DNA from: Promethearchaeota archaeon
GTDB lineage: Archaea > Asgardarchaeota > Lokiarchaeia > Sigyniarchaeales > SOKP01
Assembly (NCBI GenBank): GCA_016840165.1
Contig: JAEOSU010000080.1
Coordinates: 32,001 to 96,000 of the forward strand
DNA: 64,000 bases
Reading direction: 5' to 3'
Part shown: piece after piece, positions 1 through 64,000 of the stretch
Layout of the letters: every line of letters starts with the position of its first letter
How positions within the stretch are numbered: position 1 is the stretch's first letter
Notes under the pieces: generated by a model
The model's database searches: none
What the model saw: only the letters and a program-made list of their open reading frames with translations
Told to the model about the DNA's origin: nothing
Made by a program: the position numbers and the translations under genes

Positions 1-345
1 CATTTCATGTAAAATTAAACCATAATGGGAATCAGGTAATATTCGATAATATTTTTTTATTTTTGGTATACTAAGCACATCCATTAATCCTACTGGATAG
101 CCTGTATCTCTAACTACCTTCCCGTCAACCATAAAATATCCTTGACCAATTAATTTTTTTGCCTCGCGGTGTGTTGTGACGATTTTTAATAGGTCTCTTA
201 CAATATGGAGTAAAGGAAGGCAAAATCGACTTGGGTGTGGTCCTGGAGATGGTTTAGCAAAAAATTTTCCATGTTTTCTCTTAATCTGTAGAAATTTTGG
301 GGTATTTAATCTTTTAAGAGACTTAGTTCCACCATGGCGCGTCAT
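1..345 (-). CDS. rps4e: 30S ribosomal protein S4e (5' part; runs off the window edge)
   Basis: Not in the ORF track. Manual translation from ATG at 345 gives MTRHGGTKSLKRLNTPKFLQIKRKHGKFFAKPSPGPHP...VDGKVVRDTGYPVGLMDV. Canonical position after L24. Confidence 0.95.
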   Translation of the reverse strand, partial: MTRHGGTKSLKRLNTPKFLQIKRKHGKFFAKPSPGPHPSRFCLPLLHIVRDLLKIVTTHREAKKLIGQGYFMVDGKVVRDTGYPVGLMDVLSIPKIKKYYRILPDSHYGLILHEM

Positions 346-780
346 TTATTTCTCAACCTCCTCCTTCTGTTTCTTAGGGCCAGCTAATAATTCTTCTTTA
401 GAAAAGCCAAATACTGCTTTCCTTTCTATTAGACTTGCTCTCCAAGGATCCATCTTTTTTTCTTTTATGAATTTGGTAATAATTAAATTCGAAATATGAA
501 TTGAGGGATTAAATTCAGTGCCATCTGATTTTTCAAATTTAGCTTCTTTGATTTTTGCTCTTTGATTTTTTGTGATTTCAATTACCTCACCTTCGAAATC
601 TTTAAACTCTCCTTTTATAATTCGTACATCATCTCCCACTCTTAGTGGAAGAGTTTTAATTCCATATTCTTCTCGGATAAAATCAGCTACCCGGGTGGAT
701 AATAATTTTGACCGTTGATGACTCTTATAATTGAAAAGCGCTTTTCTTTGTTTTCTTGGTTTTTTTGATTTTATTTTCAT
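346..780 (-). CDS. rpl24: 50S ribosomal protein L24 (uL24)
   Basis: SKKPRKQRK N-terminus, KOW motif LRVGDDVRIIKGEFK, SIHISNLIITK; operon position. Confidence 0.96.
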   Translation of the reverse strand: MKIKSKKPRKQRKALFNYKSHQRSKLLSTRVADFIREEYGIKTLPLRVGDDVRIIKGEFKDFEGEVIEITKNQRAKIKEAKFEKSDGTEFNPSIHISNLIITKFIKEKKMDPWRASLIERKAVFGFSKEELLAGPKKQKEEVEK

Positions 781-802
781 AATTTATCATTTTGATTTAT
801 AA

Positions 803-1228
803 TTAAATGATTAATGAGGATATTGAAGCCAATCTTGGATATAGTTCTGCTGCTTCCCTAGCAATTGGGCCTCTTATCTCTGTGCCTTTGGGTTCTCCTT
901 CTTTAGTAATTAACACTCCCGCATTATCTTCGAAGCATAAACGTGTTCCATCAACACGTTTATAAATCATCTTCTGCCGAACTATAACTGCCTTCATTAT
1001 ATTACCACGATATTCTGGTTTCCCTTTTTTTACGGTAACTGAACACACAGAACCTACTGTTGCTTTGGGTAATCTCCGTAATCGAGTTTTAGAATGGTCA
1101 ACATTGATTATTTGAGCAATTTTAGCACCTGAGTTATCTGTAATCAAAATTTTAGAACCGTTCTGTAGTCCATAACTCGTTCGCGACTTAGCAAGGGTCT
1201 TGCGACCCAGTTTTCTCCTTGTTCCCAT
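803..1228 (-). CDS. rpl14: 50S ribosomal protein L14 (uL14)
   Basis: DNSGAK, AVIVRQ, FEDNAGV and GTEIRGPIAREAA motifs. Confidence 0.97.
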   Translation of the reverse strand: MGTRRKLGRKTLAKSRTSYGLQNGSKILITDNSGAKIAQIINVDHSKTRLRRLPKATVGSVCSVTVKKGKPEYRGNIMKAVIVRQKMIYKRVDGTRLCFEDNAGVLITKEGEPKGTEIRGPIAREAAELYPRLASISSLII

Positions 1229-1579
1229 TTAAATGGCACCACTTACAATTTTTTCTAATACTATAAATGATTTAGTTTTGGAAAGTTTTCTACTTTCCCC
1301 TACTCTCACCATATCTCCAACATTGATTTCATCTTTTAAACATTCAGGCAAATGACATGAGAGACGAGAATTCCGACGCTCATATCGCTGATATTTTCTT
1401 ATAAATTGAACATAATCTTGTCTTATCACAACTGTGTTTCTTGATTTTTTACTTACCACTAAACCTTGGGTAATTTTACCTCTTATTCGTGTAGAGCCAT
1501 GGAAAGGACAATCCTTATCATTACATTCTCTACTTTTTGGAGGATTTACGCCGGGTATACCAATATTTCGAACACTCAT
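1229..1579 (-). CDS. rps17: 30S ribosomal protein S17 (uS17)
   Basis: RNIGI, DKDCPFHG, KYQRYERR and GESRKLSKTKSF motifs. Confidence 0.97.
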   Translation of the reverse strand: MSVRNIGIPGVNPPKSRECNDKDCPFHGSTRIRGKITQGLVVSKKSRNTVVIRQDYVQFIRKYQRYERRNSRLSCHLPECLKDEINVGDMVRVGESRKLSKTKSFIVLEKIVSGAI

Positions 1580-1583
1580 AATA

Positions 1584-1874
1584 TTACTTCAACCACTTTT
1601 TCTTTTTCAGACTTCTTAATCTATTTTCAGGTTTACCTACAATCATAGAACCATCAACTTCCAAAAGATCATTATCAACTTTAAACCTGAATATGTAATC
1701 TTTTTTAATATATTTCTTAATTTGATTATTTTTTTGTAATATGACTAAATTTTTTGTTTCGTCTATTATAATACCATTTATTGGATATTCTGATTCTTTT
1801 ATTTTTGATTTACGCTTCAAAAATACTTCAAAACCGATTAAATCATGATATATTAAATAATTAGGACTAATCAT
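1584..1874 (-). CDS. rnp1: Ribonuclease P protein subunit Rpp29/POP4
   Basis: HDLIG, GIIIDETKN and GKPENRL motifs; conserved position between L29 and S17. Confidence 0.92.
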   Translation of the reverse strand: MISPNYLIYHDLIGFEVFLKRKSKIKESEYPINGIIIDETKNLVILQKNNQIKKYIKKDYIFRFKVDNDLLEVDGSMIVGKPENRLRSLKKKKWLK

Positions 1875-2071
1875 CGCCTTTCCTCATTCTTAACAGTTAA
1901 TATTCTTGCAATTTGCTTTCTAAGCATTTTTGCTTTCGCAGGATTATCAGAAATACCCCCACCTGTTTGTTGGCTATAAAGCATCATTAATTCCTCTCTT
2001 AAGGTCAGCAATGTGCGTTCTCTCTCTCGCTTATCCATCTCTCGAATTTTTTTTGCGGTTAATATATCCAT
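1871..2071 (-). CDS. rpl29: 50S ribosomal protein L29 (uL29)
   Basis: NPAKAKMLRKQIARILTV; operon position. Confidence 0.95.
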   Translation of the reverse strand: MDILTAKKIREMDKRERERTLLTLREELMMLYSQQTGGGISDNPAKAKMLRKQIARILTVKNEERR

Positions 2072-2092
2072 TTTCTAATCCCCTCTTTTCGT

Positions 2093-2866
2093 TTACTTCT
2101 CAATCTCTTCATTTTCCGGTTCTAAAGATATTTCAGAAACGTCTTCCTCATCGACCTCATCAAGTATCTCTTTATCCTCTTCACTTATTTCTCCTTCTTC
2201 CTCCTCTATGACATATTCTGCTCTGGTTTTTGCCATCTTTGCTTCAGCTTTTTTTTGTGCTTGATTAAGTAATTCATCCTTAAGTATTACTTCATCTCCC
2301 ATTTTAGTATCTGCACGCATAATTTTCACTATTATCCCTAATGTCCCACTTTTTTGAATACATTGGGCTATACCTTTATCCACCCCTTCTTGTGCGGGCT
2401 GTCCACTCTTTGACATTGTTCCTGCTCTAAAAATCTGTGTTCTAGCTCTTTGAGAGGTTACTTTTCCCGATATAATAATTTCGACGCCTTTAGCTCCAGC
2501 ATCCATAACTTTTCTTAAAATGTAATATCCTGCTCTTCTATAATGACGCCCGCGATCTAATGAATATGCTAACCGTTCGGCCATAATCTGGGCATCTAAG
2601 TCGGGATTAGGAACCTCTTCGACCTCTATTTGAGGCATTTCAAGACCAAATTTTTCTTGTAATACATCAGTTATCTCTTGTATCCTTTTTCCCCCTTTTC
2701 CTATTACGAGTCCAGGTCGACTCGTTTTAAGGGTAATTCTTACTCCAAGGGGTGTTTTTTGAATGTCAACACCTGCAAAACCTGCTCTAACTAATTCTGA
2801 ACGTAAATATTCATTAATCTGCATTAATTTTATACCATTTTCTATGAAAATTTTGGCTAGTGGCAA
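2093..2866 (-). CDS. rps3: 30S ribosomal protein S3 (uS3), TTG start, acidic C-terminal tail
   Basis: KH motif RPGLVIGKGGKRI; GAKGVEIIISGK. Confidence 0.97.
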   Translation of the reverse strand: MPLAKIFIENGIKLMQINEYLRSELVRAGFAGVDIQKTPLGVRITLKTSRPGLVIGKGGKRIQEITDVLQEKFGLEMPQIEVEEVPNPDLDAQIMAERLAYSLDRGRHYRRAGYYILRKVMDAGAKGVEIIISGKVTSQRARTQIFRAGTMSKSGQPAQEGVDKGIAQCIQKSGTLGIIVKIMRADTKMGDEVILKDELLNQAQKKAEAKMAKTRAEYVIEEEEGEISEEDKEILDEVDEEDVSEISLEPENEEIEK

Positions 2867-2906
2867 TTATCTCATCCTAATTTGTTTTTTTTTACTTTAA
2901 GATTTT

Positions 2907-3386
2907 TTAACTTGGAACTTCATAAATAACAATTTCAACATGACTTAAATGATGATATTTTGCCGTGGATCTACCATGAGCACGTTGGATATAGCGCTTG
3001 ATAATTCTTCCCCTATGGGTTGCTGAATGAATAATTCTACAGAGTTCAATATCTAGTCCTTTATATTCTGCATTAGATTCCACTGCTGAGAGTACTTCAT
3101 AAATACGTGCTGCAGCTTTTTGTGGATATTTCCCGGCATACCATTTGAATTGCTTTAAATCTTTTTTGTGTGCTTGCTTTTTTTTGTGTCTCCTATAAGG
3201 AACTGATTGTTTTAGCTGAATTACCTTTTCTAAAAAGCTTTTAGCTTCCTCTACCTTCATTCCTTTAATTACCGCACAGATTTCTCTTGAATCTTTAGGT
3301 TTAATCCTCAAATCCCTACCTGATGCTTTTGCGATTCTATCTGCATCATATTTCTGCTCAATAAAAGAATATCCCCAGTGTGGCAT
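2907..3386 (-). CDS. rpl22: 50S ribosomal protein L22 (uL22)
   Basis: GKYPQKAA, NAEYKGLD, RAHGRS and HVEIV motifs. Confidence 0.97.
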   Translation of the reverse strand: MPHWGYSFIEQKYDADRIAKASGRDLRIKPKDSREICAVIKGMKVEEAKSFLEKVIQLKQSVPYRRHKKKQAHKKDLKQFKWYAGKYPQKAAARIYEVLSAVESNAEYKGLDIELCRIIHSATHRGRIIKRYIQRAHGRSTAKYHHLSHVEIVIYEVPS

Positions 3387-3422
3387 TTTTCATCATTTTT
3401 TTTATTCTAATTATAATAATCA

Positions 3423-3974
3423 TTATTTTAATGGAACATATTTACTACTTCTTGTGGCTCCGATACCAGGAGAACCATGTTGAACGCGTTTACGGGTTGA
3501 GGAAAACTCACCAAGATAATGTCCTATCATTTCTGGCATAATTTCTACCACTTCGAAACTTCTTCCATTGTATACTCCGATCTTTAATCCCACCATCTCT
3601 GGAAAAATAATCATATCCCTTACATGAGTGCGGGTAAGAAGATCTTTTCCTCTTTTCTTTGCTCTATAAGCTCTTCTTAATCTCTCCAGTAATTTCTTTT
3701 GTCTGGGAGGCAATCCTCTCTTTAAAGACCGTCTTGCTCTTGCGGGAAGGAGTTGAATAAACTCGTCCATATTCATTTTCTTTAAGTCTTCTAATGTATG
3801 GCCCCGAAAATGGAATCTTAAGCGATCTCTTTCTTTGTCAAGGTCTATTTCCTCTTCTTCTTCCTCTTCTTCTTCCTCGAGTTCTTCCTCCATCTCTTCT
3901 TCAATTTCTTCCTCTATTTCTTCTGATTCAAGTTCTTCTTGTTCATCTTCTTTAGGCTCTTCATTCGGAGACAT
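3423..3974 (-). CDS. rps19: 30S ribosomal protein S19 (uS19) with acidic N-terminal extension
   Basis: [21 protein letters not shown] and [18 protein letters not shown] motifs. Confidence 0.97.
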
Positions 3975-4207
3975 CTTTGCACCAATCTATTTGTTCCGTT
4001 TAATATATTTTGTTATTTTTTTCAATTATATTTATTACGTGTAATGATATTAGTCATCAATTAAATTTTAATTTTATTAAAACAAGGGGGGGAAAAAACA
4101 TAAACTTTAAAAGGTTAGATAATGGGCAACGAAGATTTACCTTAAGATCTCCTATTTGCCAATTTTATCGTTTCTTTTGACCAATATTTTTGACGGATTA
4201 AAAAATA

Positions 4208-4897
4208 TCATTGATAATTATTGGGATTGTATATTCGTTTAATATCTTCCTCATCAAAAGAACCACTCCATCGTTCCTTAATAGAAACGAAGTCATTAGG
4301 ATTCTTATTTGGATTAATGATGGAGTGATATTTCAGCTTTTCGTTAGTGAACTTTGTACCATCCTCCACAAAATAATATACTCGGTTATTATTCATAATT
4401 ATTGGCTTTCCACCTAATATTTCCCATTCTTCAGATCGATGGGTGTGTACTTGAATCGAAATTCCCATTTCAGGTTTAATGAAAATGATATTATATTCTG
4501 GATAAGTAAACTTAATACTATACCATTTAGATAAAATATCAATATAACCCGAGTGTACAGAAAATTGCTTTACAAATTCATTAGGATCAAAATTTACTTT
4601 TTCAGAGTGTTCATATTTATAGGGATCATAGATAATTTCATGGTCTGATACATCATGGTTATATTTGATATTAGCGAGTTCTTCTCCAATATTAATTATC
4701 ATATAATAATCTTGAGATTTGATATCAAAGGTCAGCTGTTGCGCATGCTTAGTGATAAGTGAGGTTCCATTAATGATCATAAAGTCATTTGCGCTATCAC
4801 AGTTAATTGATGAGCTTAACTTTTTAGAATTAGTTTTTCTCAAACATGTGCCTCTTCCAGGCAATAATTTTTCTTCTATCATAAGATTTGAATTCAC
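4208..4897 (-). CDS. Cupin protein resembling the C-terminal mannose-6-phosphate isomerase (type II) domain of ManC
   Basis: ISIQVHTHRSEEW, HSIINP and SGSFDEEDIKR match the cupin motifs LSLQxHxHRxEHW and GxYLxEDDIxR. GTGA overlap with rbsK. Confidence 0.7.
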   Translation of the reverse strand: MNSNLMIEEKLLPGRGTCLRKTNSKKLSSSINCDSANDFMIINGTSLITKHAQQLTFDIKSQDYYMIINIGEELANIKYNHDVSDHEIIYDPYKYEHSEKVNFDPNEFVKQFSVHSGYIDILSKWYSIKFTYPEYNIIFIKPEMGISIQVHTHRSEEWEILGGKPIIMNNNRVYYFVEDGTKFTNEKLKYHSIINPNKNPNDFVSIKERWSGSFDEEDIKRIYNPNNYQ

Positions 4898-5865
4898 TTA
4901 ATTGTATGATGAGTGATTTCATTATATTTCTCTTGAATTTCCATGGCGCTAGGCATGGATTTCTGGGCGCCTTTTCTAGTTACTGCAATTGAGGCTGCCG
5001 CAGTCGCATATTTCACTGCACTGATTATATTTTCTCCTTGGGTTAATTTACTCGCTAAAACACCATTAAAACAATCCCCGGCTCCAACAGTATCAATTGC
5101 TTTAACCTTAAGTGCTGGTACTTTAATTGCTTCTGCCACTTCTGATTTATAAATCAAGGATCCCTTTTTCCCTAAAGTTGTTATTATGGTTTTTAGACCT
5201 AAATTTGCTAGATTTTGTGAAGCTTGAATAATTTTGTTGTCTTGAGTTTCTGTGAGTTTGTTTAAATTAAGTAAGGAATGAAGTCTTATCAACTCACCTT
5301 CATTAGGAACAATAATGTCGATCTGGGCCAATAAATCCTGAGGAATAGGTTTGAGGGGAGCTGGATTTAATATTTTTATTACTTTTCCTTTTGATGCGAT
5401 TTGAAATATCTTTTTTATAGTTTCCATTGGAATCTCCATTTGGACTATGAGTGAAGTGGCATTTTTAATGATTGTTTCATTTTTTTCTATTTCACTAGGT
5501 TTTAATTTGACATTTGCTCCTGGCGCAACGCTTATCATATTCTCTCCATTCTCATCAATCATTATAAATGCAATTCCGCTTGCTTCTTTTTCATCTCTTA
5601 TTATGTAATTTACGTTAATGCCTTCTTTTTCTAATTGAGAAAGCATACTATCTCCAAATAAATCTTTCCCAATTTTTGCAATAAATATTGTTTTAGAACC
5701 CGATCTTGCTGATGCGACTGCTTGATTCGCGCCTTTTCCTCCTAAAAACTGTTTAAAAGTTCCACCGGTGACTGTTTCCCCCTTTTTAGGTAAACGCTCT
5801 GAATAAATATTCATGTCAATATTACTGGAACCGATTATTAATACATAAGGCTCTTTAGTTGACAT
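4894..5865 (-). CDS. rbsK: Ribokinase (PfkB family)
   Basis: GSSNID, GGKGANQA, LNPAP, PNEGE and DTVGAGDCF motifs. Confidence 0.93.
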   Translation of the reverse strand: MSTKEPYVLIIGSSNIDMNIYSERLPKKGETVTGGTFKQFLGGKGANQAVASARSGSKTIFIAKIGKDLFGDSMLSQLEKEGINVNYIIRDEKEASGIAFIMIDENGENMISVAPGANVKLKPSEIEKNETIIKNATSLIVQMEIPMETIKKIFQIASKGKVIKILNPAPLKPIPQDLLAQIDIIVPNEGELIRLHSLLNLNKLTETQDNKIIQASQNLANLGLKTIITTLGKKGSLIYKSEVAEAIKVPALKVKAIDTVGAGDCFNGVLASKLTQGENIISAVKYATAAASIAVTRKGAQKSMPSAMEIQEKYNEITHHTIK

Positions 5866-6107
5866 ATTAAATAGTATAATGAATTAATTATAAAAATTAA
5901 TAATCTAGACACTAATTATGAATCATTTTACTTAAAAGCAATTAATACCTTTAATTTAAATTTTAAGCGTTTTTAAGCGAAATTATTTATTTTTAGACCT
6001 TTGGTTAGCATGTACAAAAGCAAATGGTTTTAATTCAATATTATTTTAACAAAAAATATTAGATATATTCTTTTTTTTTTGAAAATAAATCTACAAAAAA
6101 ATTTAAA

Positions 6108-6446
6108 ATGGTAATTATTATGGCTAAAGATAAAATTATCGGATTTATAGTCATGATTCTCGGCATCTTAATCGCCATTGTCTACACCATGGGAAGCGTT
6201 ATAGACCTTTGGTTCTCAACGTGGGGTGGTGACCCTCTTTGGGCTCATAATGTGTTCGGAGAATTTATTGGTAGCATTCTAAGCTGGGAACTCTTTGTTG
6301 TATTACCTTTATGGCTAATTGTAATCCTTATTTCCATCATCGCTATCTGGATTGGTTACAGCATGCTCACTACCCCAGCACCAGTTCCTCTCGAGGAGCT
6401 AGAAGAGGAATTAGCCGCAGAAGAGGAAGCCGAGGAAACTTCATAA
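6108..6446 (+). CDS. Small two-TM membrane protein, DPM2/PIG-P-like (start may be ATG 6120)
   Basis: Two hydrophobic helices, WIGYSMLTTP motif and acidic tail. The family call is by-eye similarity only. Confidence 0.5.
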   Translation: MVIIMAKDKIIGFIVMILGILIAIVYTMGSVIDLWFSTWGGDPLWAHNVFGEFIGSILSWELFVVLPLWLIVILISIIAIWIGYSMLTTPAPVPLEELEEELAAEEEAEETS

Positions 6447-6490
6447 ATATTTAATATCTTTTTTTTATTTTTTCATTTATCCACAATATT

Positions 6491-7609
6491 TCAATTATCT
6501 GCTATATGAAATGAGTTAATTAGTCCATCTTCGTAACAAATTATCAACATTTTAGTTGCTGGTTCATACTGTATCGCATTTACACATGATTTATAATTAA
6601 TACTAGATCTTATGGTGCCATTTTTCTCATCTAAGATTAGTAGTTCACCTTGTGTTGTTCCAATAGCAATAAAACTTTGACCTGTTATTTGAAATCTTAA
6701 TATTGCTTCGACATTCTTATTTTGTAATTCCCAAATAGGCTCTAAATTTTGATGAATGCATAGCAGCTTTGAAGTGAAATTAATTTCTTGAATTGGTTTA
6801 GAGTGATCCAGATACTCGAATGAGTAAGAACTTACTAATAATGAATCTTTAATTGAACTTGGAAACGAGAGACATTTCCAGACATAATCATCAAACTCAA
6901 TAGTCTTAATCTCTTCTTGAGATTCCTTATCGATAAGGTGAAGTTGTTTATCATCTCCTCCACATATTATCAGTATTCCCTTATTAGAATTAATATAATC
7001 AACAAACCGAACTTTATCTGAAAACCGTTTAAACCATAATAAATTTCCATTAATGGCTTCAAATACTCTTATAGTTCCATCATTTGCGCATGCAAACACT
7101 TCTTTTTTATTGCTATTTTTACGATCTGCCCAGATTTTGGCATCTTCAATACCATCTTCGAAAAGTTGACCCCATACTAATGATCCATCATTACTGTTCA
7201 AAATTCTGAGACTTCTGTCAAGAGAATAAGCAATGATTTCAAGAAGTTCATCATTAGTTATATCCCCAATTCTAAAGCCGCTAACAGAAGAGCCAAACTG
7301 ATGTGCCCATAAAGGTTCTAACGTAGTTTGAGATGATATTTGAAAGATTCTTAGAAGCCCATCCATTCCCCCAAGTATTAATTCCTCGATCCCATCATTA
7401 TTTAAATCATAAATTTCTATATTCCAGATTGGTGAATTTTCAGTGATTTCTTCTTCAATTAACAATTTACCATTTAAATCTAAGGCTAAAATTTTTCCCG
7501 ATTTCGTGGATAAATATAGCTTTATAGTTTGTTCTTTTGTAGGACTACTCAATTTTGCTCCGAGAATCGACTCCTTATATTTGAAAGTCCATTTTTTTTT
7601 CAACTGCAT
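6491..7609 (-). CDS. Beta-propeller protein (WD40/FG-GAP/PQQ-like repeats)
   Basis: Blades of about 45 aa: DLNNDGIEELILGGMDGLLRIF, DITNDELLEIIAYSLDRSLRIL, ACANDGTIRVF, CGGDDKQLHLI. Confidence 0.8.
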   Translation of the reverse strand: MQLKKKWTFKYKESILGAKLSSPTKEQTIKLYLSTKSGKILALDLNGKLLIEEEITENSPIWNIEIYDLNNDGIEELILGGMDGLLRIFQISSQTTLEPLWAHQFGSSVSGFRIGDITNDELLEIIAYSLDRSLRILNSNDGSLVWGQLFEDGIEDAKIWADRKNSNKKEVFACANDGTIRVFEAINGNLLWFKRFSDKVRFVDYINSNKGILIICGGDDKQLHLIDKESQEEIKTIEFDDYVWKCLSFPSSIKDSLLVSSYSFEYLDHSKPIQEINFTSKLLCIHQNLEPIWELQNKNVEAILRFQITGQSFIAIGTTQGELLILDEKNGTIRSSINYKSCVNAIQYEPATKMLIICYEDGLINSFHIADN

Positions 7610-7754
7610 TTTATTAAATTATAAATATATCATGATTTCTATATTTCTTTTCATGATTAATTGAAGATTATAATTGACATAATATTATATAATAAGTTGA
7701 TTTAGTTACGTTTAATATCTTAATTTATTCAAAATTAATAAATGGGGATAAAAT

Positions 7755-8216
7755 ATGTCTGAAGAGAGAAGAATCGATTATTTTTCTGCAATCGTGCTTA
7801 TCTTGAGTATTATCGCACTAGTAATGCTCTTGATTGGTCCATTTGGAGGTTTAGATATTCCACTTTACTCTTGGAATGGATTTTCTTGTCTTTACTGCGA
7901 ATATTCTACAATTTTAGATTATATCATGCAAGTTTTCATAGTAATTTTATTAATCCTCCAAATAGTAATGGCGATTAATAATTTAATTCCACAGCCATTC
8001 ATTCGGGAAGATTCACCGGTTGGTTTCCTTGGAACCTCAATGTTTGGTATTATATCATCAATTTTAATTTGGGGTTTTGCAATTATTGGACTTATCTCTT
8101 TCGGAGTAACGTATGAATATACTGATTGGTGGATGGATATTGGTTTTTATGGACCTGTTGTCGCAGGATTAATAAGTATGATTTTGTATATCCTAAAACA
8201 TCTAAATAAAATATAA
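7755..8216 (+). CDS. Four-TM membrane protein of unknown function
   Basis: Four hydrophobic segments; CxxC in the first loop. Confidence 0.75.
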   Translation: MSEERRIDYFSAIVLILSIIALVMLLIGPFGGLDIPLYSWNGFSCLYCEYSTILDYIMQVFIVILLILQIVMAINNLIPQPFIREDSPVGFLGTSMFGIISSILIWGFAIIGLISFGVTYEYTDWWMDIGFYGPVVAGLISMILYILKHLNKI

Positions 8217-8349
8217 TTCCTTTTTTTTCTATTTATTAAAAAGATATTAAAATGAATCAAGATAAGAACGAAATTTATATTTTTTATTTTATTCTCTTTA
8301 TCAAAGATAATTTTTTTATCATTATATCATAAAAAAAGGAGAAATTAAA

Positions 8350-8547
8350 ATGAGCTTTGGAATCGAAATTGATATGGATGCTTGTACTGGATGTGGAACT
8401 TGCTATGAAGTTTGCCCAAGCGAATGTTTTGGGGAACCTGAGGGCGGTAAAGTAAATATTATTGAAGAAAATAGAGAAGATTGTGTGGGCTGTAGAGCCT
8501 GCGAAACCCAATGTCCAGAAGAAGCAATTACCATAACAGAAGACTAA
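8350..8547 (+). CDS. 2x[4Fe-4S] ferredoxin
   Basis: CTGCGTCYEVCP and CVGCRACETQCP; GGAG-type RBS upstream. Confidence 0.95.
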   Translation: MSFGIEIDMDACTGCGTCYEVCPSECFGEPEGGKVNIIEENREDCVGCRACETQCPEEAITITED

Positions 8548-8676
8548 AATCTGTCACTTTTTTTTGACTACTTTTTTTTAATTTTTTTTTATTATTGTTC
8601 GTGAAATCTGCCTTTTACGAATGTTCCGATATATCTCTATATTGTGCTAATATATATGAGAAAAAGATAAAATCAT

Positions 8677-9789
8677 TTACCATAACAATATTTTGCCACA
8701 ATTTTTACAAGTTCCTTCATTGATTTGCTGATTTAAACACTGGTCATGGTATTGAGTTCCACATGCTTGACATTTAAAAATTTGGCCGCTATATTCTGCA
8801 AAATCATATCCACAATATCCACACTTCTTCCCATATGAAAAATCAGCACTATTAACGTCTAATTTAATAATTTGGGAAGTTCCTGTAAGTCCTACATTGG
8901 TAGTTGTTGGATCGACATATGTATTTTGATTACTAGAAAGACTGTATTGCTGGTTTGAATCAACTGATGGAGTCTCCCAGTCAGAAACATAACCTTGATT
9001 AGGAGTTTTCTTAATTCCCATTTTTAATGATATTCTTTCATCAAGAATATTAGTTAAAATTAATGCTGAAGCATATTTACCTTTTACGTTCCCTTTCTGT
9101 AAATGAGTGTGTGAAATTAGGTGAATAATACGACCTCCTGTTTTTCCATAATCGAAATAGCATAAAACTGGAGCCTCTCCCCATTTTGTTTTTATTTCCC
9201 ATGATGCAATTAAAACTTTTACAGCAACTGGATTAAGCACCTGAATTGGAAAGCTACGATTTTCGAGCCACCATCGAAATTCGGTTTTTTTTGTATTTTT
9301 TGCTGAAGGTTTATGCCATTTATCGAGCTGTATTTCTGTTAATACACCCTCTAGAAAGGGATGTTGAGGTTCAAGAATCTGACAAGCAACTACCGCATCA
9401 GCGGTACGATTTCCATTCCATCTTATAAATCCGGGAAAAATTACTTCAATAATATATTTTATTGCCCAGTCAGTAGTTATTATCCATCCTCCATGATTAT
9501 TTACATAATCACTTATTTTTGAATATGCGGAATGAGGTATCTGATCTCCAGGGCATCCAATTAGAACTACATCATAATCAGTAAGATTTTTTTTCATAAT
9601 ATGCTTTGGCTTAATTGTTTCATGGACAGCTGCATACATATGATTGACTACTTTCTCAGGTTTTTCATACCGACCTTCTACAGCAAGAATTTTTCCATGA
9701 CTTTCAACTGCTTTCACAACATCTTTTTTATCCAGAGCTTCCATTTTTCTACGTTTAACTTCTGAATAGAGATCCTTCCAACTACTCAT
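8677..9789 (-). CDS. Class I glutamine-amidotransferase-like domain fused to a C-terminal C4HC3 zinc finger
   Basis: DVVLIGCPG and GGWIITTDWA; C-terminus CGYC..CQAC...HDQC..CKNC. Confidence 0.6.
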   Translation of the reverse strand: MSSWKDLYSEVKRRKMEALDKKDVVKAVESHGKILAVEGRYEKPEKVVNHMYAAVHETIKPKHIMKKNLTDYDVVLIGCPGDQIPHSAYSKISDYVNNHGGWIITTDWAIKYIIEVIFPGFIRWNGNRTADAVVACQILEPQHPFLEGVLTEIQLDKWHKPSAKNTKKTEFRWWLENRSFPIQVLNPVAVKVLIASWEIKTKWGEAPVLCYFDYGKTGGRIIHLISHTHLQKGNVKGKYASALILTNILDERISLKMGIKKTPNQGYVSDWETPSVDSNQQYSLSSNQNTYVDPTTTNVGLTGTSQIIKLDVNSADFSYGKKCGYCGYDFAEYSGQIFKCQACGTQYHDQCLNQQINEGTCKNCGKILLW

Positions 9790-9885
9790 TTTGATGTCAA
9801 CCTTAAAGATTTTAAATTATAATTTGTTAGTTTTATAAGTAATAAAAGATAATTCCTATATATATTTTCATTTAAAGCGAGAATC

Positions 9886-11376
9886 ATGGAAGAATTAAAA
9901 CAATTAGGCAGTCCCACCGAATTCTGGGAGTATTTTTATGAAATTTCTAAAATTCCACGTTGTTCGGGCAAGGAAGAAAAAGTAAGGGAATATATTAACA
10001 ATGAAGCTAAGAAGCTTGGATTTAAAACAGAAATTGATGATGTTAAGAATCTCCTAATTAAAATTCCCGGCAAAAATGATGATACGATAACGGTAGTACT
10101 CCAAAGTCACATGGATATTGTATGTGAAAAAAATAAGGATAGTGATCATGATTTTGCGCATGATCCATTAGATTTAGAACTTATTGAATTTGAAAATGAG
10201 AAATGGGTTACTGCAAAGGGAACTACTTTAGGAGCTGATAATGGGGTTGGAATTGGGTACCAATTAGCGATCATGAAACAGATCTCTGAGAAAAAATTAA
10301 ATTTGGATAAAATTAATCTAAAACTTCTTTTTACTGTTGACGAAGAGATGGGATTAAAAGGAGCAAGTCAATTAAATCGTGAATTTGCTAAGGGAGATTA
10401 TTTAATTAATCTTGATTCTGAGGATGATAAATCTTTTACTGTAGGATGTGCAGGTGGTATCCAATTTAGAACAAGGTTTAAACTTTATTCTCGAAACTTC
10501 GTAGATGAAGAATATGTTCCATTAAAAATTCAAATAAAAGGCCTTTTAGGAGGCCATTCTGGAGTAGATATTGATAAAGGAAGAGGCCATTCTGTTAAAA
10601 TTATAACTCAAATTCTTTGGAATGTAAATAATGAATTTGAAATTAAGATAAATTCAATAAATGGAGGTAACTTATCTAATGCCATTCCAAGAGAAGCTCA
10701 AGCGATTATTCTTATAAAAAGAAACAAAAAGAAAGATTTGACTGAGTTTGTTGAACAACATTTTACGGAGATAAAAAAATTATATGATGGAATCGAACCA
10801 AACATGAAATTAGAAATTGACGAAGTAGATTTGGGTCACAATTTCAAAGTAATGGAAGAAGATTTCCAAAATAAGCTTTTAAATCTTTTTTATATGATAC
10901 CTACTGGCCCAATTTATTTTCATCCACGAATAGAAGGACTAGTTCATACATCTATGAATTTTGCAACAATAAAAAGCCAAGAGCAAGTAATAAAGATTCG
11001 TATCAGTATTAGGAGTATCAGTAATTACGATAAAGAAATTTTACATAATAAATTATTAACTCTAATGAATTTATCAAATTTGGAATATGAGACATATAAA
11101 TATGTAAAATATCCTAGTTGGCCTCCTAAATTTGATTCAAAACTAAATTCAATAGCTAAAGAAATTTATATGAATTTATATAACGAAGAGGTCGAAATAG
11201 AAGCAATTCATGCAGGTTTAGAATGCGCATACTTCAGTGATTATTTTCCTGAAATGGAGGTTATATCGTTTGGACCCGATATAAAAGGAGGGCACTCACC
11301 CGATGAAAAATTACGCGTAAAAAGTGTTCCAAAAATATGGAATATTTTAATTAATTTGCTAAATAAATTGGATTAA
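9886..11376 (+). CDS. pepD: Aminoacyl-histidine dipeptidase (M20C)
   Basis: QSHMDIVCEK, GTTLGADNG, TVDEEMG, NLDSED, HAGLEC and HSPDE motifs. Confidence 0.93.
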   Translation: MEELKQLGSPTEFWEYFYEISKIPRCSGKEEKVREYINNEAKKLGFKTEIDDVKNLLIKIPGKNDDTITVVLQSHMDIVCEKNKDSDHDFAHDPLDLELIEFENEKWVTAKGTTLGADNGVGIGYQLAIMKQISEKKLNLDKINLKLLFTVDEEMGLKGASQLNREFAKGDYLINLDSEDDKSFTVGCAGGIQFRTRFKLYSRNFVDEEYVPLKIQIKGLLGGHSGVDIDKGRGHSVKIITQILWNVNNEFEIKINSINGGNLSNAIPREAQAIILIKRNKKKDLTEFVEQHFTEIKKLYDGIEPNMKLEIDEVDLGHNFKVMEEDFQNKLLNLFYMIPTGPIYFHPRIEGLVHTSMNFATIKSQEQVIKIRISIRSISNYDKEILHNKLLTLMNLSNLEYETYKYVKYPSWPPKFDSKLNSIAKEIYMNLYNEEVEIEAIHAGLECAYFSDYFPEMEVISFGPDIKGGHSPDEKLRVKSVPKIWNILINLLNKLD

Positions 11377-11426
11377 ATTTTCTGAAAATTCTGATAAGGC
11401 GTTTTAATGAAGAATAAAATTTTAAA

Positions 11427-11999
11427 GTGAAAAATATTTATAAAATTAAGAGATATAAAATTGTTGTTATCATGGAAAAAGAATCGAAGCTTAAAATTAA
11501 ATCGGAAACTGATGAAATTCTCGGATCAGAAACTATATTTGAAAAATTAAAAGGGAAAACTCCTTGGATTTTTGGAAAAAAAATAAGAAAACCTAAACTG
11601 GTATATCCAAAGATCAAGTTACCTCGAATGGATATGCCCTTACCAGCGAGATCCTTAGTTATAATTATCGTTTATATAGCACTGTTTTTACTTCAAACCG
11701 GAATAGTATACATTGTATTTAAGGAGCCATTAGCCATCGGGGCGGATTCAAGTGGTAATCCAGTAATTCTTTATCCAAGTATTCAAGATGCTTTTATTAT
11801 TGAAAGTATTGTTGCCTCAGTATTCATATTCTTGTGCTCTGTAGGATTTGTTATGCTATATCAGGCTTCGAAATATGTCTATAATAAAAAGATTGCCATT
11901 AGAATCCTTGTATTAGGAATTCTCCTCATAATCTCTACATTTTTCGCTTTACAAGCGATGATTACCGTTAAATTAGGAGAATCTTTATTTAATGTGTAA
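11427..11999 (+). CDS. OST3/OST6-family oligosaccharyltransferase subunit, DC2/OSTC-like (true start probably the downstream ATG, MEKESK)
   Basis: Three TMs; FLLQTGIVY..EPLAIG, FIIESIVAS and terminal KL align with recalled DC2 motifs. Confidence 0.75.
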   Translation: MKNIYKIKRYKIVVIMEKESKLKIKSETDEILGSETIFEKLKGKTPWIFGKKIRKPKLVYPKIKLPRMDMPLPARSLVIIIVYIALFLLQTGIVYIVFKEPLAIGADSSGNPVILYPSIQDAFIIESIVASVFIFLCSVGFVMLYQASKYVYNKKIAIRILVLGILLIISTFFALQAMITVKLGESLFNV

Positions 12000-12016
12000 T
12001 AATAATTAAATTGGAG

Positions 12017-13168
12017 TTATTTTAATTCAATTATTTTTACTTCATCATAATCCGTTATAATTTTGTATAATCCTCTCATTTCCTTATCCAAATCAGAATC
12101 TCTTGAATCAATCCAAAGAAACTTATTGGGAATACTTAGGAGTTTAGCTTTGGTTGCAATAATTATGATATTACTTAAAGATATACGTTTGAGGATTTTT
12201 GGTGTAAATTGAAGATTTCCTCTTCCAAATAAAAATCCTTGTCTCCCGATAATCGAGACAATAATCTTAATTGGTCGATTTTTCACATAGTTTAAAATCT
12301 GGTTTTCGTTTAAGTCATATGCAATTATTTTTTTGTTATAAAGTAAATCTACTCCTAATAATGTTTTTTGAACACCCAATTTATCTGTTATTGCCTTAAC
12401 AGTTGTTCCAGGTCCTAATAAATAATATGTTTCTTTTTCAAGATCTTCAATAATTTTATCAGCAATTCTTTCTTGATTATTTTGGTCAGTATCTGGTGAG
12501 CCCAATTTCGAATATTGGCAAAATTCGGGTGAGTGTGGCGTAAGGAGATACCCATATAATATGGAGACAAGTTCTCCCTTTCTATATGCTTCTTCATCTA
12601 TATCTAAGACTTCAGATTTAGTTAATGATAATTGATCCCATAAAAATTGTACTACTATATTAGCAGCAGCAGTAGGATTTATTGCAAAAACACTAGAATA
12701 GATTTTCACCCCCGATGGTATACCTAAACAAGGTCTATTGTCCCCAATTACATCCAAAATGTCTCGCGCTGTACCATCTCCTCCTACAAACAGAATAAGG
12801 TTCACATCTTTCATTGTTTTTATTATTTTGGTCGCTCTCTTAGTATGCTCTGAATTTGTGTCATAAATTCCATTTCCTTTATTAAAAATGGAATCAGATA
12901 TAAGTTCATAAGCGAAATTAAACTTTTTGATTGAATTCTCACCCATATATCCAGGGCAAGTTATAAATTTAATTTTCGATTCAAAACCCTCGAGAGCTTG
13001 TAAGAATATATCTGTTCTCTTGTAAGCATTAGGTTTTCCCCCTAGTTCTATTGCTTTTTTGAGAATATCCTTACCATCAGTTCCTTTTAAACCTACTGAG
13101 CCACCCATTCCTGAAATCGGGTTGACTATCAATCCTAAGATGAATTTATTTGGATTTGACATTTTCAT
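12017..13168 (-). CDS. ATP-NAD kinase/AcoX-like protein (COG3199 type)
   Basis: VNPISGMGGSVGLKGTDG, GGDGTARD, GIPSGVKIYSSVFA and GFLFGRGNLQ motifs. Confidence 0.88.
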   Translation of the reverse strand: MKMSNPNKFILGLIVNPISGMGGSVGLKGTDGKDILKKAIELGGKPNAYKRTDIFLQALEGFESKIKFITCPGYMGENSIKKFNFAYELISDSIFNKGNGIYDTNSEHTKRATKIIKTMKDVNLILFVGGDGTARDILDVIGDNRPCLGIPSGVKIYSSVFAINPTAAANIVVQFLWDQLSLTKSEVLDIDEEAYRKGELVSILYGYLLTPHSPEFCQYSKLGSPDTDQNNQERIADKIIEDLEKETYYLLGPGTTVKAITDKLGVQKTLLGVDLLYNKKIIAYDLNENQILNYVKNRPIKIIVSIIGRQGFLFGRGNLQFTPKILKRISLSNIIIIATKAKLLSIPNKFLWIDSRDSDLDKEMRGLYKIITDYDEVKIIELK

Positions 13169-13211
13169 TAAAAATAAAAAAAAGAAAAATTTGTGAAAAG
13201 ATTAAGTAGCC

Positions 13212-13625
13212 TTACTTTTGCGTTTCACAAAAAGCATCATAATCGGCTGCGTTATGTAAATTAGCTTTTTCTGCGTCCCAATTTGAAGGTTCAATTATAT
13301 ATAACCAAGTTTCAAAGGGAGCTTCATTGAGCTTTTCTGGTTCATCCATTAAATCACTATTAACTTCTTTTACCGTTCCAGACACAGGACTATAAATATC
13401 GCCAACGGCTTTACTGGATTCAACAGTTGCATCAATTGGATCAGATGATGGCTCATCGCCGTCCATCTTAACTTGAGTTAATTCCGCTCCTTCAAGAGCA
13501 TCAACATCAACAAATGAAATTTCACCGAGTGCTTCAGCCGCAAATGCGGTAATTCCAACTTTACCCGATGAAGGGTCAAACCATTGATGAGTTTTAGTAT
13601 AGAAATAATTTCCAGGTGATCCCAT
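13212..13625 (-). CDS. gcvH: Glycine cleavage H-like lipoyl carrier protein
   Basis: YTKTHQW, VGITAFA, VESSKAVGDIYSPVSG (lipoyl Lys), PEKLNEAP..W. Confidence 0.9.
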   Translation of the reverse strand: MGSPGNYFYTKTHQWFDPSSGKVGITAFAAEALGEISFVDVDALEGAELTQVKMDGDEPSSDPIDATVESSKAVGDIYSPVSGTVKEVNSDLMDEPEKLNEAPFETWLYIIEPSNWDAEKANLHNAADYDAFCETQK

Positions 13626-13759
13626 TCTTTTTTCACTTCTTAGATTTTAATTTTTTTAAAATTTAATAATAATTGAATTAATTGATAATTTTAATTAATT
13701 ATATAATAGATTTAAAATTTTTTTATTGAAGAATAATTTTCATAGAAAAAAGGAGTCAA

Positions 13760-14590
13760 TTGGTTATATTGATAAGAAGAAAGGTAAATTTCTATGATGA
13801 GTTTAAGGGATGGTACAATACTATTAGCAAAGATTTTAATTATGATGCTCAAAAAGATAGTTTTGCTCGAGATTATTTATCTAATATGATTATGAAAAAA
13901 AATAATTGGAACCTAGAAACTGTCCTCTCATCATTTCAAGACGATTTATTAAAAAAAGAATTTATTTTAGTTTATGGATGTGGACCATCACTTGAAATGA
14001 CATTAGATTTTCTTTTAAGAAATAATGTAGACCTGAATAGTGAAAAAATTTTTAATATTGCCGCAGATGGAGCATCTAGATTATTAAAAGAAAGATATAT
14101 AAAGATAGAGGCAATATTTAGTGATTTAGATGGAATAACGACAAATGAATTTATTTATCCAAATTTCATTGTAGTACATGCGCATGGAGATAATATAGAA
14201 AAGCTTAAAAGATTTGAAAATGAAATACTTGAATTCGAAAAAATTATCTTTACTTGTCAAGTTGAGCCTAATGACTATGTAATCAATCATGGAGGTTTTA
14301 CTGATGGTGATAGAATACTTTTTTTCTTGCGCTCATTGTTAATACCTTTTCATAGAATCTTCCTGATTGGTATGGACTTTATGAACAAAGTGGGAAAGTA
14401 TAGTAAAGTTGGATTTCAAAAAAGTCAAAAAGCAAGTAAGAGTAAACAAAAAAAGCTCAGATATGCAGCTAAACTTATTGATTGGTTAGATGAGTATATT
14501 GAGAATGAAATTTGTTATGTAAATTCACAAAAAACTTCTAAGAGATATAAAAATTTAGATTTAGTACAATTTTTAAAAGAGTTTAAATAG
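13760..14590 (+). CDS. mptE: 6-hydroxymethyl-7,8-dihydropterin pyrophosphokinase MptE-like (DUF115)
   Basis: GCGPSL, ADGA, SDLDG, VHAHGDN, GGFTDGDR and GMDF motifs. Confidence 0.85.
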   Translation: MVILIRRKVNFYDEFKGWYNTISKDFNYDAQKDSFARDYLSNMIMKKNNWNLETVLSSFQDDLLKKEFILVYGCGPSLEMTLDFLLRNNVDLNSEKIFNIAADGASRLLKERYIKIEAIFSDLDGITTNEFIYPNFIVVHAHGDNIEKLKRFENEILEFEKIIFTCQVEPNDYVINHGGFTDGDRILFFLRSLLIPFHRIFLIGMDFMNKVGKYSKVGFQKSQKASKSKQKKLRYAAKLIDWLDEYIENEICYVNSQKTSKRYKNLDLVQFLKEFK

Positions 14591-14599
14591 ATAGGATAT

Positions 14600-15394
14600 T
14601 CAAATTTTATAATCTACTATACCATTATCCGTTAATCTATAAAGTACCTTCTTTTCTGGAAGATATAACGAATTTACTACATGAATATAACCGAAATCTT
14701 TTTCTTTATAGCTTAAGTAAAGATATTCCGAAAAATAATGATTTAGAAATTGATTACCAACGGGTTTTTCTTTAATTAGCGCATTTTTATTAAATATTGG
14801 AGATATTTGAGCAGTAGCTATGGTAATTAAATTGAACTCTCTAGTAAGTGAATTTAATTTCTCTATAATCTTTAAAAAGTTAGATTTTGCCTTTTGAAAA
14901 GAGGTAAGGTCGTTCCCTTGTTCTAAACGATAATAATTGTTAATTGAGTCAATAAGAAGTACTTTAATATCTGATTTATGAATAGTTTTTCTGAGGCTAT
15001 TGAGTTTTAATAAGAAGACATCATTGCTCATTATTTTTGATACTAAAATCGTCTTTAATATTTTATTAAAATTTAAACCTTGGGAATTTGCTAATTGTTT
15101 TATCCTTTCTGGTCTAAAGGTATTTTCTGTATCAAAATAAATGACGTTAAAATTATTTCTATACGCTTGAATACATAATTGGTGGCATAATTGTGTTTTT
15201 CCTGTCTTATATGATCCAAAAATTAAATACAAAGTTTTTGAATGAAATCCCTTATCTAAGATATTATCTATGTTTTTTGAGCCAGTATTTAAAAAAAAGG
15301 AATTTTTCTCTTCCTTTCGAATTTCTTCACCAATTTTATCAAGGATAAAAAGTTGATTTTTATTGATCTTAGATGAGTTGATAAATTCTCTCAT
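14600..15394 (-). CDS. RadA/Rad51 paralogue lacking the N-terminal HhH domain
   Basis: Walker A GSYKTGKTQLCHQLC, FDTENTFRPERI and Walker B LLIDS. Confidence 0.85.
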   Translation of the reverse strand: MREFINSSKINKNQLFILDKIGEEIRKEEKNSFFLNTGSKNIDNILDKGFHSKTLYLIFGSYKTGKTQLCHQLCIQAYRNNFNVIYFDTENTFRPERIKQLANSQGLNFNKILKTILVSKIMSNDVFLLKLNSLRKTIHKSDIKVLLIDSINNYYRLEQGNDLTSFQKAKSNFLKIIEKLNSLTREFNLITIATAQISPIFNKNALIKEKPVGNQFLNHYFSEYLYLSYKEKDFGYIHVVNSLYLPEKKVLYRLTDNGIVDYKI

Positions 15395-15561
15395 TGTATA
15401 AAAATAATAATCTTATTAACTAATAAAAAGAAACTCACAATAATATATTTATATTAAATTGACCCATAAATCGAAAAATTAATTTGAAATTAAACATAAT
15501 TTTGAAATTGTATTGGTTTTCATAAACCCTAGAATTTTAGAAAAAAATAAACTTTTTAACG

Positions 15562-16173
15562 ATGGCTAAGAAAAAAAAAGAAGTGTGTCAATATTGCGGT
15601 AAATCGTTTGTATATCTCAGCCGCCATAAATGTAAAGTAAAAGATAGAATCGAAGGTAGTGAAGAATCGGATAAATCAGAATCGGAGAGAAGAATTGAGA
15701 GAATTGAAGAGTGGAAAAAAGATTTCAGCCGGAATCTTAAGAAAGATGAGAAAAAGATATTAGATATTATCAGAAAACATAAAAAAATATTTTTTAAAGA
15801 TTTAATGGCAATATCGGGTAAAAATCGTAATGAATTAGATAATATAATTGATATTTTATCACTTCAGTCTAAAATAAAAGTAACACGAGAATTAGTGGAT
15901 GCATCATGGACAAAACATATTTCTTATATTGAGGAGATCGATGTTCAGGTAAAAGATATAAAAATTGACAAATCAGATAAAAATTTTATCATTGAGATGT
16001 TCTCTTATCAACCATGTTTGATATGTCCTTTTGCAAATAAATGTAATGAAACCAATATGGATAATCTAAATCCACATCAATGTATTTGGTTAACTGAATG
16101 GATTTATGCATTAATGAAAGGAGAGAAGTATCGTATTAATTTTGATGAGATTGAAACTGAATCTTATGAATGA
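15562..16173 (+). CDS. TFEbeta/RPC34-like protein: N-terminal zinc finger, winged helix and C-terminal Fe-S motif
   Basis: C-terminal PCLICPFANKC...NPHQCIWLTEW matches the RPC34/RPC39 4Fe-4S motif PCxxCPxxxxC..PxxCxYxxEW. Confidence 0.75.
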   Translation: MAKKKKEVCQYCGKSFVYLSRHKCKVKDRIEGSEESDKSESERRIERIEEWKKDFSRNLKKDEKKILDIIRKHKKIFFKDLMAISGKNRNELDNIIDILSLQSKIKVTRELVDASWTKHISYIEEIDVQVKDIKIDKSDKNFIIEMFSYQPCLICPFANKCNETNMDNLNPHQCIWLTEWIYALMKGEKYRINFDEIETESYE

Positions 16174-16174
16174 T

Positions 16175-16819
16175 TCATTTTTTATTTAATCCAATGATAT
16201 AAATTTCGTTACTTTTCTTACTAGAAGCTGTTGGTTTATAGCTTTTAATAAAATGAAATTTATCTTTCATAGATCGATGTACTCGTTTAAAATCTTCACC
16301 TTGAAAAATTTTAATGACAAAATTTCCCTTGCTTTTCAATAAATATATGGTGTCAAGAATCTTTAAACATAAATTGGCTTGTTTTACTTGATCACTAAAC
16401 TTATTACCGGATTTTTTGATACTGGCATCTGAGAGTATCAGATCAAATTTATCTCCAGCAAGATAATTTTGAATAGCCTCTATAGCTGAAATTTTTGTAA
16501 TTTCTAATCTCATAATGTCGACATGTTCAATTGGACTAATTTTTTTAAGATCGACCCCCAATATCTTATAATCCTTACGATGATAATGGTTATCTTGATA
16601 CTTTATGAGGTTTTCTTCGGCAAATTTCTTTGCAACTTGTAACCATGAACCAGGAGCACTTCCAATATCTAAGATATAAAAGGCTCTTTTGAAGATATTA
16701 TATTTTTTTTGAATATCAAAGAGTTTATAAGCAGAACGGGCTCTATAGCCTTGCTTTTTCGCTTTTGTATAAAATTGTTCGTTTTTATGATTTGTTGTAT
16801 TCTTATCCATCTGCAACAC
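16175..16819 (-). CDS. rlmE: 23S rRNA Um2552 2'-O-methyltransferase (FtsJ/RrmJ)
   Basis: GYRARSAYKL, DIGSAPGSWLQ, LSDAS, KIFQG and SNEIY (K-D-K-E tetrad). Confidence 0.93.
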   Translation of the reverse strand: MLQMDKNTTNHKNEQFYTKAKKQGYRARSAYKLFDIQKKYNIFKRAFYILDIGSAPGSWLQVAKKFAEENLIKYQDNHYHRKDYKILGVDLKKISPIEHVDIMRLEITKISAIEAIQNYLAGDKFDLILSDASIKKSGNKFSDQVKQANLCLKILDTIYLLKSKGNFVIKIFQGEDFKRVHRSMKDKFHFIKSYKPTASSKKSNEIYIIGLNKK

Positions 16820-16827
16820 TTAATTGT

Positions 16828-18048
16828 TTATTTTTTTGATAAGTCAAATAAAAGATTTTTTAATTCGGATAAATTAATATTACTCTTGATGGCTAAATTA
16901 TCAAAATGTGTTCTTGATGCCGTAAATTTCTTTTTATCAATAGCCTTAATGATTTCATCTAGTTTCGGAACAAAAGGTAATTTTAATTCTTGACATAACT
17001 TATGAATATTATAATAAAATGGGGGCATTTTTACCTCTTCTAAAGCATAACTGAGCTTTTTATCGATTACTTTTTTATTAATATAATTTTGTTGTTTATT
17101 TAAAGAAAGGAGGAGTCTAAGAAAGTCCTCATTATGTAATTCTCCAATCCAGAGGGGTCCTGCATATTTTAATGCTTTAGATCCTTTACATGATGGACAA
17201 TATTTAGGTATCTGTAAAATGTCGTCTGAAAAAGAAGACCGATACCCACACGACGTGCAATGGAGAATATATCCATAATTGGAGAAGTTATGTATGATTT
17301 CTTTTTTCTTTTTTACAGTAGAAATAAAAACTCTTAAAAAGTGATTTGAATAAAAGCTAAGGAGTGGAATTATACCTAGATTGTTAATATTTGCTAACCG
17401 AGAAATGAAATAAACTAAGATTCGCGCTCCAATTTCTTTACAATATTCAGTATGGAGAGGTTTTGACATATATTTTCGTATACAAACGTTTGGTTTTACT
17501 CCAAATAACACAGCGGTATCTGTAGCGGTTAAGCACAACAAGCCATCTTTTTTTTTAATAGCTTTAAACGCCATATCAATATATGAATTAGGTGTTCCAA
17601 ATGGATCAATGGATATTATGTCTGCCCTTTTAAACGTATTATTAGAATGATCTTGATTGTGAAATTCGGAAAATAAAGAATTTGCATCCTTTTGAGAAAC
17701 ATTTACCTTTGAAGCATCAATTGCATTTAATTTAATGTTTCTTTTAATGAGATCAATTGCCAAAGGATTAATATCATTGATATACACTTTGCTTAATTCT
17801 TCATGCTCTTTTAGCAATCTTATAGATGTGATTCCAGAAGCTGCCATTGAGTCGATAAAATTGAAAGTGAGTAAATTATATATATTCTTGTATGCCCCTA
17901 CTACTAAACTCGTGATATCCCGATTTAAAATCATTTTTTCATTATAAAAAACATTCATGGATTTTGAAGGTATTTTAACTGAATCTTGTTTGTAAATGAA
18001 AAATTCTACAGATGCTTCTCTCTTCTTAATTAGCTTATTTTCTATCAT
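16828..18048 (-). CDS. trm1: tRNA (guanine-26-N2)-dimethyltransferase
   Basis: VFYNEKMILNRD, IDPFGTP, LTATD, GPLWIGEL and ASRTHF motifs; zinc ribbon. Confidence 0.93.
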   Translation of the reverse strand: MIENKLIKKREASVEFFIYKQDSVKIPSKSMNVFYNEKMILNRDITSLVVGAYKNIYNLLTFNFIDSMAASGITSIRLLKEHEELSKVYINDINPLAIDLIKRNIKLNAIDASKVNVSQKDANSLFSEFHNQDHSNNTFKRADIISIDPFGTPNSYIDMAFKAIKKKDGLLCLTATDTAVLFGVKPNVCIRKYMSKPLHTEYCKEIGARILVYFISRLANINNLGIIPLLSFYSNHFLRVFISTVKKKKEIIHNFSNYGYILHCTSCGYRSSFSDDILQIPKYCPSCKGSKALKYAGPLWIGELHNEDFLRLLLSLNKQQNYINKKVIDKKLSYALEEVKMPPFYYNIHKLCQELKLPFVPKLDEIIKAIDKKKFTASRTHFDNLAIKSNINLSELKNLLFDLSKK

Positions 18049-18072
18049 ACTAATATATAATTAAGTGCTATT

Positions 18073-19071
18073 TTACAACGAGCGAAATAATTCAACTAAC
18101 ATTTTACTCCCAACTAAACCCCCAGATTCAAGAGCATGAACTTTTTTTACATTTTCTTTGGTTAATGGCCAAAAATCTTCTAAAATCCGTATCTTATCAA
18201 TATTTTGCTCATTACCAATAGCTAAAAATTCACCTCCTAAGGTTTTTATAATAAAAGCTAATGGAGCCCATTCATAATAAATCCGAATTTTAGGTTTAGG
18301 TGATGGGAAGTAAGCATATACACCTCCATAATGAATAATGGCATGCAAATCCCCAACAAAACTTCCACTGTAGCGATCTTTTACTTGGTTTTCGATAAGA
18401 AGCTTTTCAAAAGAGCAACATTTCTCTGACCAGCTGTTAGAATCACCTCCTAGACATCTAATTCCTCCTCTTCGATTATTAGGCAATTTCTTTAACTCAT
18501 AGAAGATGTAATGATAAAATGTCATACTATAAGGAGAAGTGTCTAAAATGAATTCCGCTGCGATCCCATTAACTGCTAAAACCAGATTTGTGAAAATCCC
18601 ATATAAGACATAAAAACTACATATGATGTGTCCTTCCTCATTATATACTCCAATTATCGTCCCCACAGTTCTATTTACGGCAACATTAGAGGATCCATCA
18701 ACAGGATCTATAGTTATACCAAACTTACCATTTCCTATGACGGGATCGGCCTCCTCAGAGGCGATAAATAAGAAGCTAGCATCTCTCTCCTGAAGAGCTT
18801 TTAGAATTATACTGTGAGTTAAAATATCTTCATGAATCTGTAATTCATCATAAATGTTCTTACTTTCATTTATTGGAGTTTCAATGTTCAATCTCTCCTC
18901 AAGCTCCCTCGAAGTTATACCTCTTTCTAATAAACCTCTAATTGGAATTGTTGCTTCAGCAATAATATCAATGATTTCTATTAAAGCTTGCTTATTCGGA
19001 AAATAATGAGGTAAATTCTTTTCAAGCCAACGTGTTAATTTCATTTTTTCAATTTTAGTATTTTTTGGCAA
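18073..19071 (-). CDS. fbp: Fructose-1,6-bisphosphatase class I (divergent)
   Basis: ASEE, DPVDGSSN, RYSGSFVGDLH, GGVYAY and KIRIYYEWAPLAF motifs. Confidence 0.8.
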   Translation of the reverse strand: MPKNTKIEKMKLTRWLEKNLPHYFPNKQALIEIIDIIAEATIPIRGLLERGITSRELEERLNIETPINESKNIYDELQIHEDILTHSIILKALQERDASFLFIASEEADPVIGNGKFGITIDPVDGSSNVAVNRTVGTIIGVYNEEGHIICSFYVLYGIFTNLVLAVNGIAAEFILDTSPYSMTFYHYIFYELKKLPNNRRGGIRCLGGDSNSWSEKCCSFEKLLIENQVKDRYSGSFVGDLHAIIHYGGVYAYFPSPKPKIRIYYEWAPLAFIIKTLGGEFLAIGNEQNIDKIRILEDFWPLTKENVKKVHALESGGLVGSKMLVELFRSL

Positions 19072-19218
19072 GGATTACAAAACCTGTGGTCTTTTCATTA
19101 TTTTTAATTGTGAGCTTATTTATAATAATTAAGGCTTTATAATTTACAAATTTTTTGTCTATGAGATTATTTAGTAGAAGTATTAAAAAATCGAAATTAC
19201 ATAGAATTTTGGGCAATT

Positions 19219-19926
19219 TTATTCTAATTCAAATCCAAATTTAGTCAATTTTGATTGGTAAATTATGAGGTTTTTTTCAGGATGCGCAGAAATAACAAAA
19301 TTTCGATAATTAAGCTTTTTATGTCTATCGATTTTAATTGACAGATCTATCCAGTAATCCATCACCTTTCCTCCACTTTGAATCTCAATAGTTTGATTTT
19401 CTTGTTTTAATCTTCTCAGATAATTTACGATCAACACATCAACAGGATAATTAATGTTTAAATGGCTTAGTGTTGCTAAAATCTGATTTAATTGGTAATT
19501 TAAAGCCACATTTTTATTTTTATTATTTTTCCTTAATTCCATTTGATAAAGATTAGTTATAGAATCTATAATAACAAGAATATTTGCTTTTTCTCTCTCA
19601 TTTTTAAGGTTAATGATTATTTGTTCAAGTTCTAAAATAAAATCAAACAATTCAGAGAAATTTAAAATTCTGTAAATGACAAAATTATTTTTTACTATAT
19701 TATTATCAAATTTTTGAATTAAGGTTTTTAGTTTTTTTAAAGGTAAATTTTGCTTAGTGTAGATATAAATAACCGAATTTGCTAATGAACTATTTAATAA
19801 AGCTGTTTGAAGTGAAAAGGTAGTTTTACCAACTCCAATTTCCCCCCAAACAGACACCAAACCGATCTTTTGATCATATGATTGAATCTGATTATTAAGT
19901 TCCTTTAATGGAAAAATCATTATCAA
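19219..19926 (-). CDS. RadB-like RecA-family paralogue
   Basis: GEIGVGKTT, IIDSITNLY and GGKVMDYW motifs. Confidence 0.75.
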   Translation of the reverse strand: MIMIFPLKELNNQIQSYDQKIGLVSVWGEIGVGKTTFSLQTALLNSSLANSVIYIYTKQNLPLKKLKTLIQKFDNNIVKNNFVIYRILNFSELFDFILELEQIIINLKNEREKANILVIIDSITNLYQMELRKNNKNKNVALNYQLNQILATLSHLNINYPVDVLIVNYLRRLKQENQTIEIQSGGKVMDYWIDLSIKIDRHKKLNYRNFVISAHPEKNLIIYQSKLTKFGFELE

Positions 19927-19942
19927 AAATTTTAATTTTATT

Positions 19943-20818
19943 ATGAATTATAATATTAAATTGAGAAGCTCACCTTTATATATATTAACTGAGGATTTAT
20001 CTTTTTTTTATCGAATTAATAAAGAATTAAATAAGCTGAAAATTCCTTTCAAAATATTGAATCTAAACAAGATCAATTCAAGTTATCATAGCGTTATACT
20101 CACGACGACTAAAGAAGCATTATTAATGGAAGAAAAAGGGAGCAAAGCAAAGATTTTAGCCTATTCGGATGAGGAAGATTTTGAAAATTATATTATTAAA
20201 ATAATAGCTGCAGTAAAGATAGGATATAAGGACTATTATTCTGAAATTCTTTTTTCAGTAGATCCAGGAAAAAGAACGGGTCTAATGATCTTTTTAGATG
20301 GATATTATTTATATTCATATTGTTGTTTTAAAATGAATGAAGTGGTTGGCAAAATAACGAAATATATCCAATTTTTCCAGAGCGAGAATAAAAATGATTT
20401 CATAATTACCTTCAAACTAGGAAATGGTGTATTACGATTAACGCTCAATTTAATTAAGCAAATTTTTTCAATATATAATGGAAGGAAAAACGTGAGGATC
20501 TTTTTAATTGATGAATTTAAATCTTCTAAGATTAAAATAAACCAAAAGAATAAACTCCATCATGTTTCTAAAGATGAATTATCTGCTTTAATATTAGCTT
20601 TAAGAGATGGTATTGAAATCAATGAAAATGAATACTTTAGTCTTGTGAAACATTCTTATAAAAATAGGAAAATTGAAGTTGATAAGGGAGGAATGAAAAA
20701 TGTGGAAGGCGTATTTGATAAATCAGCCGTAGCAGAGATAGTTATAAAAGTAATTGATGGAGAACTAACTCTAAAAGATGCCTCTAAAGAGCTCAAGTTA
20801 CTGAATCGAAAAAAATAA
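19943..20818 (+). CDS. Protein with an RNase H-fold (YqgF/RuvC-like) domain
   Basis: FSVDPGKRTG, KLGNG, LIDEFKSS and DELSALILAL match the YqgF-like acidic motif pattern. Confidence 0.6.
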   Translation: MNYNIKLRSSPLYILTEDLSFFYRINKELNKLKIPFKILNLNKINSSYHSVILTTTKEALLMEEKGSKAKILAYSDEEDFENYIIKIIAAVKIGYKDYYSEILFSVDPGKRTGLMIFLDGYYLYSYCCFKMNEVVGKITKYIQFFQSENKNDFIITFKLGNGVLRLTLNLIKQIFSIYNGRKNVRIFLIDEFKSSKIKINQKNKLHHVSKDELSALILALRDGIEINENEYFSLVKHSYKNRKIEVDKGGMKNVEGVFDKSAVAEIVIKVIDGELTLKDASKELKLLNRKK

Positions 20819-20877
20819 TAAAGTTTAATTTTTTCTGATAATTTCTGTTCTTATTAAATAAGGGGATAAAAGGTTCT

Positions 20878-21948
20878 ATGAGAAGGATTCAAGCTATTGA
20901 TATTTTTCGAGGACTATGTATCTTTTATATGACCTTTGGTCATATGATGTATTGGTATTCGGCAAAATCTAGTTTCTGGTTATATGAGATAGTTTGGAAT
21001 TTAGGAGCTCCAATAGGAGGGGGAGGATTTTTACTTGTATCAGGAATGAGTGCGATGATTTCTTATAAGGTCAACTTAGAAAAAGCTAAACTATCTGGTG
21101 ATTTCAGCATGAAAAATAGCAGAAATCAATATATAATTCGAGCTTTAATTATTTTGGTAATATCCTTCATCTGGAACTTTTTTGGAACGTTATTTATGGG
21201 TGTACCGGGAATTTGGATATGGTTTGTTATCCAAACAATATCCATCTCACTTTTATTGGCTTGGCCTCTACTAAAGACATCCCGTTTATTTAGGTTATTT
21301 ATTTGTTTTGCTTTTTGGATCGGAAATGAATTTATTATTGTATTGCTAAAGCCTTTTGAAGGCCAATTTAATTTCTTTGGAATCTTACATTTTATACTTT
21401 ATAATGTCCCAGAACAGAATGTTATCTTGGCTTACTTTCCTTTTTTACTCGCGGGAACAGTAATCGGAGATATCCTACATGAAGCATTTAATTCTGAAAA
21501 TATTGACACTAAAGCATATTTAAAGAGACATCTAACGATACCTAGCTTGATTGGGGGTTTAGTACTCATCATTTTCGGAGTTTTATTTCAATTTCCTAAT
21601 TTTCTAGATAAGAGAGCATTCTCTTCACATATGTTTATTTTTGGAATAGAATTGTTACTAATCATCTTATTAGTATATATTAAAGATTTAGGCGATCTTA
21701 AATTAAAACGGAGTTATTCGGTTCTTAAATACTATTCATATTATTCTTTTACTATATTTCTTGCTCATAATATCCTCTATTTCCTCTTTCCTCCTATATT
21801 GAATGCCTTGGAGATCATACTCTTAATTATACCGATTATAACTTTATGGACTTATTTATTTCGGATAATTTATAGAAAATTAGGAAAATATGCATCTCTA
21901 AAATTTTTTATTAGTAAATCCGCTGAATATTTAGCAAATAAAATCTAA
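20878..21948 (+). CDS. DUF1624/HGSNAT-like membrane acyltransferase-family protein
   Basis: RIQAIDIFRG..M..GH, FLLVSGMS and YSFTIFLAH; about 10 TMs. Confidence 0.8.
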   Translation: MRRIQAIDIFRGLCIFYMTFGHMMYWYSAKSSFWLYEIVWNLGAPIGGGGFLLVSGMSAMISYKVNLEKAKLSGDFSMKNSRNQYIIRALIILVISFIWNFFGTLFMGVPGIWIWFVIQTISISLLLAWPLLKTSRLFRLFICFAFWIGNEFIIVLLKPFEGQFNFFGILHFILYNVPEQNVILAYFPFLLAGTVIGDILHEAFNSENIDTKAYLKRHLTIPSLIGGLVLIIFGVLFQFPNFLDKRAFSSHMFIFGIELLLIILLVYIKDLGDLKLKRSYSVLKYYSYYSFTIFLAHNILYFLFPPILNALEIILLIIPIITLWTYLFRIIYRKLGKYASLKFFISKSAEYLANKI

Positions 21949-21965
21949 TTATTTAGTATAAAGAT

Positions 21966-23060
21966 TTGTGTTTAGAAATGAAACGTTTAAATAGCATCGA
22001 TATATTCAGAGGGCTTTCTATATTATGGATGTTTTTAGGCCATCTATTACATTGGTGGTTAATTGAACAGGAAGTTTGGCTATACGATATCGTTTTTATT
22101 ATTTTTGATCCTATCGGTTCTTCTGCATTTATTTTTATCGCAGGATTATCAACAGCCATTTCATTGAGATCACGATACTTAAAAGCAGAAAAATCTGAAA
22201 ATTATAATGATAACGTAATTAAACGGGAATATCTCTTTAGAGCATTATTAATCTTCATCGTTGCTTTAATATATAATGCAAGTATAGCATTAAGTTTATT
22301 AAATCCTGGGTATATTTGGACTTGGTTTGTGTTATTAACAATTTCAATTTCACAATTTATGGCATGGCCATTATTTAAATTAAAAATTTTCTATAGAATT
22401 ATCATTGGAATAGCTATTTGGATTCTAAACCAATTTTTACTAGTTTCATTATTACCATATCAAGGAAAAGCGAATATATTTGGGTTTTTATTTCATATCT
22501 TTTATCATTCTTTAGATCTTGATGTGATCCTTTCATTTTTTCCCTTTTTTTTATTTGGGGGTGTCCTAGGGGAACTTATCTTCAAAATTTATCAAAAAAA
22601 GGATACTGATCTAATAAAGAAATCATTAAAAAAGAAAGTAATCTATCCGGGTTTAATATTTGGTATTGTTTTAATCATTTTAGGAATATTGATAAGATTT
22701 CCACAATTCCTCGTTAACAGAAGTTTCTCATGGATGATATATACTCTTGGAATAGATATTTGTTTACTAATTATTTTTTTAATATTTGAGGAGTATATTT
22801 ATTTCAAAAAAAGAACGAAAAATGGCTTTCTTTATTACTTTTCATATTACTCTCTCACAGTGTACCTAGCACATAATATATTATATTTTCTTTTCTATCA
22901 GCAATTAACAATAGCAACTATCTGGTTTTTCATTATAGGAGTATATATAGGAGTCGGATATTTGTTAAAAGTGCTATATAATAAATTTGGATCTAAAATT
23001 TCTTTAAAATATCAATTAGGTCGAATGGCCAGCACCCTTGCTAAAGGAAAGGTCGCATAA
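21966..23060 (+). CDS. DUF1624/HGSNAT-like membrane protein, tandem paralogue
   Basis: RLNSIDIFRG..M..GH, FIFIAGLS and YSLTVYLAH. Confidence 0.8.
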   Translation: MCLEMKRLNSIDIFRGLSILWMFLGHLLHWWLIEQEVWLYDIVFIIFDPIGSSAFIFIAGLSTAISLRSRYLKAEKSENYNDNVIKREYLFRALLIFIVALIYNASIALSLLNPGYIWTWFVLLTISISQFMAWPLFKLKIFYRIIIGIAIWILNQFLLVSLLPYQGKANIFGFLFHIFYHSLDLDVILSFFPFFLFGGVLGELIFKIYQKKDTDLIKKSLKKKVIYPGLIFGIVLIILGILIRFPQFLVNRSFSWMIYTLGIDICLLIIFLIFEEYIYFKKRTKNGFLYYFSYYSLTVYLAHNILYFLFYQQLTIATIWFFIIGVYIGVGYLLKVLYNKFGSKISLKYQLGRMASTLAKGKVA

Positions 23061-23076
23061 AAACTTGATATGATTT

Positions 23077-23580
23077 TTATAAAAATATTCTTTTACATTG
23101 GATTTTAATCTTGTATTTGATATTTCTTTGAAAATTCACAGAGTTATTAAAAATATAATTTATGGTGTTTATATAAACTCCGTTATTTCCCACAGCAATG
23201 CCTCGATCCATATCAAATATGAAATAAAGAGTAATTATTACATTTTTAGAAAATTTTTCTCGTTCTAAATGAATATCATGAATGTAGGTATCTGGGAAGA
23301 ATGAAAAGATTAATCTAAGTAAAGTTGGTACTTCACGAATGACAAGTACTTTAAAATTTTTCAATCGTTGTCGCAATCGGTTTAAATTTTCCCTGGCATT
23401 AAAAAAATCTTCATTCTTCACTAGGAAAAGAAGATAATTGTTTTTTATTATGATGCTAACGGGTTCAATTCGAGTAATTTTAAAAAAATAAGAGAGGTAA
23501 TATAATTCTTTATTGTAAAATTTCCTTTTTAGAGTTACAATTTGAGAAAAAAAAATCTTACTATTAAGAATACTCATCAT
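23077..23580 (-). CDS. Divergent archaeal NusA-like KH protein
   Basis: FFPDTYI and DRGIAVGNNGVYI resemble the second KH domain of archaeal NusA. Confidence 0.55.
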   Translation of the reverse strand: MMSILNSKIFFSQIVTLKRKFYNKELYYLSYFFKITRIEPVSIIIKNNYLLFLVKNEDFFNARENLNRLRQRLKNFKVLVIREVPTLLRLIFSFFPDTYIHDIHLEREKFSKNVIITLYFIFDMDRGIAVGNNGVYINTINYIFNNSVNFQRNIKYKIKIQCKRIFL

Positions 23581-23702
23581 TACACTTCTAATTTTTATTT
23601 TTAAATTTAAAATTCGAGAAAAAATATTGAAATTAGCAAAAAAAAGTATTTATTATACAAAGATTTGCACATAAATAGAAATCATCTCTATAATTTAAAG
23701 CA

Positions 23703-24476
23703 ATGAAAGAGCGTTTGGATATCTTATTAGTTGAACGACGTTTAGTAGAAAGCAGAATGAAGGCAAAATGGTTAATAAAAAATGGTTATGTTTTAGTTAA
23801 TAAACGAATAATTAGAAAACCGAGCAAGAAAGTAGAAAATTCTCTTAAGATTTCTCTCAAAGCTCCATTTCCATATGTTGGAAGGGGGGGTTTAAAATTA
23901 GACGTAGCCTTAAGTGAGTTTTCAATTATAGTAAGAGAAAAAGCATGTGCCGATATAGGAGCGTCAATAGGTGGGTTTACAGATTGTCTTCTCAAGCATG
24001 GAGCCACAAAAGTCTATGCAATCGATACTGCCACAGATCTTTTACATCCATCGCTAATTTGTAATAAAAAACAGGTGGTTGCTCTTTTAGGAGTGGATGC
24101 TCGAAAAATAACTACGCTTGGAGAATTGGTAGACATTATGACTGTGGATGTTACGTTTTCTTCATTAAAAGATCTATTACCAAATGTTATAAAATATGTC
24201 AAATTAGGAGGCGATATAATAGTTCTAGTAAAACCGATTTTTGAAACAAATTTCTATAATAAAAAAAAATTCAGAATTATTAAAGATAATAAAATTCTTT
24301 TTGAAATTTTAAAAGATCTCCTTAGTTGGAGCACGAAAAATAACCTAATTCCTAAAGCCATCATGAAATCTCCTATTTTAGGAAAGGGGGGATCAATTGA
24401 ATTTTTTGTGTATTTTAAAGTTGGTAAAGAGAACAATAATAGAAATTACGAAGATATAATTAGAAAATTATTATGA
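23703..24476 (+). CDS. tlyA: TlyA-family rRNA 2'-O-methyltransferase (S4 + FtsJ domains)
   Basis: ERLDILLVERRLVESR, YVGRGGLKL, DIGASIGGFTD, DVTFSSL and LVKPIFE motifs. Confidence 0.9.
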   Translation: MKERLDILLVERRLVESRMKAKWLIKNGYVLVNKRIIRKPSKKVENSLKISLKAPFPYVGRGGLKLDVALSEFSIIVREKACADIGASIGGFTDCLLKHGATKVYAIDTATDLLHPSLICNKKQVVALLGVDARKITTLGELVDIMTVDVTFSSLKDLLPNVIKYVKLGGDIIVLVKPIFETNFYNKKKFRIIKDNKILFEILKDLLSWSTKNNLIPKAIMKSPILGKGGSIEFFVYFKVGKENNNRNYEDIIRKLL

Positions 24477-24498
24477 TTCTTCTTCTAGAAAACTCAGT

Positions 24499-25677
24499 TT
24501 AATTTATTGGATATGATTGAAAAAGTTTACCCCACTCGGTTTTATTAAACTCCTTTATTCTTTTTTTACCGATAGTAGGATACCATATCATATCATGATA
24601 AATTTTCGAAGCTAAGGTGGGACCTAAAAAGAAGAGTTCATTTTTGAATAATGGATAAATGAATTGTAATGGCCCTTTCCTTACCATCTGATCACCCCAA
24701 ATCACCAAACTTCGTTTTACTTTAAAATGCCAATTAATATTCGATATATCTTCTCCAACAATTTCAATTTGATCTATATCACCGCATCCTAATCCTTCAT
24801 CGTGCGCTAACTTAATAGCAGGCAGCTTGAGAGGGTCAAATCCCATCATTTTAGCCACAACTGCATCCACTGCTACTTGATCATATCCTGCGAGAAGATA
24901 ATTTTTAATACGCGGAATCATAACCCTTGGTCCTGCACCATCGCCACAGACCGTACCATCTACAACGGCTAAGATTTTTGGATGAATCTGTTTCTGAATA
25001 ATCAATAAATCTACTAAAACTTCAGACATAAATTGGTGTGAGAAATGTCTTCTTTTAGTTAATAAGCCACCAAATGCGTTTTTCATAGCACAAGTAATTC
25101 CCCCATTTTTCATCTCTCCTTGAGTTTTTTGAAGACTTCCCCCTTCTGCTCCTGTATGGCCATGAGTTTTCATAGTAGGAAGGTGAATGATTGGTTTTCC
25201 AACATAAAATTTCGGTATTTTAAATCCTTCTGGAAAAATTTTAGAATCTAAGGCAAACAATTGCTTATTTTTAAACCGCAGGAATTTGGGTCGTAAAGAT
25301 TTATAGGATACAAACGGGATACGTGTAAGTGGAACAAACCATACTCCATACTTTTTAATAATTGGATTCCATTTATTTCCTTTTAGTCCTCTTTCAATAT
25401 TTGTCACCACAGTTCTATTTTCCGCTGTGAATAAGTTCTTTGAGTTATAACCGTCCTCAACCATTGTTTTTAAAATACCTTCTAACTGCCAAGGAGGTGT
25501 AGAGCATGCAGGAAAGAATTTAGACCAACTTAAATTTAATTTAATTAAAATTTGTTGATCTTTATTAAAATACTCTTGATATTTAATCAGATGCATTAAT
25601 CTTTTGTAATCTTCCAAGATATTCTTAGAACTAGTTTTTGTTATGAATATTTTAGCATCAGTGTCAGACATAATCAC
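24499..25677 (-). CDS. DUF362 Fe-S domain protein
   Basis: IKLNL, PTMKTH, CAMKNAFGG, DGTVCGDGAGP and DQVAVDAV motifs. Confidence 0.85.
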   Translation of the reverse strand: MIMSDTDAKIFITKTSSKNILEDYKRLMHLIKYQEYFNKDQQILIKLNLSWSKFFPACSTPPWQLEGILKTMVEDGYNSKNLFTAENRTVVTNIERGLKGNKWNPIIKKYGVWFVPLTRIPFVSYKSLRPKFLRFKNKQLFALDSKIFPEGFKIPKFYVGKPIIHLPTMKTHGHTGAEGGSLQKTQGEMKNGGITCAMKNAFGGLLTKRRHFSHQFMSEVLVDLLIIQKQIHPKILAVVDGTVCGDGAGPRVMIPRIKNYLLAGYDQVAVDAVVAKMMGFDPLKLPAIKLAHDEGLGCGDIDQIEIVGEDISNINWHFKVKRSLVIWGDQMVRKGPLQFIYPLFKNELFFLGPTLASKIYHDMIWYPTIGKKRIKEFNKTEWGKLFQSYPIN

Positions 25678-25765
25678 TAAAAAGAAAAATGATTTAATAT
25701 TTTTACTCTAAATTCTTCTTAGAGATAATAGTAAAAATGAAAAATTAAGATAGGAAAATTAAAAT

Positions 25766-26818
25766 TTAATCGGAAATATATTCCATTCCTTCATAAGATT
25801 TTTTAGTTTCAGTATTAAGGGGACGACAATAAAAATAGTGATCTCCACCTAAATCTACTCGAACAGGATCCTCAATACCGCATCTATCATGCTCATCCTT
25901 TTCGAAACATCTTGGATGGAATGCACAACCAGATGGAGGGTTGATTGGACTTGGAACATCTCCATCTAAAATAATACGGTCTGTTTTTGATGATGGATCA
26001 AAAGTTGGTCGCGCTGACAATAAGGCTTTTGTGTATGGATGTACAGGGTTGTAAAAAACTTCATCAACTGTTCCGCCCTCAACGAATTTTCCTAGATACA
26101 TAACTTGGATTTTATCTCCAATGTGTTGAATGACACTAAGATCATGGGTGATAAATAGATAAGAAAGGTCAAATTCTTTTTGAAGTGATTTTAAGAGATT
26201 TAGAATTTGAGCTTGTACGGATACATCGAGGGCAGAAGTTGGCTCATCTAAGATCATAATTTCCGGATCACATGCTAGAGCTCTTGCAATTACGATTCTT
26301 TGCTTTTGACCTCCTGAAAATTCATGAGGGTATCTATCTAAATGTTCATTCTTCATTGAAACTGTTTCAAGAAGTTCTAAAACGCGTCCTCTTATTTCAC
26401 GTCTTTTTTTCATCCCCATTAGAAGCCTTAATGGTTCACCAATGATATTCACAATTTTCCATCTTGGATTAAGTGAGGAATCTGGATCTTGAAATACCAT
26501 CTGAATTTTTTTTCTATACTCTTTATTGAAATTATCATCTATTCGAGTGTTTTTATACCATATTTCTCCTTCTGTTGGTTGAACGAGATTTAGAATTGTA
26601 TTTCCAATGGTTGTTTTACCACATCCACTCTCTCCAACTAATCCTAAGGTCTCACGTTTATACATATCAAAACTAACGCCATCAACAGCTTGAACCACTC
26701 CAACTTTACGTTTTAATAACCCACCATAAATTGGATAATAGGTCTTCAAATTTTTAACAGATAGAATTATATCCTCTGATTGCTTTGATTCAGTTACTTT
26801 TTCTTGACTAACTGTCAT
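25766..26818 (-). CDS. oppF: Oligo/dipeptide ABC transporter ATPase (OppF/DppF)
   Basis: GESGCGKTT, FSGGQKQR, DEPTSALD, HPYT and C-terminal GCAFHPRC. Confidence 0.95.
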   Translation of the reverse strand: MTVSQEKVTESKQSEDIILSVKNLKTYYPIYGGLLKRKVGVVQAVDGVSFDMYKRETLGLVGESGCGKTTIGNTILNLVQPTEGEIWYKNTRIDDNFNKEYRKKIQMVFQDPDSSLNPRWKIVNIIGEPLRLLMGMKKRREIRGRVLELLETVSMKNEHLDRYPHEFSGGQKQRIVIARALACDPEIMILDEPTSALDVSVQAQILNLLKSLQKEFDLSYLFITHDLSVIQHIGDKIQVMYLGKFVEGGTVDEVFYNPVHPYTKALLSARPTFDPSSKTDRIILDGDVPSPINPPSGCAFHPRCFEKDEHDRCGIEDPVRVDLGGDHYFYCRPLNTETKKSYEGMEYISD

Positions 26819-26845
26819 TTTCTCAACTTATTTTTTTTATTGAAA

Positions 26846-28096
26846 TTATACACGTTTTGATAATTTAAATTCATCAGTTTCCCAGTCATATTTGGGAGAA
26901 TCTTTATATTTTGGATCAAATAAATGACACGCCACAAAATATCTATCTTCGATTTCGAGAAATCTTGGTCTAATCTTATCGCAAACTTCTAATCGCGCGT
27001 CACATCTAGGATGGAACCTACATCCTGAAGGGGGATAAATCAAATTTGGAACCATCCCACGAATCGTTAACAGTTTTTGATCTCTCTTCTCGATGCTAGG
27101 AATTGCCCCGATTAATCCTTTAGTATAAGGATGCCTAGGTTTCTTAAATAATTCATTCGCTGTCGCATATTCTACAATATTGCCACTATACATTACGGCA
27201 ACTCTATCACAAAGCTCAGCAATAATACCTAAATCATGAGTAATTAATAGGATTGAAGTTCTATACTTATCTTTTAATGTTTTCATTAGTTCCATAATCT
27301 GAGCTTGAATGGTTACATCAAGAGCGGTAGTGGGTTCATCTGCTATTAGCAGGCCAGGATTACAAGACAATGCCATCGCAATCATTACTCTCTGTCTCAT
27401 GCCTCCGCTTAATTCATGCGGATATCTTTTTAAAATTCCCCTTGCATCTGCAATTCCAACTTCTGTAATAATATTTGCTGACCAATCTAAGATAACATCC
27501 TTAATTACAGGAGTGTGTACATTTTGTTCTTTTATTTTTTTAATTTCGCTTTTAAGTTCGGCTATTTCATCTTCATCCGTTAAAGTTTTTAACCGCTGCT
27601 TTAAATCTTTAACTTCTGCGAGATTTTCTTTTCGTTTTAATATTCTTTCATCCAATTCTTTTTTCAAATCATCTTTTTGATGTAAAATAAAGACTTCGGA
27701 AACTTGGTCTCCCACTGAAAAGACGGGATTTAAGGAATTTAAGGGATCTTGAAAGATCATGGTAATTTCTTTACCCCTAAACTCTCTCATTTCTGTTTCT
27801 GTTAAATCAAGTAGGCTTTCTCCTTTGTAAATAATCTCACCATCAACTATTTTCCCGGGTTCTCTCACTAATCGTAAAATAGAGAGCGCAGTTACTGATT
27901 TTCCACAACCAGTTTCACCGACTAATCCTAAAACTTCGTCTTTAAAAATGTTAAAAGTAACTCCATCAACGGCTTTCACAATTCCTTCTTCAGTATAGAA
28001 GTAAGTCTTAAGTTTCGTTACTTTTAATAACTTATCAGAGTCATCACTTTTAGCTTGTGAGTCATCTACAACATCATTTTTGATTGTTGAATTCAA
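26846..28096 (-). CDS. oppD: Oligo/dipeptide ABC transporter ATPase (OppD/DppD) with a coiled-coil insertion
   Basis: GETGCGKS, LSGGMRQR, DEPTTALD and GCRFHPRC motifs. Confidence 0.95.
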   Translation of the reverse strand: MNSTIKNDVVDDSQAKSDDSDKLLKVTKLKTYFYTEEGIVKAVDGVTFNIFKDEVLGLVGETGCGKSVTALSILRLVREPGKIVDGEIIYKGESLLDLTETEMREFRGKEITMIFQDPLNSLNPVFSVGDQVSEVFILHQKDDLKKELDERILKRKENLAEVKDLKQRLKTLTDEDEIAELKSEIKKIKEQNVHTPVIKDVILDWSANIITEVGIADARGILKRYPHELSGGMRQRVMIAMALSCNPGLLIADEPTTALDVTIQAQIMELMKTLKDKYRTSILLITHDLGIIAELCDRVAVMYSGNIVEYATANELFKKPRHPYTKGLIGAIPSIEKRDQKLLTIRGMVPNLIYPPSGCRFHPRCDARLEVCDKIRPRFLEIEDRYFVACHLFDPKYKDSPKYDWETDEFKLSKRV

Positions 28097-28128
28097 TTAT
28101 ATCCCCTTTTTTAAACCAAATATTTATT

Positions 28129-29139
28129 TTATAAGTTTTTCAATCTTGGATCTAAAGCATCCCTTAAGCCATCCCCAAGTAACATAAAACCGAGGACCGT
28201 AATAATTATCATAATTCCAGGCCAAACAGATGCCCATGGAGCATTTACTAAATGGCCGCGTCCGATATCGATATCTCGACCCCATTCAATCAAATGTGGA
28301 TCACTATAACCTAGAAAAGCAAGCCCTGCAAAACTTAATATTACTCCTCCAATATCAAATGTAAACGAGATGATTATTGGTTGGATAGTGTTTGGTATTA
28401 GGTGTCTGAACATAATACGCCAATTTCCTGCACCTGAGACTCTTGCCGCTTCTACATAGGGGAGTTCTTTTGCTTGAAGAACACTTGATCTGATTAAACG
28501 CGAATAATAGGGAATTCCTAAAATTCCGTATGCTAAAATGATATATTCCATTTTACGCCCTAAAATTCCTACTAATACTATAGCAAAAATTAATCCGGGA
28601 AATGCAAAGAATATATCCGCTATTCGCATTATCAGGGTGTCAACCCAACCCCCAAAATAAGCTGCAATAACTCCAAACATAACACCTACGACCACACTCA
28701 ATGTAATTGAGGGTAATGCAATGGTTAATGAGGATCTAGCACCCCATATTATACGTGCTAAAATGTCTCGTCCGAAATTAGTTTGACCTAAAGGATGCGC
28801 CGGAGAAGGTGGGTCCCAGGATCCTGTGATTTTAGCATCCGCTTCAGCGAATGTGTATGGTGATATCCAAGGTGCAAATACAGCAAGGGTAGCAATAAAG
28901 AGAATAATTACTATCCCAATTATCGTGAGAGTGGATTTTAATCTCCTAATAAATTTTCGTTTACTTATTGTTCTTTCATATAAATCTTGACGGAGAGTTA
29001 ATTCCTCAATTCGATAACCCGGCATAAATAAAAATTTTAGGTTGTTTTTAACCCAAAAAAGAACTTTCTTTACTGCACTTGGTTCTTCTTCCTGGAACAG
29101 TTCTTTCTCAAGGATTTGTTCTTGTGTCATTATTTTCAC
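28129..29139 (-). CDS. dppC: Oligo/dipeptide ABC permease (DppC/OppC)
   Basis: HPLGQTNFGRD, EAA motif YVEAARVSGA and GDGLRDALDPR. Confidence 0.95.
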   Translation of the reverse strand: MKIMTQEQILEKELFQEEEPSAVKKVLFWVKNNLKFLFMPGYRIEELTLRQDLYERTISKRKFIRRLKSTLTIIGIVIILFIATLAVFAPWISPYTFAEADAKITGSWDPPSPAHPLGQTNFGRDILARIIWGARSSLTIALPSITLSVVVGVMFGVIAAYFGGWVDTLIMRIADIFFAFPGLIFAIVLVGILGRKMEYIILAYGILGIPYYSRLIRSSVLQAKELPYVEAARVSGAGNWRIMFRHLIPNTIQPIIISFTFDIGGVILSFAGLAFLGYSDPHLIEWGRDIDIGRGHLVNAPWASVWPGIMIIITVLGFMLLGDGLRDALDPRLKNL

Positions 29140-29181
29140 ATTTTATTTGATATTTTTCTTATTTTTCACATTATAAATAAA

Positions 29182-30198
29182 TTAATATTTAATACGAGGA
29201 TCTAAATAGGCATAAATTAAATCCGCAAATAAATTAACTACAATAAATATTACGGTTATCATAAATACAAATGCATTGATTACATAATAATCTCGATCTA
29301 CAATAGCACGCAATAAAAGCTCTCCCATTCCATGTAAATTAAAGGTCGTCTCTGTTAAAATTGCACCTCCAAGAAGGCCTCCGACATTTAATCCAATAAT
29401 TGTTACGGTAGGGATAAGAGCATTCCTTCGTGCATGCTTATTGATAACTACTTTTTCTTTACAACCTTTTGCCCTTGCGGTACGTATATAATCTTGTTGC
29501 AAAACTTCTAACATACTCGAACGTGTTTGTCTTGTTATAGATGCGAGAGTAATAAACGATAAGCAGAATACTGGAAGCGCTAGATGATATAAATAATCTG
29601 TTATCATGTACCATTGACCTGAAAATAAAGCATCTATTATCCTAAAACCGGTTATAAAGTTTGGTTCAGGATAATTTAAGGTTTTATATCCGATAGCCGG
29701 GAATAAGCCTGCTCTATAGGCTAAAGTTAATTGTAAAATAAGACCAAGCCAGAAGACAGGTATAGACACGCCAACCAACGCAAAACCCCTTAGGATGGTG
29801 TCTCTTGATTTATTACGATGGGTTGCAGATATTACACCAGTTTTAATACCTATGAATGAAGCGATAATCATCGAAAAAATCGTTATATCTAGAGTTCGTG
29901 GAAATCGCTGCCAGATTAAATCCCATACTTCTTGTCCCTTATTTATGGAGACAGAAACACCCCAGTTGCCCGTAAATAGATTCCCTAAATATATAAAGAA
30001 TTGTTGCCAGAGTGGAAGGTCAAATCCAAGACGATGCATCTCAGCTAAATATTGCTCTTCTGTAAAAACTTGCGGAAGATGCGCGGTAACTGGATCGCCC
30101 GGCATCATTCGTGATAATATAAATGTTATTAATAAAACCCCAAATAACACAGGAATCATAACAATTAATCTTCTAATTACGTATTTTATCATACTCAT
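29182..30198 (-). CDS. dppB: Oligo/dipeptide ABC permease (DppB/OppB)
   Basis: PGDPV, DYIRTARAKG and DLIYAYLDPRI motifs. Confidence 0.95.
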   Translation of the reverse strand: MSMIKYVIRRLIVMIPVLFGVLLITFILSRMMPGDPVTAHLPQVFTEEQYLAEMHRLGFDLPLWQQFFIYLGNLFTGNWGVSVSINKGQEVWDLIWQRFPRTLDITIFSMIIASFIGIKTGVISATHRNKSRDTILRGFALVGVSIPVFWLGLILQLTLAYRAGLFPAIGYKTLNYPEPNFITGFRIIDALFSGQWYMITDYLYHLALPVFCLSFITLASITRQTRSSMLEVLQQDYIRTARAKGCKEKVVINKHARRNALIPTVTIIGLNVGGLLGGAILTETTFNLHGMGELLLRAIVDRDYYVINAFVFMITVIFIVVNLFADLIYAYLDPRIKY

Positions 30199-30253
30199 TT
30201 TTTATCACATCTCTTAAATATCATCCTAACATTCTTATTTATTTTGAAATTTA

Positions 30254-30718
30254 TTAAATAGGCTCAACAATCTTTATTTTTTTCTTATATTCCTTATATT
30301 TTTCTTTGAGCATAGAGGCAAATAGTGCAGTACCGAAGTTAATACCTAAAAGCACGAGAATTGTCAAATATCCCTCTAAACTCGCAAAGAACAAGGGTAT
30401 TATTATGAGATTAAATCCATTAATAAACCATGACCACATCCAAGACATCCCAATAATTATGGGAACTAGCATTATACTATTTCTTATGCCATATTCAAAA
30501 AATGCTTCTCTGAATACCACGAAAAAAACGATAGCAATAAGAATTATAATTGAAAAGTATGAGTTGGGATTAAAAAACACTTTATTTAAAAAAATTATAT
30601 CCAAGCCAATCGTTTTTTCAAAAACGTTAGCAATGTAACCGAAAAAAACAAAATGTACGAGAAGAATTGCAACGATAAAATTACCTTGACGAGCTATTTC
30701 TATTTTTATATTTTTCAT
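30254..30718 (-). CDS. Hypothetical membrane protein (about 4 TMs) within the ABC locus
   Basis: Hydrophobic ORF, co-oriented and tightly spaced between neighbours. Confidence 0.75.
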   Translation of the reverse strand: MKNIKIEIARQGNFIVAILLVHFVFFGYIANVFEKTIGLDIIFLNKVFFNPNSYFSIIILIAIVFFVVFREAFFEYGIRNSIMLVPIIIGMSWMWSWFINGFNLIIIPLFFASLEGYLTILVLLGINFGTALFASMLKEKYKEYKKKIKIVEPI

Positions 30719-30723
30719 AATAA

Positions 30724-31599
30724 TTACTTTATATTAATATCGTTTAAATTAATCGTGTTGGGAGCCAATTTCTTTACTTTAAATTTATCAATGATTGGTT
30801 CTTTATTAATTATTCGATTCTTTATCCAGAGACTCATAGGCAATATCCTTTCTGGATGTTCTATGAGAATTTGTTTATTATAAGAAAAGCATTCAAATAG
30901 ATCATCATAGATAAGGTAGGGTACAAAATACTTTTTCAGATGTTTATTTATAGAGAAATCAAATGTTTTAACTTTTATGATTTCTGGGTGGTATGTATTC
31001 TTTTTCTCTTTGTATAACTTGACATTTTCTTCAGAGTTATCTTTTTTAATAAAAAAAATGTTATCCTCGATTATATCTTGAGAATGCTTAATCATTTTCG
31101 TACAATATTCTAAAATCAGATTCAAATAATCATCATCTTCAATTTGAATACCTTTAGAGAGTATTTTGTTTGCAACTTTTAAAAATTCTGAAAGAATATA
31201 TGAAAAAGTTTCTTTTAAACTATAGATTTCTGCATTTAGAGATGTTGATTTTTCAAACCATTTGATTATTGTTGTTTCTTTAAGAGTGCGATTAGTCATT
31301 TCTTTATACTTACTTTTAGAATAAGAGATTAAATTATGTAATCCTATTGAAACGAATCTTTTCAAATCAATATTGAATTTATTATTCTCGGTATTAGCAT
31401 TCTCAATACTTATATCAGGTAAAATAAAGAAATTTGATTGTCCATTTGATAATTTATCTATCCTCATTGGAATTGGCATAATTGGTATTTTAAAATAATC
31501 ATTTGGTATTAAATCAAAAAAGAATCCAATAGGAGCCAAATCAGATTTGAATGTTTTTAATTTTATCTTATTAGGAAGAACGGAGGATCTTGAACTCAT
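30724..31599 (-). CDS. Hypothetical soluble protein
   Basis: 291-aa ORF ending 5 bp before the next gene; no recognised motif. Confidence 0.75.
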   Translation of the reverse strand: MSSRSSVLPNKIKLKTFKSDLAPIGFFFDLIPNDYFKIPIMPIPMRIDKLSNGQSNFFILPDISIENANTENNKFNIDLKRFVSIGLHNLISYSKSKYKEMTNRTLKETTIIKWFEKSTSLNAEIYSLKETFSYILSEFLKVANKILSKGIQIEDDDYLNLILEYCTKMIKHSQDIIEDNIFFIKKDNSEENVKLYKEKKNTYHPEIIKVKTFDFSINKHLKKYFVPYLIYDDLFECFSYNKQILIEHPERILPMSLWIKNRIINKEPIIDKFKVKKLAPNTINLNDINIK

Positions 31600-31810
31600 T
31601 AATAATTAATCCTTTTAATAAACCAATTTTATTTCTATAAATTATTCGTAAATTATTAAATATTATGATTTGGCCTATGAGATTTTTTAAAGATCTAAAT
31701 ATTTTACTTTTATATTACAAAAACTGAAGTATAGAAACGCTATATATTATCTTGAAGTATTATAAAAAAAATCAAAAAAAAAAAAATTAAATTAAATTTA
31801 TTGTGCTATT

Positions 31811-33550
31811 TTAAGCACTAAAATAGCACGGATAGAAGTAGTTGTAGCCCATTCCATTGCTTGGATAACCTTCTAACGTGAAGAACCAAGCGTCATGGTT
31901 TCTACCGACATAACCGAATGCCCAGGGCTGTAGGTCTTCCACAACATATTGTTGTAGATTCTTGTAGATCAGTTCTCGTGCTGTTTGGTCGGTTTCTTCA
32001 AGTCCAGCTAACATATAAGCTTCTAAGGTTGGATCATTAATCTGAGCCGAATTTGAAGACGAATAATTAGCCATTAATGAATTGACATAGTTGCTTGGAT
32101 CATTATAGTCTGGCATCCATCCAATAAACCATATTTGTAATGCATTCCATCCTCTTAATCCAGGATAGCCTTCGGCAGTTAAATCTCTGTTATACAGACG
32201 GTCAAGATATGGATCCCATTCTTGGCCAGCATCTTCCACATTAATTCCGATATAACTGAAATCATTTTCAAGTAATACTAACATATCTTCTCGGAATTTA
32301 TTTCCTAGATTATATGTGAAGTTTACCGTCAAGAAGGGGGTACCTGATTCGGCAACAGCAATCCATTCTGCATCTGTGGTAAAGCCTACTCCAAAGCCCA
32401 TTTGGGTCATAAAACTTCTTGCCTTAGTAAGGTTTAAGACTGGTACATCAAATGACCAATCGGCATATTGAATTCCTAATGGGATTGGTGACTTTAACCT
32501 TACTGCTTCGCCTTCCAAGAGCTCCTCGATCATATAATCATAATCAATTGCCCAGGACATCGCGCTTCTCCATGTTTTATTTATCATTAGATTATTGAAA
32601 CCTAAATATTGGGTTATAGTACCAGGTCCAGCCTCGTACAGATCAATATTAGGTTCGGCTCTCATAGTATCATAGTAAGAGGGATGAGGTGAGTCTAGAA
32701 TATTAACATCTCCGGCTAAAAGTGCATTATTTCGTGCATCCGAATCTTGAATAACGGAGAAGAATAACTCTTCTACTGCACCAGCGCCTCTCCAATAATC
32801 GTCATTTCGTACAAATTTGGCTTCTACTCCCGCAATATAATATTGGAATTTCCAAGGTCCGGTTCCTGAAACTGTCTCGGCAGTAGCTCCAGACATACCT
32901 TCACTGATGTAATCATCAGCTGGGGTAATACTTGGATCTAACATCATCGACGCAGTAAAGGTCATAAGAGGTAAGAACACACCATATGGTTTGTTCAATA
33001 CGAATTTGACGGTATACTCATCAATAATTTCTGTATGGTTTAAAACAGAAGTTCCATCAGGCCACTGATAGAGACATGTTATAATAGACTCACCATAGAC
33101 GGTGGATCCAAGACCAGATCCAGGTTGAGCACCGGTTAAGTTCGTCAGATAGAGTAACCTATCCATCGAGAATTTAACTGATGTGGCGTTAAAATGATAA
33201 CCAGTGTGAAAATCTACGTCTTGTTGAAGGGTTACCGTAAGGTTGGCACCACTCCAAGTACCAAAATCCATTGCTAGTCTTGGAATCATCGGTACATCTG
33301 GATGGCTTAAGTTATAGGCCCATAAGCCTTCCCAGACTTGATAGGCGTAATCGAATGAAGCACTATCCCACATATACTGTGGATCTGAATCAGCAGGACC
33401 GTACATTGTTCCAAATATGATATTGGAAGGAAATTCTGGTGGTAGTATTTGGAGACCTAATTGTACTCCAAAAATTATGTTTCCGACACCAGATGCAACT
33501 AAAGCAATAGCAAGGACTATAATTGCTACGTTCTTTTTTTCCATTTCCAT
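31811..33550 (-). CDS. dppA: Oligopeptide ABC transporter substrate-binding protein (family 5), N-terminal membrane anchor
   Basis: DPQ..WD, EGL, PRLA, GTGPWKF, RNDDYW and GWMPDYNDP motifs. Confidence 0.93.
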   Translation of the reverse strand: MEMEKKNVAIIVLAIALVASGVGNIIFGVQLGLQILPPEFPSNIIFGTMYGPADSDPQYMWDSASFDYAYQVWEGLWAYNLSHPDVPMIPRLAMDFGTWSGANLTVTLQQDVDFHTGYHFNATSVKFSMDRLLYLTNLTGAQPGSGLGSTVYGESIITCLYQWPDGTSVLNHTEIIDEYTVKFVLNKPYGVFLPLMTFTASMMLDPSITPADDYISEGMSGATAETVSGTGPWKFQYYIAGVEAKFVRNDDYWRGAGAVEELFFSVIQDSDARNNALLAGDVNILDSPHPSYYDTMRAEPNIDLYEAGPGTITQYLGFNNLMINKTWRSAMSWAIDYDYMIEELLEGEAVRLKSPIPLGIQYADWSFDVPVLNLTKARSFMTQMGFGVGFTTDAEWIAVAESGTPFLTVNFTYNLGNKFREDMLVLLENDFSYIGINVEDAGQEWDPYLDRLYNRDLTAEGYPGLRGWNALQIWFIGWMPDYNDPSNYVNSLMANYSSSNSAQINDPTLEAYMLAGLEETDQTARELIYKNLQQYVVEDLQPWAFGYVGRNHDAWFFTLEGYPSNGMGYNYFYPCYFSA

Positions 33551-33767
33551 ATTTTTATCACTTAATATTTGTTATAAATCGATTTATTTTTGCTTAAATT
33601 TTGCGTTAATTATTTTGTTAATTCAAAGGTTTATAAGTTTTACTTTTTTTAAAAGCAATGTTGTTTATATTATAAAATAAACAGATAAAGCACAGATAAG
33701 TTTATAAATTTACTTTGATTCTCCAGCCCAGAAAGATTCTATTGAAAAATTAGGAAATAGATTAAAT

Positions 33768-34961
33768 TTGACTATTATTATAAATAAAGAATTATTACTT
33801 GATTCGCCAATAATTAATCATATTCATGCTTTAGCTTTTGATCGATCAGCGGGAAGTACTGGAGAGACTAAAGCTATTAATTATATTCAAAAGGATTTAT
33901 TAGGTGAAAACATCAATTCTAAGGTTGAATATTTTTCCTGGAGTACCCCTATAAGGATATTAATGAGAACGGTATACTTGATGGCATTAGCATATTTACT
34001 TGTATTTAGATTATTCTTAATTATAGTGGCTTTTTATTTTGGAAAATATTTATTTCAAAAAACAAGGAGATATTCGTTCACACATCGTGAACAATCCAAA
34101 AATGTATTAGTGAAAATTCCAGCGACAAATAAAGAGTCTAAACCATCATTAATAATCTTTTCAGCCCATTATGATTCAATATCTTCACGAATTCCTCGTA
34201 GGATGCAGGTAATTCTCTCACTGATAATTAAATTAATAATCCTTCCATACATGGGCTTATCGATATTTATCTCAGTTTGGTTGGTTTTAAACATTTTTGC
34301 AATAACTGATTTCAATCTTTTATTATTTTATCTTATCACAATATGTTCAATAATCACTTTAAGTGTATTAGTTCCCGGTTTTTTGGTAATATTTTCATCT
34401 AACAAATCGACAGGTTCTATAGACAACGCAAGCGGTGTTTCTATTTTAATGGAATTGGTAAAGAAAGTTAGTGCCAATCCACTCAGAAATTACGATGTGT
34501 TATTCATATGGTTTGGTGCTGAAGAATGGGGATTAAAAGGTTCAAAAAAATTTGTTTCAAAATATAAAAATAAATTTATGAAGAGTTATGATCTTGACCA
34601 TTCAATTCTTATAAATATCGATATGGTCGGATCATATATTGGATTACTTGATAAATATGGAATTATTTCTAAAAATTCAATAAATAAGAATTTAAATCAA
34701 TTGATAGAGAATACAGCAAAAGAATTAAATTTGCCAATTGCAAGGTATGAAAAAAAAATAAAACCAAAAAGTGATTACATACCTTTCAAAAAACTTCAAA
34801 GTAAAACTAGTTTTCAAATAGCTTGTTTTCATTCTGATAAAGATTCTATATATATTCATTCAAAAAGCGATACTCCAGATAGATGTTCAAATGAAATTTT
34901 AAATAATTGTTTAAAGATATGCTATAGAACCATTGAGCATCTTGATGCTAGGAGATCGTGA
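33768..34961 (+). CDS. M28-family metallopeptidase with inserted TM helices
   Basis: SAHYDS, GSIDNASG, GAEEWGLKGS, NIDMVG, SDY and IHSKSDT motifs. Confidence 0.85.
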   Translation: MTIIINKELLLDSPIINHIHALAFDRSAGSTGETKAINYIQKDLLGENINSKVEYFSWSTPIRILMRTVYLMALAYLLVFRLFLIIVAFYFGKYLFQKTRRYSFTHREQSKNVLVKIPATNKESKPSLIIFSAHYDSISSRIPRRMQVILSLIIKLIILPYMGLSIFISVWLVLNIFAITDFNLLLFYLITICSIITLSVLVPGFLVIFSSNKSTGSIDNASGVSILMELVKKVSANPLRNYDVLFIWFGAEEWGLKGSKKFVSKYKNKFMKSYDLDHSILINIDMVGSYIGLLDKYGIISKNSINKNLNQLIENTAKELNLPIARYEKKIKPKSDYIPFKKLQSKTSFQIACFHSDKDSIYIHSKSDTPDRCSNEILNNCLKICYRTIEHLDARRS

Positions 34962-35004
34962 TTTTTTAGAAGATATATATTATTTTTCCTCATTTAAATG
35001 AAGA

Positions 35005-35925
35005 TTAAATAATAAAAAGATCAAAATAAAACGACCAAAAGAGTATTATAATTAGGCATGCTCCTGCGATTATTATTCCTTTATCAAAAAAGGCTTTTTC
35101 CGTTCTTCGCGCAATCTCGGGTTTTGATGAGGTTAGATACATATATCGCATGATTATATATAATGAGATTGGAATCGTAAATATCGCAATATATTCATAT
35201 AAATTTACCGTTTCTGGTTCGAGTAGTTTAAATTTTAGGATTAAATACAAGGCATAGGTCATAAATAGAGAGGTTGCGATAATAGTGTGAAATTGATCGA
35301 GAAGTTTAAGAGAATATTGACCATAGATTCTCTTATGTTCGACAGCCTTGTCTTTTCCGAGGTAGATTAGATCTCCTCTTCTTTTAGCGATACTTAAAAA
35401 CATGGCAATCTCGAATATAGCTAAAAATAACCAGGCTGACACATATTCATTGATTAAAGCACAACCTGCTAAAGCTCTCCATAGATATCCACTTGATAGG
35501 ACAAGAATGTCAATAAACGCATAGAATTTAAATACTAGATTATAAACTTGACCGGTTATGATAATCGCAATAAGCATGAAGGCATACATTAAATTTGGAA
35601 CAAAAAGAACTAATCCTAAAATCATAATCAGAGCCAATAGGATCAATATTAAAATAGCTGTGAATTTAGAAACATCTCCAGAGGCAAGTGGTTTTTTTCT
35701 AATTTTTTCTGAATGAATCTTGTCATTTTCGATATCTCGCAGATCATTAACAATATAATTGAATGAAGATGAACAGCATAGCAAGATAAAACCAATTAAG
35801 AGAGAAAAATACAGAGTAAAGTCAAATAATCTTTCACTAAAAAAAATACCTACAAAAATTAACCCATTTTTGTAATATTGCCTAATTCTTAATAGATGCA
35901 AAATATTTCTTAACTTGCTTGCCAT
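35005..35925 (-). CDS. UbiA-family prenyltransferase, decaprenyl-phosphate phosphoribosyltransferase-like
   Basis: LRIRQYYKN, YIVNDLRDIENDKIH, PLASG and KRRGDL motifs. Confidence 0.8.
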   Translation of the reverse strand: MASKLRNILHLLRIRQYYKNGLIFVGIFFSERLFDFTLYFSLLIGFILLCCSSSFNYIVNDLRDIENDKIHSEKIRKKPLASGDVSKFTAILILILLALIMILGLVLFVPNLMYAFMLIAIIITGQVYNLVFKFYAFIDILVLSSGYLWRALAGCALINEYVSAWLFLAIFEIAMFLSIAKRRGDLIYLGKDKAVEHKRIYGQYSLKLLDQFHTIIATSLFMTYALYLILKFKLLEPETVNLYEYIAIFTIPISLYIIMRYMYLTSSKPEIARRTEKAFFDKGIIIAGACLIIILFWSFYFDLFII

Positions 35926-35952
35926 AATAACTTGTTTAAAAGGACATCGAAA

Positions 35953-38484
35953 TTAAACTTTATTAAGGTACATAATCTTCTGGGGCTTTATTCTTTTTTG
36001 AATTATATATCCAATTTTACTGAATAGGCTTGTCTCACGCTTCTTCTGAATTAAGGCAGTTTTGTAATCAAAAGCGATTGCCTCAATAGACTTATACGGG
36101 ATCTCTATAAATTGACCAAAAATATTTTTAACCTTTAAAAAAGCATTATTGTGGTTTTTTACCATTTTAGACGCCTCAGTTTTCAAGGAACTTATGTAAC
36201 CGATTTCAAAGTTGTTTACCGGTTTTTTAAGAAATATTTGAACCCTACATTGTTTTTTAATCAACCAATTTATCATATTAATTTCTGAATCCCTAAAGAT
36301 TCTATCTTTTCCAATGACTATAGAGATGTTCCTTGGCCTAATTATAATATCACTAAGCTTTAAAGATAATGGAGGATTTTCCTCATTAAGTTCCTTATTT
36401 TTCAGTTTTATTTCGATATCATCGTAGTTTTCGTTAATAATTATTCCAGAACAGTAAACAATCTTGATTTTTCCTTTTTCTTTAAAAAATAACTCATTAT
36501 CTTTGTAATCATTTAAAATGTGGACTGAATGTGGCAAGTTCGTATCTTTTATTTTCTTTTTGATGATAGAGTTATCTTTTTTGGCAAAAATATATTTTGC
36601 ATGATTATAGCCCTCATTCAATTCTATATCTTTTAATATAAGAGGAGTTTTATTATCAAGAAAGTATAGGCCATTGATAAGGACTCGAGTTGTTTGATAA
36701 AGTGATGCATTTAGTTTCAATTCTCTTTTATTTTTATTATCATAGACACTTAATAAATCGATTTCACATATATTATTATTAAAAGATACATCCTTCAAAG
36801 TTCCGAAAATAATCTCATTAGTGAGTTTATTTCTAAATAGGAAATCCTTGTTTAGATCAAATTCAAATAAATCCTTTCGATTAAGATTATTGATGTACTC
36901 AGATATTTTTTCGATATTAAAAAATTGAGAGAATTTTTGAGTAGCTATTTGATTAAATATATTTCTTTCTGATTCGAATTTGATACCATATTTTCTAATT
37001 TTTGATTTTTTTAGACAGATTAAAGGTAATAAAGCTTCCTTTGAGGAACTTAGATTCTCTCCTAAAATAGCGACCACTCTGTAGTATGTGGGGGGATGAG
37101 AATTCAAAAAATTACTAAGAAGAGAACTACGTGATGGTTTTACTAATGAAGAGTGTATATATTCTGCAGTTTCTATATAGTTTAAGATTTGATGTTCTTT
37201 ATTTATCTTTTCATCACACAATAACATCGTATTTAAGCCAATTTGTCGCCCTGTTGCATAAAAACTCTCTAAATTATAGAGTGCTTTGACTAATTCTTTC
37301 CCATAACCCCTTTTTTTCGCATACTGGTCCGCATTTCCTTCTAAAAATCTTACAAAAATATATATCAAAATATAAATCGCAATATTAACAATAATAAAAC
37401 CGAAAAAGGGAATTTGGGGGTTTCCAAAGGTATAATCATAGAAGGTTGCAGGAAAACCCAACAACATCCTAATTATCAAATCAACACAAGTAATTGTGGT
37501 TAATATTAAGGTATGATTTTTCTTGGAATGAGCAAATTCGTGAGCCACAATTCCTTTAAGCTCATCTTTAGGAATTTGGGATTCATTCTCGGCAATTATA
37601 GCGATTCTTCTATCTAAAAACGATCCATATGCCATAGCATTTAAAATAGGATATTTTCCTATTCCTATTTTTACATTTTTTTTAATTCCCATATGATTTT
37701 TAACTGAATTTATTAAAGAAATTAAATTTTCATCCTTTATTGCCTTAATCCCTAGTAGTTTATCCAAAATTGGTCCTGAAGCAAAATATATTAGCCAATT
37801 CACTATAATCAAAACAAAATAGATGTTAAAAAATAAATCGAGTAGATTAAAATTAGAAAAATCGAGAGGCTTTTGATTGATGAAGTTCAAGGGGGTATAT
37901 TGGTTGATAAATACAACTGCTAGCCATGCTATTATATAAAGTAAGAGAGTCAAATATTCCGGTGACATAAACCTCCAAATAACTATATATCTTCGTCCAA
38001 ATAAGATAAATCCTAAACCTAAAATCACCCAAAAAGAGAATGAGAATGATGTATTAAAGATAAAAGGATTTTGGAGGTAAGAAGATATAATACCAGAAAT
38101 AAAAATTAGATTATAGGTAACTAAAGAGATAATTAATAGTTTATTTAGAACTGGATAATCTTTAAGTTCAAAAATTCCAAACCATAAATATATAGAAAAT
38201 CCTCCAATTAATGAAGTAAATATATCTTTTGTGAAAAAAAAGATTAGAAAGAAAAAGAAAAGGATTGCTACTAAATCACTCATTTCACTTCTTCTTCCCT
38301 GTTTTGACCAACGAAAAATTTCTTCTAGAAAAATAAAATATATAATGAACATTGCGAAAAATGTCCAATCTTGGATAAGAGCTAAAATGTTAGTTAATAA
38401 AAAAAAAATGAATAATGTTGTGAAAAATGAAAAACTTAAAACTAAAAAGATGATGAGTATGATGTATCTACTTATTTTTCTCAA
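35953..38484 (-). CDS. M48 (HtpX/Ste24-like) membrane zinc protease with large N- and C-terminal extensions
   Basis: LNAMAYG, HEFAH, EGNAD and SHPP motifs; multi-TM N-terminus. Confidence 0.85.
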   Translation of the reverse strand: MRKISRYIILIIFLVLSFSFFTTLFIFFLLTNILALIQDWTFFAMFIIYFIFLEEIFRWSKQGRRSEMSDLVAILFFFFLIFFFTKDIFTSLIGGFSIYLWFGIFELKDYPVLNKLLIISLVTYNLIFISGIISSYLQNPFIFNTSFSFSFWVILGLGFILFGRRYIVIWRFMSPEYLTLLLYIIAWLAVVFINQYTPLNFINQKPLDFSNFNLLDLFFNIYFVLIIVNWLIYFASGPILDKLLGIKAIKDENLISLINSVKNHMGIKKNVKIGIGKYPILNAMAYGSFLDRRIAIIAENESQIPKDELKGIVAHEFAHSKKNHTLILTTITCVDLIIRMLLGFPATFYDYTFGNPQIPFFGFIIVNIAIYILIYIFVRFLEGNADQYAKKRGYGKELVKALYNLESFYATGRQIGLNTMLLCDEKINKEHQILNYIETAEYIHSSLVKPSRSSLLSNFLNSHPPTYYRVVAILGENLSSSKEALLPLICLKKSKIRKYGIKFESERNIFNQIATQKFSQFFNIEKISEYINNLNRKDLFEFDLNKDFLFRNKLTNEIIFGTLKDVSFNNNICEIDLLSVYDNKNKRELKLNASLYQTTRVLINGLYFLDNKTPLILKDIELNEGYNHAKYIFAKKDNSIIKKKIKDTNLPHSVHILNDYKDNELFFKEKGKIKIVYCSGIIINENYDDIEIKLKNKELNEENPPLSLKLSDIIIRPRNISIVIGKDRIFRDSEINMINWLIKKQCRVQIFLKKPVNNFEIGYISSLKTEASKMVKNHNNAFLKVKNIFGQFIEIPYKSIEAIAFDYKTALIQKKRETSLFSKIGYIIQKRIKPQKIMYLNKV

Positions 38485-38551
38485 ATAAAAGACCAGATAA
38501 ATTTAAAATATATTCAAATCAATTTATTAAAGTATCGAGAAAATTTTAATT

Positions 38552-39913
38552 TTAATTTTTCAATTTCATAGCATTAATTTCCTTCCAAAAATATCGAATT
38601 GTTAAGTAATACCAAATCAGTAAAACAGGAATTACAAGGAGAAAAGATATTACTAGATTAGTAGGAATAATTACCCCAAAGAGGTTAAAATTTAAAAAAT
38701 CAATTGGCATGATTACTAAATCTATAAAAAATAATAAAAGGCATAAGGCAGCTAAAAGAATTATCATTAATATGACAACTCCTCGAATTTGAGGATATTT
38801 TAGCAGTAAGATGATGGTGAAAATTCCAAAAACTGTAGTTACTATCAAAATTATATATATATTGATAATTCCTATGCTCCATGACATCAAAAACGTAGCA
38901 ATTATCGAAAAAAACCCGCATATAATTGAAATAATATAGAGATTATTAACCAGATGATTTTCCTTTAACGGCCCTCTTGCTAGGATTAACCGTGGTAAAG
39001 TAAGTGGTGCCTTTCTATGATCGGATGCCTTAATAGTATCATCTTTTAACAATATGATATCACTTTCTTTATCTTGGATATCTGAACTTTCGAAAAAACC
39101 TTTAAGCGAATAGAGAACGTAAAAACTATTAAAAACGTGAATTAAAACCGCGCAAAAAACAGCTGCTTCGAGTGAGGCAAATAAAGCGATACATGCTAAA
39201 ATGGATCCCATTGCTAGTGTTCCAACATCACCTGGAAAAATCTTTGCAGGATATTTATTGAATATAAAGAAGGGAGCTATTACACTAATAGCACCTATGG
39301 TAAATATTATTGCCTCAGCAGAATTCCAAAGCAAACCACAAATGAATAAAAATATCAAAGCAATAAGACATGAACCCGAACCCTCACCATTATAGCCTTC
39401 TAACATGTTTACAGTATTCGCAAAAATAGCTATAATTAGTGGAACTAATAGTGGATAAATTACAGTTAATCGTAACTGACCTAAAAATGGTATAACCGGG
39501 GATTCAATTTCTATAAATCTATAAAAATTTGCTATGAAAATTATCACTCCCGTAAGAAGGGTTAACATAATCTTATAACGGGAACGTAAACGAATTCTAT
39601 CATCAATAAACCCTATAATTCCTGATACAATGACAGTTAAACAAAAAATTAAGATCTCATTGAAGAACTCCGGAAAAAAAATCATAAGAAAGATTGACAC
39701 AATAGAGAAGCCAAAAACGATACTAATTCCTCCAGATTCAGCAACTTCTGGCTTTGAGTTTTTATGGATGTCATAACCAATAAAATTTTTCTTTTTCATG
39801 AATCTTATTATAAATGGTATCAAAAAGTAAGTTATTATAAATCCGATGAAAAATATTATACCTAAGTTTAAAATTTCTATAAAGCCCCAGTTTAATTCAT
39901 CTAATCGAACCAT
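38552..39913 (-). CDS. aglH: UDP-GlcNAc:dolichyl-phosphate GlcNAc-1-phosphate transferase (AglH/Alg7/DPAGT1)
   Basis: GYDIHK...VAESGG, GFIDD, NTVNMLEGYNG and FNKYPAKIFPGDVG motifs. Confidence 0.88.
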   Translation of the reverse strand: MVRLDELNWGFIEILNLGIIFFIGFIITYFLIPFIIRFMKKKNFIGYDIHKNSKPEVAESGGISIVFGFSIVSIFLMIFFPEFFNEILIFCLTVIVSGIIGFIDDRIRLRSRYKIMLTLLTGVIIFIANFYRFIEIESPVIPFLGQLRLTVIYPLLVPLIIAIFANTVNMLEGYNGEGSGSCLIALIFLFICGLLWNSAEAIIFTIGAISVIAPFFIFNKYPAKIFPGDVGTLAMGSILACIALFASLEAAVFCAVLIHVFNSFYVLYSLKGFFESSDIQDKESDIILLKDDTIKASDHRKAPLTLPRLILARGPLKENHLVNNLYIISIICGFFSIIATFLMSWSIGIINIYIILIVTTVFGIFTIILLLKYPQIRGVVILMIILLAALCLLLFFIDLVIMPIDFLNFNLFGVIIPTNLVISFLLVIPVLLIWYYLTIRYFWKEINAMKLKN

Positions 39914-40013
39914 TTTTATTTATCCATTTAGAAATTTAAAGTAACAATAAAGAGAAGAATATTTGTTGTTATTAAATATTTTTTCTTCGATAGAAAAGTG
40001 AATAAATAAAAAA

Positions 40014-40086
40014 TAGCCCGGCACGGATTCGAACCGTGGTCACGGGGTTCAAGGCCCCAGATGCTTGGCCACTACACCACCGGGCT
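40014..40086 (-). tRNA. tRNA-Gln (UUG), no intron, CCA not encoded
   Basis: Reverse complement folds as a cloverleaf: AGCCCGG TG GTGTAGTGGCCAAGCAT C TGGGG CCTTGAA CCCCG TGAC CACGG TTCGAAT CCGTG CCGGGCT A. The A1-U72 pair is typical of archaeal tRNA-Gln. Confidence 0.92.
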
Positions 40087-40101
40087 TTCATAAAGCTAAA
40101 C

Positions 40102-40731
40102 TTAATTCTGGAGGTTAAAAGGTTTTAAATCTTGTTTAAAAAATCCTTTATGTAATAAATTTTTATTGGTTTTTAGGAATTCTATTTCTAATTCTTTATC
40201 TCGATATTCATCTGGTAGCATTTGTGGAATAGTATCGATTATAGGAAACCATCGTTTACATTCGGGACAAAGCAATACCCCTGTTTCAATCTCAATTTCG
40301 AATTTAAATTTATTAATAATAACCAATTCTGGTAATAGAGCATCCAAATTATTTTCTGTTGAATTTTGAATTGATGTTTTTAATTTATTATAAATAGTAG
40401 TTCTGATATAATTTAGTAGAGTTTTGCTACTTTCAATTCCAGAGAGATCATGTATATTTTCCAATTCATCAAGACTTTGTTTAATCAGTTTAAGATATGA
40501 AATTAGTGGTGTTTTCTCCAATACAAGATTATCTTGAAGATATATTATTCCATCAACGGTAGAAATTTTGATTACATTTTCTGATTTAAGTTTTTCAAGG
40601 TTTCTATCTTGTATAGTCTCTAACATCGAGGTGAATTTGTCAATTCTAGATTCATAAGAAAAGATATATAACTCTAAGGGATACTGTTTATCAATTGGAC
40701 AAGCTAATATATCAAATAACCATGGCTTCAT
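40102..40731 (-). CDS. trm112: Trm112-family methyltransferase activator, long form
   Basis: [15 protein letters not shown]...[26 protein letters not shown]. Confidence 0.88.
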
Positions 40732-40757
40732 TCATTTTCTCCCATAAAATGGATATT

Positions 40758-42614
40758 TTATAATAGATAGCTACGTAATTGTTGAATTATCCTATCGATT
40801 GTTCTATCAATCTTTTTTCTTCTTCTATCGAAATCTGTCGATAATTTTTCGTATGCGGCTTTTGAGGGTAATCGTCCTCTTTTATACCGCGTTTCTAATA
40901 AGTTTAAACTATCATCTACGCTAATCCTTTCTGCATCTAAAACATCCAATTTCTTTATTAGGTTTTCGAAAGTTTCATTAGTGTCCATAAGGACTTTTTT
41001 GAAAGGTAATAATTCTTGTTTTATTTGTTCAATTTTTAGAGTATTTTTGGATAAGATATTGCTATAAGTTTTTTTAGCCATTTTTTTACTTTTTGCTGCT
41101 TGTTCAGCTCTTCGAATTTCCAATGATAATGCATTTTTTTCATCATATAATGAACAAAATTCACGTATCTCACTGAATGGAATGAATTCTCCTCCAAGTT
41201 CACCTTCTATTTCTTTTCTTTTTCGAGTTTTAATAATTACAACATATAGGGACATTATTAAAGCAATAATTAGTATAAGTATCAAGGGGCGAAGTAATAA
41301 ATTAAAAATATCTATTGAAAAAGTGAACTGTACCATAAATCTTTCTATCGGACTTTTATTTTCGGAAATATAAGTTAAAATCGTTGACCCTCGTGATTGT
41401 TGTATAGCATAAGGATCTGTGGAGATAAATACTAGATCATTACACCCTTCAATGACTAGATGCACGTTTTCTTCGAGAACGTAAAATTCATGGGTTGTGG
41501 TATATAAATTTATCTTAATTGATTGCTCAAACCAGTTTATTGAGCTATAATCTTCAAAAGGTAATTGGTATTCTAGCATAAACTTGTATTTAGAACTGGG
41601 AGAAAGTACCGCCCGGTTTCTAGCCAAATTAATTGAAAATGTTTTGATTTCGGGATTCTCTTCGTTTTCAGTAAAAGTAGATATTTCTAAGTCACCAATA
41701 TCATCAAATACCCGTAAATTTTTTGATAATATTGGAATGTTAATGGAAAGCAATGATATTTGGATAAAACCAATATTTTGGATTAGAATTTCTTCCCTAA
41801 TTCTAATTAAACCCCATGCAGATATGTAAATTTCTCGAGTTACACTTTCAATTTGCATTTTTGTCACATCCATATCCCTAAAAGAAATTGTTATTTCCCT
41901 CTCCTCTTCTTTTAGATTTTCTAAAAAGGGTTCTAAATAATCAAGTTCAAGACTATTAGCTAAATCATATTCATAAATATTATCGGTAATCATATTTCCA
42001 ATGTCCTCAACTTGTTCAAAATCTATTACTTCAGAAGTTTCAGGCATCCGAAATAATGTTCGCACTTCTTTTTCAGTTTTATATGGTAAAATTGGAAAGG
42101 GATTTATCGAATAATCGATATTTTGTTCCGTCGGACCGATATAATAGATAGGAATATTTGCATAGCTATGTGAAAAAGTTATAGTTATGTTTTGTTTTGG
42201 AAAAAGTGGTGTGTCAAAATGTATCATAATCATTTCATTATCATTCATAATCAAATTCGATCTCTCAGAGAGCAATGAATGTTCATTTGAACTCACTGAT
42301 TTAAAATATATCAAATTATCTATTAAATTCAACGGGATGCCAACAAGGATCGAAGGAATTGGATTATTGTAAGTATTTTTTACGGTTAAATCGTCTTCTA
42401 TATTTATTATGCCAGAACCGCTAACTTCAACATTTCTAAGGATAGTAGTAATAATAATATTTTCAGCTCCTTCCAAACCAGATGAGTAATTTAAATCAGA
42501 TATTTCGTCAGTATTAACGCCTTGGTTGCTATTATTGATTTGAAATGGCGTAAGCATAATTAATGTTAGAAAAACAATACTTACAAGTAATATTTTTTTG
42601 TTTTTATACTTCAT
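40758..42614 (-). CDS. Ribophorin I (RPN1/Ost1)-like OST subunit
   Basis: Signal peptide, two related beta-rich domains (ILRNVEVSGSGIINIED / VTREIYISAWGLIRIRE), FDDIGDL, one TM and a helical cytoplasmic tail. Confidence 0.8.
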   Translation of the reverse strand: MKYKNKKILLVSIVFLTLIMLTPFQINNSNQGVNTDEISDLNYSSGLEGAENIIITTILRNVEVSGSGIINIEDDLTVKNTYNNPIPSILVGIPLNLIDNLIYFKSVSSNEHSLLSERSNLIMNDNEMIMIHFDTPLFPKQNITITFSHSYANIPIYYIGPTEQNIDYSINPFPILPYKTEKEVRTLFRMPETSEVIDFEQVEDIGNMITDNIYEYDLANSLELDYLEPFLENLKEEEREITISFRDMDVTKMQIESVTREIYISAWGLIRIREEILIQNIGFIQISLLSINIPILSKNLRVFDDIGDLEISTFTENEENPEIKTFSINLARNRAVLSPSSKYKFMLEYQLPFEDYSSINWFEQSIKINLYTTTHEFYVLEENVHLVIEGCNDLVFISTDPYAIQQSRGSTILTYISENKSPIERFMVQFTFSIDIFNLLLRPLILILIIALIMSLYVVIIKTRKRKEIEGELGGEFIPFSEIREFCSLYDEKNALSLEIRRAEQAAKSKKMAKKTYSNILSKNTLKIEQIKQELLPFKKVLMDTNETFENLIKKLDVLDAERISVDDSLNLLETRYKRGRLPSKAAYEKLSTDFDRRRKKIDRTIDRIIQQLRSYLL

Positions 42615-42765
42615 AAATTTTCTCGGGTCAACCTTGAATTATCTAAAATAATTAAAACACTTAATAAAAATTTATTATATTTTTTTCTTTATTTCAAAAT
42701 AAACCTTAATATTTCTGTTAATTTATATTATTATAATTATTGAAATATTATTAAGTGATTTAAAG

Positions 42766-42975
42766 ATGTCCTCACAAAGAGCTCAATCAAGACGGAAAAA
42801 AAGAAGAAGTGGAAATGCTCCTATGCCTTTAGCAGGCGCGGGATTAATGCGGTTTTTTGAAGATAGTTCGATTGGTATAAAAGTAGGACCTGTTGCAACA
42901 GTTATATTTGCTTTAGCCTTAATTCTAGTTGTGGTTTTCGCTTGGTTAGGTATCTTTAATTGGATTTTTACTTAA
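42766..42975 (+). CDS. secG: Preprotein translocase subunit Sec61beta
   Basis: AGLMRFFED..GIKVGP followed by one TM. Confidence 0.92.
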   Translation: MSSQRAQSRRKKRRSGNAPMPLAGAGLMRFFEDSSIGIKVGPVATVIFALALILVVVFAWLGIFNWIFT

Positions 42976-42995
42976 TCTGTAATTATTTTTTAATT

Positions 42996-43286
42996 ATGAG
43001 ATTTTCAGAATTTCAAACATTAATTAAAGAGCTTTATTTTGAAAAAGATCATACCAGAGGAATTAAGGGCACTTTTATATGGTTAATTGAGGAAATTGGT
43101 GAACTTGCTACATTATTAAAGGAAGTAGATTTAGATGATAAAAAAATTTCAGAAGAAATAGCAGATATAATAGCATGGACTTGCTCTATCGCAAATTTAT
43201 TAAACATTGACATCGAAAAAGCCTTAATGCAAAAATATCCAAATAAATGTAGTAAGTGTAATTCGATTCCATGTAAATGTGAATAA
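42996..43286 (+). CDS. MazG-like nucleotide pyrophosphohydrolase (start adjusted to ATG 42996)
   Basis: WLIEEIGEL, EEIADIIAW..SIAN and C-terminal CxxC..PCxC. Confidence 0.88.
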   Translation: MRFSEFQTLIKELYFEKDHTRGIKGTFIWLIEEIGELATLLKEVDLDDKKISEEIADIIAWTCSIANLLNIDIEKALMQKYPNKCSKCNSIPCKCE

Positions 43287-43300
43287 ATTTTAAAAAATAA

Positions 43301-44374
43301 TCATTGATTTAAATTTATTTCTTCAATCAAATGCTCAGAACAATCTATATGGCGAATCCAATATAGATTTTTGGGTAAAATATTATATTTTGGACCATCT
43401 GGAATTTTTTCATCGAATGCAAGTTTGGTGAGAATATTTGGCATATTAGCTAATGGTATACCATATATTTTACCAGCATAAGAAAAGAAGTAACTGGTTG
43501 TGAAAAATCTTCCAGCATTTATTTCGGTCGGACATATTAATCCACTTTTATCTTCCTTCATATCGACACAGAAAATACCTGTAGCTGTTGAATCGATTGC
43601 TAATATCGCCTTAGTTGCCATTTCGTTTACCTTATCATCATGTATCGTTCTAGCTACAATTGGGGTTCCAGTGATGCCTGAAGGTGCAAGATATGGATAA
43701 ATATATTCAATGCGCTCCCTTGCTTGAGAACATACTAGTTCTCCGTTGTTAAATATACTTTGAAATGCTATATTCCTCCCCGGTAAATATTCTTGAGCTA
43801 TAAATTCCCATTTTTTACCTCTTGATTTCCAGTATTTAATCCAATTAACACCTGTTTCTATATTTTCAACGGGAGTACTCCCAGTACCTCCAGCTCCTTT
43901 TTTAGCACGTATCCATAGTTTCTCTCCTAATTCGTTGAATGCTTTTTCTATATCACTTTCAAGATGATCAAAACGAATTTCAAGTGCTCTTACAGACGGA
44001 AACATGTTTTCTTTCCAAATATCTGAACTTAAATATTTATCTTGGCAACATCTTACTGTTTCTTTTTTAGGTAAAAATGTTATAGTATCAATTTTTTCAC
44101 GATTTTCAGAAATTACTGATACTTCTACATCAGGTTGAGGATGAATTAAGTCTATATCATATTCATTAATTATTCTATTAATTGAAGGAATATAGTCTTT
44201 AGAATCAGCTCTAGGAACAAGAAACATTTTTTCAGTCCATGGGTTTGCAAACTGTAGATGGTACTTATTTATATCTGTACCATATAATCCCCTCTTCTGG
44301 TTAGCCAACTTCAAAGATTTTAAGAAATTTACTCCTGCTGGACCTCCTGCACCTGTTATTAGTATTTTCTTCAT
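43301..44374 (-). CDS. ATP-grasp ligase (carbamoyl-phosphate-synthase-like)
   Basis: ILITGAGG, DKY, GAGGTG, QEYLPG and EINAGRF motifs. Confidence 0.85.
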   Translation of the reverse strand: MKKILITGAGGPAGVNFLKSLKLANQKRGLYGTDINKYHLQFANPWTEKMFLVPRADSKDYIPSINRIINEYDIDLIHPQPDVEVSVISENREKIDTITFLPKKETVRCCQDKYLSSDIWKENMFPSVRALEIRFDHLESDIEKAFNELGEKLWIRAKKGAGGTGSTPVENIETGVNWIKYWKSRGKKWEFIAQEYLPGRNIAFQSIFNNGELVCSQARERIEYIYPYLAPSGITGTPIVARTIHDDKVNEMATKAILAIDSTATGIFCVDMKEDKSGLICPTEINAGRFFTTSYFFSYAGKIYGIPLANMPNILTKLAFDEKIPDGPKYNILPKNLYWIRHIDCSEHLIEEINLNQ

Positions 44375-44587
44375 TATTATATAGTATTTTGAACGTATAT
44401 GTAAATTATATTAAAGAATAAAGCAAACTTTATTAATTTTGGGGATGGTTATTCATTGAGATTTGTAAAATGAAATTGAAATTACAAGGAAAAATAATTA
44501 ATAAAATCGTTAAAAATAATGTTTTAAAGCTTTTAATTTCTAAATTATTTATAAGAAATTTATCAAATAACTAATAAAGATTAGAAA

Positions 44588-45589
44588 ATGGAGATAGAAG
44601 GGAAAAAGATATTAGTAACTGGGGGAGCAGGTTTTATAGGATCTCATTTAGTAGAACGCTTCATAAAAGAAAATGTAGGAGAAATAAGAGTCTATGATAA
44701 TTTTTCAACGGGGAGAAGGAGTTCTATTGATGAAAATAAGGTAAAAATCATTGAAGGAGATATTCTAGACTTTAAAAAGCTAAATTCAACTATGAAGGAC
44801 GTTGATATTGTTTCTCATCATGCCGCTGAGTTAGAAGTATTTACCGGAATTGAAAACTCTATTCATGATTTAAAAACAAATATTGAAGGAACTTTAAACG
44901 TGCTAAACTCTGCTCTAAGTAATGGAATCAAAAAGGTTATATATGCATCATCTGGTGGAGTATATGGTCAAGCACAATATCTACCTGAGGATGAAAAGCA
45001 TCCATTAATGCCTCACTGGCCATATGGAGTTAGTAAGTTAGCTGGGGAGAAATATTGTCTCCAATACTATCTTTTACATAATTTAGCAACAGTTTCATTG
45101 CGTTATGGAATAGTTTATGGCCCAAGAGAATGGTATGGAAGAGTTTTAACTTTATTTATCAAACGAGCTTTAGAAGGTAAAGCCCCTATAATATTTGGAG
45201 CGGGAAATCAAATGAGAGATTATGTATATATCGATGATGCGGTTGAAGCTAATATTTTAGCAATTAAAAGTGAGACTGTAAATGGAAGTGTCTTTAATGT
45301 TGGTGGAGATTCATCATACTCTATCGAAAATGTTGCTAAAATCGTTATTGAGTTAATTAATCCTAACATAAAGCCAATTTATGATAATCCTGAGCCAGGA
45401 GAATCTAGTAAATATCAACCTAATAGAAGGAGATTACCGGGAGAGTTACAAGATTTTATACTTGATAGCTCTCAAATTCATAAAAAATTAGGGTATAAAC
45501 CGAAAACTAATTTTAAGGATGGAGTAAAAAAAGAAATTGAATGGATCAGAAATAATTCGATGTTTTGGAATTATAAAGCTCGTGTTTAA
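44588..45589 (+). CDS. NAD-dependent nucleotide-sugar epimerase/dehydratase
   Basis: GGAGFIGSH, ASSGGVYG, YGVSK and RDYVYIDD motifs. Confidence 0.93.
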   Translation: MEIEGKKILVTGGAGFIGSHLVERFIKENVGEIRVYDNFSTGRRSSIDENKVKIIEGDILDFKKLNSTMKDVDIVSHHAAELEVFTGIENSIHDLKTNIEGTLNVLNSALSNGIKKVIYASSGGVYGQAQYLPEDEKHPLMPHWPYGVSKLAGEKYCLQYYLLHNLATVSLRYGIVYGPREWYGRVLTLFIKRALEGKAPIIFGAGNQMRDYVYIDDAVEANILAIKSETVNGSVFNVGGDSSYSIENVAKIVIELINPNIKPIYDNPEPGESSKYQPNRRRLPGELQDFILDSSQIHKKLGYKPKTNFKDGVKKEIEWIRNNSMFWNYKARV

Positions 45590-45610
45590 TAAAGGATAAA
45601 GTGAGAAAAA

Positions 45611-46687
45611 ATGATAATTTGGTTAGATTTCTGTGAACCTAAAAGCGTAACAATGTTAAGACCTTTATATGAAAAGTTAGCAAATATTCATGATGTTTTT
45701 ATAACAGCGAGAGATTTTGATTCTACTCACTTCTTATTAGATAAATGGGGTATTGATTATATTCCTGTAGGAAAATATGGTGGAGGAACTCTAAAATTAA
45801 AGCTATTGGCATATTCTGAACGCTTATTAAAATTAACCAAAATTATTATTAAAAAAGAACCTGATTTCTTATTTTGCATAACTTCTCCAGAAGCATTGAG
45901 AATTTCATTTGGCCTTCAAATTCCAAACATAATGTTCAACGATGAACCACGATCCTACGGACCTTGTTCCACAACCTTTCCATACGTAAATCAGATTATT
46001 GTTCCTAAAACTATTCCATTAGAGTGGTATTTAAATTATGGATTAAAAGAAGAGAAAATAATAAGGTTTAATGGAATTGATGAAGTTGGTTGGTTAAATC
46101 CTAATGATTTCAAACCAAACTTAAAATATATTGAGGCACTTGATTTAAAGAAAGATAAGTATGTAGTATGTCGAACTGAACCAACTAAAGCAGGTTATTT
46201 AATAAAAAAAATGAAACCATATGAAACTCAATTAACGGAAATCTTACCAGAATTATTAAATCAAACTGATGAGACTAAATTTTTAATCTTGACAAGAAAC
46301 GAAGAACAATTCAAATTTTTAAAACAATTCTTTAATACTTATATTAAAAAAGATCAGATTCGAGTTCAGAGGGGTTTAAGTAATCTAGCTCATGTAATGT
46401 ATTTTGCAAAAGCAGTGATCTCCGGGGGAGGGACGATGGTTCGAGAATCCGCTTTATTGGGTGTTCCCTCCATAGAATTCTTTCCATTAGAAACTTATCC
46501 ACAGGAACAATTTTTAATTGATAATGGTTTTCCTCTGCAGCATATTAAGGAAACTAAACAAATTTTATCTACAGCCACAGAATTTATCATGAAAGATTTT
46601 AAGATCGATACTAAAGAGAAAGTAAGTGCATTAGAAAATCCTATTGAAATAGCACTGCGTGAATTTAATAAAAGAACAAAGGTTTGA
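45611..46687 (+). CDS. DUF354 GT-B fold protein
   Basis: IWLD, ITARD, VGKYGG and GGGTMVRESALLGVPSI motifs. Confidence 0.85.
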   Translation: MIIWLDFCEPKSVTMLRPLYEKLANIHDVFITARDFDSTHFLLDKWGIDYIPVGKYGGGTLKLKLLAYSERLLKLTKIIIKKEPDFLFCITSPEALRISFGLQIPNIMFNDEPRSYGPCSTTFPYVNQIIVPKTIPLEWYLNYGLKEEKIIRFNGIDEVGWLNPNDFKPNLKYIEALDLKKDKYVVCRTEPTKAGYLIKKMKPYETQLTEILPELLNQTDETKFLILTRNEEQFKFLKQFFNTYIKKDQIRVQRGLSNLAHVMYFAKAVISGGGTMVRESALLGVPSIEFFPLETYPQEQFLIDNGFPLQHIKETKQILSTATEFIMKDFKIDTKEKVSALENPIEIALREFNKRTKV

Positions 46688-47346
46688 AAATGAATCGACT
46701 AGAGGAATTTCTCAACAATCTAATGATTGAAAGGATCAAAAATTATACGAGAATGGAATTAATCGAAAATGTAATCGATCTTGGTGGCAAAGATGGAAAA
46801 TTTACTAAGCAAATTTCCAAGAATCTAACAGTTGTTGATTTAGATCCTCAAGAAATTTATGAAAATGTAGATTACATTAAAGCAGATATATTGCAATTTG
46901 AATCTGATAATAAATTTGATTTAGTTGTGAGTTCTGCATTTATGGAGCATTTTACTCGAGATGATGGCATAAAGATCCTTAAAAAAATAAATGAACTGCT
47001 TACGGATAATGGAATAGCATTTATTACATGCCCTAATGCTTGGAGTGTAAATAGACTTTTAGGGGAATTCATGGGTATGGGTGGTGCTTTGGAATTGTCG
47101 GACGGTGATAAAAAAGTAGGTCATAAATATCTTTATAATCTTGAGAGATTGGAAGCTATAATAAAAGAAGTATTACAGTTCATTGATTCAGGTTCCTATT
47201 TCTTTAAACCTTTGCCAGCTAATGATATGATTACCTCATTTAATGAAAGTGCCTTCAAGAGCTTTGCTTCTATAACATCAACTACTTATCCAGATTTGAA
47301 ATATTTTTTAGCTGAGATCTATGTGGTAGCTAAAAAGAAATATTAG
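46684..47346 (+). CDS. Class I SAM-dependent methyltransferase
   Basis: VIDLGGKDG, FDLVV..FMEH and ITCPN motifs. Confidence 0.85.
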   Translation: MKMNRLEEFLNNLMIERIKNYTRMELIENVIDLGGKDGKFTKQISKNLTVVDLDPQEIYENVDYIKADILQFESDNKFDLVVSSAFMEHFTRDDGIKILKKINELLTDNGIAFITCPNAWSVNRLLGEFMGMGGALELSDGDKKVGHKYLYNLERLEAIIKEVLQFIDSGSYFFKPLPANDMITSFNESAFKSFASITSTTYPDLKYFLAEIYVVAKKKY

Positions 47347-48449
47347 TTCAAAAATTTTTTATAAATTTCTTCTAACCTTTTTCCAACAGCGTCCCATGAG
47401 TATCTTTTTATAAATTCTTGTGCTTTATTCACTAATTCAGATCGAAGTTTCTCATCTTTAATTAGTCTTGAAATTTCTTCACTTAAACGTTGGGGATTAT
47501 TTGGGGGAACAAATATAGCATTTTCTTCTAAAATTTCTCTAAATACATCAATAGATGAACATATTACTGGAGTTCCGCATGCAATTGCTTCTAATGGAGT
47601 TAATCCAAATCCTTCTGAAGAGTTAGAATAAGTAAGAAAAATATCTGCCATAGAATAATATAAAGGCATTTTCTCCTCAGGAATATATCCTAGAAAATGA
47701 ATATCTTTATAATCTTCTTTCCATTTATTATATTTTTTTTGCATTTGGAAATCAGGTGTACCCCCAATAACTAAATTTAAGTTATCAAAATCTTTTTTAA
47801 TTAAGTTATAGGCCTCAATAATATGATCAACACCTTTATATGATGCAATACGACCTACATATAATAAAATGGGACTGTGAATATTTAATCGATTTTTTAA
47901 ATCTTGAGCTTCTTTAGGATATGGTTTATATTTTTCTTCAATACCGTTATAAATATTATAGATTTTATCGAATCGAATATTAGGAATAAAAATTTTAAAT
48001 CTTCTTTTAATGTAATTTGAAACAGTTAGAATATATCTTGATTTTTTTGATACTAATTTAATAAGGTATTTCTCTAAAGGGATCAGAGTAAGTTTTGTTT
48101 CAAAAGGAGTAAAATCATGAATTGTTGTGATAAATTCTTTAGTACCAGAAAGAATAATAGGAAATGCAGCTTTCGGACTATTCGCATGTATAATATCAAA
48201 TCTATGAGTTCTAAGATATTGAATTACTTTATAAGTAAAATGAAATATCCAGAGAAATCTTTTTCCTATTAAATCGAATTGAACAATATCAGATTTTTTT
48301 AAATCTCTATTCCATTTGCCAGTAATTAGTTTAACATTATACCTTTTTTTTTTAAGATAATCAAAATGAGCTTTTGCAACCTTGGCTTCTCCATCTGCAG
48401 TGTCAGGGGAAACTGCCAGAGATATCAGACAAATTTTTAAATTCTTCAT
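47343..48449 (-). CDS. GT4-family glycosyltransferase
   Basis: TIHD, IYNGI, YVGRIASYKG and EGFGLTPLEAIACGTPVI motifs. Confidence 0.93.
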   Translation of the reverse strand: MKNLKICLISLAVSPDTADGEAKVAKAHFDYLKKKRYNVKLITGKWNRDLKKSDIVQFDLIGKRFLWIFHFTYKVIQYLRTHRFDIIHANSPKAAFPIILSGTKEFITTIHDFTPFETKLTLIPLEKYLIKLVSKKSRYILTVSNYIKRRFKIFIPNIRFDKIYNIYNGIEEKYKPYPKEAQDLKNRLNIHSPILLYVGRIASYKGVDHIIEAYNLIKKDFDNLNLVIGGTPDFQMQKKYNKWKEDYKDIHFLGYIPEEKMPLYYSMADIFLTYSNSSEGFGLTPLEAIACGTPVICSSIDVFREILEENAIFVPPNNPQRLSEEISRLIKDEKLRSELVNKAQEFIKRYSWDAVGKRLEEIYKKFLN

Positions 48450-48468
48450 ATTCTAATAGTATTATAAG

Positions 48469-49452
48469 TTAAGTTAATTGTTCGTATCCATCTTCAGTCA
48501 CTAACACTGTCTCTTCAGATTGAGACACATAAATTCCCTTTTCTTCTGCTAATACATAATGCGCTTTTACTTTATTAGTTCTGACTAATTCTTCAAGTCC
48601 AAATACAACACCCATTTGAAATTCTTTTGCTAGCCATCTCTCAGCAAAAGGTAATGTCTTATAATTCTTGTTAATAAATCCTAAGATCTGTTTTGATGCT
48701 TTTCTTCGTAATGGAACTCTGCCGGTATAGGGATTTAATTCATAAATATAAGACGCATTAGTAGCATGAACAGATCCCCTTCCAGTTGAAGCAAAAATTT
48801 CAATAGCAAGAACATCACCTTCCTCAATAACATCACCACCTTGAGATCCTAACTCAGGTACTTGCTTTTTCCCATGTACTTTCCATCTTTCAACTTGGTG
48901 GCCACCAAGCTCTTTGATTGGATTATATTTAAATCCTTTAACAATATTTTCTGTTTTTTTCCCAATTTCCCTGGTGTTAATTTCAGGTTTAATCATCATT
49001 TTTGCCGCTTCTAATGCTACTTGAGTAGATTGAATGATATTTTCAAGTGATTTATCATCGTTAAAGCTAACTGTAAAGGCAGTATCTACAATGTATCCCT
49101 CAATATGAACCCCTAAATCAAGTTTAACTATATCACCTGATTGGATGGCTAAATTATCATCCTTGAGAGGAGAAGTATAATGAGCAGCTATGTTATTGAT
49201 ACTTACATTAACAGGAAAAGCACACTCACCTCCTAAGTCCCTAATCTTCGTTTCAGTGGATTCTACTAAATTAAAAACATTCTCTCCTTGCTTGATTTTT
49301 GGATTTATAAATTTTTTTACTTCTTGAGCAATCTTCCCCGCTTTTTTTAATGAAGTAACTTTTAGTTTCCGTTCTTCTTCTTCTTTTTCTAATTCTTCTT
49401 TGCTCTTTTCTTTCTTTTCCTTTGAACTATCCTTTTTATTTTCATTCATCAA
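48469..49452 (-). CDS. map: Methionine aminopeptidase type II
   Basis: AFPVN, AAHYT, KLDLGVHIEGYIVDTA, GHQ and AIEIFASTG; type II insert. Confidence 0.95.
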   Translation of the reverse strand: MMNENKKDSSKEKKEKSKEELEKEEEERKLKVTSLKKAGKIAQEVKKFINPKIKQGENVFNLVESTETKIRDLGGECAFPVNVSINNIAAHYTSPLKDDNLAIQSGDIVKLDLGVHIEGYIVDTAFTVSFNDDKSLENIIQSTQVALEAAKMMIKPEINTREIGKKTENIVKGFKYNPIKELGGHQVERWKVHGKKQVPELGSQGGDVIEEGDVLAIEIFASTGRGSVHATNASYIYELNPYTGRVPLRRKASKQILGFINKNYKTLPFAERWLAKEFQMGVVFGLEELVRTNKVKAHYVLAEEKGIYVSQSEETVLVTEDGYEQLT

Positions 49453-49674
49453 AATAGAGAAATGTAAAAATTGATAAAAATATTTTTTAATTAATTAATA
49501 TCAAATTTAATAGATAATTAAAAATAAATAAAGTAAAGATTAATAAATAAATAAAGTTAAATAAATAGATCAATTAAGTTATTAATCAATTACTCTTTAC
49601 AGTTATTCTAAAATAGAATAAAATATTCTACAAGTTAATCAAGCTATCCTATAAAAAAGTGGGGTTAATTACAT

Positions 49675-50046
49675 TTGTCTGAAAATATAAGCGAACTCAC
49701 TGATTTACTGAGAAAATTATCTGCGGTTAATTCTGACATAGAGGGCTCGGCAATAGTTAGTGTTCAGGGACTTCCGATATGTGACGTGTTGAGTAGAGAT
49801 GTTAATTCTGGGATAGTAAGTGCAATGTCAGCAGCAATTCAGAGTGTTTCAGAACGAGCGGTAGAGGAGCTTGATAGGGGAGATCTTAAAAGAATCCTTA
49901 TTGAGGGGGTTAATGGTATTATTATTCTTTCAAAAGCAGGAGAGAATGCGATTTTATGTACTTTGTGTAATGCTAATGCAAGTTTAGGGATGGTCTTTTT
50001 AAATATTCAAAGTGTTTCAAACCGTATTGCCGCACTTTTAGATTAA
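49675..50046 (+). CDS. Roadblock/LC7 (MglB-like) protein
   Basis: IEGSAIVSVQGLPI, SAMSAA, ILIEGVNG and ASLGMV motifs. Confidence 0.92.
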   Translation: MSENISELTDLLRKLSAVNSDIEGSAIVSVQGLPICDVLSRDVNSGIVSAMSAAIQSVSERAVEELDRGDLKRILIEGVNGIIILSKAGENAILCTLCNANASLGMVFLNIQSVSNRIAALLD

Positions 50047-50097
50047 TATTTTGATTTCAATGCGAGAGAGTGTGTTTTTTTAACCTTATGAGTCATA

Positions 50098-53000
50098 TCA
50101 TCCATTCTTTGAACCCTCATGATCATCTTTTTGCGAGTAAAGCAAGTCTGGATAGATAAAGTTAAACTCTTGACTAAATAATGTATGATTTGACCATTGC
50201 TTTTTTCGTTTACTCCAGATTAAGTTGGTGAGAGGGTTATAGTTATCAAGAATCCGATTATTGCCAATAATTGATTTCAAGAAAAAATCACCATCCACTA
50301 AATCCGTTAATATTAAATATTTCTCAACTTTGAGATATTGAAACACATATTCGAAGACTTGTAAAAATTCCGCAAGCTCACATTCGGGTAAATATAATTT
50401 AACCATCAAACCCTTAACGATGGTCTTTTTCTCATCGAATCCATGAATGTAATATTCACCTTTAATATCATATAAATGGACTAAGTTAAAATATTGAAAG
50501 ATATTCTTTAAGATGGGGAGAGCTTCACTTTTAATATTGAACAAGAAAAAGTGGATTGCTTCCTTGAATGCGAGATTTTTAAAAGTGATATAGGGCCATA
50601 CAAATTTGTTTTTGATAAGGAACTTGATCTTCTCAAATATTGATTGTGAATTAAAAGTCAACTTCTTTTTCACATCAACGGATTCACCGTTATAGACTTC
50701 AGTCAACAATTTGAATGCCCTTGTATCGGGTCCAGCATATTCTAGTCCATTTGCTTTATTTAATGCTAATCGCTTTAATTCTGAGTTTTGAAAACTATAT
50801 CTAGGATTAAAAAGCATGTTTTGAACATACATTCTAAAAGTTTTAGAGTCAAAGTACCAACCATCGGAGCCTAAATTAGTATTGAACTGAACAATTTGGG
50901 AAAATGATTCAATTTTAAACAAACAATACTCACGAAGTTTATTTTGACCCCGTAGCCAGTTAAGGTAGGAAGTATTCGGGTCATTATACGGAAAAAGATA
51001 ATTAATCAATAATGAACTGGAGCTATTGATTGAGACGTTATAGTGAATTTTTTGAAAAGTATTAGTGAGCAAGAGTTTTAAATCTATCTCTGCAAAATTA
51101 AACGGGGTAATATATAAGAAATACTGGGAGAGCCCAAACTTGTGAAATAATGGTAATAATCGAATTGAATCAATATAATGATGAAAAAATCGTTCTCTTT
51201 GGGCGATTTTATACTCTTCCATATCCGAAAAATATTCTTCAAGATGATGATTGAATTGTAACAAAAGACGCAGATCCTCCATCTCAAACGAAATATCTTC
51301 TGAACGAAGGCGAGTAAGAACCGTTTCGATAAGTGTTTTCATACCCTTATTCCTCGGCCATAATTTTATGCCATTGACTGAAATCTCAGTAAACGTGGTG
51401 GTCAGCTCGCCCAACACTTTTTGAATAAAGGTATAATATTCAGAAAATAAATCACTAGTATAGAAAAATTCTTTTTTAGTAAAATCATAAAAATCTTTTC
51501 GAGTAAAAGTTTCTAAAAATCCCGTCCATGGATAGCGTTTGAAAGATATAATATTTTCCTTGAACATACTATTCAATGCTGATAAAAAAATTACTTTTTC
51601 ATCACTTATCATATTCGGAATATATAATGACAAAGAGATATATTCTTCATCCGTTGAGAGATCAACTGTTTCATAGTAATAGATTTCTGGAAAATAGCTT
51701 TTTAGTTTTAGAATCGTCTCTTTTACCTCTAGATTACTTTTTAGGATAATATCCGGGAAATAATGAGCCATCCATGGGATGACTGTATTTATTAAATATG
51801 GTTTAAGAATCTGCGGTTCTTTTTTAATAAATTCCTCGAACAAAAGATTAATTGTTTTGTAGGATATCTCGTGAAGATTTGTCCTTGTTTGAAGCTCTCG
51901 AATACGTTCCTTCTTTACACTAATAATTTTTTCTAATGCTTCGGGCTTTGCAATGAGTTGTTTAATGGTGCTAATACTGAAGATTTTTAAGTTTGAACAA
52001 CCATTTAAGAACTTATGAAAAAATTGAAGCCGTTCTACCTCTTTGTGATATTTTTCATTAGCATTTAAATAATCTAAAAACAATTTTTTGAAGTCGTATG
52101 AATCTGTATTAATATCACTGAAGACTCCGTTAGTATCAATTAGCTGCAAAACGTTTTCTTTCTCAACAAACTCTTTAAATTGAATAATATTGAACAAATT
52201 CGATTTTTTTTCAATAATTCGAAAGTAATTGAGCCATTTTTCTAATTCCTCTATGATATAGAAAAACCCAAAATTGCGATTTCTCTCTAAAAAGCCTTGA
52301 AAATCCTTACGAAGGATGGAGGAGACGCGTAAACTCTCTAAACACTCCTCCAATTCTTTAGTGATATTATTTTGGTCAATAATAAAATCATAAAAATCCG
52401 ATTTTATTATGGAGGAAAGCTCCTTACTCCGGGAAAACCCTAATCCTATATACGAGTAAAATCGAACCCGATCCAAAATCAAAAATTTTAGAAGTGTTAA
52501 TCGGGAATTCACAAATTTGTTATGGTATTTTAGTGTAAACTCAAGTTCGTAGTCTTTTGATCCATTTTTAAGGTTTGGTTTAAGTATCTGGCCCTCTTTA
52601 TATGAGTCCAAGAAATAACGTAAATTCAAATTAAAAGTATAATTTTTTGCGAGGGAACAATATTTGTGAATAATATAGCCAGATTGTTCCATTTTATCGA
52701 GCATAGAGAGTAAATCTTTAATGTAAACCCGCGGAATTACAAAATATGAAAACATTTCTACCGCAAAATTGGTAATTGATAACTTTGGCATAACGATAAA
52801 TGGCATTTTATAGATAATTTTATCAATTTGAGCTTTATCTAACTGGGGATTGAATTTCAGACAGCACGCAATTACCGCCATATCCATTGCCTTCCAATCA
52901 GAATAATAGCTGGGAGCGATTCGACCAGACTTATTGATCCAGCGAAGATTTTTTTGAAATTTTCGGTAGCTTAACTCTGTTTTAATAATCCCTTGCTCTT

Positions 53001-53730
53001 TATATTTTGTAAAATATTCATTATATCCTTCCAATGTATCAACATTTTTTGCTCGATAAAATATCTGAGTCAAGACTCGTAGCGATTCGGTAATCTCATT
53101 ATTATTTATTCGATAGGAGGGTTTTTTAAAAGCCGAATCAAGCATATCCAGTAGTAATTGGGGTACCTCATCAAGATTCAGATTTGAGTATTGCCTGATA
53201 CATTCAAAGAAGTATTGTAAAGGAGTTTTCGAATCCAATTCTTTTAATTCGAGGAATTTCTCAAAGCGAAATTTATACTTTTCCTTTGAATAGCGAATAT
53301 ATCTTTCTCGAGCATTTAAAATCCATTCTTCAAGGAAATCAAATTCCTGTAAAGCAATCTCAACCAATTGTATAATAGCATAATCAATTAAATTAGAGTC
53401 TTTTAGGGCATCTGGAACAAAAGAAAAATAAGCACCTTGAAGTAGATAGTAAGGAAAGAACTTTTGATATTCCTTAAAGAGTTTGATATGGTATATTCCC
53501 TCTTCGACATATCTCATCACCCCATAAGAGAATAATTCGCCATCTGTTTCAAGATTTTCAATTTCGTCAAGGATATGTATCCTAAATTTTTTGTTAATTA
53601 CCTCTAAATTAATATAGGCGGTTAGATGGTTTATTAGGTTAAGGAAAATTTGATAAAATTGATTCTCATCATCGATTGTTGTCGCATTTTTCAATTGATT
53701 AAAATTCGGAGGATTAACCAAGCTCATCAA
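50098..53730 (-). CDS. Large hypothetical protein, probably tandem winged-helix/Lrp-AsnC-like modules
   Basis: 1210-aa ORF with four recurring P-x(4-6)-hydrophobic strand...(Y/F)xP units. Confidence 0.6.
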   Translation of the reverse strand: MMSLVNPPNFNQLKNATTIDDENQFYQIFLNLINHLTAYINLEVINKKFRIHILDEIENLETDGELFSYGVMRYVEEGIYHIKLFKEYQKFFPYYLLQGAYFSFVPDALKDSNLIDYAIIQLVEIALQEFDFLEEWILNARERYIRYSKEKYKFRFEKFLELKELDSKTPLQYFFECIRQYSNLNLDEVPQLLLDMLDSAFKKPSYRINNNEITESLRVLTQIFYRAKNVDTLEGYNEYFTKYKEQGIIKTELSYRKFQKNLRWINKSGRIAPSYYSDWKAMDMAVIACCLKFNPQLDKAQIDKIIYKMPFIVMPKLSITNFAVEMFSYFVIPRVYIKDLLSMLDKMEQSGYIIHKYCSLAKNYTFNLNLRYFLDSYKEGQILKPNLKNGSKDYELEFTLKYHNKFVNSRLTLLKFLILDRVRFYSYIGLGFSRSKELSSIIKSDFYDFIIDQNNITKELEECLESLRVSSILRKDFQGFLERNRNFGFFYIIEELEKWLNYFRIIEKKSNLFNIIQFKEFVEKENVLQLIDTNGVFSDINTDSYDFKKLFLDYLNANEKYHKEVERLQFFHKFLNGCSNLKIFSISTIKQLIAKPEALEKIISVKKERIRELQTRTNLHEISYKTINLLFEEFIKKEPQILKPYLINTVIPWMAHYFPDIILKSNLEVKETILKLKSYFPEIYYYETVDLSTDEEYISLSLYIPNMISDEKVIFLSALNSMFKENIISFKRYPWTGFLETFTRKDFYDFTKKEFFYTSDLFSEYYTFIQKVLGELTTTFTEISVNGIKLWPRNKGMKTLIETVLTRLRSEDISFEMEDLRLLLQFNHHLEEYFSDMEEYKIAQRERFFHHYIDSIRLLPLFHKFGLSQYFLYITPFNFAEIDLKLLLTNTFQKIHYNVSINSSSSLLINYLFPYNDPNTSYLNWLRGQNKLREYCLFKIESFSQIVQFNTNLGSDGWYFDSKTFRMYVQNMLFNPRYSFQNSELKRLALNKANGLEYAGPDTRAFKLLTEVYNGESVDVKKKLTFNSQSIFEKIKFLIKNKFVWPYITFKNLAFKEAIHFFLFNIKSEALPILKNIFQYFNLVHLYDIKGEYYIHGFDEKKTIVKGLMVKLYLPECELAEFLQVFEYVFQYLKVEKYLILTDLVDGDFFLKSIIGNNRILDNYNPLTNLIWSKRKKQWSNHTLFSQEFNFIYPDLLYSQKDDHEGSKNG

Positions 53731-53942
53731 CTACTATATTTCATTTTGTCTAGCATACTATATGGAGAGGTTTGTTTTAAGTTTTTTTATCCAATTATAT
53801 CATTTATCTTATAATTTTCTTCATTTTTAAAGAAAAATTAGATCTATTCAATTGGAAAAGATATAGGATTTGTATATTATTGTAAGATTTATATATAACT
53901 TCTTTCTTGATTTTTATAATAATTCAATTTTGTGATATTAAA

Positions 53943-54638
53943 ATGGTTTCACCAATAGGTTGGCTTGATGGATTAACTGCATCAGGTATAATCCTTTCCT
54001 CAGTTATTTTTGGATTGTTATCGCTCTATAAAGCAAAAAAATTACATGCAAAATTACTCGCTATTGCCGCTCTTACGATGTTTTTTGTTGGCTGTTTATG
54101 GTTAGGTCCTTTTGTAGATTTCATTATGGTACTTTTTTTTAATACAAATTTAAGCGAGAATATATATTATTCTGTCCTCAGCTATACTAATGTCGCTCCG
54201 GCATTAATTTTTGCGATGTATCTTGGAGGCTCCCTTCTCTTACCTAAAAGAAAATGGATAATCGTTGGAATTTATATCATTTTGGGAGGGATATTCGAAT
54301 ACTTTCTATGGTTTCAGAATGCTCAGTCATTTTCATATATTCCTCATGAGGTCGGCGATTTAATTAATGCTGAATTTGTACGTACCTATTATACTTTTTA
54401 CTTTGTTGTCTTATTTTTAATTTCAGCATTAATTTTTCTCGGAATAGGATTTGCAATAAAAGCAAAACAATCAACAGGACAATTACGAAAAAAGTTTTTG
54501 TATTTATCATTAGGGTTTATAATTTTTGTTGTATGTGGTGCTTTAGATTCTGTTCTTACCTTACCAGTAGCAATAGGAGTCATTCGAGCAGTTATGATGA
54601 CTTTCGCTCTTTGGATGTATCTTGGACTTAAAACTTAG
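53943..54638 (+). CDS. Stand-alone 7TM membrane protein (start adjusted to ATG 53943)
   Basis: About seven hydrophobic helices and no soluble output domain. Confidence 0.75.
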   Translation: MVSPIGWLDGLTASGIILSSVIFGLLSLYKAKKLHAKLLAIAALTMFFVGCLWLGPFVDFIMVLFFNTNLSENIYYSVLSYTNVAPALIFAMYLGGSLLLPKRKWIIVGIYIILGGIFEYFLWFQNAQSFSYIPHEVGDLINAEFVRTYYTFYFVVLFLISALIFLGIGFAIKAKQSTGQLRKKFLYLSLGFIIFVVCGALDSVLTLPVAIGVIRAVMMTFALWMYLGLKT

Positions 54639-54677
54639 AAATTTAATTCATTCAATTTTTCTTTTTTTATTCTTTTT

Positions 54678-56153
54678 TTATTGTCTGACTTCTTGAATAT
54701 AATCAAAGATCGTATCTACACGTTCTTTTATAGCACCAAATAAGCCCTCTTCTTCTGAAACAACTGAATTAATGGCAGTTTTTAATCCATAGTGACTTTC
54801 AGAAATCAATACTCGTATAGGTAGGGTTAATATCTCACTCATTAGCATCAAAAATTCTTGAACAATTTTAATAATTTTTGGGAATTTTTCTTCAGTCCTC
54901 TCCATAACCGATTGTTCAGATGAAATAAGTCCATCTTCTCGTTCTCTTCTCAATTCCTCCCAGACATTTTCCTTTAATTCGGCAAAATTAATCCCTAAAT
55001 TTTCTAAGGCTAATTGAGCGCCTTCAAATAAATAATTTATATCATCTTTTCCAGTAAATTGTTTTATATTTTCTACCATCTCAGTTGGTGCTAAACCATC
55101 GAGAAATGAGATAAGTAATTGATGATAATCATTAATCACATCAATTGGAATAAATAGTAAACTGAATTCTTTAATTTGTTGGAATAAATATCCTGCAACT
55201 TTCGAAAAGGTTTCATTCGTAAGTACTTTCTCAAGAATACCACCATATTCATTAAATAGATGGATTGCAAGAAAACCTATGATTCTAATCATGTCATCCT
55301 CATAATTTTTAAAATAATCAAAAAAATGCTCTGGTTCCATGTTTAATTTATCTTGGATGATCTCCCGAACCTTGGATTTAATTCCTTCTAAAGGTTCATC
55401 AAGCATCTCCTCAATTTTATCTAAGGAAAGAACATCCTGAAGTGTATCAATCATATCCATTTTTGTCTCTTGGACTGCTTCCTCCTCCAAATCCTCTTCA
55501 AATTTTACATCTGAATTTAATTTATCCTTTATCTTAACTTCTGAGAGTTTTTTCCATTCTAAAGCATCATATATTTTACATTTAAATTGAAGACACTCTT
55601 CTCCTCGTGCCATACATCTTTGTTCAACAATATTTATTCGATAATCATTTCTTTTGATTTTTAAAATAAAATTTGCTACACTTTCAAGCATACCTGTTAA
55701 TCCACAGGCTAAACCCTCGATATTGTCATTTTTTATTTTTTGAAAATCGAAAGTATCAGCATCATCCATACCGTAGCCAGCACATATTGGGCATGTTTTG
55801 ATGCGAATAATATAATCATTATATTTTGATCCTTCGTGAGGGATCTCCTCATAGGTTAAATCTCCTTCCGCAATTTCTTTTCCAAAAACAACTACCCATA
55901 AGAGTTCAAAATAATCAAGTACTTTTTTTGGACTTCCAGGCATGAACTTAAATACACCTGAATGGCGCTCACACGATTCACGTGCCGCTCTTTTCCCGAT
56001 TTCTCGAAGAATAGTGATACTATCTTCTTCATTTTCCGTAATTTCGTTGATTTCTTTTAGAATTTCCCTATAAAGAAGCGTATAAAACAGAGAATTAGTA
56101 TTTCGTCCAAATGCTTTAGTAATTCTTTTTAATAACCATTGAACAGCTCCCAT
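54678..56153 (-). CDS. V4R/TRAPP (Bet3-fold) domain protein with a long helical C-terminal region
   Basis: LREIGKRAA, LWVVVFGKE, CPIC, C..TGMLES and EQRCMARGEECLQF motifs. Confidence 0.7.
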   Translation of the reverse strand: MGAVQWLLKRITKAFGRNTNSLFYTLLYREILKEINEITENEEDSITILREIGKRAARESCERHSGVFKFMPGSPKKVLDYFELLWVVVFGKEIAEGDLTYEEIPHEGSKYNDYIIRIKTCPICAGYGMDDADTFDFQKIKNDNIEGLACGLTGMLESVANFILKIKRNDYRINIVEQRCMARGEECLQFKCKIYDALEWKKLSEVKIKDKLNSDVKFEEDLEEEAVQETKMDMIDTLQDVLSLDKIEEMLDEPLEGIKSKVREIIQDKLNMEPEHFFDYFKNYEDDMIRIIGFLAIHLFNEYGGILEKVLTNETFSKVAGYLFQQIKEFSLLFIPIDVINDYHQLLISFLDGLAPTEMVENIKQFTGKDDINYLFEGAQLALENLGINFAELKENVWEELRREREDGLISSEQSVMERTEEKFPKIIKIVQEFLMLMSEILTLPIRVLISESHYGLKTAINSVVSEEEGLFGAIKERVDTIFDYIQEVRQ

Positions 56154-56155
56154 AC

Positions 56156-56665
56156 CTAATTCCCTCCTATATTATATTTATAGTGATGGATACAAGTTTT
56201 ATTTCCAAGGGATCGCGATTCTGAGACCTCAAATGGTTCTATTGAGAATTCTGGAGTCGGATTTGAGTCTTGGTTGATGATAGAGATGATTTCTGCCATC
56301 ATTGCAATGATAATTTCACACCCAGCTTCATTAATATCATCAAAATGGTATTTACATAGCGCACAGTTACTATCTTTGACTATTATACTGTTTTCTAATT
56401 TATCTAACTCAACTGAAACCCCACTATTTAAAATATTTTTATATAAAGTGGCTAGTATATCCTTAATGTTAGTTAAATTCGCTGAATCGATTGGTTTCCA
56501 GTATTTAATGTAAGTTTGAGCAATGTTTTTTCCCATTCTTCTAAGTTTTGTTTTGATATCTTTAACATCATTTAGCTTCATAAATCGTTCTAGATGATAG
56601 ACTGCATTCCGCAATTGATTCATAGTTGCCTCTGATTGTACTAATTCTTCTCGTGTATAATTCAT
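56156..56665 (-). CDS. V4R/TRAPP (Bet3-fold) protein
   Basis: LRRMGKNIA, CALC, GCEIIIAM and ESRSLGNKTC motifs. Confidence 0.65.
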   Translation of the reverse strand: MNYTREELVQSEATMNQLRNAVYHLERFMKLNDVKDIKTKLRRMGKNIAQTYIKYWKPIDSANLTNIKDILATLYKNILNSGVSVELDKLENSIIVKDSNCALCKYHFDDINEAGCEIIIAMMAEIISIINQDSNPTPEFSIEPFEVSESRSLGNKTCIHHYKYNIGGN

Positions 56666-56865
56666 TATTCACACCTTTTAAGTAATCTTTTAATTAAGTA
56701 ATAGTTGAAAAATTATTTTCTTTTTTAATATTTTCAATTCGATGAGTATATTATTAGTATGTTTTCACAATGAATAAATTTTTCAATCCAAAAACGAAAA
56801 AAGTATGTTAACAGGAACATATTTTCTAAAGTTTGTATATAAGATAAAAGAAAAGAAAAAAGAAA

Positions 56866-57219
56866 TTACATATTAGCAATTATTTCACGAAGGACTGGTT
56901 CTCCTGCAGCACCAATCATCATGCCATTTCGTACAAGGGGTTGCCCTTGAACTTGTATTGTATGATCTAAAAGTTGACCATTTTTGAAAAAAAGCAATGT
57001 TGGAATCGCAGTTATTCCAAATCGTTGTCCAAGTGGACGATTTTGGTCTAGATCCACTTTTAGGACGTGTATCAATCCTTCCTCATGCAGTTTTTCTAAA
57101 ATAGGACTGACAAATTTACATGGACCACACCAAACGGTATAAATATCTATTATTACTTTTCCCTGTTTCATTTCATTAGAAATTTCCAAGCCATATTCTT
57201 TTAATTCTTCGATATTCAA
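56866..57219 (-). CDS. trxA: Thioredoxin
   Basis: WCGPC, cis-Pro IPTL and FKNG motifs. Confidence 0.93.
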   Translation of the reverse strand: MNIEELKEYGLEISNEMKQGKVIIDIYTVWCGPCKFVSPILEKLHEEGLIHVLKVDLDQNRPLGQRFGITAIPTLLFFKNGQLLDHTIQVQGQPLVRNGMMIGAAGEPVLREIIANM

Positions 57220-57415
57220 ATCAATGTCTCTCCTTAAAAGGTAAATGATAGAATTATATTTGATAGGTTTATTTGAAAAATCTACTTTTTCTATATTTTT
57301 TTTATATAATTCATTCTTTTTATTCTTTTTATTTATAAAAAATCACATTTCAATCATTAAAAGTCATGAATTTCATCCCTTAACCTTTAAGCGATACAAA
57401 AATGGTCTTAATTAG

Positions 57416-57437
57416 TGAGATTTGATATCAAATCTCA
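57416..57437. promoter_or_regulatory. Perfect 22-bp palindrome, probable operator
   Basis: TGAGATTTGATATCAAATCTCA equals its own reverse complement; lies between divergent trxA and hdrC. Confidence 0.6.
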
Positions 57438-57541
57438 AATATGTGATGCACTACTTAAATCAGTTTAAAATGAAAAGAATTAATTTTAAAATAAAATGTT
57501 AGTTATAGATACATAAGTTCAGAAAAAGATTATCGATTAAA

Positions 57542-58045
57542 ATGGCTACTATTGATTTTGATTTTAGAAACCAGATTATTCAATCTGATATTGGAAGTAC
57601 GCTAGCGTATTGTTATCAATGTGCTACTTGTAGTGGTGCCTGCCCTGTAGCACAAGTAACTAATGGACGATATAATCCCAGACGATTAATATTAGATGCA
57701 TTACTTGGGCTAAAAGAGAAGATTTTTGGGAAAGAGAATGCATTTAATATCTGGGGATGCACTGTTTGTGATACTTGCGACGAAGTTTGCCCGCAAAAAG
57801 TTGAATTAACTGAGATATTTACGATTTTAAAGAATATGAGTATTGAAAGAGGAGAGGGTCCTGAATATTATACAATACAAGCATCAACCATCCTAGAAAA
57901 CGGTAAAGCTATTCCTATGCAACCCGCAATCGAACGAAGAAGAGAACAATTAAATTTACCTCCCGTTCTTCCACCTAATGTAGAAGAAGTTCAAAAATTA
58001 TTAGAAGCTACAAAACTAGCAGATAAAATCAAAAAAGAAGAATAA
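57542..58045 (+). CDS. hdrC: Heterodisulfide reductase subunit C-like protein
   Basis: CYQCATCSGACP, IWGCTVCDTCDEVCP and RREQLNLP motifs. Confidence 0.88.
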   Translation: MATIDFDFRNQIIQSDIGSTLAYCYQCATCSGACPVAQVTNGRYNPRRLILDALLGLKEKIFGKENAFNIWGCTVCDTCDEVCPQKVELTEIFTILKNMSIERGEGPEYYTIQASTILENGKAIPMQPAIERRREQLNLPPVLPPNVEEVQKLLEATKLADKIKKEE

Positions 58046-58128
58046 ATCTCATTCATATACTTATTATCGATATCCTTTTTAGCAAACTTTTTCAATTTTT
58101 ATTTATTATAATTGAGATGATAATAAAA

Positions 58129-58893
58129 ATGAGGAAGCCAATAATAGGTGCTAATTGGAAAATGTATAGAGGGGTCCCTTCTGAGGCTGAGGAGATACTC
58201 AGGGAGTTGGTTCCTAAGGTAATTGATATAAAAAATGTTGATATTGTAATTGCTCCTCCTTATACTTCAATTATTAAAACCATAGAACTAATTAAAAATA
58301 CATCTATAAAAGTGGGAGCCCAGAATATGTATTATGAGGAGAAAGGGGCATTCACGGGTGAGATCTCTCCTTTATTTTTAAAGAAGATAGGATGTGAATA
58401 TGTTATTTTAGGTCACAGTGAACGAAGAAATATTTTTAATGAAACTGATGAATTAATTAACAAAAAAGTGAAAAAAGCATTAGAGATAGATTTAACCCCT
58501 ATCGTTTGTATTGGAGAGCATTTAGATGAGAGAGAAAATGGAAAAACTAAAGGTGTTATTGAAAAACAGTTTGAAATGACTTTCGATGGATTGAATCAAG
58601 AAGATATGATAAAGCTTATCATTGCATATGAGCCAATCTGGGCAATAGGCACAGGAAAGACCGCTACACCCGAACAAGCAGAAGAAATCCACATGTTTAT
58701 CAGAAAAATAATAGAAGATAAGTATAATAAAGATACCGCAGAGAGAGTTAGAATCCAATATGGAGGTTCTATAAAACCATCAAATGCTAGAGAATTATTT
58801 AGTAAAGCAAATATTGACGGTGGTTTGGTTGGAGGTGCTTCTTTGCAAGCAGAATCCCTCTATCAAATAATTAAATCCGCTGAGAATTATTAG
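58129..58893 (+). CDS. tpiA: Triosephosphate isomerase, bacterial/eukaryotic type (start adjusted to MRKPII)
   Basis: ANWKM, GAFTGEIS, GHSERR, AYEPIWAIGTG, YGGS and LVGGASL motifs. Confidence 0.96.
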   Translation: MRKPIIGANWKMYRGVPSEAEEILRELVPKVIDIKNVDIVIAPPYTSIIKTIELIKNTSIKVGAQNMYYEEKGAFTGEISPLFLKKIGCEYVILGHSERRNIFNETDELINKKVKKALEIDLTPIVCIGEHLDERENGKTKGVIEKQFEMTFDGLNQEDMIKLIIAYEPIWAIGTGKTATPEQAEEIHMFIRKIIEDKYNKDTAERVRIQYGGSIKPSNARELFSKANIDGGLVGGASLQAESLYQIIKSAENY

Positions 58894-58910
58894 ATTTTAT
58901 GAACACAATT

Positions 58911-59768
58911 TTATCCTAAAATTTGATTAAATCTAACAGCTAATTTACCAGGGAATTCCCCAAGATAAGATTGTGGTTCAGCAAATAGTAGATAAAAGTA
59001 AGATTGAAATAACCCATCCACGGTGGGTCCAACACCTGATTTTATTATATAAACCCATATTTCTTCATTAGAGGTAAAAGATTGCCTATATATCCATTCT
59101 AAGGGTGGAATTTCGGGAATAACTCCAACATTTCTTAGTATAGCATCAATAGTCTGGAAAGAATAGTTATTTCCGTAAGAAAAGATAGGAGATAAATCAA
59201 ATGAAGTAATAGATATCCCTAGCAAACCATACTTTTTCATCTCATTCAAATATCCCTCGCATAACTTAGATATTTCTGTTTTATGATCGTTAATGCGATC
59301 CCTCGCAGTTTTATCGTTTAAAATGTCTATTATTTTATCTTCCTCATTTTGTAAAAGTTCCATGGCAGAATCAAGAGGAATTCTGGTTGAGATAATAGAA
59401 TCATAAATCAATTTAATTTTTGCTTTCACAGATTTATGCAAAATATATGGTTCAGTTTGAGTAGTGATCAATACATCACCTTTATAACGTGATAGTTTTT
59501 TCTCTTGTGCCGCTTTATCTTGAGAATGAAATTCGACAATCTCGATTTTTTTATCGATATTGCGTGCGAATTCAAAAAGAGCAGATACTAACCCAGCATT
59601 AAGTTCAAACATACTCGTCCTATCTAAATCCATCTTTATTTCTTTACTATTTTTTGAAAAATCAAAAAATCTTAGAAAAAGATTAACATCCTTCGGAATT
59701 TCTTTTAATTCTAAATTATAGTAAGGAAATCCAGTGTTAGTTATGATTGATAATACGTAGTATGTCAT
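58911..59768 (-). CDS. Hypothetical protein, probable longin-like N-terminal plus roadblock/profilin-like C-terminal domain
   Basis: VLSIITNTGFPYY, LNAGLVSALFEFA and GLLGISITSFDLSPIFS. Confidence 0.5.
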   Translation of the reverse strand: MTYYVLSIITNTGFPYYNLELKEIPKDVNLFLRFFDFSKNSKEIKMDLDRTSMFELNAGLVSALFEFARNIDKKIEIVEFHSQDKAAQEKKLSRYKGDVLITTQTEPYILHKSVKAKIKLIYDSIISTRIPLDSAMELLQNEEDKIIDILNDKTARDRINDHKTEISKLCEGYLNEMKKYGLLGISITSFDLSPIFSYGNNYSFQTIDAILRNVGVIPEIPPLEWIYRQSFTSNEEIWVYIIKSGVGPTVDGLFQSYFYLLFAEPQSYLGEFPGKLAVRFNQILG

Positions 59769-59893
59769 TTATCTAGGGCTTTAATAAAAATTTTTTTTTA
59801 TTTTTCTATACATATAGATTTGAGTTTAGCTATTTAAATTAATGTAGAAATGAAGAGAAGCATTTAAAAGGTTATTTTGAGGATTTTAAGGAT

Positions 59894-62689
59894 CTATTTA
59901 ATAATGATTGCAGGTCTTCCAGGTAAGGCTTGGAGTGCTTTTTTATTTTTTGATTGATCTTCCTTGATAATATTAATATCACATTGATATTTATTTTTCA
60001 AAATAGATTGAATTTTAGTGAAAAAAGAATACTCCTCTTGCATATTTATCGGCGGAACGCTATATTTCCCGAGATTTTTTAGGACCTTTATGACAGTCTG
60101 AGAAATAAACTTCCCTTTTTCTCGATTCTCTTCTTTAAACATTAATTCCTTTATAATTTCTTTCTGATCCTTAGTTTTATCTGCTAAAGACAGCAACTGT
60201 GATAGAAAGTTATATTTCCATTGATCCGCTATAATCAGATTAATTTCGTCTGGTTGTTCTAATTTAATTATTACAAGGATATGATTAATCGAATCTATAG
60301 TATTATTGAGTAGATTCCATTTATAGTCATTTTCGACTGTAAGATATTTATCATCAAAACCTGGCCATTTTGAGATACTAAGGAATGTATTTTTATTGAG
60401 ATTTTCCCAGATTTCTTCTGTTACATGCGGAATAAAGGGATGGAGTAATATCGTAAATTTTTCTCGACATTCATCAAATACTTCTTGGGATATACCCTCA
60501 TTTTTATATTTTGAAAATTCAGAAGAAAATTGAATCAACTGGTTGATTGCGTCTCGAATATCTATAGATTCTAAGCTTTCAGAAACGTGTTTAATAGTTT
60601 TATGTAAATAATATAAAATTAGGGTATCCCTTATTGTTTCCTTCTTATTGAGATTCTGAGGTTCGTCGCTAAGCATTGAAAAAACATTTCTCACATATTT
60701 GAACGCAAAATCCACCCCTTCATCTGACCATTCCAATCCTGACTTAGGACTTGCTCCAAATAGTATAAAGAATCTCGCCGCATCGGCACCATATTTTTCC
60801 ATTAATCCAATGGGATCAACAGTATTCCCCAAGCTTTTGCTCATTTTAACACTTTTAAGGATGTATTTTGTACCACAGCGTTTACACATCTTATCATCTA
60901 TTTCGTTTTTCATCGCAAACGTTTCGCATTTGGGGCAATAGGGATGATTTTTGTTGATCATACCCTGAGTTAATAACCGTTGGAATGGTTCATCAATCGA
61001 ATGGAGCCCTAAATCCCGTGCTACTTTTGTGAAAAATCGGGCATATAATAGGTGAAGTATAGCATGTTCAATTCCTCCTATGTATTGATCTACATTCATC
61101 CAGTAATTCGCAACTTTTTTCTTATAGGGTAAATATATTTCATGCGGATCACAAAATCTTAGAAAATACCAAGAACTATCAACAAATGTATCCATAGTAT
61201 CGGTCTCACGTTCAGCGGGCTTTCCACATTTAGGACATATAGTTTTAAGGAATGATTCACTAGTCTTTATTGGATTTCCCTTTCCAGTAAACTTTACATC
61301 TTCAGGTAATTTAACTGGTAGGTCCTCATAAGATACGGGAACAATCCCACATCCTTTACAATAGATTATAGGGATAGGACATCCCCAATATCGTTGCCTA
61401 GAAATAAGCCAATCTCTTAATTTGTAATTTATCGTGAATGAGCCTTTATTGATTTTAGTAAGCTTTTCCGTGATTGCTTTAACTGCAGAACGGTTTTCCA
61501 TTCCATTAAATTCCCCGGAGTTGACCAAAATTCCATCTCCCTCGTATGCTCTAGTCATCTTATTTGGATTTAATGCATAATCAAAAGGTTGGATCACAAT
61601 CTTTATAGGGATATCATATTTTTTTGCGAATTCAAAATCTCTTTGATCGTGTCCGGGAACTGCCATAACCGCACCTGCACCATACTCATATATTACAAAA
61701 TTGCCAACATAGACTGGTACTTTTTCACTTGTCATAGGATTAATGGCATATTTACCGATGAATATACCCTTTTTTTCAATCTCTATATCAGTACGGGAAA
61801 ATTTATCTTGTTTTATAACCTCATTGTAAAAAATATTAAAATTTGGTTCGATTTTTGTTCCCTTAACCCATTTTTTAATCCAAGGGTGTTCCGGTGCGAA
61901 AACCATGAAAGTGACTCCAAACAGAGTATCCGGCCTAGTAGTGAAAATATCTATGGTTCTTTCTCCCCCTTCAATCGGAAATTGGATGATGGTTCCCTCT
62001 GAACGTCCAATCCAGTTTCTCTGCATTATCTTTACTTTCTCGGGCCAATCAACTTTATCTAACCCTTCCAGTAATTCCTCTGCATAAGTCCTTATCTTAA
62101 GAAACCACTGAGTAAGAAATTTTTGATTTACTTCCGCACCACAGCGCCAACATTTCCCAGTTAGGACCTGTTCATTCGCTAATACTGTTTGACATTTTGG
62201 ACACCAATTCACATAGCTTTCTTGTCTATATGCTAAACCCTTTTCAAACATTTTAAGAAAAAACCATTGATCCCAACGGTAATAACTTGGATCATGGCTA
62301 AAGATTTTTCGAGTCCAATCATATGAGAGACCGATTCGTTCTTGTTGTGTTTTCATCAACTCAATATTTGCATCGGTATATGATTCAGGATTCGCACCTT
62401 CATCTATAGCTGCATTTTCTGCTGGTAAACCGAATGAGTCGTAACCCATTGGATAAAGAACATTAAAATCATTCATTCTTTTATACCTAGCGTATGCGTC
62501 TCCAATAGAGTAATTTCTTAAATGTCCCATATGCAAACCGCTGCCAGATGGGTACGGATACATTTCTAATACATAAAACTTTTTCTTTTGCTCCTCTGGT
62601 AATTCAGTAACCTCGAAAATTTTTTCTTTTTTCCATCTGCTTTGCCATTTTTTCTCAATTGCTTTAAAATTATATTCTCGATTTGCCAT
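59894..62689 (-). CDS. leuS: Leucine--tRNA ligase
   Basis: MYPYPSG..LHMGH, FTTRPDT (CP1), [17 protein letters not shown] and KMSKS motifs. Confidence 0.97.
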
Positions 62690-62906
62690 TCTAATCCTAA
62701 TACTTTCTTAAAATATACCAATTATAAATATTACCTTGAATAATTGATTGATTAAATTTTTTTGGAAAAAAACTCCTTCTAACGAAAACGTGAGGTATTT
62801 TAAAAAATAAAAATCTAAAAATTAGGAGTTTAAATATATATTTCTTTAAGGATACTTGTATCTGTAAAGATGCATGATATCAATTTCTAGTAAAGGGGTT
62901 ATTAAA

Positions 62907-63017
62907 GTGAAATTGAAAATTTACCAAGTACTTATGTTTGCTTTAATCGGCTTTATCTCCAGTTTACCTCTCATGAGCATGGCTTTATGCGGTCAGGGGG
63001 GTACTGGAGGACCATAA
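62907..63017 (+). CDS. Unannotated 36-aa small protein, signal-peptide-like: MKLKIYQVLMFALIGFISSLPLMSMALCGQGGTGGP
   Basis: GTG start 8 nt after the GGGG core of an AAAGGGGTT purine tract; n/h/c signal-peptide pattern; locally GC-richer than the flanks; hairpin and T-tract follow. Confidence 0.55.
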   Translation: MKLKIYQVLMFALIGFISSLPLMSMALCGQGGTGGP

Positions 63018-63068
63018 AGAACCAATTTTTATGGTATGGCGACTAGCAAACAGTATTTCCTTTTTTTT
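63011..63068 (+). terminator. Hairpin over the sORF stop codon followed by a T8 tract
   Basis: ACCATAAAGA pairs with TTTTTATGGT (one G-U, loop ACCAA); T8 at 63061..63068. Confidence 0.4.
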
Positions 63069-63160
63069 ATTATATCATCGAACTTAAGATACCTTTACTA
63101 TTAGTTCAACTTAAAGATTTTTTGGCAAAACTTAATTTTAACCAAAGACTTAGGTACTTA

Positions 63161-64000
63161 ATGGGAGTAGAGAAGATACGAGTATCAATCGGGAGTGCTT
63201 CTGTGCTTGGTTTATATGGAGGCGCCCGTTTTAAAGATCCTCCAACAACATGTTATCTTATGACGTATTCCGCTGGAAATGATCCTGTTGGTAGACGTTG
63301 CTTAGGAAATTGTGGCTTTTGCCCTCAAGCACGTGATGCAGAAAGTTCACTTGAATTGTTATCCAGAGTTACATGGCCAGTATATCATTTAAAGGAAGTT
63401 TTCACGAAATTAAAGTATTTATCTCCAAATAAGCAGTTCAAACGAATATGCGTTCAAACTTTAAACTACACTCAAAATTTTGAAGATTTAAAATACATCA
63501 TTACTCAAATTAGGAGAAACAACAATACTCCTATATCTATCGCCATCCCTCCTTTTACTGAAGAAAAATTGAAGGAATTAAAACGAATAGGAGTGGAAAG
63601 AGTGGGTATCGCATTAGATGCATCAACACAGGAAATTTTCGATAAGATTAAAGGAAAGGGAGTAGATGGTCCATATCGTTGGGAGCACCACTTTAAGACT
63701 TTGGAAAATGCATTAAATATTTTTTCCGAAGGAAAGGTGTCTACCCATTTGATTATAGGATTAGGGGAAACTTCTAAGGATGTGGCAGAATTGATTATGC
63801 GGTTAAGTAATATGAAAATAACGGTTGGATTATTTTCCTTTACCCCAATTAAGGGAACGAGTTTAGAAAAATTAAGCCCTCCAGATCTTTTGCGATTCAG
63901 AAAAATTCAACTTGCACTTTACCTTATTGCTAAAAAGAATCGAACTTTAAACGAGATTACGTTTAATACAAGGGGAGATATTATTAAATTTAATTTGAAT
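63161..64000 (+). CDS. Radical SAM enzyme, biotin-synthase-related COG2516 type (LipS2-like); runs off the window edge
   Basis: Not in the ORF track. Manual translation: MGVEKIRVSIGSASVLGL...PPTTCYLMTY...CLGNCGFCPQAR...LLSRVTWP, with a CxxxCxxC motif. Confidence 0.85.
   Translation, partial: MGVEKIRVSIGSASVLGLYGGARFKDPPTTCYLMTYSAGNDPVGRRCLGNCGFCPQARDAESSLELLSRVTWPVYHLKEVFTKLKYLSPNKQFKRICVQTLNYTQNFEDLKYIITQIRRNNNTPISIAIPPFTEEKLKELKRIGVERVGIALDASTQEIFDKIKGKGVDGPYRWEHHFKTLENALNIFSEGKVSTHLIIGLGETSKDVAELIMRLSNMKITVGLFSFTPIKGTSLEKLSPPDLLRFRKIQLALYLIAKKNRTLNEITFNTRGDIIKFNLN

Follow-up and report, generated by a model that had tools for sequence, protein, structure and literature searches.

Does a pair of neighbouring genes in a Lokiarchaeial genome encode a forerunner of the asymmetric dimers of the eukaryotic TRAPP core, or a conserved protein pair with a task of its own? 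The question is raised by a stretch of 64,000 nucleotides from Promethearchaeota archaeon (contig JAEOSU010000080.1; hereafter the window; G+C content about 30%), for which the first-pass annotation, made from the letters alone, had proposed a tandem of a Bet3-like and a Trs31-like gene, whose products would form an already differentiated heterodimer between V4R sensors and TRAPP. The two co-oriented open reading frames, here called A and B, are present as described. Together with two context genes, they are arranged in the window as follows:

56156..56665, minus strand: gene A, ORF of 169 aa, TRAPPC3/Bet3-fold protein with four cysteines as candidate Zn site
54678..56153, minus strand: gene B, ORF of 491 aa, Bet3/V4R-fold N-terminal domain, linker and helical C-terminal domain
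55539..56153, minus strand: N-terminal Bet3/V4R-fold domain of B (about residues 1-205)
55458..55538, minus strand: acidic variable linker of B (about residues 206-232), poorly conserved and gapped in alignments
54678..55457, minus strand: all-helical C-terminal domain of B (about residues 233-491) and stop codon, conserved over its full length
56154..56167, minus strand: A/B junction with GGAGGG, TAG, 2-nt gap and ATG of B, read directly from the sequence
56866..57219, minus strand: thioredoxin gene (context), Pfam Thioredoxin E 4e-19, about 200 bp upstream of A
49675..50046, convergent: Roadblock gene (context), Pfam E 3e-15, about 4.6 kb downstream of the pair

The TAG stop codon of A (56158-56156) is followed by GT (56155-56154) and then by the ATG of B (56153-56151), so that the two genes are separated by 2 bp. 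A GGAGGG motif at 56167-56162 lies within the last codons of A, 8 nt ahead of the ATG of B. This layout is typical of translational coupling, and the abutting arrangement is common to all genomes listed. Both genes have hundreds of full-length homologues, with 55-96% identity for A and 70-90% for B, which means that both are real genes. The close homologues all come from Loki-type Asgard MAGs. The closed genome of Candidatus Harpocratesius repetitus contains an orthologous pair, with both products annotated as hypothetical proteins, and an NCBIfam search with the window proteins A and B gave no match.

Protein A Resembles Thorarchaeota TRAPPC3 in Fold, Profile, and Cysteines

At the sequence level, protein A is related to the Thorarchaeota TRAPPC3 that has been crystallised (7YH2, 7YH3; PMC10933270), and we regard it as the counterpart of this protein in Lokiarchaeia: the two share the fold, profile-level homology, and four aligned cysteines. 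The AF2 model of A (pLDDT 86) has a topology of four helices, two strands, a helix, and two strands. Structure comparison yielded Z-scores of 15.6 for Thor-TRAPPC3 (7yh2; rmsd 3.0 over 145 residues), 14.2 for Bet3 (2cfh_A), and 12.8 for 3cue_B, as against 9.8 for V4R sensors and MJ1460. The top matches obtained with Foldseek and VIA were Bet3/TRAPPC3 chains for A as well as for the N-terminal domain of B.

Single-sequence searches of the window proteins against the PDB gave nothing useful, and in sequence and profile searches of A and B against the PDB there was no sequence-level match to eukaryotic chains. The profile of A matched Thorarchaeota TRAPPC3 (7yh3/7yh2) with an E-value of 1e-5, or of 4e-8 when a more diverse alignment was used, and hhalign of A against the Thor TRAPPC3 family alignment yielded 97.5% (E 7e-12) with the four cysteines in register. 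The identity between A and Thor-TRAPPC3 is only about 14-16%. The Pfam TRAPP model (PF04051, gathering cut-off 27 bits) is passed by Thorarchaeota TRAPPC3 with 32 bits, whereas A stays below the cut-off with 15.6 bits and its best orthologue reaches 22.3 bits. The motifs quoted in the first-pass annotation are all present (LRRMGKNIA in A; SLFYTLLYREIL, LREIGKRAA, LWVVVFGKEI, and TGMLESV in B), but their likeness to Bet3 and Trs31 motifs was not reproduced as sequence homology, as the Pfam TRAPP score of A and the lack of any match of this model to B indicate. Pfam V4R (PF02830, cut-off 31 bits) matched neither A nor B.

The N-Terminal Domain of B Is Not Particularly Like Trs31

In the AF2 model of B, residues of about 30-210 (pLDDT 70-85) show the same topology as A, and from residue 220 the pLDDT lies below 50. 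The N-terminal domain matched Bet3 (2cfh_A) and Thor-TRAPPC3 (7yh2) with a Z-score of 13.9 each, other TRAPP chains with 11-12, PoxR with 9.5, and 3cue_B, which we take to be yeast Trs31, with 11.3. Since the structural ranking of the matches is identical for A and B, nothing singles out Trs31 for B, and by structure Z-scores other Bet3-family paralogues resembled B at least as much as Trs31 did. The assignment of B as Trs31-like is therefore not upheld. The Bet3/V4R fold of both proteins is supported by the AF2 topologies and the structure matches, and A and the N-terminal domain of B are both nearer to Bet3/TRAPPC3 (Z 13.9-15.6) than to V4R sensors (Z 9.5-9.8).

The N-terminal domain of B is very diverged, V4R-like, and recognisable mainly by structure. 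Among nine B orthologues only one was matched by Pfam V4R (E 0.13). Alignment by hhalign gave 16% (E 0.0017) for B against A and no profile homology for the N-terminal domain of B against the Thor TRAPPC3 family (5%, E 0.008), whereas the Loki B N-terminal domain against the family of V4R-type partners of Thor TRAPPC3 yielded 92% with an E-value of 5e-7 over 129 columns. Judging from these profiles, the closest kin of the N-terminal domain of B are the Pfam-V4R proteins of about 190 aa that are encoded beside Thorarchaeial TRAPPC3. TALE-repeat matches of the B N-terminal profile were dismissed as spurious, since they consisted of many sub-threshold repeats of one 27-residue stretch.

Cysteine Conservation and the Thioredoxin Gene

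The V4R-like cysteines noted in both proteins by the first-pass annotation are conserved in the family of the window organism. In A, C101, C104, C116, and C158 are invariant or nearly so in the family of this small protein; in B, C121, C124, and C180 are invariant within the window organism's own family and C150 is conserved to at least 90%. The four B cysteines are also kept in deep Lokiarchaeial lineages. They are lost in the sister family (Harpocratesius clade), and Thor B proteins are without the CxxC, so that the metal site is not essential to B. As far as alignments can tell, the conserved cysteine pattern of the V4R metal site would thus be found in A and, with lineage losses, in B. In the Thor-TRAPPC3 crystal, Zn is held by four cysteines and is described as structural, and the internal cavities of the protein are suggested to bind small molecules; in mouse TRAPPC3 a hydrogen bond stands in place of the Zn site (Tran et al., 2024, PMC10933270). 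We infer that A and B are candidates for Zn and ligand binding.

It might also be that the upstream thioredoxin serves the Cys4 sites, which would then work as zinc switches that respond to the redox state. A same-strand thioredoxin gene is indeed located about 200 bp upstream of A in 9 of the 13 checked loci of the window organism's family, and the Cys4 site is conserved in A. However, the thioredoxin gene is missing in the other 4 loci, in all sister-family loci, in the deep lineages, and in Thorarchaeia, and the 200-bp AT-rich gap between it and A allows for a separate promoter. Together with the loss of the B cysteines in several lineages and the structural role described for Zn in Thor-TRAPPC3 (PMC10933270), this makes a thiol switch very unlikely.

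The A/B Pair Is Conserved in Loki- and Thorarchaeia

Among 68 sampled genomes of the window organism's family, B is present in 65 and A in 64. Both genes occur in all seven sister-family genomes and in the single genome sampled from each of two other families in the class. In all listed pairs the genes abut in the order A then B, and one deep Lokiarchaeial genome (G294) contains three additional A-then-B cassettes. Among about 225 other Asgard genomes, a full-length B profile gave no credible match, and the best 120 matches in a search with the Thor-TRAPPC3 profile were all Thorarchaeial proteins.

A corresponding pair is present in Thorarchaeia. In one Thor locus, TRAPPC3 is directly followed by the gene for a 200-aa protein with a Pfam V4R score of 45 bits and a match to the B profile. 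All seven Thor loci with enough flanking sequence encode a TRAPPC3 of 157-160 aa and then, on the same strand, a V4R protein of 182-219 aa, with Pfam V4R scores of 33-45 bits above the cut-off of 31. The Thor A gene is near-identical to that of the crystallised TRAPPC3 (309 bits), and a combined B-type profile matched 72 of the 76 sampled Thor genomes at about 1e-50. In reciprocal hhalign comparisons, the A-A (97.5%) and B-B (92%) pairings stand against only 5-16% for the A-B cross pairs.

A maximum-likelihood tree was calculated with 36 rows and a single V4R outgroup, whereby one 92-aa fragment was excluded. All A genes form one group in this tree (94/87) and Thor B groups with Loki B (85/82), but a single B clade requires that the root falls outside the B group, and since the tree is rooted on one long-branched V4R protein, the monophyly of B is not secure. 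The inner branching order is similar in the A and B halves, which, together with the A/B split, suggests that the A-then-B cassette predates the split between Loki- and Thorarchaeia. On the evidence of profiles, gene order, and tree, A and B are anciently diverged paralogues that are kept as a pair in both classes. Of the differentiated heterodimer that had been proposed at the outset, the differentiation of the paralogues and their retention as a pair hold, and the dimer itself stands as a prediction only.

A and B Are Predicted to Form a Heterodimer

Complex prediction with A and residues 1-215 of B resulted in an ipSAE of 0.93 (0.92-0.93 in three runs), compared to 0.00 for the best of three controls. 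The runs shared at least 97% of the contacts, the partner pLDDT was at least 89, and the predicted interface is formed by helices 1-2 of both chains. Of 80 solved complexes, 58 attained an ipSAE of 0.93, as did 2 of 110 mismatched pairs; these counts are only a rough calibration because our own alignments were used as input. Moreover, dimers of Bet3-Trs31, Bet3-Trs33, and Thor-TRAPPC3 have already been solved, so that the result for A-B speaks for likeness and not for binding, and it may reflect a memory of these structures. Taken as a whole, A and B are a real, conserved pair that is, by the modelling, probably heterodimeric.

Eukaryotic Bet3 crystallises as a homodimer when alone and heterodimerises in TRAPP, and hence a homodimer crystal is no argument against a partner. 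This matters for the alternative in which A and B would each form a homodimer, as separate V4R-type sensors or ligand carriers that are merely co-transcribed and make no A-B complex: Thor-TRAPPC3 crystallises as a homodimer, the TRAPPC3-like and V4R-like proteins of MK-D1 were modelled as homodimers with AF2, and V4R sensor domains such as that of PoxR are homodimeric (Tran et al., 2024, PMC10933270). Such independence is hard to bring in line with the strict abutting A-then-B order, which holds across two classes and also, within one genome, for four paralogous cassettes, with the similar branching order of the A and B trees, and with an A-B prediction that is strong in comparison to its controls. 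We thus consider separate homodimers unlikely and favour the heterodimer.

The C-Terminal Domain of B Is Shared With a HAD Phosphatase

The whole B protein has a mean column identity of 79% in the close family of the window organism. Out of 1.84 billion representative proteins, a profile of its C-terminal domain retrieved no more than 51 clusters. In these, the domain follows a Bet3-fold domain in one architecture and a HAD phosphatase in the other. In G294 and a second deep Lokiarchaeial genome, G240, B stands alone with a length of 193-194 aa, and a HAD protein is encoded just upstream of A/B on the same strand, the C-terminal part of which is homologous to the C-terminal domain of the window's B. 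Thus, the domain travels with the pair and has been fused to B in the order to which the window belongs. The HAD subfamily is a generic HAD-IA type (phosphoglycolate phosphatase or PpaX-like); a more specific equivalog assignment was discarded with scores far below the equivalog cut-offs, and no substrate was inferred from it.

The AF2 pLDDT of the C-terminal domain is mostly below 60. Its structure matches were only generic helical hairpins with Z-scores of 8-9, which is noise level for helical models, and they were not used to assign a fold. A likeness of B residues 255-360 to BART (ARL2-binding protein) appeared with an E-value of 0.03 with the close-homologue profile and was gone (E up to 10) with a more diverse C-domain profile, which marks it as a chance match. 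An ESM Atlas look-up of the domain gave no usable match.

As a separate observation, another lineage has HAD proteins with the first half of the C-terminal domain only, whose genes lie between those of a PlsC-type acyltransferase, there a large protein, and of HGD-D/BcrAD-type proteins. This neighbourhood gives a faint lipid or acyl-CoA hint.

Neighbouring Genes and a Possible GTPase Link

The pair could also be read as a forerunner of Bet3-Trs31/Trs33 that, together with longin or roadblock proteins, regulates the small GTPases of Asgard archaea or serves as their exchange factor. The preference of A and the N-terminal domain of B for Bet3-family chains over V4R sensors would fit such a role, as would the Bet3-type interface of the predicted heterodimer. 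The Roadblock gene lies about 4.6 kb downstream of the pair, and its orthologue is also close to A and B at two further loci in the window organism's family; with only 13 Roadblock matches in the 3.6-Mb genome, the chance of having one within 5 kb to either side is about 4%, a value that was calculated post hoc. Furthermore, the gene upstream of the Thor cassette encodes a winged helix and shows faint Roadblock matches (E about 0.1 in two of six).

However, the Roadblock synteny ends at the family boundary, the intervening genes vary between loci, and in the loci compared there is neither a longin nor a GTPase gene as a conserved neighbour of the pair. The conserved operon partners are the HAD phosphatase of the deep lineages or thioredoxin, and not GTPase parts. 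B lies no nearer to Trs31 than A does, its relatives by sequence belong to the V4R family, and the A/B tree is one of Loki and Thor genes with a V4R outgroup. The thioredoxin, Roadblock, and winged-helix neighbours do not establish a GTPase link for the pair. The proto-TRAPP proposal of the first-pass annotation retains the fold, the pairing, and the predicted dimer and loses the Trs31 identity of B, and as an account of what the pair does it appears improbable to us. A neighbouring 285-aa gene was also considered as a longin partner and was rejected: it has no Pfam match and only weak Atlas leads to roadblock/longin families (0.79-0.80), and it is not part of the A/B unit, as housekeeping genes intervene.

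Comparison With Known Systems and Proposed Function

With the eukaryotic Bet3-Trs31 and Bet3-Trs33 dimers (2J3R, 2C0J, 2CFH, 3CUE), the window pair has in common that two diverged Bet3-fold subunits are present, here with a predicted helix pairing, and A and the N-terminal domain of B superpose on Bet3 at Z 13.9-14.2. It differs from the eukaryotic TRAPP core by its candidate Cys4 Zn sites, which mouse TRAPPC3 does not have (PMC10933270), by being without linked longin subunits or a Rab, and by the extra 260-residue domain of B. V4R domains (PF02830), such as those of the PoxR/MopR/DmpR sensors and MJ1460, share the superfamily fold with A and B (Z 9.5-9.8) and the Cys-rich metal site pattern, but the window proteins are without a DNA-binding or AAA+ output domain and form a fixed A/B pair instead of a single sensor domain. 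In MK-D1, which belongs to the same class as the window organism, Tran et al. (2024) described one TRAPPC3-like protein ("TRAPPC3", WP_147663132.1) and one V4R-like protein ("PoxR-like", WP_147661794.1) with predicted Zn sites, and modelled them as homodimers only (PMC10933270). The same paper describes the Thorarchaeota TRAPPC3 homodimer and leaves the adjacent V4R-type partner gene unmentioned (PMC10933270), and our literature search on Asgard TRAPPC3 returned homodimers only, with no mention of a partner gene or a fusion.

Overall, we favour an explanation to which, as a whole, we assign a probability of roughly 0.55. A and B would constitute a translationally coupled operon for two proteins of the Bet3/V4R fold that diverged long ago, B being the putative counterpart of the V4R-type protein that follows TRAPPC3 in Thorarchaeia. 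Most likely they would pair as a heterodimer via helices 1 and 2, in the manner of Bet3-family subunits. This heterodimer might serve as a scaffold that binds or senses a small, probably hydrophobic ligand. In the window's order, B would have captured the helical C-terminal domain, which in deeper lineages is carried by the HAD-IA phosphatase of the same operon, and the domain may be a module that couples A-B to an effector or partner.

TRAPPC3-like proteins of Asgard archaea, which are cited in support of pre-eukaryotic trafficking parts, have been studied as lone homodimers. The analysis of the cassette reveals that TRAPPC3 genes of the crystallised family lie beside a fixed partner gene that diverged from them long ago. 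Together with the predicted partnering, and with the family-restricted domain of the Lokiarchaeial partner that is elsewhere found on a phosphatase, this alters the choice of proteins for expression, crystallisation, and assays. It is conceivable, though we think it quite unlikely, that the asymmetric Bet3-family heterodimers of eukaryotic TRAPP descend from an Asgard A/B cassette of a TRAPPC3-like and a V4R-like protein. If this were true, the two-subunit design, perhaps already acting with roadblock or longin proteins on small GTPases, would predate eukaryotes, and the C-terminal domain with its HAD link would be the trace of an older role in handling ligands or lipids. The findings on the cassette turn a possible archaeal origin of the asymmetric dimers of the TRAPP core into a concrete question of co-expression and phylogeny.

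Copies and Neighbors of the Bet3-Fold Pair

In deep Lokiarchaeial genomes, the cassette of gene A (TRAPPC3/Bet3-fold protein) followed by gene B (Bet3/V4R-fold domain, joined in the window to an all-helical C-domain) has been multiplied into several paralogous copies. G294 harbors four A-then-B cassettes (loci including L035, L036, and L037) and 10 B-type matches; G240, another of these genomes, has seven B-type matches.

Around the pair in the window, the following genes were considered:

49675-50046 (+), Roadblock/LC7 gene (Pfam E 3e-15), convergent with the pair
50098-53730 (-), 1210-aa ORF flanked by the Roadblock and 7TM genes
53907-54638 (+), multi-pass membrane protein, 243 aa, convergent with gene B
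58911-59768 (-), 285-aa member of an uncharacterised protein family of Promethearchaeota

Two further loci of the window's own family also have an orthologue of the Roadblock/LC7 gene (85-89% identity) close to the pair, where the intervening genes differ. The membrane protein is kept at its position in close relatives only (four loci, 40-69% identity), and the 1210-aa ORF yielded no Pfam or NCBIfam match. The 285-aa protein, which is syntenic in one other genome of the family (58% identity), is without a Pfam match, and Atlas gave only weak leads to roadblock or longin clusters.

The Thorarchaeial cassette consists of TRAPPC3 followed by a Pfam-V4R protein, the counterpart of gene B. In all six loci (L020, L030, L031, L033, L034, and L039), TRAPPC3 is preceded on the same strand by a 311-371-aa protein with a winged helix (HTH_47) at its C-terminal end; faint Roadblock matches (E about 0.1) occurred in two of the six, and there was a single faint NPRL3-HTH match. 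L020 also harbors a second TRAPP-family paralogue 2.5 kb upstream of the cassette, and the 173-aa ORF after this paralogue did not match the B profile.

L020:3234-4196 (+), winged-helix protein gene before TRAPPC3, with equivalent ORFs in the other five loci
L020:1275-1781 (+), second TRAPP-family paralogue, 168 aa (Pfam TRAPP, 32 bits)

HAD Proteins Carrying the C-Domain of Gene B

The C-domain of gene B also occurs, in whole or in part, on HAD proteins:

L018:5158-6738 (-), HAD-IA phosphatase with the same helical C-domain
L017:1-1221 (+), HAD-IA phosphatase with the same helical C-domain
L028:2369-9674 and L029:428-7733, conserved gene block of another lineage (about 37% G+C)

The block comprises a PlsC-type acyltransferase (872 aa), two DUF2229/HGD-D proteins, a BcrAD_BadFG ATPase, and a HAD protein that carries the first half of the C-domain. 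An HTH-V4R regulator lies near the block in L028. The HAD-IA phosphatases belong to two deep Lokiarchaeial genomes, where A and B follow immediately downstream as stand-alone genes. Via the common C-domain, HAD-IA phosphatase and Bet3-fold pair are linked in the style of a Rosetta stone.

Follow-up and report, generated by a model that had tools for sequence, protein, structure and literature searches.

A small peptide gene family of Promethearchaeota and its putative coupling to a giant Lrp/AsnC-like protein

The window analysed, a stretch of 64,000 nucleotides from a Promethearchaeota archaeon, carries near its end a frame of 36 codons for a hydrophobic peptide with a Gly-rich tail, followed on the same strand by a radical SAM gene. 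The locus raises the question whether this small open reading frame (sORF) is a gene at all and, if so, whether its peptide belongs to the radical SAM enzyme or to another partner.

The reading frame and its transcription unit

The sORF (62907..63017, plus strand) starts with GTG at 62907 and codes for the 36-residue peptide (V/M)KLKIYQVLMFALIGFISSLPLMSMALCGQGGTGGP before a stop codon at 63015-63017, in the frame that is conserved in its family. An in-frame ATG is present upstream at 62874 and would extend the product to 47 aa if used. A TATA box TTTAAATA is read from the sequence at 62829..62836 on the plus strand, and TTTAAATA or TTTATATA occurs at the equivalent upstream distance in all family members. 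At the expected transcription start lies the near-palindrome GATACTTGTATC (62851..62862), recognised from the sequence and from comparison with a second copy of the unit, where its counterpart is the perfect palindrome GATACATGTATC; it is a candidate operator and may function as such. The Shine-Dalgarno-like AAAGGGGT (62892..62899, plus strand), with purine-rich AAAGGGG at 62892-62898, is placed 8 nt before the GTG; the site is GGTG in the second copy and AAGGT or GGTG at equal distance in other members. A run of eight T residues (63061..63068, plus strand) closes the unit as its likely archaeal terminator, and a T-run of at least six residues follows every family member. The predicted transcript has a leader of about 45 nt, and the elements are ordered as TATA box, Shine-Dalgarno site, GTG, 36 codons, and T8 run. 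The promoter region has AGAAAATTCTTTCT upstream of the TATA box in copies adjacent to a large protein designated X (see below), and GATACWTGTATC in the copies of the source genome. All features listed in the sequence-only reading of this DNA were recovered: the 36-aa frame, the Shine-Dalgarno-like tract, the hairpin, the T8 run, and the spacing of 143 nt before the radical SAM gene.

The length of the frame is no evidence of a gene, because shuffling the 471-bp intergenic region 3000 times produced chance ORFs of at least 36 aa in 64% and of at least 47 aa in 28% of cases. The status of the sORF rests on conservation, which lifts it above chance despite this non-significant length. The second copy (G000:C2:50007-50114), on another contig of the same genome, is 93% identical at the nt level over 243 bp from the TATA box to the T-run; the duplicated unit starts at the TATA box, from where the alignment of the two copies is near-identical. 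Within the ORF, the copies differ by three synonymous and two conservative changes. Homologous sORFs number 36; they come from 20 of 135 genomes within a single Promethearchaeota (Asgard) family, and 265 other genomes of the phylum gave none. In all 15 members of subfamily A analysed, the frame of the sORF is the only one of six that stays open. Indels in the family are multiples of three, pairwise differences at codon positions 1, 2, and 3 are 0.25, 0.17, and 0.37, respectively, and the pooled pN/pS is 0.48. The start codon is GTG, TTG, or ATG, always at one site, the stop position is kept in all members, and homologues on metagenome contigs are predicted as genes by gene callers. On the evidence of this conservation, the sORF is a real gene for a small protein and forms a transcription unit of its own; the sequence-only reading had named a frame not conserved in relatives, together with no sign of translation, as its refutation, and the frame is indeed kept in the 36 homologues from 20 genomes. 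The peptide has no match in Pfam, NCBIfam, PHROGs, and Atlas, and a search for fused or longer relatives found none. Sequence comparison places it in an unnamed superfamily of peptides of 34-40 aa, so far confined to one Promethearchaeota family. Members of this peptide family occur in multiple copies, at times in tandem; their distribution is patchy, and transfer between genera seems to have taken place.

The transcript folds with z = -3.6, and its 5' UTR is conserved to the level of codon position 2. A long-range helix joins codons 8-12 of the CDS (62928..62942) with the complementary segment of the 3' UTR (63043..63056), both on the plus strand. This helix, which emerged only under explicit testing, was found in nearly all members, with 85% of cells paired vs 38-51% with slid partners. 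It has little covariation (five pairs, with the observed score reached by 14 of 500 shuffles), and the RNAalifold consensus for the whole transcript is weak, at -4 kcal/mol. Pairing of codons about 7-16 with the 3' UTR probably affects mRNA stability or translation. A local hairpin obtained by folding spans the stop codon (63011..63035, plus strand, with arms 63011-63020 and 63026-63035); it is present in both copies of the source genome and is not conserved in other genera. No Rfam families or tRNAs were found in the sORF region.

Each copy of the family has its own TATA box and T-run, and the contexts of the copies are unrelated and include tandem arrays. A unit that is complete in itself and found again at other loci does not fit the regulatory leader peptide suggested earlier, nor an attenuator, and this reading is rejected. 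A structured non-coding RNA, or a leader/attenuator of lipS2 as the downstream radical SAM gene proved to be, in which the frame is open only incidentally, would agree with the fold of the transcript, with the conserved UTRs, and with the frequency of ORFs of such length by chance. It is hardly probable, given that all members keep the frame, the start-codon class, the stop position, and in-frame indels, that an Rfam match is absent, and that the unit with its own terminator stands in many contexts without lipS2.

Neighbours of the sORF in this genome and in others

The radical SAM gene starts with ATG at 63161, 143 nt past the sORF stop, and extends on the plus strand over 63161..64000 and beyond, to window-equivalent position 64180. 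Its product matches NCBIfam NF053743, the equivalog of LipS2 lipoyl synthase, with 335 bits (cutoff 270), its sole Pfam match is Radical_SAM, and CLGNCGFC in the translation is a CX3CX2C cluster motif. An LplA-type ligase follows, and then, two genes downstream of LipS2, LipS1 (263 bits, cutoff 230). The gene is an ordinary lipS2 in a LipS2-LplA-LipS1 lipoylation operon. None of 15 LipS2 loci of other Promethearchaeota has the sORF upstream, only three of about 28 sORF loci are near lipS2, and most sORF copies adjoin no radical SAM gene. The sORF is considered unrelated to the radical SAM gene, because its usual neighbour elsewhere is a giant Lrp/AsnC-like protein. On the other side of the sORF, the divergent gene at 59894..62689 (minus strand) codes for what we take, from its sequence, to be the leucyl-tRNA synthetase LeuS; this neighbour is homologous across genomes.

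A RiPP precursor for the radical SAM enzyme had been proposed from the sequence, with the proviso that the idea fails if the enzyme is a true LipS2 unlinked to the sORF elsewhere; the equivalog match and the 15 loci without sORF describe that very situation. A small Cys/Gly ORF that closely precedes a co-oriented radical SAM gene does resemble the arrangement of radical-SAM RiPPs (sactipeptides, ranthipeptides). Unlike in those systems, the enzyme here acts with LipS1 and LplA, and neither the Cys nor the linkage is conserved. If the peptide consisted of an N-terminal leader and a Gly-rich core matured by the radical SAM enzyme, or by X as an unrecognised enzyme, this would suit the stronger conservation of the leader relative to the core, the tandem precursor genes that differ in their cores and adjoin one large conserved protein, and an Lrp/AsnC fold with an enzymatic member, siroheme decarboxylase. 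Apart from the assignment of the enzyme to lipoylation, many tails are free of Cys, Ser, and Thr (e.g., WKGDGGGP), the loci have no conserved protease, transporter, RRE, YcaO, LanM, or SPASM gene, and a strongly hydrophobic leader is atypical for RiPPs, all of which makes this origin of the peptide very unlikely.

The protein X of the source genome is a giant multi-module Lrp/AsnC-like protein of 1210 aa (50098..53730, minus strand), identified by homology to the sORF neighbours elsewhere, AF2, and Foldseek, and its gene is 9 kb from the sORF. Outside this genome, an X of about 1,200 aa adjoins the sORF in 20 of 24 resolvable loci, in 16 of them divergent, in three co-directional, and in one as a remnant of 60 codons. 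Loci without adjacent X are both copies of the source genome and four loci elsewhere. X is usually divergent from one to three tandem peptide genes, and single genomes hold paralogous X-sORF pairs. The X copies linked to subfamily A form their own subfamily, with 53-55% identity to the X of the source genome vs about 35% for the rest. X occurs in most genomes of the Promethearchaeota family concerned, and of 18 loci sampled from the X family at large, 16 are without such a sORF. The conserved partner of the peptide is thus this giant protein and not a 7TM protein, which the sequence-only reading had invoked as context for a secreted signal.

No Pfam family matches X at an E of 0.01 or better, TPR included, and PADLOC, PHROGs, and PDB sequence searches returned nothing. 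The AF2 model (pLDDT 86, pTM 0.85) consists of four modules, each with a helical and a beta-alpha-beta-beta-alpha-beta part, and X has no TM segments. Module 205-405 (AF2 pLDDT 88) was matched in Foldseek with PH1519, ST1022, E. coli Lrp, AsnC, and LrpC at probability 1.0, with E from 1.6e-5 to 1e-3 and TM(target) of 0.45-0.57 over about 150 columns. As modelled, X is a soluble chain of about four Lrp/AsnC-like (wHTH + RAM) modules. The hhalign self-comparison gave weak signals of internal repeats (E about 0.006), and the repeats are visible only in the predicted structure. The predicted relationship to Lrp/AsnC is one of fold only, not of sequence membership. The top match of the whole model is the siroheme decarboxylase NirDL/AhbAB, an enzyme using the Lrp/AsnC fold, and since the fold also serves this enzyme, X is only a putative DNA-binding protein. 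AcrB-type matches to the whole model, with TM about 0.07, were regarded as spurious.

X has in common with the Lrp/AsnC (feast/famine) regulators that one of its modules superposes on full-length proteins of that group and that a small target gene would lie divergent to it. It differs from them in being a single chain of about 1,200 aa with about four modules, whereas theirs is an oligomerising subunit of 150 aa, and its putative target is a 36-aa peptide gene instead of an amino-acid metabolism operon. Specific Lrp/AsnC regulators are often divergent from their target gene, e.g., AsnC-asnA and PutR-putA. Because such regulators commonly govern a divergent neighbour, the sORF promoter could be controlled by X. 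X and the peptide would then make up a cassette of regulator and exported peptide, and both sORF copies of the present genome would have lost adjacency to the regulator gene.

Architecture of the peptide and competing explanations

All 35 peptides compared have a basic N-terminus (MK[LI]xxK/R), a hydrophobic core, a [V/A/G]-L-[G/A/C] motif, and a Gly-rich tail of 8-10 residues. All members have K or R at residue 2 and again within residues 4-8, and the hydrophobic core measures roughly 13-21 residues across the family. In the present peptide, the signal-peptide-like part MKLKIYQVLMFALIGFISSLPLMSMALC (62907..62990, plus strand) comprises a basic n-region, a hydrophobic core with a Kyte-Doolittle peak of 2.05 in a 19-residue window, and A-L-C at -3 to -1; the tail GQGGTGGP (62991..63014, plus strand), whose 8 aa agree with the tail lengths of the family, is the putative released peptide. 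Each of the 35 peptides has V, A, or G at -3 and G, A, or C at -1, a figure partly built in by the cut-site rule, which sought small residues 6-10 from the C-terminus; L occupies position -2 in 30. The tail measures 8 residues in 25 of the 35 peptides and 9 in eight, and nearly all end in G-[G/T/N/I]-P, typically G-G-P. Sites of subfamily B are textbook-like (S-A-L-A|E, S-V-L-A|Q). The features of a Sec-type signal are thus present in sequence, namely a positive n-region, an h-region, and small uncharged residues at -3 and -1, whose placement depends on the rule. The main differences between paralogous cassettes are at tail residues 1 and 2. A co-fold of four peptide copies scored 0.02 (mark 0.42), a value that counts neither for nor against any reading. 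Conservation of the N-terminal part exceeds what is usual for signal peptides, and RNA-level constraint from the long-range helix may contribute to this.

The Cys of the present peptide is shared by four of the 35 peptides only, the closest sequences, the other 31 having Gly or Ala. A lipobox reads [LVI][ASTVI][GAS]C with an invariant Cys at +1. The Cys-lipidated micro-lipoprotein considered earlier is suggested by the Cys that follows the hydrophobic region in this genome, and it is rejected because this residue is not conserved; M-A-L-C, with Leu at -1, is no lipobox either, and such a product is extremely improbable. The proposal of a secreted short peptide fared better, being favoured by the family-level data, but not with the S-M-A cut and 10-mer first assumed. 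A cut after A-L-C, giving the 8-mer GQGGTGGP, is likely on sequence grounds. The peptide would be inserted or exported by the Sec system, and signal peptidase I could cut after A-L-C and leave the octapeptide outside the cell.

The hydrophobic stretch of subfamily A, about 21 residues long, is of TM grade, so the peptide may also stay in the membrane uncleaved. It would then be a single-pass micro-protein with the N-terminus in and the Gly-rich tail out, which modulates or anchors another membrane protein and is regulated by X according to nutrient status. The length and Kyte-Doolittle value of the segment and the high conservation of the N-terminal part are consistent with this, and the second copy lies 190 bp upstream of a channel-like gene with a TrkA_N domain, a context kept on metagenome contigs. 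Membrane modulation is, moreover, a common role of bacterial small proteins, e.g., KdpF, AcrZ, and MgtS. A plain anchor, however, needs neither a conserved small-x-small triplet whose distance from the C-terminus is fixed nor a tail of set length, 8-10 residues. In subfamily B the hydrophobic run is broken by K, Q, or R, so that the h-region is about 12-13 residues long, which is signal-peptide length, and a membrane-protein neighbour conserved across loci was not found. We consider an uncleaved micro-protein rather unlikely. A type I toxin-like module, with a membrane-damaging peptide whose translation is checked by structured mRNA, possibly with antisense RNA, would resemble Hok, Ldr, TisB, Fst, and AapA1 in the small hydrophobic peptide, the multi-copy and sometimes tandem, patchy, and apparently transferred family, the conserved UTRs, and the long-range mRNA helix. 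The z-score of the fold, the 5' UTR conserved like codon position 2, and the CDS-3' UTR helix in nearly all members speak for it, as do PemK and GmrSD genes beside one locus. In contrast to those toxins, no conserved reverse-strand TATA box or antisense unit was recognised when the family alignments were inspected by eye, the conserved partner is a protein and not an RNA, and the conserved C-terminal Gly-rich tail and the cleavage-like motif are left unexplained; covariation in the helix is weak as well. As far as the account in PMC12390103 goes, the known type I systems come from only a few bacterial phyla to date, and none is described in archaea. A toxin of this type is distinctly improbable here. 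The best reading is that of an exported pre-peptide coupled to the Lrp/AsnC-like regulator X, which we hold tentatively, with somewhat less than even confidence, as its export, cleavage, and function are inferred from sequences.

Likeness to peptide-signalling systems and meaning for Asgard archaea

The layout of this putative regulator-peptide pair recalls the RRNPP(A) systems, which are often divergent, have the export signal in the pro-peptide, and take a short mature signal from its C-terminal end. Paralogous receptor-peptide pairs within a genome, patchy distribution, and tandem duplications of the pro-peptide are also found in them. Such cassettes of Bacillota include Rgg/SHP, PlcR/PapR, Rap/Phr, and NprR/NprX; their cytoplasmic regulator is encoded beside one or more very small pro-peptide genes (PMC9765709, PMC11343458). 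Here, likewise, a small pro-peptide-like gene adjoins the X gene in most resolvable loci (20/24). Unlike in RRNPP(A), the partner has Lrp/AsnC-like wHTH+RAM modules instead of a TPR/HTH receptor, and the host is an Asgard archaeon. The likeness is an analogy of layout, not family membership, and export, processing, re-import, and peptide binding are putative. Carried further, the analogy would make exported octapeptides of the form x-x-G-x-G-G-G-P autoinducers of cell-cell signalling, sensed by X directly after re-import or through a derivative, with X controlling the promoter of the pre-peptide; this extension is speculative and, in our estimate, improbable. Paralogous cassettes with different first tail residues would then be separate 'pherotypes', and the whole could be considered an RRNPP analogue built from unrelated parts.

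Removal of the false RiPP lead leaves the lipoylation operon free of a supposed precursor gene. In Asgard archaea, genes too small for annotation cut-offs have hardly been explored; the sORF family is a well-supported one, with clear expression signals and a conserved partner that is likewise unnamed. Even on the conservative reading, a regulated membrane micro-protein, the unusual giant regulator would gain a concrete target gene open to testing. Should the peptides be exported and X respond to them, the cassette would rank as the first of a peptide-signalling type to be proposed for archaea close to the eukaryotic ancestor, and it would mean that such circuits can be built on the scaffold of a feast/famine regulator.

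The sORF and its relatives

The sORF occupies positions 62907–63017 (+, stop codon at 63015–63017) in a 3.6-Mb assembly with 31.6% GC and has 36 codons from a GTG, (M)KLKIYQVLMFALIGFISSLPLMSMALCGQGGTGGP. AAAGGGG was read from the sequence 8 nt 5' of the GTG on the same strand, the stop codon sits within a 10-bp hairpin (63011–63035), T8 follows at 63061–63068, and a radical SAM gene starts with ATG at 63161 (+), 143 nt 3' of the stop. Every statement of the sequence-only reading on these features (GTG frame, RBS-like tract, hairpin, T8, and 143-nt gap) was confirmed. The length of the sORF alone carries no meaning, because 64% of shuffles of the 471-bp intergenic region yield an ORF of at least 36 aa. 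An alternative in-frame ATG at 62874 gives 47 aa, but the stretch before the GTG is not kept as coding: this ATG is GTG in a second copy, and further upstream the frame has a TAA stop in the window and is still open in the second copy.

This second copy, on another contig of the same genome (C2:50007–50114), is 93% identical over 243 bp with the window copy on contig C63. The likeness begins exactly at the TTTAAATA box and stops at the T-run, and the flanks are unrelated, the C2 copy standing between enoyl-CoA hydratase on its 5' side and a TrkA_N protein on its 3' side. There are five differences within the ORF (three synonymous and two conservative) and eight in the 76 nt of the 5' leader.

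Profile searches of whole genomes recognized 15 intact copies from three genera in the first round. With a second subfamily added, the count rose to 36, spread over 20 of 135 genomes from the same taxonomic family; the 265 further genomes of the phylum that were searched yielded no copy. The family also takes in metagenome proteins P0002, P0003, and P0005–P0007, which gene callers had listed as hypothetical proteins. In the 15 members of subfamily A, the branch of the sORF itself, its frame is the only one of six open in all, and indel lengths are always divisible by three; the proposed check for a conserved frame in relatives turned out positive. The start codon (GTG, TTG, or ATG) stands at one aligned position, 7–10 nt past AAGGT or GGTG; pairwise differences at codon positions 1/2/3 are 0.25/0.17/0.37, and pooled pN/pS is 0.48. 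A canonical TATA box some 50–75 nt upstream and a T-run of at least six downstream accompany every copy. Sequence comparison thus establishes the sORF as a real, conserved, self-contained micro-gene, and a regulatory leader peptide, one of the roles suggested earlier, is not supported for such a self-contained unit.

Architecture of the peptide and its transcript

Subfamily B, found beside other copies of the gene for protein X (described below), aligns gap-free with subfamily A. All 35 peptides share an N-terminus M-K-[L/I]-x-x-[K/R] and then a hydrophobic core, followed by a triplet with V/G/A first, L second (30 of 35), and G/A/C third. The tail has 8 residues in 25 peptides, 9 in eight, 6 in one, and 10 in one, and almost always ends with G-[G/T/N/I]-P. 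This architecture is signal-peptide-like, although the cut-site rule searched for small residues, so part of its 35/35 score is circular. Signal-peptidase sites of textbook form occur in subfamily B (e.g., ...SSALA|EFPGHAGGP and ...TSVLA|QGAGGGGNP). When the peptide of the window is placed in the same register, the cut would fall after A-L-C and leave GQGGTGGP, rather than after S-M-A as was read before. Cys is confined to the four closest sequences, which argues against a Cys-lipidated lipoprotein. Tail positions 1–2 are the most variable of the family, with G3, G5–7, and P8 nearly fixed, and tandem arrays carry differing tails (VNAGEGGP, VNGNGGGP, and FSGGEGTP on G144:C1). The stop codon is gone from the sORF at locus L119 (G111:C114, 7068–7169 (-) in genome coordinates), which reads through to about 80 aa, MKLQSKISMILALLTAISVFLGFATSGVADAVGGAEALKTF... 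A degenerate member at G115:C320 (L030 1474–1581) kept the tail and 3' UTR, with the N-terminal half and promoter replaced, and is probably a pseudogene.

The sORF mRNA is probably structured. For its 211-nt region the folding energy is -59 kcal/mol (z = -3.6). Among nine close members, the 5' leader (0.14 differences per site) changes about as little as codon position 2 (0.12), with 0.4–0.55 in the flanks. A long-range helix of codons ~7–16 with the 3' UTR is possible in nearly all members (-10 to -19 kcal/mol), with 85% of alignment cells paired versus 38–51% with slid partners. Its double changes are at five pairs only, with the observed covariation score reached by 14 of 500 shuffles; RNAalifold unaided did not recover the helix, and Rfam gave no match for the transcript. 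The structure does not compete with coding, but may inflate conservation of the N-terminal codons.

Neighbouring genes and linkage to X

Upstream of the sORF is the divergent leucyl-tRNA synthetase gene (59894–62689, -). The radical SAM gene downstream, from 63161 (+) to past the window end, encodes LipS2 (NCBIfam equivalog, 335 bits versus a cutoff of 270). Archaeal lipoyl synthase consists of LipS1 and LipS2 together. At locus L001 (5161–10412), LipS2, an LplA/LipB-fold ligase, LipS1 (263 bits, cutoff 230), a CofE/FbiB-like gene, and CofD follow on one strand, with F420 biosynthesis genes directly 3' of those for lipoylation. The LipS2 operon is a housekeeping lipoylation operon. LipS2 genes at 15 loci in MAGs of other Promethearchaeota and of Bathyarchaeia have no sORF homologue upstream; the sORF has no functional tie to LipS2, and its proposed role as RiPP precursor for this enzyme is not supported.

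When locus flanks were compared, one neighbour recurred, a divergent gene of ~1,210 aa (X) starting 210–670 bp from the sORF. Among 26 loci outside the source genome, 24 were resolvable: X is adjacent and divergent at 16, adjacent and co-directional at three, reduced to a 60-codon N-terminal remnant at one (G144:C15, otherwise syntenic with the window as LeuS/sORF/LipS2), and absent within 1.5–8 kb at four. In the source genome X is at 50098–53730 (-), 9 kb from the sORF. The X family occurs in 118 of 135 genomes, often multi-copy in those carrying it. In-frame stop codons occur in about one fifth of genomic X-family matches (e.g., G133:C31, G146:C245, and G116:C28), with frequent pseudogenes, assembly errors, or another cause as possible explanations.

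X copies adjoining subfamily-A sORFs form a distinct group, 53–55% identical to X of the source genome; all others, same-genus copies included, are ~35% identical. X of G016 (genus g1) and G108 (genus g22) are 84% identical over the first ~430 residues, above the housekeeping genes LeuS (74%) and LipS2 (61%) compared across genera between the source genome and G144, and this sequence likeness suggests transfer of the X-sORF module between genera. One such module, at L084 (JGI contig Ga0452215_000918, 168–10993), is surrounded by GmrSD_N, PemK toxin, HTH, and FtsK/DUF87 genes, a setting like that of defence systems or mobile elements. A C-terminal LeuS fragment of ~430 aa follows the sORF at L077 (G093:C11, 8531–9813), although full LeuS precedes X, and at L072 (G102:C19, 7461–8000) an N-terminal piece of 179 aa separates lipS2 from the sORF; such fragments suggest that the leuS-lipS2 junction has been rearranged or has received insertions more than once.

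X has no match in Pfam, PADLOC, PHROGs, or PDB sequences, no TM segment, and 247 representative clusters of colinear homologues of ~1,200 aa. Its AF2 model from 57 homologues (pLDDT 86, pTM 0.85) has four repeats of a helical unit plus beta-alpha-beta-beta-alpha-beta, and the sole significant Foldseek match of the whole model is NirDL, a two-module Lrp/AsnC-fold protein. When folded by itself, module 205–405 (pLDDT 88) aligns over ~150 columns with complete Lrp/AsnC regulators, among them PH1519/FL11, ST1022, E. coli Lrp and AsnC, LrpC, and NMB0573 (probability 1.0, E 1.6e-5 to 1e-3). On this evidence X is modelled as about four consecutive Lrp/AsnC-like wHTH+RAM modules, and from its fold it may bind DNA; siroheme decarboxylase is an enzymatic member of the same fold.

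Possible function of the module

Beyond gene reality, architecture, and linkage to X, we infer that the peptide would go to the Sec system, that a cut after [V/A/G]-L-[G/A/C] would free a Gly-rich octapeptide, and that X may control the divergent sORF promoter. The palindrome AGAAAATTCTTTCT abuts the TATA box, just upstream, in X-adjacent copies of other genomes. In the source genome, both copies have instead GATAC(T/A)TGTATC where transcription is expected to start, directly past the TATA box, as near-palindrome GATACTTGTATC at 62851–62862 and in perfect form, GATACATGTATC, in the second copy (L012 ~5950–5961). The secreted peptide proposed earlier is favoured in broad outline, as an 8-mer rather than a 10-mer. 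The pair resembles in layout the RRNPP cassettes of Bacillota, regulator/pro-peptide units which, according to PMC9765709 and PMC11343458, also include tandem pro-peptide genes; the receptor fold differs, so the likeness is analogy and not membership.

An uncleaved membrane micro-protein would account for the hydrophobic stretch, which is of TM grade. The structured mRNA and patchy, multi-copy distribution would also fit a type I toxin-like module, but no antisense unit was recognised, and PMC12390103 has such systems reported only in bacteria. A RiPP with a maturase other than LipS2 and a non-coding RNA are further alternatives to the secreted peptide. The analysis exposes a two-gene module confined to one Asgard family, and for this reason the finding is of more interest than a lone sORF.
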